Part shown: positions 1 to 20,000 of the stretch, piece by piece | Layout of the letters: each line of letters opens with the position of its first letter | How positions within the stretch are numbered: position 1 is the stretch's first letter | NCBI GenBank assembly: GCA_041862235.1 | Contig: JBGVSY010000006.1 | Coordinates: forward strand, 21,597 to 41,596 | Direction: 5' to 3' | Length of the DNA: 20,000 bases | From: Nitrososphaeria archaeon | GTDB lineage: Archaea; Thermoproteota; Nitrososphaeria_A; Caldarchaeales; JAVZCJ01 | Notes under the pieces: model-generated | Told to the model about the DNA's origin: nothing | The model's input: only the letters and a program-made list of their open reading frames with translations | Database searches by the model: none | Translations under genes and position numbers: made by a program

Positions 1-87
1 GGTCCCTTAGCACCTCCCTTCCCGTCGACATGACAGCGAACATCACAAAGGGTCAGCGATCGAGTCGATCGATTGGATGAAGTCTAG

Positions 88-424
88 CTCGTCTTGGTGG
101 CGACAGTTCCCTTGGATCGATGCATACAGGTCTCGTTCTTGCCCTGGTTCGCTCCTCCGACGTGCTGATCACGGAGCGCCGCTGCCTCGCCTTAGGGCTG
201 CTCGCTCCCGCGCCTAACCCGATTCGGCGGGTAGGAGGCATCTTGACCTTCCCTACGGAAGACAAGTGTCTTTACATCGGCCCCTGTGGGCACGCGTTCA
301 CAGGAGCTGGCCAAGATGGGATCGAGGTGCATACATCTCTCCTCAGGTTGCTGACCCCCGCATTATGTCCCATTTCGGGTTCAGGGAAGGGCTGGCTCCC
401 CGGTCCTACCTGTCGCCACCGACG
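88..424 (-). ncRNA. Archaeal signal recognition particle RNA (7S/SRP RNA)
   Basis: Minus strand. The S-domain helix 8 signature is GGUUAGG-CGC-GGGA-GCG-AGCAGCC-CUAAG (GNRA tetraloop plus AGCAG asymmetric loop side), with adjacent helix 6 ACCCG-CCGAAU-CGGGU. The Alu-like 5' domain reads UAGGACCGGGGAGCCAGCCC..CCCUGAACCCGAAAUGGGACAUAAUGCGGGGGUCAGCAACC. The termini pair perfectly over 11 bp (GGUGGCGACAG near 420-410 with CUGUCGCCACC at 106-96). A TATA-like TTTAAAT lies just upstream. Exact ends are approximate. Confidence 0.9.
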
Positions 425-444
425 CTCGTGTTGCACTTCGATGA

Positions 445-452
445 ATTTAAAC
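445..452 (-). promoter_or_regulatory. TATA-like box (GTTTAAAT) for the SRP RNA gene
   Basis: Minus strand AATGGTTTAAATTC lies about 25 nt upstream of the inferred 5' end of the SRP RNA. Confidence 0.5.
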
Positions 453-614
453 CATTCTCGACCGATCATATCTGCTTTGACAACCCACTCACAGCTTCCC
501 CTTTCTAGGCGTCCAAGGAATTTGACCCCTACAGAGGAGTACTCTCCGGCCTCGCCTACTCCAGAATAGCGTATAACTGCGGCGGGGGTCTACGCCGACT
601 CTTTCTCCTTAGCT

Positions 615-1607
615 TCACTTCACAAAGCTATCGAGCCGGCGCCTATGACTTGGTGTCTTTCCCACTTTGCCGGACACAGTGCCCAGTATCTCACAGGCTC
701 TGCACATTTCTCTGCTGCTGAGTTCCCCGCAGATCCGGCACTTCATGCTTACTGCCGTCTTATCTCGCAGAGGCATTCTTTCGAGAGATCTCAGAGCGGT
801 GAACAGAGATCCTGGATACTTTGCCTCGAAGTCGTTAAGGAAGAATCGAATCAGGTTTCGAGAAGAGGTTGAGGCATACTTGCAGGCGTGGGTCTGCAGG
901 TACATGCCTCTTAGGTAGGCGTAGAGAGCAACCTCCTTCTCCGGAGTGAGCCTGAATGGAGTCACCCGGGGGATGAGCTGATTCTTCACTCTCCCAGCCC
1001 AAGGCTTCGCTAGATCTCCTCGCATGATGTTGAGGATGTAGGTCTGAACTACGTCATCCAACGTGTGCGCTGTGGCTACAACGTCAGCACCTGCTTCTCT
1101 AGCAGCTTGGCTCAACGACCTCCTTCGCAACACGCCGCAGATTGTGCAGGGATATGTTTCAGAACCTCTCCCCTTCAGAACGGCAACCATTTCGTCCAGC
1201 ATGTACCCGAACTGATCTTTGAAACTCACAACCACGTGTTCCACTCCTCTATTACGCGCCTGCACCCTCGCTATCTCAACAGCCTCGTCTCTGTATCCAG
1301 ATATTCCCTCATCAACAGTAACGGCAATGAGCTCAGAGTAAGGATGGAGCGACTCTATCCTGGCCAGCAAGTCCATTAACGACAGGCTATCCTTACCCCC
1401 GGACACAGCCACCACAATCCTGTCATCATAGTGAAACATGTCATACTCTGAGATGGTTTTGGCCACTCTTCTTTCAAATGTCTTGATGAAACATCTTCGA
1501 CAAAGCCTCTCTCCGGAGTATTTGCGCATATGAATGGCTTCGCTTCGATGGCAGAGGCTACAGTAGCGTTTCTCAGTCAAGAACAAACAAGCCTCCAGGC
1601 CGCACAT
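615..1607 (-). CDS. PP-loop ATPase of the TtuA/Ncs6 family (tRNA uridine/5-methyluridine 2-thiolation type)
   Basis: N-terminal CxxC zinc pairs (CSLCHRSEAIH, GERLCRRC), the PP-loop VAVSGGKDSLSLMDLL, the internal CxxC in PCTICGVLRR with a partner Cys near KYASTSSRN, and a C-terminal CRICGE..CRAC zinc ribbon. Confidence 0.85.
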   Translation of the reverse strand: MCGLEACLFLTEKRYCSLCHRSEAIHMRKYSGERLCRRCFIKTFERRVAKTISEYDMFHYDDRIVVAVSGGKDSLSLMDLLARIESLHPYSELIAVTVDEGISGYRDEAVEIARVQARNRGVEHVVVSFKDQFGYMLDEMVAVLKGRGSETYPCTICGVLRRRSLSQAAREAGADVVATAHTLDDVVQTYILNIMRGDLAKPWAGRVKNQLIPRVTPFRLTPEKEVALYAYLRGMYLQTHACKYASTSSRNLIRFFLNDFEAKYPGSLFTALRSLERMPLRDKTAVSMKCRICGELSSREMCRACEILGTVSGKVGKTPSHRRRLDSFVK

Positions 1608-1781
1608 TTCTCATCCACATGCAACTTCCATCTCAGCGAGCCCGTTTGTTTGTTGACTGGCGGCCTACTCGAACTGATCTCGTAATAAGCATGTCGTTGT
1701 AAACATGCTTTCTGTCCCGCATCCGGGCGGATCTTGTCTCTGCATCAATGAGGTTCGGCGGGAGACCTGTGGTCTCGGAAG

Positions 1782-2975
1782 TCAGGTCAGAATGTAGGGT
1801 ATGGCTATCATAGAGACTATGAGAGAGATCATGACTATCGATATCGCCACGGTGGTGATCCAGGCTCTCCTGTGGCCTATCCTGCCTTTGCTAGCCGCCT
1901 CAAGTCCGGCGAGAAATATCCGTCCACCGTCAAAGGGATACAGTGGAAGAGCATTAAATATGGCAAGATTGAAGTTCATAAACCATGTCCAGAAGAATAG
2001 ATTTGAGAGAATGTAGGCCGCTTCACCCAACGGCGATGTATAGAAGACTTTCATCACATCCGAGTACGGCACAAAGAACTGCGCACCGGGGATCGTGGGC
2101 ACCAACAGGTACTTCAAGACATTGACATCTGTCAGCATGTAGCCTTCAAGCACCGCACGTAGGGATATCGGTTGTATTGGTAGCACGGCCTGAGATCTGT
2201 TGTTCTCGTTCGCGATCAATGGGACGACGTACTCAGTGTAGGTATCGCCGTGGAGAGCCTGGATCATCACCGTGTCATTCGGCTTGGAGTGGTCAATAAA
2301 GTCGATCAAGTCGCCCAGACTCGTGATGCTGGTGTTGTTCATTCCTACGATGATGTCTCCAGCGCTCAACCCGACCTGCGCCGGTATGTGTCTTTCGTCT
2401 ACTGCCAGCACCCCTAAACCGTTGGCTCGAGGAGCCAGTGTGCTGACGGTGAACAGAAGCAGAGCGAGAGAAGCGAACGCCACTAATACGTTGACACCGG
2501 GGCCTCCAGCGAGGGTGCGAGCTGAATCTTTGAACTTCGCGGCTTTCAACCGCTCCTCATCTATCTCCACGAACGCCCCTATCCAAAGCACAGCAAGGAA
2601 TATTAGGCCGGCGGATTTCACCGGTATCCCAAGGGATCTCGCTAGGATCCCGTGCGCGCCCTCATGGACAACTACGGCCACGATCAGGGTTATCCAGCCA
2701 TAGAGCAGCGGAATCACCGGGTTGAGCCCGGGGATGAGTAAGTTCGAGAGGAAACCTAGGGATCTGCTGATCACTCGAATCTCGGGCCTCGTGAGGTACG
2801 CGATGATGCTGGTAACTACCAAGTAGAGGCTAACGGCTGCCGCAAACGGGACTATGTAGACGAGAACAGATCCCAAGGGCTTCAGGAACCTTGAACGGCC
2901 CAGCCTGTCTAAGACGCTGATAACTCTCTCCGTCTTAACAAGAATGAAGGGTAGCTGGACCTCGACGTTTTTCAT
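1782..2975 (-). CDS. Membrane-embedded site-2 protease-like metalloprotease (M50) with an internal PDZ-like region
   Basis: HEGAHG (HExxH) motif, a C-terminal NALPLYPFDGG (NxxPxxxxDG) motif, several hydrophobic segments, and a PDZ-like AGDIIVGMNNTSITSLGDL. The ORF extends to 3044 with a TTG start; ATG at 2975 is preferred because a TATA-like TTTATAT sits at about 3045-3053. Confidence 0.8.
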   Translation of the reverse strand: MKNVEVQLPFILVKTERVISVLDRLGRSRFLKPLGSVLVYIVPFAAAVSLYLVVTSIIAYLTRPEIRVISRSLGFLSNLLIPGLNPVIPLLYGWITLIVAVVVHEGAHGILARSLGIPVKSAGLIFLAVLWIGAFVEIDEERLKAAKFKDSARTLAGGPGVNVLVAFASLALLLFTVSTLAPRANGLGVLAVDERHIPAQVGLSAGDIIVGMNNTSITSLGDLIDFIDHSKPNDTVMIQALHGDTYTEYVVPLIANENNRSQAVLPIQPISLRAVLEGYMLTDVNVLKYLLVPTIPGAQFFVPYSDVMKVFYTSPLGEAAYILSNLFFWTWFMNFNLAIFNALPLYPFDGGRIFLAGLEAASKGRIGHRRAWITTVAISIVMISLIVSMIAIPYILT

Positions 2976-3080
2976 GGCGCTACCAGCATAGAAGAATATA
3001 TCAACGTTGCCGGCCGCGCGGCCGTCGTCATCCACCTCGACCAAGATATAAACACGGCGACCCAGCCTAAAGTAGAGGAT

Positions 3081-3779
3081 TTGGCTCGCAGGTATCCCTT
3101 TCGCCTGGTTGAGTACGATTCAGCTCACTGGTCTAGGCTCAACTCTCTGCGTCAGCGAGCCCTCAGCATCATGAAGCCCTTGGAAGCCAGAGGCTATAGA
3201 ACTATTGTCTACGGCAGCGTGGCTAGGGGTGACGTCTCGGAAACCAGTGATGTAGACGTATTCATTCCCTACGCTGTATCTTCTGCCATGATCGAGACGA
3301 CGCTCTCCGAGTCCTCAGTCAAACCCGAGGGGAGGAGGCTAGTTCAAGCGACACCCTCTTACGCGGTCAAAGCCTACCTAGACATCGATGACCTTACCTC
3401 TGTGTCTTTCCCGTTGATCAAGATGCGGTCCGAGGAACTGGATTTCTACAGGTTGGCTGGAGAGCTTACCTACCCCCAGGTTCAGGGAGGTAAGAGAGTA
3501 CCCGGCGTCAACAAGCAGCTGATGCTCGTGATCCCAACCGATTCAGGTCATAGGGAGTTCTCCCTAGTGGAGAGATTGGAGGAAGCGGCTCTCGTCTTAG
3601 GAGTGGACACCGGGGTTCTGCGAAGACGAAGCCGTGTTCTGCTAAGAAGAAGAGAAATAGGTAGGACGGGTGTCTTCAAGTCGATCATGATTTCAGATGA
3701 AGAGAGCTTTGAAGAAGTACTCACACGGCTGGCAGCTGAAAACCCTGCCGTCCGAAGAAGGATGAGATCCAACGGTTGA
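3081..3779 (+). CDS. Nucleotidyltransferase-domain protein (archaeal, minimal/NTase fold)
   Basis: YGSVARGDVSETSDVDVFIPY matches the GSxxxG...DxD nucleotidyltransferase signature. The TTG start is preceded by a TAGAGGAT purine run. Confidence 0.7.
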   Translation: MARRYPFRLVEYDSAHWSRLNSLRQRALSIMKPLEARGYRTIVYGSVARGDVSETSDVDVFIPYAVSSAMIETTLSESSVKPEGRRLVQATPSYAVKAYLDIDDLTSVSFPLIKMRSEELDFYRLAGELTYPQVQGGKRVPGVNKQLMLVIPTDSGHREFSLVERLEEAALVLGVDTGVLRRRSRVLLRRREIGRTGVFKSIMISDEESFEEVLTRLAAENPAVRRRMRSNG

Positions 3780-3857
3780 GAACAACAGCCCTATTCCACA
3801 GGCCTGATCGACTCGACTCCTTGCACGTGAATCCGTTGGAAGATCGACCGATCAAGT

Positions 3858-4143
3858 GGACTCTTGGAGAGTCCATGAGGGGCTAGCGCGTGGCCAAGCA
3901 TTCCAGAAACGCGGAAACCAAGACCATGCCGAGCCGCATGCTCGTGTGAAGGTAATACAGGATTGAGGGCTAGTACCCGATGACGCCTGAGGGCTACCCT
4001 TAATTGAGGCCTGGGGATGATGTCTGTAATTGGGGGTTAGGCCTTGAGGCATGATCTTGTGAGCCTGCCGATGGGAGGTGCAGGTCCCTTGAGCACCTCT
4101 AGGAGTAAGGGGTTCACGGGGCTGCCAGAAAGCGGGTTGAACC
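3858..4143 (+). ncRNA. Candidate structured RNA or leader region upstream of pelA
   Basis: Perfect hairpins GGACTCT-TGG-AGAGTCC (3858-3874), GAGGTGC..GCACCTC (4075-4099) and GGTTCA..TGAACC (4111-4143), plus TTGAGGCCT/AGGCCTTGA (4004-4047). No convincing ORF lies in the roughly 440-bp gap. Confidence 0.25.
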
Positions 4144-4219
4144 ACGGCTGGAAAGCCCAGTTCCAAAGCCTTCACAACACCAAGGAAGAGGAGCAAACGC
4201 GCGCTGGGACAGCCCAACG

Positions 4220-5305
4220 ATGGATGGTCTGATTCGTTTGAAGATCCTTTTCCAAGATGTCAGGAAAGGGGTTCTGAAGCTGCGTCTTGAATCTGCCCTC
4301 GACCTGGTTACGCTCTATCGACTAACGTCACAGGGCGACCGGATATACGGCCGCACAACACGAGAGATAAAGAAGGAGCGAGCGGATGAAACCTACGATA
4401 GCCAGAGAGTGTCGTTGTCTCTCGGAGTAAGTGTTGAAAAGAAGCAGGTGGACCCCCTGCTGAAAGAACTGTCATTCTTGGGGAGGATCTTCTTCTCGTC
4501 CATCCCAGAGGTTGTCGGCAAGTTCCACTCGATAAGGGTCCAGCCCGGCGATGTTATCACTGTGGAGAAAAGGGGAATGACGCAGAGGCATCTGTCTCTT
4601 CTCACGCGGCTCGCTGAACGGGGAGGCTCGGAGCTGTTGTGTCTATTGATTGACGATGACTCCTACCTTCTTGCAGAGATGGGTGAGATAGGGGTGAAAA
4701 TACTCGACGAGCGAGGACTATCCCATGGAGGGAAGGCTGAGCCAGAGAACTACAGTGAAGAGCGGCGCAAACTGATGGATAGGGCATGCTTCTCCATCGA
4801 GAATATGTTTCAGGTTTCACCTCGAGATTTGTGTGTAATGGGGCCCTCCGTGTTCGTGGATGAATTCCTCAGTCGGCTCAAGACGAAGAGACCTGACATA
4901 GCTGAACGCGTTGCGACGAAAGGCTATGCCTCTTCAGCTACAGTAGCTGGGCTAAATGAAGTGTTGAGAGGACCTCTAAGCTCTGAAAAAGGGTTGAAGC
5001 TGAAGCCGGCGAAGGACGCGAAGCTGGTTGAAACATTGATAGGGCATCTCTCACAGGGCAAGCGTGACGTTTCCCTGGGAAGAGAGGAGGTCGAATTTGC
5101 AGCCCAGATTAAGGCCATAGCGATTCTCCTCGTGGAAGAGAGCTACCTGTGGAAACACCTAGACGACAGTTCATTCATCCAACTCATGGATCAAGCGGAT
5201 AAGCTGCGAGCAGAGACCGTGGTTATCTCAGGGAGAACTGAGGCAGCGGAGAAGCTAGCCTCTTTTGGAGGGATAGCCGCCATTCTCAGATATCAGCTCC
5301 GATGA
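4220..5305 (+). CDS. pelA: Pelota/Dom34 homologue (archaeal mRNA surveillance/ribosome rescue)
   Basis: The full-length 361-aa protein has typical Pelota features: N-terminal DLVTLYRLTSQGDRIYGRTTREIK, central LSVSVEKKQVD..LRIxG-like domain text, and C-terminal VVISGRTEAAEKLASFGGIAAILRYQLR. Confidence 0.88.
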   Translation: MDGLIRLKILFQDVRKGVLKLRLESALDLVTLYRLTSQGDRIYGRTTREIKKERADETYDSQRVSLSLGVSVEKKQVDPLLKELSFLGRIFFSSIPEVVGKFHSIRVQPGDVITVEKRGMTQRHLSLLTRLAERGGSELLCLLIDDDSYLLAEMGEIGVKILDERGLSHGGKAEPENYSEERRKLMDRACFSIENMFQVSPRDLCVMGPSVFVDEFLSRLKTKRPDIAERVATKGYASSATVAGLNEVLRGPLSSEKGLKLKPAKDAKLVETLIGHLSQGKRDVSLGREEVEFAAQIKAIAILLVEESYLWKHLDDSSFIQLMDQADKLRAETVVISGRTEAAEKLASFGGIAAILRYQLR

Positions 5306-5462
5306 TTGATCCATCCTCCGTGAACTGTATTAAGGCCGTGACCGAGGGCGTCCAGATCAATGATCTTCAGGGAAGCGGGTACAGACACTCGTCAGATGTC
5401 TTCAAGAGAAGACAGGATGAAGATCGACCCAGTGCACAAAAGGCTGACAAACCCTTGATCAC

Positions 5463-6644
5463 TCAAAGGTCGCCTGTCGTCATGATTTTGACCTTTGAGG
5501 GTTTCTTGGAGATTTCTCCTATTCTGGCGCCTATCAGGTAGAGCTCGTCGTTGCGCGTAGCCGCTAAGTCGATTAGTCTCTGGGTGACTACGCCGTCGAA
5601 AACCACGTACTTCGCGTTACTCATTTCTCCCAGCTTTTTCGCCAGCTCGCTAACCGGGGTTCTTGAGACCTCATCGAGGTTTTTGTCGTAGACCATGGCG
5701 AGAAGGCTTCCCTCCAAGGATTTAGCGGTCTCCACCAACTTCTGGGGGATACCAGGTTTGACTTCCTTGACCGGCGCTGCCTTCATCGCTTTCTTCAACT
5801 CCTTCACGGCGACAGCTTTCTCTAGGGCTTCCTCCATTTCGCGTTTGGTCAGTTCCTCGACTTCTTTTCCCTGAGGTGCACGGGCTACGTAGTCGATTTT
5901 GCTCTTCATCAGAAGCTCTTTGAGGATCAGGTCCCCCCCGTGGTCTCCATCTAGGAAGGCGGTTACCTTCTGCTTCCTGTGGGTGATCTCTTCGATGGTC
6001 TTAGGTACCTGAACGCCCTCCACCGCTATGGCGTTGTTGTATCCATACTTGAGAAGGTTGTTCACGTCTGCTCTGCCTTCGACCACTAGTAGATCTTGGC
6101 TTTCGTTCACGGTTGGCCCGGCTGGAAGCTTGTCAGGTCCGTACTCAATGACCCTGGCCTTGACCAATGCCTGTTCGATCTGGCGGAACACGGCGTCGTC
6201 TGTCGGTATCTTCTGCTGCTCCCAATCGTACAGAATCTCCTTAGCTCGCTTAGTGATCCTCTGTCTCTTCTCGACTCTCGCGTCTTCAATTTTCTCAATG
6301 GTGACCTTTGAGCCATAAGGCCCTACCCTGTCGACGCTTTCTATGATAGCCGCTACCAGAGCTGTCGTCGATCTGTCGAGGCTCGTTGGAACAACTACTT
6401 TTCCTTCGGTCTTCTTGCCTTGGGTCTTGACCTTTATCTCTATCCTTCCTATCCGGCCTGATTTCTGGAGGTCCCTGAGATCGAGCTCCGAGCTGAAGAT
6501 ACCCTCAGTTTAGCCTGTATGATGTGTTGCACATCCACACATTTGGCCGAAGAGAGCACCAACAACATCGGGTTTTTCGACAGGGCCATCCACATCTATC
6601 TTTGCATGAATTATGTACTTTGTAACTGGTTGACCAAACGTCAC
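5463..6644 (-). CDS. dnaG: Archaeal DnaG-like primase (Toprim), interrupted by a putative 33-nt intron at 6510-6542
   Basis: Exon 1 (GTG at 6644 down to 6543, 34 codons) encodes [34 protein letters not shown]. Exon 2 (6509 down to 5463) encodes [31 protein letters not shown]...[29 protein letters not shown]...[12 protein letters not shown]. Joined, these give a contiguous DnaG of 382 aa. The GAGGTGA Shine-Dalgarno overlaps the stop of the upstream gene. The ORF track only begins at 6191 because the in-frame TAA in the intron (6512-6510) is followed by about 106 codons with no ATG, GTG or TTG. Confidence 0.88.
6510..6542 (-). other. Putative archaeal BHB-type mRNA intron within dnaG (33 nt)
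   Basis: Minus-strand RNA is ...GGCCAA|AUGUGUGGAUGUGCAACACAUCAUACAGGCUAA|ACUGAGGG... The central 4-bp helix is GGCC (exon) with GGCU (intron). Each side is followed by a 3-nt AAA bulge cut AA|A. The inner helix is UGUGU(g)GAUGUG-CAA-CACAUCAUACA. Removal restores GGC CAA ACU GAG GGU = G Q T E G. The outer helix is imperfect (CUCUU/GAGGG after a 1x2 offset). Confidence 0.8.
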
Positions 6645-6650
6645 ACACAA

Positions 6651-7052
6651 TCACCTCTTGATTCTCTTTGCGAAATAAGGGTCTATGCTCTCAATCTCAT
6701 GCACACCGTTTCTGACAAGACGCTTCAGCCTTCTCCTGTAGGAAAGGTCGTGGCTAACGCCTATTTGTGAAAGGTATTTGGATATTCTCCCGCTAAGGAG
6801 TTCCCCTTCTCGATCGAAGTCTGTCAGGATAATTATCTTCCGGTTGACAAACTCCTCTGGGTTCACGGCGAGTATTTCTCTGTATCTTCTGAGTTGGATG
6901 ATACTCTTGTCTATGCCAAGGTTATTCAGGGATCTTTGGTCTCTCAATCCTTCAACTACTACCAGTGCTCCCTGCTCCGTTTCCTGCCGCAGGTCGGCTA
7001 CGATTTTCGCTACCTCTTCGTACGTGTCTTGAAGTGTCTTGTGAGTGAGCAA
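6651..7052 (-). CDS. Small Toprim-domain (primase-like) protein of the COG1658/UPF0292 type
   Basis: Toprim motifs GALVVVEGLRDQRSLNNLG and IIILTDFDREGELLSGRISKYL. It lies immediately upstream of dnaG. Confidence 0.75.
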   Translation of the reverse strand: MLTHKTLQDTYEEVAKIVADLRQETEQGALVVVEGLRDQRSLNNLGIDKSIIQLRRYREILAVNPEEFVNRKIIILTDFDREGELLSGRISKYLSQIGVSHDLSYRRRLKRLVRNGVHEIESIDPYFAKRIKR

Positions 7053-7193
7053 GATTGAGTGTCCCTTATACAGGGAAACGTGCGTTGACGCTGGTAAAAA
7101 ACCTTTCTTTCAGCCTTACTTGAGGACATGGTTAGCAAGGCTTCGGAGCCTTCGCGCGGGAAAGAGCGAGGCCGCTACAGCTGTCCTCCAACC

Positions 7194-8288
7194 TTATCTT
7201 GTTGTTTCCTGAGCTCTCACGAAGAGGTGCAGGTCTCTTGCCCTCGAGTTCTTCTGAAAGTGCTCTCTGATGGGTTTAAGTATCTCGTTCAGGGCTCGGC
7301 TCGTCGCGTTCTTGAGGTCTAGGGGGTGAATCTTCCCAGCCCTATAGTCGGTTTCGACGTTGTCATAAGTGAAGTACTCGAGGTTTCCCCCGTACTTCTT
7401 GGGCCTCTCGACAGTCAGCTTTTCCTTTCTGAGAAAGATAATGTATTTACAATACTCGAGGACTGGATTGTTCTTAACATCCTTGGAAGGGCAGTAGGCT
7501 CCCCGGATCTTTCTTGCAATTTCCTCGGCGCTGTCGTGGACCAGTATGGTTGTCTCAGGCTTGCTCTTGCTCATCTTTGACGCTATTTGCAGGTCTATCG
7601 CCCTGTTCTCATCGAAACCCATTGGCTTCGCCGATAACCCTCTAAGGCCCATCAACATGTGATGATGTACTGCAACGGGTTTCCATAGACCAAGTTTAGG
7701 CCCTGTCTCACGAGCGAGTATGTTGGCTCGACGCTGATCGAGGCCAAGTTGGCATATATCGACTTTGAGGAAGAAGATGTCAGAGACCTGCATTGCGGGA
7801 TAGTAGAGTTGGGCAGCCTGCTGGATTTCCGCCTCCCGTCTCCCCATTATAGTCAGGCATCTCAGCAAACGCTGGACGGTTACGTTCTTGGCAACGCTTA
7901 CAAACAGCTTCCAATATTCTCTGTCCGCCACCATATCATTGCTCCACACAATGTCAACCTGCGCTGGATCGATACCTGAAGCTCTCCAGACCTCGATTAG
8001 ATACTCTCCCACCTTTCTGATCTTCTCCAAGTCACCGCCCATCTTATTGTTTATCATAGCATGCCAATCGGCAAGAAGAAGCTTGAATCGGCACCCAGCG
8101 TCAAGCATGTCTCTTAGCTTCGCGGCACGCAGCACCCCGAAAGGAACATGAGCCAGCCCACTCGGTTCAAACCCGTCGTACGCAACGGGGTGCTCGTTGG
8201 TCTCCAGCAGATCTCTCAGATCCTGCTCCGTTATGACCTCTTCTGTCGGCAGCCTCTTGATCAGCTCCAGACGCTCTTCTAGGTCCAT
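7194..8288 (-). CDS. tyrS: Tyrosyl-tRNA synthetase (archaeal type)
   Basis: VAYDGFEPSGLAHVPFG, the LGLDQRRANILARE tyrosine/ATP site, and the KMSKSKPETTI signature loop. The ORF extends to 8378, but ATG 8288 (MDLEERLELIKR) follows a TATA-like box and is the likely start. Confidence 0.88.
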   Translation of the reverse strand: MDLEERLELIKRLPTEEVITEQDLRDLLETNEHPVAYDGFEPSGLAHVPFGVLRAAKLRDMLDAGCRFKLLLADWHAMINNKMGGDLEKIRKVGEYLIEVWRASGIDPAQVDIVWSNDMVADREYWKLFVSVAKNVTVQRLLRCLTIMGRREAEIQQAAQLYYPAMQVSDIFFLKVDICQLGLDQRRANILARETGPKLGLWKPVAVHHHMLMGLRGLSAKPMGFDENRAIDLQIASKMSKSKPETTILVHDSAEEIARKIRGAYCPSKDVKNNPVLEYCKYIIFLRKEKLTVERPKKYGGNLEYFTYDNVETDYRAGKIHPLDLKNATSRALNEILKPIREHFQKNSRARDLHLFVRAQETTR

Positions 8289-8320
8289 CTTCCCCAGGGA
8301 TCTTGATCTAAAGGATGCAG

Positions 8321-8327
8321 ATAAAAA
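8321..8327 (-). promoter_or_regulatory. TATA-like box (TTTTTAT) upstream of tyrS, directly flanked by GATCGATC
   Basis: Minus strand ...CAGATCGATCTTTTTATCTGC..., 33-39 nt before ATG 8288. Confidence 0.5.
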
Positions 8328-8391
8328 GATCGATCTGAGACGCTCTCGGTAAGCCCGGGTCGGAAAGATTCGGTGCACTCGATCGATCGCT

Positions 8392-8407
8392 GGGGCAATG
8401 CTGCCCC
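8392..8407. repeat. Perfect short inverted repeat GGGGCA-ATGC-TGCCCC
   Basis: Read directly; 6-bp arms and a 4-nt loop, immediately next to GATCGATCGCT. Confidence 0.6.
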
Positions 8408-8445
8408 GCGCTGAACCTATTTAATGTAGATTGACTAAGGTCGTG

Positions 8446-8562
8446 TGGGAGCGGAAGCCTAAAGAGCTAACCATCCAAGAGCTTGCCGTAGAATGGGCGT
8501 CTAGCCCTAATCGATGACGGCCGAGAGTTCGTGGTTCAGCCACAAAGGGGCTTCCACTCCCA
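8446..8562. ncRNA. Candidate structured RNA closed by a 14-nt imperfect inverted repeat; strand unresolved
   Basis: TGGGAGCGGAAGCC (8446-8459) and GGCTTCCACTCCCA (8549-8562) are complementary at 13 of 14 positions. Internal hairpins include GCCGT[..]GGGC-TAGAC-GCCC[..]ACGGC and GTGG-CTGAA-CCAC (minus sense). A plus-strand TATA-like CTATTTAAT lies about 20-28 nt upstream of 8446. Confidence 0.35.
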
Positions 8563-8770
8563 TCCAGTTCGATCCGAAGCTCCTTCAACCTTCTTCCCAG
8601 TCGTGGGTTCAACGCCTCAAAGACGACATGTCGGACTTATCTCGGCCGTAGAACAGGGTTCTTGGGGCTGCGAGAGATCGATCGCTGGGTGGGGCCAGCT
8701 TCTTTTCGCATTCGACCCGAGGCGTCGACGAACCGCCGATTCCATAGGGCAGCTTCTACGGGAACGCTCC

Positions 8771-10468
8771 TCAAGGGCCGATGGCGTCCAGCTCCAGCTC
8801 GAAGGCAGCCGCAGGATTCTCCAGCCCCCACATCTCCAAAACCTTGGGATGTATCTCCCCGAATATGCCGACGGCTTTGCCCTCTAACTCTATGTCGCCG
8901 GTTCTGCCCTCAATGAAGCTGAGGTGCCGGGTTGGCTTGACCTCATACCGCTTCCCCAAGTTAAGGAACAGGGCAGCGATCTGGGACTTCAACTCAGTCA
9001 CACCGGCTTGGGCGTGAATATTCATCGCTGCCAGCCTTCTGCTGTCCCTAGCACGATTGCTCAGACTCTCATCGGGAGTCACGCAGTCCCCAACTTCGAA
9101 TATTCTCTGAGGATAGCGGACTCCTTTGTTGCGGCTCAGGACCTCCATGAGGCTCGGAAGCAGCCATGAGCGGAGGCAGGTGAACGTGGTCATTCTAGGG
9201 TTGGCGACTTCAACGACCGGGCTTCGATTCAAATTCATGTAGTCAAAGATTTTCTCAGGGGAGGTGAGGGAGAAAGTCAGTACCTCTTGAAACCCTAAGC
9301 CTATCATCACCCCGCGAGCCAGACCGCGATACCGCTCCCTGGAGCTGAGATCACCGGTCGTGACCAGCTGTGGCCACCTCGGTGAGAAGCGGTCGAGGCC
9401 ATGAGCCACTGCAATATCCTCAACGAGATCCGCAGGATGCATCACATCAAGGCGATAGCAAGGCATGTTGACATGAAGCACAGAGCCTTTCACTCCACCC
9501 ACATGAAATCGCGCTCTTCTAAGGGATCTCTTGATCTGTCGAGGGCTCAGCCTCAACCCGAGCAGATGCTGCACATACTCCATGTCCAGCCTCATTTTCC
9601 TGGCATCCATGTTTGGGGTGATGATGACGCGCCGGCGTCCGTAGGGGTAGCGGATGGTTGAAGTGTAAAGCCTTCCTCCCCTATCTAAGATGACGGTGAC
9701 CATCATTATGAGAGTGTTGACGACGGACTCGTTCACCGTGCCAGTGACCTCAACCAAGAGGTTCCTTGTGTCCTCGGTTATTTTCCCCAAATCGTTCGAG
9801 TTTATGATTGGAGGAAAGGAGAGAACCTTGGATATAGAGTCGAAAAGCAGAGGCCAGCGATGATGCTGCTTGACGATGTTTCCGTACTCCAACCCCTTCG
9901 GATGCCTTGCAAGGATCTCCTCGAGCGTCATTTCGTAGCTGAAACCCAAAGGGATGAAGCTTGCCTCACGAGGCTCAGCCAAGCCGTATGTGAGGGGAGG
10001 CGTTACCAAGTCGAAGTCGTATAGACCAATAGATGTCCTTCTACGCCTCCTCCCGTAGGATTCGTCCAGCCTGTCCTGAAGCTGCATCAGACCGCTTACC
10101 ACGGAGTTGCTCAGCCGCGTCCCCCGTACAACGGCACAGGCTATGAAGGGCCGCACGTCGCGCAGACCACCGTCCACCTTTATGGTCACGCCTGAAGACC
10201 CGTGCACGCGATACTTCTTCAGTCCAGTCTCGACGCCCATCAAGCCTCGCAGGGCGCGAGCCATGCCTTCTACAGCCCAAAGGTCTGGGCGGTTCGTATC
10301 CTTCAGCTCAACCCGAAGGGCCGACTCTTCACGGATTTGACGGCCCTCAATCAACGATGCCTCTGCCTTGATGAGGGCCAGTGTCTCGTTGAGATCATCT
10401 AGGTCTCTGGGCAGTTGAACTCCGACCAATTGTTCCAGGTCAGAGAACTGAATCTCTGTCGTAGGCAC
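8771..10468 (-). CDS. pheT: Phenylalanyl-tRNA synthetase beta subunit (archaeal)
   Basis: Length and domain order match: ALRVELKDTNRPDLWAVEGMARALRG, B5-like HVNMPCYRLDVMHPADLVEDIAVAHGLDRF, and GLGFQEVLTFSLTSPEKIF. It is adjacent to pheS in the same orientation. Confidence 0.92.
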   Translation of the reverse strand: MPTTEIQFSDLEQLVGVQLPRDLDDLNETLALIKAEASLIEGRQIREESALRVELKDTNRPDLWAVEGMARALRGLMGVETGLKKYRVHGSSGVTIKVDGGLRDVRPFIACAVVRGTRLSNSVVSGLMQLQDRLDESYGRRRRRTSIGLYDFDLVTPPLTYGLAEPREASFIPLGFSYEMTLEEILARHPKGLEYGNIVKQHHRWPLLFDSISKVLSFPPIINSNDLGKITEDTRNLLVEVTGTVNESVVNTLIMMVTVILDRGGRLYTSTIRYPYGRRRVIITPNMDARKMRLDMEYVQHLLGLRLSPRQIKRSLRRARFHVGGVKGSVLHVNMPCYRLDVMHPADLVEDIAVAHGLDRFSPRWPQLVTTGDLSSRERYRGLARGVMIGLGFQEVLTFSLTSPEKIFDYMNLNRSPVVEVANPRMTTFTCLRSWLLPSLMEVLSRNKGVRYPQRIFEVGDCVTPDESLSNRARDSRRLAAMNIHAQAGVTELKSQIAALFLNLGKRYEVKPTRHLSFIEGRTGDIELEGKAVGIFGEIHPKVLEMWGLENPAAAFELELDAIGP

Positions 10469-10469
10469 T

Positions 10470-11996
10470 CTACACCATCTCCTTCCGCCTCAGATAACCC
10501 AGGTCCTGGCTGAACAGGGTGCGGATGTCGTCTATCTTGGCCTTCATCATGTAAAGTCGGTCCACGCCCAGGCCCCATGCCAGGACCGGCTCCCGGATGC
10601 CGAGAGGCAGAGTCACTTCGGGTCGGAATATGCCTGAGCCGCCGAACTCCACCCACCCGTACCCTTTCTTGTAGGCGAGGAGCTCGATGCTCGGCTCAGT
10701 GAACGGAAAGTAGTCCGGCTTGAACTTGACTTCGTCAGCCTCTGCTATATCTGTGGCGAACCGCGCAAGAACTCCGAGCAGGTCTCTAAGTGTCAACCCT
10801 TCACCGACAACTATGCCTTCCACTTGATTGAATTCCGTTAGGTGGCTCCTGTCGCTGAGTTCAGGCCGGTAGCAGCGCGCTATGGAGAAGTACTTGCCTG
10901 GTATTTCCAAATTCTTCCTTAGAAGCGTTCTAACGCTCAGAGAGGTTCCGTGGCTTCTAAGCACCAGGCGCTTCGCTTCTTGGGCTGAATAGGTTACGCC
11001 GTACCCTGTAGATCCCGTTCTCCAGCCGTTTTCGTGTGCCTTCGCAACCCTGGGCAGGTAGGAGAGGTACCCCGTGAGGTCTCCATGAGTGGGAGACTTC
11101 ACGTAGTATATGTCGTGTATCTCTCTCGCCGGGTGATCCTGAGGCATGAATAGGCAGTCGCAGTTGAAGAACATGAGCTCAACGATAGGCCCCTCCATCT
11201 CTTTGAACCCTAAGCCCACCAGCCTCCACTTCAAGTCGTCTAGGAAGGCCAGATAGGGTTGCTTCTTTCCAGGCCAAGTGGCTCCGACAGGCGCTTCTAT
11301 GTCAAACCTGGCGAGACGAAGCTTACGCCACTCTCCGGAGGAGATCAGCTTGGGCGTCAGCTGAGTTATTTCGCCGGGTACTGCCTCTTCCTCAGACAGG
11401 GCTTGAGCTTTGGCTCTCCCCTTGGCCGTGAGTTGAACGTAGTAGCGTTTAGAGTCAGTCCTCTTCAGAACGCCCGGCCTCTTCTCTAACCCTTCTGCTG
11501 CTTCCCTCATTTGTGTGGGGAGTGAATCCATCTCAGCGGCAGATCCGTTGAGAAGCATAACCAGCCTTTCATCTGGACCCTTGGGGGGAGACTTCACGGC
11601 GGACAGAATCACCTCTCCTTTTTCCTTCTTCACCTCAAGCCAATGCTTCTTCTTACCCCAAAGGATAGCTATGTTCAGGTATTGGTCGTCGAATCCCGTT
11701 CTGATTTTAGCCTCCTTCAGTGAACATGCTCCGGCGGCTTCAGCGATCTTCTCCAAGAGAAGTCGTTCTGGGAAACCGCTCTGAAGGAACTGCAGCCCTT
11801 CTCTTCCCAGCTCGACCTTGCCAGTGACCTTCTTCTCGATTCTCACCAAAGACTTCTTCCTAAGCCAAGAAGCGGTTTTGGCTACTGTTCCCACGTCTTT
11901 TTGGATGGCTTCAGAGAGAACATCGTACCTGACAGGCTTATCGTGAGCAAGCAGTTCAAGCAGGATTTTCTTCTCCAAGCGGTGAAGATACATCAA
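10470..11996 (-). CDS. pheS: Phenylalanyl-tRNA synthetase alpha subunit (archaeal)
   Basis: Class II motifs: FDIEAPVG..HP, LSYLPRVAKAHENG, LLRSHGTSLSVRTL, FSIARCYRPE, HLTEFNQVEGIVVGE, GWVEFGGSGIFRPEV, and LGIREPVLAWGLGVDRLYMMK. N-terminal winged-helix domains are present. Confidence 0.93.
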   Translation of the reverse strand: MMYLHRLEKKILLELLAHDKPVRYDVLSEAIQKDVGTVAKTASWLRKKSLVRIEKKVTGKVELGREGLQFLQSGFPERLLLEKIAEAAGACSLKEAKIRTGFDDQYLNIAILWGKKKHWLEVKKEKGEVILSAVKSPPKGPDERLVMLLNGSAAEMDSLPTQMREAAEGLEKRPGVLKRTDSKRYYVQLTAKGRAKAQALSEEEAVPGEITQLTPKLISSGEWRKLRLARFDIEAPVGATWPGKKQPYLAFLDDLKWRLVGLGFKEMEGPIVELMFFNCDCLFMPQDHPAREIHDIYYVKSPTHGDLTGYLSYLPRVAKAHENGWRTGSTGYGVTYSAQEAKRLVLRSHGTSLSVRTLLRKNLEIPGKYFSIARCYRPELSDRSHLTEFNQVEGIVVGEGLTLRDLLGVLARFATDIAEADEVKFKPDYFPFTEPSIELLAYKKGYGWVEFGGSGIFRPEVTLPLGIREPVLAWGLGVDRLYMMKAKIDDIRTLFSQDLGYLRRKEMV

Positions 11997-12333
11997 GCAC
12001 CCGCCCCTATCCCTTCAGTAGGCCTCATTCGGCCTTCTTTATTTTGACTATCGAGCACGAAGAACTGCGGAACCCGACGACAAACAGCCAAAGCCGCTTC
12101 CTCAAAACAGCAAAATGAGCTCCAGAAGAACACAAAACCGACGAAGAGACCTAGCGGCGAAAAATAAATTGGCGGGACATCGCCACCACCAAATTCTTCG
12201 AAATTCCCTCAAGCCGCTATTTAAGATTGGGGTTCGCAGCGTCGAACAGTGCAGCAGACAGCCTTATCTCCCTCAGACAACCGATTCAAACAAGCGATCG
12301 ATCGGCGTCAGAGGAGGACTGAAAGCCTTGAAC

Positions 12334-13212
12334 ATGGATGCCCTCGTCGCAGCTGGGAAGATTGCCCGCAGGGTAAGGGAAGAAGTTCCCTCGGTCGTAG
12401 AGGAATCTGTCCCCTTAATTGAGATCTGCGACTATGTGGAGAACAGGATACGCGAAGAGGGAGGCCTGCCTGCCTTTCCCTGCAACATATGCATCAACGA
12501 TGTTGCTGCGCACTACTCCCCTCTACCCATGGACAAGAAGGTGGTACCTCCAAACGCTCTGGTGAAGGTGGATATAGGGGCACAAATAGACGGTTACCTC
12601 GCTGACACGGCCATAACAGTGAATCTTGATCCTAAGAAGGAGGCCCTCAAAATAGCTGCTGAGAAGGCCTTGGAGAGCGCGGTGAGAGATGCTGGACCCA
12701 ACGTTGCCGTCTCAGAGCTTGGAAGCATCATCTACTCCACCATCAGGAGCTACGGGCTCAAGCCTATCTCTAACCTGACAGGACATCAGGTATCTAGGTA
12801 CAAGGTTCACGCAGGTCTCTCCATACCTAATGTGCCTTCACGCGACGAGGGGAGACTGATTCAAGGTTCGGTCTACGCTATCGAGCCGTTTGTAACCCTC
12901 CCATCCGCCGCGGGGGAAGTGGTCTCAGGGCAAGCCGCCACGATCTACGCTGTCAGGGCGGGCATCCACCATCGCTTGCCGAAGACTGAGCGACTTCTTC
13001 TGCAGAGACTCGATGAAATGTTTCACGGACTTCCCTACTCCCCTCGCTGGATTTCATCTCTTGGCGAGGAAGCTCTGAATTTTCATAGAAAGCTTTGGAA
13101 GCAAGGCAAGATACACGGTTACCAAGTTCTTGTTGAGAGGTCTGGAGCGCCAGTGGCTCAGGCCGAGCACACTATAGTGATCACCGATAATGGGTGCACA
13201 ATCATCACCTAG
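12334..13212 (+). CDS. map: Methionine aminopeptidase, type II
   Basis: PLIEICDYVENRIREEGGLPAFPCNICINDVAAHYSP, VKVDIGAQIDGYLADTAITV, GHQVSRYKVHAG, YAIEPFVT and AEHTIVIT metal ligands. ATG 12334 follows GAGGAGG; the ORF is open upstream to 12115. Confidence 0.92.
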   Translation: MDALVAAGKIARRVREEVPSVVEESVPLIEICDYVENRIREEGGLPAFPCNICINDVAAHYSPLPMDKKVVPPNALVKVDIGAQIDGYLADTAITVNLDPKKEALKIAAEKALESAVRDAGPNVAVSELGSIIYSTIRSYGLKPISNLTGHQVSRYKVHAGLSIPNVPSRDEGRLIQGSVYAIEPFVTLPSAAGEVVSGQAATIYAVRAGIHHRLPKTERLLLQRLDEMFHGLPYSPRWISSLGEEALNFHRKLWKQGKIHGYQVLVERSGAPVAQAEHTIVITDNGCTIIT

Positions 13213-13366
13213 CCTTCTTTTCCTTGGGTTCCTCCACGTAGATACCAGTGATCATCATCTTTCCACCGCACTTGGGGCATTCGCCCGTCTCCTTGAATAC
13301 GTGGTCCCCTTCCTGGTGCGGCCGAGAGTTCTCGGTCTTACATGAGAGGCAGATTAGGCGGGTCAT
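13205..13366 (-). CDS. Small zinc-ribbon protein (53 aa)
   Basis: My translation is MTRLICLSCKTENSRPHQEGDHVFKETGECPKCGGKMMITGIYVEEPKEKKAR*, with two CxxC pairs and a GGAGGAGG Shine-Dalgarno. It is absent from the ORF track because of its length. It overlaps the 3' end of map by 8 nt. Confidence 0.7.
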   Translation of the reverse strand: MTRLICLSCKTENSRPHQEGDHVFKETGECPKCGGKMMITGIYVEEPKEKKAR

Positions 13367-13441
13367 CGGGGCCTCCTCCTTGTTCGTGGCCTCTCTCCTC
13401 CGGATTCCCCAAAAGCCAGTTCTCAGTTTTTCATCACCCGA

Positions 13442-14581
13442 CTAACCGATGCCTATGGTGTTGCCTATGCCAGCCAAGATTACCGTGGCTCCAGCCTCGG
13501 TCATGCCCGTGACGATCTTCTTGACCCTGTCAGCGGCTTCGTCAGCAGCCTTGGCTATGCTCTGCCTCATAGGTGTGATCGCTTCTGTCAGGGATTCGCT
13601 GATGAGCACGGCGTGTACGGGAATGCCGTATTTGTTGGCTACCTCCTCAATCCTGAACTTCTCCACACCCGTCCCACCTATAGCCACCCCCACAGCCTCG
13701 TTTATCTTGCCTGTGTCCTCACCCTCCAACTTGAGCTGTGCGTCCACGGTGATGATGAGCTGCACCTTCTTCTTCTCTCTCTCTACCAGTTTCTGTACGG
13801 CTTCTCCGGTCCTCCCAGTGGTTCCCCCTGGACCTGTTGCCCTGACTATGAGAAGCCTTCTTCCATCCAGATCCATCTCAGAGACCATTGTGTCCTTGGC
13901 TATCTCCCGTCTGTTCCTCTCTTTGTCGTGAGTGATGATCGCTGCGACCAGAGCCCCCGCACCGTCGCCGATGGGCTGCCCCTTGCCCAAGGCTGTGGAA
14001 GCTCGGCGATATGCCTCTGCTATCTCCATAATTTGAGGCATAATCATCTGGATCTGAAGCACTAGGTATATGTTCGACGTCTTCTTTCCGAGAAGATAGT
14101 AGTGCCTGACCACTCTGTACAGAGTGTTCACGGTCCGACATGCATCCAACAGGTTGGACAGGTTCTTTACTTGGTATTCCTCAGCAGCTGGGGAGATGGC
14201 CCGCACCTCCTTCTCGAACTGGTTCTCACCTATCTTCATCAGGTGGTCCAGTTTTCCAACGATCCCATAGGGATCCATAGATTCAGGGGGGATTGTGAAG
14301 AACTCCATCAACTGGTCGATCTTCTGAACAGGGTCCTCGCTGGGCTTCCCTAGCCTCTTGACTGTCTCGATTGTCCTTCCCCTAACCTCGTCTCGAATCA
14401 CCTTCAACTTAGCCAGTCTACGCTCCACGTCCATGAGAATGGTTCTCATCTGAAGCTTCTGGCTGAATCCGGGATAGAAGAGAATGAGCATCCAGGGGAT
14501 GAGCCAGACCAGGCTGATGATGAAGCTCAGCAGGTCTCCCCCGCCCGGCACCTGACCGACAAGCAACCCTGCCCAGGGCAT
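13442..14581 (-). CDS. Conserved archaeal membrane-anchored protein resembling DUF1512
   Basis: N-terminal hydrophobic segment FIISLVWLIPWMLILFYPGFSQKLQ, then a conserved-looking soluble region (GNQ/ENQF, GKGQPIGDGAGALVAA, VRATGPGGTTGRTGEAV). The ATG at 14581 is 40-47 nt from a strong TTTATAAA box; the ORF extension to 14950 runs into the 5S rRNA gene and is spurious. Confidence 0.72.
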   Translation of the reverse strand: MPWAGLLVGQVPGGGDLLSFIISLVWLIPWMLILFYPGFSQKLQMRTILMDVERRLAKLKVIRDEVRGRTIETVKRLGKPSEDPVQKIDQLMEFFTIPPESMDPYGIVGKLDHLMKIGENQFEKEVRAISPAAEEYQVKNLSNLLDACRTVNTLYRVVRHYYLLGKKTSNIYLVLQIQMIMPQIMEIAEAYRRASTALGKGQPIGDGAGALVAAIITHDKERNRREIAKDTMVSEMDLDGRRLLIVRATGPGGTTGRTGEAVQKLVEREKKKVQLIITVDAQLKLEGEDTGKINEAVGVAIGGTGVEKFRIEEVANKYGIPVHAVLISESLTEAITPMRQSIAKAADEAADRVKKIVTGMTEAGATVILAGIGNTIGIG

Positions 14582-14620
14582 CAGTTTTCCATCCTTCAGA
14601 GCGATCCCCGATTCTCTCTC

Positions 14621-14628
14621 TTTATAAA
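14621..14628 (-). promoter_or_regulatory. TATA-like box (TTTATAAA) for the DUF1512-like gene
   Basis: Minus strand GAAGGTTTATAAAGAG upstream of ATG 14581. Confidence 0.55.
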
Positions 14629-14928
14629 CCTTCATTCGAAACCTGTGGATGGATATCCCGCATAGAAGCCGCCAACTCGCCAGCACCCGTCTCCAGTCAG
14701 ATGAACGCTGCCAAGGACTCTGCATAACTGTTCCAAAGATCGATATGAGGACATAGATCGATCGCTGAAGAGTAATCACAGGTATTTCAGCTGACCGACA
14801 CCGACCTTTCGTTCGCCCCAAAGCGAAGGGGCTCCACGTCAGCGGCTTGTCATGCTCGGACAACGAGTTCGGCATACATGTGTCTTTCAATTGCGGGAGT
14901 GGCTTCTCTAAGATATTGGTGATCAAGA

Positions 14929-15047
14929 GCTGCCAGCACCCAGATTTCACGTGTGGTTTCCCACCACGCTAACGCCTGGGCGAACGGAGGCTTAGCTTCC
15001 GGGATCGGACGAGACCGGGCGTTTCCCTTCGTTCTATGGCCGGCAGC
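14929..15047 (-). rRNA. 5S rRNA (stand-alone)
   Basis: The minus-strand 119-nt sequence is GCUGCCGGCCAUAGAACGAAGGGAAACGCCCGGUCUCGUCCGAUCCCGGAAGCUAAGCCUCCGUUCGCCCAGGCGUUAGCGUGGUGGGAAACCACACGUGAAAUCUGGGUGCUGGCAGC. It contains the canonical CCGAUCCCGGAAGCUAAGCC core, and helix I GCUGCCGGC/GCUGGCAGC is closed with one G-U. A TATA-like TTTAAG lies about 25-30 nt upstream. Confidence 0.95.
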
Positions 15048-15071
15048 GTTTGTAGATGTATGACAGCAGAC

Positions 15072-15077
15072 CTTAAA
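15072..15077 (-). promoter_or_regulatory. TATA-like element (TTTAAG) for 5S rRNA
   Basis: Minus strand AGGTTTAAGG, 25-30 nt upstream of the 5S 5' end at 15047. Confidence 0.45.
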
Positions 15078-15245
15078 CCTTTGCCTCCACCGTCCTCAGT
15101 CATGTGCGAGATGGATCTCCATCAAAACGCGGTTTCATTGAACCTTGAATGGAAGAGACAAACGGGAATATTCTCCGATGAGATCCAGTCGCCCTTCTTG
15201 GGTAAGATCAATCGTTACGATCGATCGATCCTAGCTCAGCACCGC

Positions 15246-15575
15246 CTATGGCTCTTCCCTTCGTGTTTCCCGCACGACCCATTCAACGTACTCTCTGCTT
15301 CCGGAGACGTCAAGAACAGTGACCTCTGGCAACTCATAGCTGTGGATGCGCTTTAGTTCAGCCACGAGCTCCTTCACACATGTGTCGCTGGTCTTGGTTA
15401 ACGCCAGAAACTCCTCACTCTTCTCCATCTTTCCCTGCCACCGATACGTGCTCACCACGGGACCGAAGACATTGACGCAGGCTGCTAGACGTCGAGACAC
15501 AACGTTGTCAGCGAATGAGTCCGCCTCAATCCTGCTTCCGAAAGTTGTCAAGACCACATAGAACCTTCTGGACAC
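15246..15575 (-). CDS. cutA: CutA1 divalent-cation tolerance family protein
   Basis: YVVLTTF...A..LA..VV..RLAACVNVFGPVVSTYRWQGKMEKSEEFLALTKTS...ELVAELKRIHSYELPEVTVLDV..G...Y..WV is the classic CutA1 pattern. Confidence 0.9.
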   Translation of the reverse strand: MSRRFYVVLTTFGSRIEADSFADNVVSRRLAACVNVFGPVVSTYRWQGKMEKSEEFLALTKTSDTCVKELVAELKRIHSYELPEVTVLDVSGSREYVEWVVRETRREEP

Positions 15576-15763
15576 CAGGCCATCACCTCATCCCTGCTCC
15601 GAAGAGCTAGCTAAAACAGGTATCCAAGGATTTCGTCTCGTCGATCGCGCAGAAGCCGAAACCAAGTTGCGAAGCCGGCCGATCGATCGAAGAATCCAAA
15701 AAGAATGGAATTGAGAGACGCGTTGATCAACGGACATGCGTCTCAGCCGCGGTATGGTGATCG

Positions 15764-16390
15764 CTACTCGACGGTAATGTCCCTACCTCGGGTTTTCTTC
15801 CCCCGCTTGTTCAGTGTAACTTCCAAGACACCGTTTCGGTAGGAAGCCTTAGCACTTTCAGGGTCGACCTCCTCGGGCAGCTCAACCTCTTTGTGGTACT
15901 TCCGCTGCTCCGTGTCCACGGAGATCGTTAAGCTCCTCTCGGTACCCTTCAGATTTATGTCAGACTTATCCACACCTGGAACCTCAGCCACTACACGAAT
16001 GATGTCACGTTCATCGATAACATCCGTCAAAGGCTCACGCCCCTCCACAACCTCGAGGCTACGCTCAGGAGCACCGAAAACCGGGGCTCCTCTCCTACGC
16101 CGGACATTGCCGAACTCCCTAATCTCCGGCCTACCATCAGGCCCAACCTTTATCGAGTATCCATAGATGACGGGACCCATCTCACGGACTGTGGAGCCGT
16201 CGGGAAGCTTCCTTTCACGGACAAGCTTTTCAGGCGTCCTCGAAGACATCTCGCGAAGCATATCCTCCATCATCCGGTCCAGATCCTCGAAAGTCCACGA
16301 GAAAAATGGCATGCGACGCATCTCGCGCCGCCATCTCCGCCACCAATCCTCGTTCCAAGGCACTATTCTGTCACGAAGTACCCGAGACAA
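15764..16390 (-). CDS. Small heat-shock protein (Hsp20/alpha-crystallin)
   Basis: Alpha-crystallin domain EPLTDVIDERDIIRVVAEVPGVDKSDINLKGTERSLTISVDTEQRKYHKEVELPEEVDPESAKASYRNGVLEVTLNKR. The start is uncertain: TTG 16390, or an internal ATG such as MRRMPFFSWTFEDLDRM. Confidence 0.85.
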   Translation of the reverse strand: MSRVLRDRIVPWNEDWWRRWRREMRRMPFFSWTFEDLDRMMEDMLREMSSRTPEKLVRERKLPDGSTVREMGPVIYGYSIKVGPDGRPEIREFGNVRRRRGAPVFGAPERSLEVVEGREPLTDVIDERDIIRVVAEVPGVDKSDINLKGTERSLTISVDTEQRKYHKEVELPEEVDPESAKASYRNGVLEVTLNKRGKKTRGRDITVE

Positions 16391-16480
16391 AACTACGTAT
16401 TAAGGCCTTCGATCGATCACGACAGCCATGAAGTATACAGGAAATGGGGACGGAGGGAATCCCGGCCACGCGACACGCAC

Positions 16481-16642
16481 ATGGCCTTCGAACCCTCGGC
16501 CTACGGGTCCCCCCAGCCGCTCCAGAACCTCGTCATCCCCCGAGACGTTCGGGGTCGGTTCATGGAGACCTACATTCTGGAGCCCGTCGCGGTAGACCTG
16601 TCTGCGCCACGTCCCTCGTCGTCGCTCCCCGCTCGAAAATAA
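16481..16642 (+). CDS. Possible 53-aa small protein, unknown function
   Basis: ATG-to-TAA ORF MAFEPSAYGSPQPLQNLVIPRDVRGRFMETYILEPVAVDLSAPRPSSSLPARK, with third positions mostly G/C. There is no obvious Shine-Dalgarno close to the ATG. Confidence 0.25.
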   Translation: MAFEPSAYGSPQPLQNLVIPRDVRGRFMETYILEPVAVDLSAPRPSSSLPARK

Positions 16643-16880
16643 AAACCTTTCAGCTGAAGAGGACGCGTATGGCTGACTACTTGAGCCCTACCCTTGTGCA
16701 CACACTAGTTATCCAAATCTATGTCAACAATCAAGATTGATTGGCAATAAGCCGAGAAATCGGTCTGAGAAGGACAGTCACATCACAAGCGACGACAACC
16801 TTTTTACCGCGTCTGCGACAGGCGGTTCCTCGAAATGACCGGGTGGGTTGTCTAGCTTGGTCTATGATTCCCGGCTTGGG

Positions 16881-16901
16881 TGCATCGATCTATGCTGGGA
16901 T
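16881..16901 (+). other. tRNA-Pro intron 1 (canonical position 37/38, 21 nt, BHB)
   Basis: The sequence is TGCATCGATCTATGCTGGGAT. Bulges are GG|T and AT|C, the central helix is CUUG/UGGG (one C-G plus G-U pairs), and the inner helix is GCAT/ATGC. Confidence 0.85.
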
Positions 16902-16923
16902 CCCGGGAGGTCGTGGGTTCAAA

Positions 16924-16952
16924 TCGTCGTCCGGTCTGTGGCGGCGGGAAAG
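16924..16952 (+). other. tRNA-Pro intron 2 (T-loop position about 59/60, 29 nt, relaxed BHB)
   Basis: The sequence is TCGTCGTCCGGTCTGTGGCGGCGGGAAAG, with AA|T and AG|T bulges. The central UUCA/GGAA has three pairs plus an A-G mismatch. The inner helix CGTCGTC/GGCGGCG is 7 bp. Excision rebuilds GTGGG-TTCAAAT-CCCAC. Confidence 0.82.
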
Positions 16953-17065
16953 TCCCACCCCACCCATAATCCATCGGTCTAGAAACAGGATCACCTCAGC
17001 GGAAAACTTCTCATGGGATCTATCAATCGAAGTTGGAGTCGCGATCGATCTAGTGCATCCATAGG

Positions 17066-17072
17066 TTTTTAT
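17066..17072 (+). promoter_or_regulatory. TATA-like box (TTTTTAT) upstream of the EamA gene
   Basis: CATAGGTTTTTATCCC, about 35-40 nt before the inferred GTG start at 17106, with CGATCGATC just upstream. Confidence 0.45.
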
Positions 17073-17105
17073 CCCTCATTTTTTTGCTTCTCGAGCGGAC
17101 CCGTC

Positions 17106-18011
17106 GTGTCGATCTCCTCACACCAAAGCAACCTTGTATCCTGGTTACGGGTCGTTCTCCTAAGCCTAGTCTGGGGATTGGCCTTCACAGCTATCAAGCT
17201 AGGGCTAAGTGACATGTCGTGGCTAACGCTCACATTGCTTCGATTTCTAGTGGCTTGCTGCAGCTTCGGCCTCTACTTCGCCTTCGCTCGACGCTCGTTT
17301 CCGTCTATCGCGTTTAGAGATTTGCCAGGCGTGGCTGCTCTCGGTTTCACCGGGTTTACTGGGTATCATGTCTTCCTCAACTTCGGAGAACGATTCACAA
17401 CAGCTGGCACAGCATCTCTGGTAATAGCCATCACCCCTGCCTTGATCGTTCTTCTGGCAGCCAGGTTTCTCAGAGAAAGGTTGACATCAACAAGGATCAG
17501 TGGAATCGCCCTGGCTTTTCTAGGACTCGCCGTGATGCTTCTCTTGAGAGAACATGGAAGAGGAGAATGGTCGGTGTCGCTGTCGATTGGTGGCGCACTG
17601 GTCGCTCCATCTGCTCTGCTGTCCGCAATGTACTCTGTGATTGGAAAGCCCTACCTACGGAGATATCCACCTCTTGTAGTTGTCTTCTATGCTCTCCTGT
17701 TCGGAACGCTTTTCACGTTTCCCCTAGTCCTTGCCGACGTATCTCAAATAGTATCTGAGACCTTGACTCTTTCACCTGTCGGCTGGTTTACGGTTTTCTT
17801 CCTAGGTGTCTTCTCAACTTTTGCGGGATACGGCCTCTGGTATCAGATCCTAAAAGCGACGGAGGCTTCTGCGGCCGGTGCCTATCTATACCTCGCGACG
17901 CTGGTTGCCATAGTAAGCGGTGTCGTCCTCTTGCAAGAGAGCCTAACGTCCCCTCTCCTAGTAGGCGGGTTGATGGTCATGTTAGGTGTTTACCTCGCTC
18001 AACGTCACTAA
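17106..18011 (+). CDS. EamA/DMT-superfamily multi-pass transporter
   Basis: About ten hydrophobic segments in two repeats, with LVWGLAFTAIKLGL..., TAGTASLVIAITPALIVLLAARFLRERLTSTRISGIALAFLGL and VFSTFAGYGLWYQILKATEASAAGAYLYLATLVAIVSGVVLLQESLT. The ORF opens at 17013, but that start lies upstream of the TATA-like box. Confidence 0.85.
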   Translation: MSISSHQSNLVSWLRVVLLSLVWGLAFTAIKLGLSDMSWLTLTLLRFLVACCSFGLYFAFARRSFPSIAFRDLPGVAALGFTGFTGYHVFLNFGERFTTAGTASLVIAITPALIVLLAARFLRERLTSTRISGIALAFLGLAVMLLLREHGRGEWSVSLSIGGALVAPSALLSAMYSVIGKPYLRRYPPLVVVFYALLFGTLFTFPLVLADVSQIVSETLTLSPVGWFTVFFLGVFSTFAGYGLWYQILKATEASAAGAYLYLATLVAIVSGVVLLQESLTSPLLVGGLMVMLGVYLAQRH

Positions 18012-18130
18012 CCTAGAATGCATTACTATTCGATCGTCCGGCTCCAAGATCGATCGACCACATGACATAAATGAAAGGCGATCGACCCCATTTGATTAAG
18101 TCGAGCCTCAGGTTTGCCCGGTCGAACCAG

Positions 18131-19507
18131 TCACTTGACGAGCCTGTAATATCTGTAGCCGAAGTCCGTTTCGGTTTCCCCGAGTCTATCCAGAGCGAAC
18201 TCGTTTCGAGGGGCTTCAATTCCTTGGTGAGGGTCCAATCTTCCCTCATGGAGATCCTCGTATTCAGCGAGGGATATCTTACTTCGCCGGCTCAGGTCCT
18301 GCATCAAACTGAAACTGTCAACAATCTGCCGGTAGTCCGGCTGGACGATAAAGCTACAGACTATGGCGCTGCTGCCGCTGCCGTATGATCCTACAGCAAA
18401 CCTCTTCCCGGCTAGGTCGTTTGCCTTTGCTTCAAACGAGCTCTCTACGCACATCCACAGTGACGCTGTGTAAGAGTTCCCTATGAGTTTCAGCGCCTCT
18501 AGGGAGTCTTTCACTTTCTTCTCGAACTCTGCTGTGAACTCAGGTGTCTTCGTAAACTTCTTCCTGAACTGTTTGTAAGGTTCACTGATATAGAACTCGA
18601 TGTCGCTCATGCCTGTTCTATCGGGTTCAGGCCCAGTCTGCTCAATTATCCTTGTCCATCTTGGTAGGCCCCTCCAATCGTGTATCAGGAAGGACGCAAA
18701 CGCCATCTCCACCATTTTCGGGAACGGGGAATGAAAGGCTATGCGGTCAACGTGGTCTATCATTCCTTCCCCGGCGGATAGCGATACTAGCCCAGAGCTC
18801 AGCATATTCTTTCTGAACGCATCGGCGGCAATCCGCATGTCCCTGAGATAGCAGCCGACCGAGTAGTGGCCATTGACCACGGCGGTTGTCCGCCCCACAG
18901 GCCTGAAGAAGTCTTGGTCATCCCTCGTACCGAAGCCACGGGAGTCTGGTTCATACACCATTAAACGCGGGTCTTCCTTCAGAAGCAGGGCGACCGCGGC
19001 AGCTCCCTGTGTAGGCTCACCCGATGATAGAAGATCATATTTCGCAATGTCGGTGGCGACCACGATGGCATGCTTGCCCCTGTTCCAGCCTGAGTTGATG
19101 AACGCTAGCCGATCAATCATGGCATACGTCGCGCCGACGCATGCGAACTTAGTCTCCGGAGCCCCAATGTGCTCAAAACTGCCATTGCCATATATTTGTT
19201 CCAACATACCTTGTACGTAGCATGAGATGGGTTTCGCTTCATCTAGGCCTGTCTCCGTTGCAACATGAATGAACCCGACATCCTTAGGCTCCAAGTCATT
19301 CTTTTGCATGAGCTTCAGCGCGGCCATAGCAGCCATCGTGGCAGCATCCTCATGGGCATCCGGAATAGACATCTTTTCTATGCCTATTCCTTTTGTGATC
19401 TTCTCGGGCGGGATGCCCCGTTCTTTTGCAAAATCAGTTGCATCGAGATAGAGCCTTGGAACATATGTTGCGATGTCGTCGATTCCCACTGTCCTAGCTA
19501 CCATCAT
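18131..19507 (-). CDS. Hydroxymethylglutaryl-CoA synthase, resembling the bacterial/eukaryotic-type subfamily
   Basis: ETKFACVGATYAMIDRLAFI (catalytic Cys region), ATDIAKYDLLSSGEPTQGAAAVALLL, DHVDRIAFHSPFPKM (catalytic His region) and IGNSYTASLWMCVESSFE...RFAVGSYGSGSSA. The ATG is preceded by a GATAAAAG/CTTTTATC TATA-like element at 19543-19550. Confidence 0.88.
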   Translation of the reverse strand: MMVARTVGIDDIATYVPRLYLDATDFAKERGIPPEKITKGIGIEKMSIPDAHEDAATMAAMAALKLMQKNDLEPKDVGFIHVATETGLDEAKPISCYVQGMLEQIYGNGSFEHIGAPETKFACVGATYAMIDRLAFINSGWNRGKHAIVVATDIAKYDLLSSGEPTQGAAAVALLLKEDPRLMVYEPDSRGFGTRDDQDFFRPVGRTTAVVNGHYSVGCYLRDMRIAADAFRKNMLSSGLVSLSAGEGMIDHVDRIAFHSPFPKMVEMAFASFLIHDWRGLPRWTRIIEQTGPEPDRTGMSDIEFYISEPYKQFRKKFTKTPEFTAEFEKKVKDSLEALKLIGNSYTASLWMCVESSFEAKANDLAGKRFAVGSYGSGSSAIVCSFIVQPDYRQIVDSFSLMQDLSRRSKISLAEYEDLHEGRLDPHQGIEAPRNEFALDRLGETETDFGYRYYRLVK

Positions 19508-20000
19508 CCCCCACTCGATGCTCGAGATGGGTGCAAAAGAGGGATAAAAGTTCTGCTATCAAACGTCTCCTAATTGGGTTGAAAACGCTTGTAGAAGACT
19601 ATCGCGAACGAGTAGATGAAGTTGAGCCAGCAGTCGAGAATGAATTCCGCTGACCCACGTTGCGTTTGTGGCCAGCCGTCCTCGATTCGTCGATCCTGTG
19701 TCGAGAAGCCTTGATTTCCATGCGGCGTGCAGTGTCGTGGGTAATACCAGTTGATCAACTTGAACGTTAATCTGACGGAATTGGTTTACATCTTAGGTCT
19801 GGGAATGAATATTCGAAGCCAACCGGCGAAGGTTAACGGAAGTCTTGTGTATCTCCGAGATCTTTGATATGATATAGCGGGAATTCAACGTCAGTCAAAA
19901 TGGAAGATACTATCTGGGCGTTATACTAGCTGTCCTTCATCAGATCAATCGAATACATGTTGGTTGGACACGAAAACTATGTATACCAGAATGACGAGGG

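Follow-up and report, generated by a model that had tools for sequence, protein, structure and literature searches.

A probable 33-nucleotide bulge-helix-bulge intron in the dnaG coding sequence of a Nitrososphaeria archaeon

Results

Organization of the dnaG locus

The window, which is the whole stretch of 20,000 nucleotides analysed here, was taken from contig JBGVSY010000006.1 (positions 21,597 to 41,596) of the Nitrososphaeria archaeon assembly GCA_041862235.1. The dnaG gene is encoded by the minus strand at positions 6644..5463, and is split at 6542..6510 by 33 nt with a terminal in-frame TAA. DnaG is a primase and a subunit of the RNA exosome. The gene can be divided into three segments:

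6543..6644, minus strand: dnaG exon 1, 34 codons, start codon GTG 6644, similar to intronless DnaG
6510..6542, minus strand: predicted bulge-helix-bulge (BHB) type (HBh′) intron, 33 nt, AUGUGUGGAUGUGCAACACAUCAUACAGGCUAA
5463..6509, minus strand: dnaG exon 2, 348 codons and a stop codon

In the alignment, the GTG start at 6644 matches the ATG of a relative (L061). An alternative start, TTG 6650, adjoins the TGA of the upstream gene.

The insert reads ATG TGT GGA TGT GCA ACA CAT CAT ACA GGC TAA from 6542 to 6510 on the minus strand, with the TAA at 6512-6510, after which the DnaG reading continues in an unchanged frame. A previous sequence-only reading of this DNA had described the insert, and its frame and coordinates are confirmed here. 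The removal of exactly 33 nt results in a 382-residue DnaG in which the invariant FGQTEG motif is restored, as had been proposed. The product aligns without gaps to nine intronless homologues, with 56–62% identity and F-G-Q-T-E-G invariant, and in this alignment the N-terminal domain of DnaG is interrupted at its most conserved motif. The spliced protein scores 451.6 bits against the NCBIfam equivalog NF003108, above the cut-off of 300, and its full-length match and intact N-terminal motif agree with the curated definition of DnaG (Toprim primase/exosome subunit). The nearest full-length relatives are the DnaG proteins of Caldarchaeum (Aigarchaeota), with approximately 62% identity, every one of which is uninterrupted. 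No full-length close relative was found among 5.8 billion proteins, and a contig scan with the spliced protein identified only distant DnaGs of 38–53% identity (L007–L049).

If the sequence is read unspliced, translation terminates after 44 residues. The first in-frame ATG, GTG, or TTG after the TAA is GTG 6191, 106 codons further on, in agreement with the start-free stretch of about 106 codons noted earlier. In the NCBI assembly GCA_041862275.1 (contig JBGVSZ010000060.1), DnaG is annotated as a 345-residue protein starting from an ATC three codons past the TAA. The downstream open reading frames are 345, 298, 297, 287, or 242 residues long, depending on the lineage and gene caller, and this variation of the starts indicates that there is no conserved re-initiation site.

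Distribution of the insert and selection on dnaG

The insert is present at the identical codon, after CAA, and with a constant length of 33 nt in more than 30 contigs from NCBI, JGI, ENA, and Logan, including the NCBI assembly GCA_041862275.1, several JGI/ENA samples, and several Logan runs. The first insert-bearing contigs were reached through truncated DnaG relatives with 86–99% identity. A profile of the 46-residue N-terminal open reading frame, searched against 5.8 billion proteins, identified six clusters of 44–46-residue open reading frames, and the total rose to more than 30 with the contigs of these clusters and those from a DNA pattern scan. The alignment of close relatives, which had been suggested as a check, thus returned the same insert at the same codon. 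An assembly error had been named as grounds for rejecting the intron; however, the insert occurs in independently assembled contigs.

Seven sequence variants of the insert and 10 distinct 173-nt haplotypes were found. The variant of the window is AUGUGUGGAUGUGCAACACAUCAUACAGGCUAA, whereas L001 contains ..UUGGUGUGAAGUGCAU.. and L050 contains ..GGGUGUGAAGUGCAC.. at the corresponding place; additional variants are present in L051, L060, L061, and L067. Twelve of the 33 positions are variable, but the length never is. The peptide read from the 11 insert codons is unconserved among the variants, and the invariance of the UAA follows from its place within GGCU-AAA. The exons exhibit dN/dS ratios of 0.06–0.10 at dS values of 0.56–0.69 between lineages, which indicates strong purifying selection on both of them. 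In every complete copy, exon 2 is 1044 nt long and undamaged, consistent with the previous statement that the rest of the gene is intact.

The closest intronless relative, L091, has an identical junction sequence, TTCGGCCAA|ACTGAGGG. The insert-free junction had no match in JGI metagenome contigs, and thus neither an intronless allele nor a spliced cDNA contig was found there; since these are mostly DNA assemblies, the result is uninformative. A scan with the core pattern GGCCAAATGT..ACAGGCTAAA returned the dnaG copies and matches at chance level, and nothing else. Similarly, a covariance model of the 40-nt core detected no extra copy in the window or in approximately 170 kb of related contigs, and there is therefore no sign of a multi-copy or mobile intron family. 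A match in L075, L080, and L088 was considered as another intron and rejected. It is located in an intact 83-residue zinc-ribbon-like open reading frame, the removal of its 38 nt shifts the frame, and despite a perfect 6-bp outer helix it is probably coincidental.

Predicted RNA fold of the insert and its flanks

The MFE fold of positions 6565..6490 has a free energy of -28.8 kcal/mol and a z-score of -3.95, and none of 200 dinucleotide shuffles was equally stable. The predicted elements, all on the minus strand, are the following:

6545..6548: 5′ strand GGCC of the central 4-bp helix H in the MFE fold, in exon 1, followed by an AAA bulge
6512..6515: 3′ strand GGCU of helix H, in the intron, followed by AAA 6511-6509 (relaxed 3′ splice site)
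6516..6541: inner hairpin h′ of 11 bp, with one bulged G and the loop CAA
GGUGCUCUC (6560-6552) paired with GAGGGUAUC (6506-6498): outer exon-exon helix, 9 bp, MFE fold
6464..6594: predicted splicing platform, approximately 33 bp of interrupted exon-exon pairing with the BHB at its tip

In the MFE fold, helix H is exactly 4 bp long, as is required of the central helix of a BHB, and it is invariant in 10 variants. The AAA at 6544-6542 forms the strict 3-nt bulge expected of a 5′ site, between helix H and the 11-bp hairpin. The AAA at 6511-6509 is instead part of a 3×5 internal loop (UUC / AAACU), which becomes 2×4 in some variants. A strict hBHBh′ motif has a 3-nt bulge at the 3′ site, whereas here two to three extra nucleotides are unpaired before the outer helix. 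Because the 3′ AAA sits in the 3×5 internal loop, the motif belongs to the relaxed HBh′ kind and not to the strict hBHBh′ kind. The BHB fold suggested by the sequence-only reading was therefore reproduced in its GGCC/GGCU helix, inner hairpin, and 5′ AAA bulge, but not in a bulge of the same form at the 3′ site. A BHB is defined by its two-fold pseudo-symmetry, and an AAA positioned 3′ of each strand of a 4-bp helix has this geometry. The predicted cuts, AA|A, are located at 6543/6542 and 6510/6509, and any cut register within the AAA runs would give an identical mRNA. Relaxed motif classes are cut by (αβ)2 and ε2 EndA enzymes (PMC5829648).

The outer exon-exon helix had been regarded as the weak point of the fold. 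It is not weak: it contains 9 bp, and with the offset of a small internal loop its predicted extension reaches approximately 33 bp. In the consensus fold of positions 6594..6464, 97.8% of cells are paired, compared with 31–49% when the partners are slid, and the ~33-bp extension rests on invariant columns, without covariation. The exon-exon helix was not formed when the flanks of intronless homologues were folded.

A BHB-like fold on its own proves nothing, because such motifs are common by chance. A scanner that demands helix H, a 3-nt bulge, an inner helix no shorter than 5 bp, and some outer helix found 12 BHB-like motifs per strand of the window and 7–16 per shuffled strand. The predicted cut sites, however, are identical to the insert boundaries that were set independently by protein homology. 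From the scanner counts, the chance of such a motif at one given pair of positions is estimated at approximately 3e-6, i.e. 10/(20000 x 149).

Conservation of the fold among insert variants

In the seven variants, 98.2% of cells correspond to standard pairs, compared with 30–55% after the 3′ partners had been shifted by 1–3 columns. No variant differs in helix H, in either AAA triplet, or at the base of the hairpin. The variation is confined to the upper hairpin and the loop, and the pairing is kept. Pair 32-44 is A-U in two variants, G-U in four, and G-C in one; pair 35-41 is U-A (2), U-G (3), or C-G (2); pair 36-40 is G-C or G-U; pair 28-47 is G-U or A-U; and pair 29-46 is U-A or U-G. C45 is always paired, by either G30 or G31. 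Covariation among the seven variants was not significant relative to column shuffles, with no pair counted as changed on both sides, because every change goes via G-U. The changes in the hairpin thus represent structure-compatible variation and not proven covariation.

All lineages share the exon codons GGU GCU CUC UUC GGC CAA unchanged, whereas the neighbouring codons vary. Synonymous variation affects three of 20 codons in the segment around the junction and 140 of 291 in the rest of the gene (Fisher p = 0.0045, for a segment chosen post hoc), and this 20-codon segment has the lowest synonymous variability in dnaG. Each of the two variable sites beside the junction is either in a loop (ACN) or switches between G-U and G-C (GGU/GGC). 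Furthermore, the intron-bearing clade has a leucine whose CUC codon pairs with GAG, where the outgroups contain valine or isoleucine.

tRNA-Trp with two BHB introns

The sequence-only reading had also mentioned a BHB intron-bearing tRNA in the window, and it is indeed present:

16445..16616, minus strand: tRNA-Trp(CCA) with two BHB introns, intergenic, recovered by inspection
16576..16509, minus strand: canonical 37/38 intron, 68 nt
16486..16459, minus strand: non-canonical 59/60 (T-loop) intron, 28 nt

The 59/60 intron has the strict hBHBh′ motif GAGGG-UUCG-AAG-GCCA...UGGC-CGGG-AUU-CCCUC. ARAGORN and Rfam identified no tRNA in the window. ARAGORN recognised the tRNA-Trp at default stringency once the 28-nt T-loop segment had been removed by hand. 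With relaxed thresholds, the program listed 54 tRNAs, which were mostly spurious and were set aside. A common origin of the dnaG and T-loop introns was considered and rejected, as the shared UG-rich AUGUG.GUG is too low in complexity.

Non-canonical tRNA introns are typical of archaea with a heterotetrameric splicing endonuclease. This form of the enzyme has been reported in Thaumarchaeota, Crenarchaeota, and Aigarchaeota (PMC5829648), and in Caldiarchaeum subterraneum the heterotetrameric form occurs together with tRNA introns at non-canonical positions (PMC3082918). The two-intron tRNA-Trp lies outside dnaG and serves as contextual evidence for the splicing machinery.

Discussion

The insert is most readily interpreted as a BHB intron

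The 33 nt at 6542..6510 very probably constitute an archaeal BHB intron within the coding sequence of dnaG, as judged from sequence comparison and modelled folds. Several lines of evidence favour this interpretation. The deletion restores both FGQTEG and the gap-free alignment to intronless homologues, and the insert recurs, with an identical length and after the same CAA, in over 30 contigs that were assembled independently, with both exons under purifying selection. Helix H and the AAA triplets are invariant and the hairpin pairing is kept, while the encoded peptide is unconserved. The codons near the junction show suppressed synonymous change, and the BHB-like structure is also the fold of minimum free energy. 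Additionally, the tRNA-Trp of the same window contains a strict BHB intron at position 59/60, a sister lineage reportedly has a heterotetrameric endonuclease, and the introns of cbf5 are also relaxed.

The dnaG gene could alternatively be split, so that termination and re-initiation give a 44-residue N-terminal peptide and a C-terminal protein of about 345 residues, the latter initiated from a non-canonical start codon, for example the ATC annotated by NCBI, and the two assemble into a functional DnaG. That annotation, which begins soon after the TAA, agrees with such an arrangement, and selection on exon 1 is equally expected of a two-piece protein. However, the 106 codons after the TAA contain no ATG, GTG, or TTG, the first usable starts differ by lineage, and the break would disrupt the best-conserved N-terminal motif. 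Nor is a split gene expected to show an invariant GGCC...GGCU helix with an AAA on either side, pair-keeping changes in the hairpin, a variable 10-residue tail, or suppressed synonymous change on the flanks, and we consider it highly improbable. Stop-codon readthrough or translational bypassing, which would cross the insert with no need for RNA splicing, has a still smaller share of our belief. The insert keeps the reading frame (33 = 11 x 3) and contains a stable hairpin, and stable hairpins are frequent among recoding signals. Readthrough, however, would introduce 10 unconserved residues and one recoded position into the invariant FGQTEG. A hop similar to that of gene 60 fails because the only matched codons, GGC...GGC, land directly before the UAA, while CAA and UAA are unmatched. 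Both forms of recoding leave the symmetric helix-plus-AAA geometry unexplained. Split protein, readthrough, and hopping are, even when taken together, improbable.

The in-frame stop within an otherwise conserved gene, and the truncated open reading frames that gene callers produce from it, are also what would be expected if dnaG were inactivated by a small insertion or misassembled. Against this, the insert is shared by more than 30 contigs, which come from various samples and were built with various assemblers. No lineage has a damaged exon, dN/dS is 0.06–0.10 for dS values of up to 0.69, and the insert length is constant although 12 of 33 positions vary. The shared insert and the selection on the exons exclude pseudogene and assembly error for practical purposes, which makes them the least credible of the explanations. 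The preference of the sequence-only reading for splicing over a pseudogene is thus upheld, on computational grounds, by recurrence, dN/dS, and conservation of the BHB core.

Proposed mechanism of dnaG splicing

In the proposed BHB intron, the exon flanks of the pre-mRNA would pair as a long interrupted helix, the tip of which would present the 4-bp GGCC/GGCU with an AAA 3′ of each strand. EndA, which we expect to be a broad-specificity (αβ)2 heterotetramer in this lineage, would cut AA|A at both sites. An RtcB-type ligase would then join the exons into ...UUC GGC CAA|ACU GAG GGU... (FGQ|TEG), and the excised 33-nt intron would probably be circularised. The full-length 382-residue DnaG would be encoded by the spliced mRNA only, and the extended exon-exon helix may have a role in the splicing.

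A more speculative and rather unlikely extension is that the intron serves as a gate, which makes DnaG output dependent on EndA and RtcB, and that the exon flanks were reshaped as a substitute for the tRNA body. Such reshaping is possibly signalled by the change from valine or isoleucine to leucine (CUC opposite GAG), by the frozen synonymous sites, and by the ~33-bp exon-exon helix. If the gate existed, BHB introns in coding sequences would probably be more widespread in TACK archaea, masked as "N-terminally truncated" gene calls, of which the 345-residue DnaG of NCBI would be an example.

Significance

To our knowledge, protein-catalysed splicing of archaeal mRNA has comprised essentially one coding-sequence case, cbf5, and one 5′UTR case for more than 20 years. 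The dnaG intron is most likely only the second known BHB intron inside an archaeal protein-coding sequence. We found no prior report of it in the full-text literature searched, the coverage of which leaves out most subscription journals, so that an earlier description is possible. The novelty that had been left to be checked thus applies to the host gene and the lineage, and not to the mechanism, which is already known: the dnaG case is a new host gene and lineage for it. A second coding-sequence intron, in another essential gene and another lineage, would mean that mRNAs have been colonised repeatedly by the endonuclease/ligase pathway. The dnaG intron would provide a compact substrate (33 nt within a 131-nt platform) for relaxed-motif recognition outside a tRNA body. 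The locus also exposes a systematic annotation error, in which public pipelines call dnaG as a truncated protein of 242–345 residues with arbitrary starts. It suggests a simple recipe for screening, in which conserved genes are searched for short N-terminal open reading frames that terminate a few codons past a conserved motif.

Comparison with known introns

Splicing of cbf5 has been demonstrated by cDNA and in vitro cleavage. The intron of the cbf5 pre-mRNA of Crenarchaeota (Aeropyrum, Sulfolobus) was reportedly described by Watanabe in 2002, Yoshinari in 2006, and Yokobori in 2009 (the last being PMC2738675). It occurs in the coding sequence of Desulfurococcales and Sulfolobales, with relaxed motifs in use (PMC2738675). 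The cbf5 and dnaG introns are both small, of the size of tRNA introns, located in coding sequence, and often bordered by a relaxed BHB. Each is restricted to one clade and absent in relatives, and both host genes are RNA-associated housekeeping genes. The host lineages also share the heterotetrameric (αβ)2 endonuclease, which for dnaG is expected from sister lineages. Unlike crenarchaeal cbf5, dnaG hosts its intron in a Nitrososphaeria clade, where splicing is inferred. The dnaG intron also differs from that of cbf5 in its fixed, in-frame 33 nt and in a stop codon that forms part of the 3′ bulge.

Haloferax volcanii HVO_1309 has a BHB intron in its 5′UTR (PMC7714728; PMC10485636), and a 2023 review counted "at least two archaeal genes" spliced in this manner, with more probably awaiting discovery (PMC10485636). 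Like that of dnaG, the HVO_1309 intron is a short mRNA intron, of 46 nt, and a substrate of the splicing endonuclease, as is predicted for dnaG. It is excised as a circle, which for dnaG is a proposal. The HVO_1309 intron differs in its experimental verification and its position in an untranslated leader, where it breaks no reading frame. It is also euryarchaeal and is cut by a homodimeric α2-type enzyme (PMC10485636).

The non-canonical tRNA introns, such as tRNA-Trp 59/60 and those of Caldiarchaeum and Thermoproteales, are predicted to use the same machinery as the dnaG intron. The tRNA-Trp 59/60 and dnaG introns both have a 4-bp helix, three unpaired nucleotides after each strand, and an inner hairpin, with lengths of 28 and 33 nt, respectively. 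The scaffold in dnaG is a long exon-exon helix of coding sequence, whereas that of tRNA introns is the tRNA body, and the 3′ site of dnaG is relaxed, in contrast to the strict T-loop intron of tRNA-Trp. In eukaryotes, the IRE1/RtcB processing of HAC1/XBP1 similarly removes a short mRNA intron by protein catalysis independently of the spliceosome, with RtcB-type ligation and an altered protein as the outcome. The HAC1/XBP1 system differs in its IRE1 endonuclease, twin stem-loops, and regulation by stress, and its substrates are not homologous to that of dnaG.

Insertion site and gene calls of the dnaG with the putative intron

In the lineages that carry the 33-nt bulge-helix-bulge (BHB) insert, the putative dnaG intron, the codon at window positions 6552-6554 (minus strand), within GALFGQ, is CUC and encodes leucine, whereas all the intronless relatives examined have valine or isoleucine. 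Because CUC pairs with GAG of the downstream exon within the outer helix, the exon-exon pairing beneath the central helix, the substitution suggests that the DnaG protein sequence is adapted to the splicing structure at this codon. The closest intronless dnaG, that of L091, has 63% identity and the same junction nucleotides, TTCGGCCAA|ACTGAGGG. The target of the insertion (GGCCAA|AC) is therefore already present in a gene that lacks the intron, and GGCC, which forms half of the central helix, is ancestral exon sequence.

The NCBI annotation of the MAG contains a 345-residue DnaG (contig L006, 2036-3073, corresponding to window 6500-5463), which begins at a non-canonical ATC immediately past the TAA of the intron. 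Other pipelines call dnaG ORFs of 297, 298, 287, or 242 residues and a separate ORF of 44-46 residues. This pattern of a shortened DnaG and a separate small ORF could serve as a screen for additional mRNA introns.

The BHB core of the dnaG intron (GGCC AAA UGU...ACA GGCU AAA) recurs at positions 2875-2919 of contig L075, and also in L080 and L088; the three contigs share a JGI sample series with the dnaG-intron lineages. The match in L075 has a perfect 6-bp outer helix (AAGUCU/AGGCUU) and is located within an intact 83-residue ORF with a zinc-ribbon-like CxxC...CxxC arrangement, from which the removal of 38 nt would result in a frameshift and a 26-residue product. Although the outer helix is striking, the recurrence is probably a coincidence, since about 20 specified bases get chance matches in a very large collection.

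Gene neighborhood and tRNA-Trp introns

Additional features of the window:
98-418, minus strand: SRP RNA (Rfam RF01857, 124.7 bits)
6651-7052, minus strand: 133-residue small Toprim-domain protein, PRK04017-like "hypothetical protein"
14928-15047, minus strand: 5S rRNA (RF00001, 82.6 bits)
16445-16616, minus strand: tRNA-Trp(CCA) gene with two introns
16576..16509, minus strand: tRNA-Trp intron 1, 68 nt, position 37/38
16486..16459, minus strand: tRNA-Trp intron 2, 28 nt, position 59/60 in the T-loop, strict hBHBh' form

The small Toprim gene is directly upstream of dnaG, and its TGA abuts the dnaG start region (TGA TTG TGT GTG). All related contigs have the same gene order: TyrRS, small Toprim, DnaG, and Pelota (opposite strand). 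Housekeeping genes make up the rest of the window; besides Pelota and TyrRS, they encode an NcsA-like tRNA thiolase, PheRS alpha and beta, MetAP, DUF1512, CutA1, Hsp20, EamA, and HMG-CoA synthase.

The tRNA-Trp(CCA) gene was detected neither by ARAGORN (default and -i) nor by Rfam at the gathering or E<=1 thresholds, and would therefore be overlooked by standard annotation. Its 68-nt intron contains a box C-like element (GAUGACGA) and an imperfect box D-like element (CUGG). A C/D-box guide RNA is known to be encoded in tRNA-Trp introns of euryarchaea, and the elements in the window intron are reminiscent of it.

Follow-up and report, generated by a model that had tools for sequence, protein, structure and literature searches.

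The 20-kb window (the whole stretch of 20,000 nt that was analysed) contains, at 16841-16966 on the + strand, what is very probably, judging from its sequence, a functional tRNA-Pro(UGG) gene interrupted by introns, from an uncultured Bathyarchaeia archaeon. Three exons are separated by two short introns of the bulge-helix-bulge (BHB) type, one at the canonical position 37/38 in the anticodon loop and the other at position 59/60 in the T-loop. An initial annotation had proposed a tRNA-Pro(UGG) gene with two introns here, and direct reading found every element that it described in place.

Organization of the tRNA-Pro(UGG) gene

The exons and introns all lie on the + strand. Exon 1 (16841..16880, tRNA positions 1-37) was delimited from the ARAGORN cloverleaf obtained after in-silico splicing and comprises the 5' strand of the acceptor stem, the D arm, the 5' strand of the anticodon stem, and the loop residues C32, U33, U34, G35, G36, and G37. 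This part of the locus reads GGGTGGG-TT-GTCT-AGCTTGGTCTA-TGAT-T-CCCGG-CTTGGG, in which the anticodon loop CTTGGG contains UGG and is directly followed by the 21-nt intron 1 (16881..16901, TGCATCGATCTATGCTGGGAT). Exon 2 (16902..16923, positions 38-59), placed by in-silico splicing and by the alignment of variants, begins with C38 and continues through the 3' strand of the anticodon stem, the variable region AGGUC, and the 5' strand of the T stem to the T-loop residues U54-A59 (C-CCGGG-AGGTC-GTGGG-TTCAAA). After the 29-nt intron 2 (16924..16952, TCGTCGTCCGGTCTGTGGCGGCGGGAAAG), exon 3 (16953..16966, positions 60-73; T-CCCAC-CCCACCC-A) provides U60, the 3' strand of the T stem (CCCAC), the 3' strand of the acceptor stem (CCCACCC), and the discriminator A73, as placed by direct reading, in-silico splicing, and variant alignment. 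The acceptor stem is formed by GGGTGGG (16841-16847) and CCCACCC (16959-16965), with A73 at 16966. CCA is not encoded, and the bases directly 3' of A73 are TAA.

In the DNA, the two parts of the T arm, GTGGG-TTCAAAT (16913-16924) and CCCAC (16954-16958), are 29 nt apart, a gap already pointed out in the initial annotation and confirmed in the sequence. On the exact site of the split, the annotation disagreed with itself: its drawn bulges placed it at 59/60, which we retained on the basis of BHB geometry, and its text placed it at 60/61, which we did not retain. Both choices give the same mature RNA because a U flanks both junctions.

Deletion of both 16881-16901 and 16924-16952 yielded a product that ARAGORN recognized as a 76-nt tRNA-Pro(tgg), with all acceptor (7/7) and T-stem (5/5) pairs formed, in agreement with the normal tRNA and perfect acceptor and T stems claimed earlier for the doubly excised form. 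When the T-loop insert alone was deleted, ARAGORN found the gene together with its 21-nt anticodon-loop intron unaided, and this intron is the one that had been annotated at 37/38. Direct reading of the mature tRNA identified U8, A14, G18G19, A21, U33, the anticodon U34-G35-G36, G37, and G46, as well as G53-U54-U55-C56, A57, A58, C61, the G15:C48 pair, and the discriminator A73. Removal of the introns leaves a canonical cloverleaf with the conserved nucleotides, as in a tRNA gene with BHB introns. In the spliced RNA, the predicted junctions are GGCUUGGG^CCCGGG between exons 1 and 2 and GGUUCAAA^UCCCAC between exons 2 and 3 (a caret marks a junction or cut site here and below). A split or circularly permuted tRNA gene was ruled out, as the exons are all on one strand, colinear and within a span of 126 nt. 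Group I and group II introns were set aside on size, because the inserts are only 21-29 nt long.

ARAGORN found no tRNA in the raw 20-kb window, either with or without its anticodon-intron option, and the unspliced locus gave no match to the Rfam family RF00005 at the gathering threshold or at E ≤ 10. Missing calls on the raw DNA are expected for a gene interrupted in the T-loop and are no evidence against a tRNA; we did not count them against this reading because the spliced form is called by ARAGORN. Standard tRNA finders miss the gene because the T-loop cannot form until the T-loop intron is gone. The earlier remark that the gene is hidden from simple inspection is borne out by both programs, which are blind to it until that insert is removed.

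The initial annotation had proposed a search of the window with SPLITS. In our SPLITS-like blind scan, every deletion of 12-50 nt was considered on both strands of the whole window, those allowing at least three of four pairs (≥3/4) in both the central and the inner BHB helix were kept, and each product was passed to ARAGORN. Among about 29,000 candidate deletions, tRNA calls were obtained at the tRNA-Pro locus only, with the canonical solution "cut after 16923, length 29". Two neighbouring deletions at the same locus (27 and 31 nt) were also called, but with abnormal T-loops. The same scan of eight dinucleotide-preserving shuffled windows gave no proper tRNA (0), and one of them produced a defective "tRNA-???" with a 2-nt anticodon. 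This defective call and the enlargement of the search space by free deletions would be the grounds for a chance resemblance, in which two arbitrary deletions happen to yield a cloverleaf in non-tRNA sequence. That explanation has a negligible probability in our estimate: so many candidate deletions match one locus only, the shuffles lack proper tRNAs, and the locus is conserved in independent metagenomes, with constraint specific to its exons, which together effectively refute it. In addition, the same deletion scan on all loci compared in this study detected no further hidden tRNA, finding tRNA-Pro only.

Structure of the splice sites

Both splice junctions can be drawn as BHB motifs, the substrate of the archaeal splicing endonuclease, with the predicted cut in each 3-nt bulge between its second and third bases. 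Direct reading reproduced the bulges of the initial annotation as drawn. Intron 1 has a strict 3-4-3 hBHBh' geometry, in line with the good geometry claimed for this junction, and a weak central helix. Its outer helix h is the 5-bp anticodon stem CCCGG/CCGGG, and its central helix H pairs C32U33U34G35 with UGGG through one G-C and three G·U pairs. The 5' bulge is G36-G37^U and the 3' bulge is A-U^C38, and the inner helix h' (GCAU/AUGC) closes a 6-nt loop. Intron 2 likewise has a 3-4-3 geometry, with one A·G mismatch. Its outer helix is the 5-bp T stem GUGGG/CCCAC, and its central helix pairs U54U55C56A57 with GGAA through 3 bp plus the A57·G mismatch, the relaxed UUCA/GGAA helix that had been described at this junction. 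The bulges are A58-A59^U on the 5' side and A-G^U60 on the 3' side, and the inner helix CGUCGUC/GGCGGCG has 7 bp. As modelled, the two junctions show the 3-nt bulges and the 4-bp helix, or its relaxed form, of BHB introns.

Minimum-energy folding did not reproduce the BHB motifs. The BHB fold of the anticodon arm has an energy of -8.9 kcal/mol, versus -15.9 kcal/mol for an alternative hairpin, and that of the T arm has -14.8 kcal/mol, versus -19.1 kcal/mol for its alternative. Both whole-gene folds (RNAfold and RNAalifold) recovered the acceptor and T stems and the intron 2 hairpin. The RNAalifold consensus of eight variants contained the acceptor, D, anticodon, and T stems and one hairpin per intron.

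The two folding programs also pair the first base of intron 2 in a U·G pair, rather than forming A57·G, which gives a 3-bp helix and an AAA bulge. This raises the question of whether the tRNA is real and its T-loop insert is not cut at the proposed sites, being kept as an expanded T-arm or cut in a different register; one such register would combine a 3-bp central helix with an A57-A59 bulge. The mismatch in the central helix, present in seven of the eight variants, could be read in the same way. However, excision of 29 nt alone restores the 7-nt loop UUCAAAU with U54, U55, C56, A58, and G53-C61, whereas deletions of 27 or 31 nt do not give normal loops. Furthermore, in the related loci L010 and L013, a G to U substitution opposite A57 abolishes the alternative U·G pair and lets A57 pair with U, giving a perfect 4-bp central helix. 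In vitro cleavage of a relaxed 59/60 intron has also been demonstrated for another archaeon (PMC3239211). We therefore consider a different fate of the T-loop insert very unlikely and retain excision at 59/60.

For this gene, we propose that transcription would proceed from the conserved TATA-like element about 35-41 nt upstream, and that RNase P and RNase Z would trim the ends. Both BHB motifs would be cut by the archaeal splicing endonuclease EndA; because the T-loop motif is slightly relaxed, this EndA is presumably of broad specificity, such as the (αβ)2 enzyme, a type reported mainly in archaea of the TACK superphylum, defined there to include Bathyarchaeota (PMC7714728). An RtcB-type ligase would join the exons and circularize the introns, and CCA would be added post-transcriptionally. 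The T-loop of the precursor would be blocked from forming until its intron is removed. No gene for a splicing endonuclease of the (αβ)2 or ε2 type or for an RtcB-type ligase was found in the 20-kb window.

Variation among relatives and comparison with known introns

The identical 126-nt gene is present in the NCBI MAG GCA_041862275.1 (contig JBGVSZ010000043.1) and in a Logan contig of SRR29975709, and the identical pre-tRNA also occurs on a JGI contig. On a JGI contig whose EamA protein is 82% identical, the orthologous tRNA gene is 151 nt long, compared to 126 nt in the window. Nine more contigs were retrieved from metagenomes with a 22-nt exon pattern, and the resulting total of eight distinct gene sequences was aligned. 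The window and the loci L001, L002, L011, L015, and L027 have the two-intron form, and L003-5, L010, L012-14, L016, and L018 have a three-intron form.

All eight variants encode the same mature tRNA, with position 16 in the D-loop (C or A) as the sole difference. All 22 columns of exon 2 (22/22) and all of exon 3 are invariant. One of 76 exon columns is variable, compared to 19 of 75 intron columns (Fisher p = 6e-6), a difference to be read with the fact that most relatives were retrieved by the 22-nt exon pattern, which biases exon conservation; without the 22 pattern-fixed columns, the exon-versus-intron difference has p = 1.4e-4. Constraint on the exons is much stronger than that on the introns and flanks.

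The introns vary in a manner consistent with the proposed structure. Across the eight variants, 96.9% of the cells in this structure are paired, as opposed to 41-54% when the partners are slid by 1-3 columns; the helices of intron 1 are 97-100% paired and the inner helix of intron 2 is 95% paired. Hairpin loops or bulges account for 8 of the 19 variable intron columns. For example, the first base of intron 1, which is the third base of its bulge, occurs as all four nucleotides among the relatives, and the last base of the 45/46 intron occurs as three. In the intron helices, most changes replace U·G by C-G (columns 112 and 115). The inner helix is extended by two further changes, a G-C in place of C·U at columns 117/124 and an A-U at columns 118/123 in L012. 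In L012, an A to G substitution opposite U54 retains a wobble pair (U54·G). Two substitutions break pairs in intron helices, at column 53 (L011) and column 126 (L012). Among the eight variants, no double-sided compensatory change is kept in the tested structure, and strict covariation is missing because the sequences are too close. The support for the structure is of the kind "consistent and better than slid controls", as judged from these alignments, and not covariation proof.

These patterns bear on whether the gene might be a decaying pseudogene, disrupted by two insertions and left unprocessed while an intact copy elsewhere does the job. The failure of ARAGORN and Rfam on the raw sequence and the fact that the BHB folds are not of minimum energy would fit such decay, and another copy could lie beyond the sequence searched. 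In a decaying gene, however, one would not look for exons that are essentially frozen in eight variants while introns and flanks diverge, for inserts that retain BHB geometry and helix pairing, or for a conserved promoter-like block upstream. Moreover, a single gene per anticodon is usually predicted in archaeal genomes (PMC4307357). Decay is thus highly improbable, and we continue with a functional, spliced tRNA-Pro(UGG) gene.

What sets the three-intron form apart is an extra segment of 25 nt at 45/46 in the variable region, AG^ACTTCCGTGGTAGCGGAAGCCCAAA^GTC, which splits exon 2. An example is L003:1588-1738, and the same arrangement is found in L004, L005, L010, L012, L013, L014, L016, and L018. 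The 25-nt indel (AG^A...AA^G) can be placed in one way only, as a shift of one base to either side alters the flanking sequence, and its ends are exactly the cut sites given by the BHB rule. The lineage therefore offers a natural indel in which an intron appears or disappears exactly at BHB-rule cuts. The bulges of the 45/46 motif are A44-G45^A and A-A^G46, its inner helix is CUUCCG/CGGAAG, and its central helix pairs G41-G43 with CCC plus a C·A mismatch. It is a relaxed motif of the HBh' type whose central helix overlaps the 3' strand of the anticodon stem. Because it borrows this strand, the 45/46 motif competes with the intron 1 motif, and on these models the competition suggests alternative or sequential folding. 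Ordered removal of introns in other archaea is noted in the tRNAscan-SE 2.0 paper (PMC8450103).

The existence of sister populations with two or three introns raises the tentative idea, which we hold with less than even confidence, that this Bathyarchaeia lineage is actively turning over tRNA introns. If so, comparison of very close relatives could date the gain or loss of introns, and if other tRNA genes behave alike, Bathyarchaeia would be an intron-rich clade besides Thermoproteales, Thaumarchaeota, and Aigarchaeota. Searches with all three intron sequences found no second copies in roughly 180 kb of loci, and the sequences compared there give no sign of intron transposition.

Beyond these close relatives, a scan of the contigs of GTDB representatives with the 22-nt exon pattern gave no matches (0), so no GTDB representative has the exact exon. 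No distant ortholog was obtained, because the flanks of the HMG-CoA synthase genes (66-70% identity) in six Bathyarchaeia representatives contain neither tRNA-Pro nor a syntenic gene. EamA homologues at about 50% identity were not syntenic. A match to GGTTCAAAT in L021 was rejected as a tRNA; it is not tRNA-like, and ARAGORN found none there. Two short contigs of SRR24270827 with EamA at 81% identity (L026:1-353 and L028:1-679) had no tRNA-Pro exon match anywhere, so the linkage between the tRNA and EamA is not universal even in fairly close relatives. These two contigs have in common a different conserved spacer upstream.

Non-canonical BHB introns at many positions in tRNA genes, up to three per gene, are known from Crenarchaeota and Thaumarchaeota (PMC8450103, PMC4033280, PMC6379350), and tRNAscan-SE 2.0 models such introns (PMC8450103). 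For multi-intron tRNA genes of Crenarchaeota (Thermoproteales) and Thaumarchaeota, PMC8450103 cites Sugahara 2008 and Fujishima 2010. The tRNA-Pro(UGG) gene resembles the genes of Thermoproteales and Thaumarchaeota in its colinear exons, its short BHB introns (here 21-29 nt) with one at 37/38, the number of up to three introns, and its being overlooked by tRNA finders without a model of such introns. It differs from them in its host, Bathyarchaeia. The literature that could be searched did not yield any report of tRNA introns from Bathyarchaeia, which is absence of evidence only.

The closest parallel for the position of intron 2 that we compared is ARMAN-2 (Ca. Micrarchaeum), in which pre-tRNA-Cys(GCA) has a 59/60 intron that is cut correctly in vitro by its own endonuclease, and tRNA-Pro(GGG) has introns at 53/54 and 59/60 (PMC3239211). 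The intron sites of ARMAN-2 overlap the major insertion sites of archaea with (αβ)2 enzymes (PMC3239211). Both systems have a T-loop intron at 59/60, also in a proline tRNA, with the T stem as the outer helix. However, ARMAN-2 has an ε2 endonuclease, and its tRNA-Cys motif is of the hBH type (bulge-helix-loop) with a 13-nt intron, as opposed to the 29-nt intron with both bulges and a 7-bp inner helix in the present gene. Compared to tRNA-Pro(GGG) of ARMAN-2, the second intron here is at 37/38 and not at 53/54.

A precedent for differing intron numbers is tRNA-Thr(GGU) of Caldiarchaeum subterraneum, which has either one intron (45/46) or two introns (24/25 and 45/46) in the same population (PMC3293823). 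Here, too, close genomes differ in intron number, a 45/46 intron is involved, and the mature sequence is unchanged. In the present case, however, the 45/46 intron is itself the variable one, and no tRNA fragment or recombinase-bearing element adjoins the gene in the compared loci.

Both the 59/60 intron position and tRNA genes with several introns have long been known (PMC3239211, PMC8450103), and published work on other archaea already describes close strains that differ in their number of introns. With the tRNA-Pro(UGG) gene, Bathyarchaeia would join the archaea with BHB introns in the T-loop (59/60) and the variable region (45/46), and the understanding of archaeal tRNA splicing remains unchanged. 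A practical consequence concerns annotation: without an archaeal intron-aware finder, the genome would appear to lack tRNA-Pro(UGG), which distorts inferences on completeness and codon usage for Bathyarchaeia MAGs.

Promoter, host, and genomic neighbourhood

In the 90 nt upstream of the gene, comparison of 10 distinct relatives revealed a single strongly conserved block, CGACAACCTTTTTAC (16793..16807, +). It lies about 35-48 nt upstream of the tRNA, and the flanks otherwise diverge freely. The block includes the TATA-like CTTTTTA at -41 to -35 from tRNA position 1. From its position and composition, we infer that it is a putative archaeal BRE/TATA promoter. Runs of GATCGATCGA flank the tRNA gene in the relatives.

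The gene lies in the spacer between the genes for HSP20 and the EamA transporter, which is filled by two ORFs of about 100 codons, 16444-16740 (+) and 16741-17064 (+). The former has no Pfam match, and the gene calls of the matching public contigs include neither ORF. The latter, a 107-codon ORF that runs through the tRNA gene, was regarded as spurious because no protein is called there in these contigs. Both spacer ORFs are probably not genes.

Besides those for HSP20 and EamA, the housekeeping genes of the window encode PheRS alpha and beta, Trp/TyrRS, a Pelota-like protein, an M50 peptidase, CutA1, and HMG-CoA synthase. Two small Toprim-domain ORFs, 5463-6191 (-) and 6651-7052 (-), are located near each other between the Pelota-like and Trp/TyrRS genes. 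A full-length archaeal SRP RNA (124.7 bits) was detected at 98-418 (-), and ORFs 120-569 and 266-508, which overlap it, are probably spurious. A lone 5S rRNA, adjoining neither 16S nor 23S rRNA, was found at 14928-15047 (-). In the DUF1512 gene, the longest ORF (13442-14950) runs 23 nt into the 3' end of this 5S rRNA, and its start codon is probably over-extended on account of this overlap.

The archaeal SRP RNA, the 5S rRNA, the PolD gene, and the nearest genomes all mark the host as an archaeon at the sequence level, and the neighbouring genes lead us to judge it a member of Bathyarchaeia. When compared by HMG-CoA synthase (66-70% identity), every one of the nearest species representatives is a Bathyarchaeia MAG, and one EamA homologue carries the name Bathyarchaeia. 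The exact EamA protein is encoded beside the PolD large-subunit gene on contig JBGVSZ010000043.1 of GCA_041862275.1 and is also present in the Logan contig of SRR29975709.

The window is also rich in the motif ATCGATC, usually as part of the palindrome (C)GATCGATC(G). It occurs at 27 sites, compared to 4.2 expected, and none of 200 shuffles (0/200) reached 27. Examples are found at 8382, 8677, 15220-15230, 15682, 16412, 17044, and 18049, and many sites are intergenic, near the ends of genes. One copy, at 16884-16890, is located within the intron 1 hairpin. The motif could be a regulatory or methylation-related palindrome.
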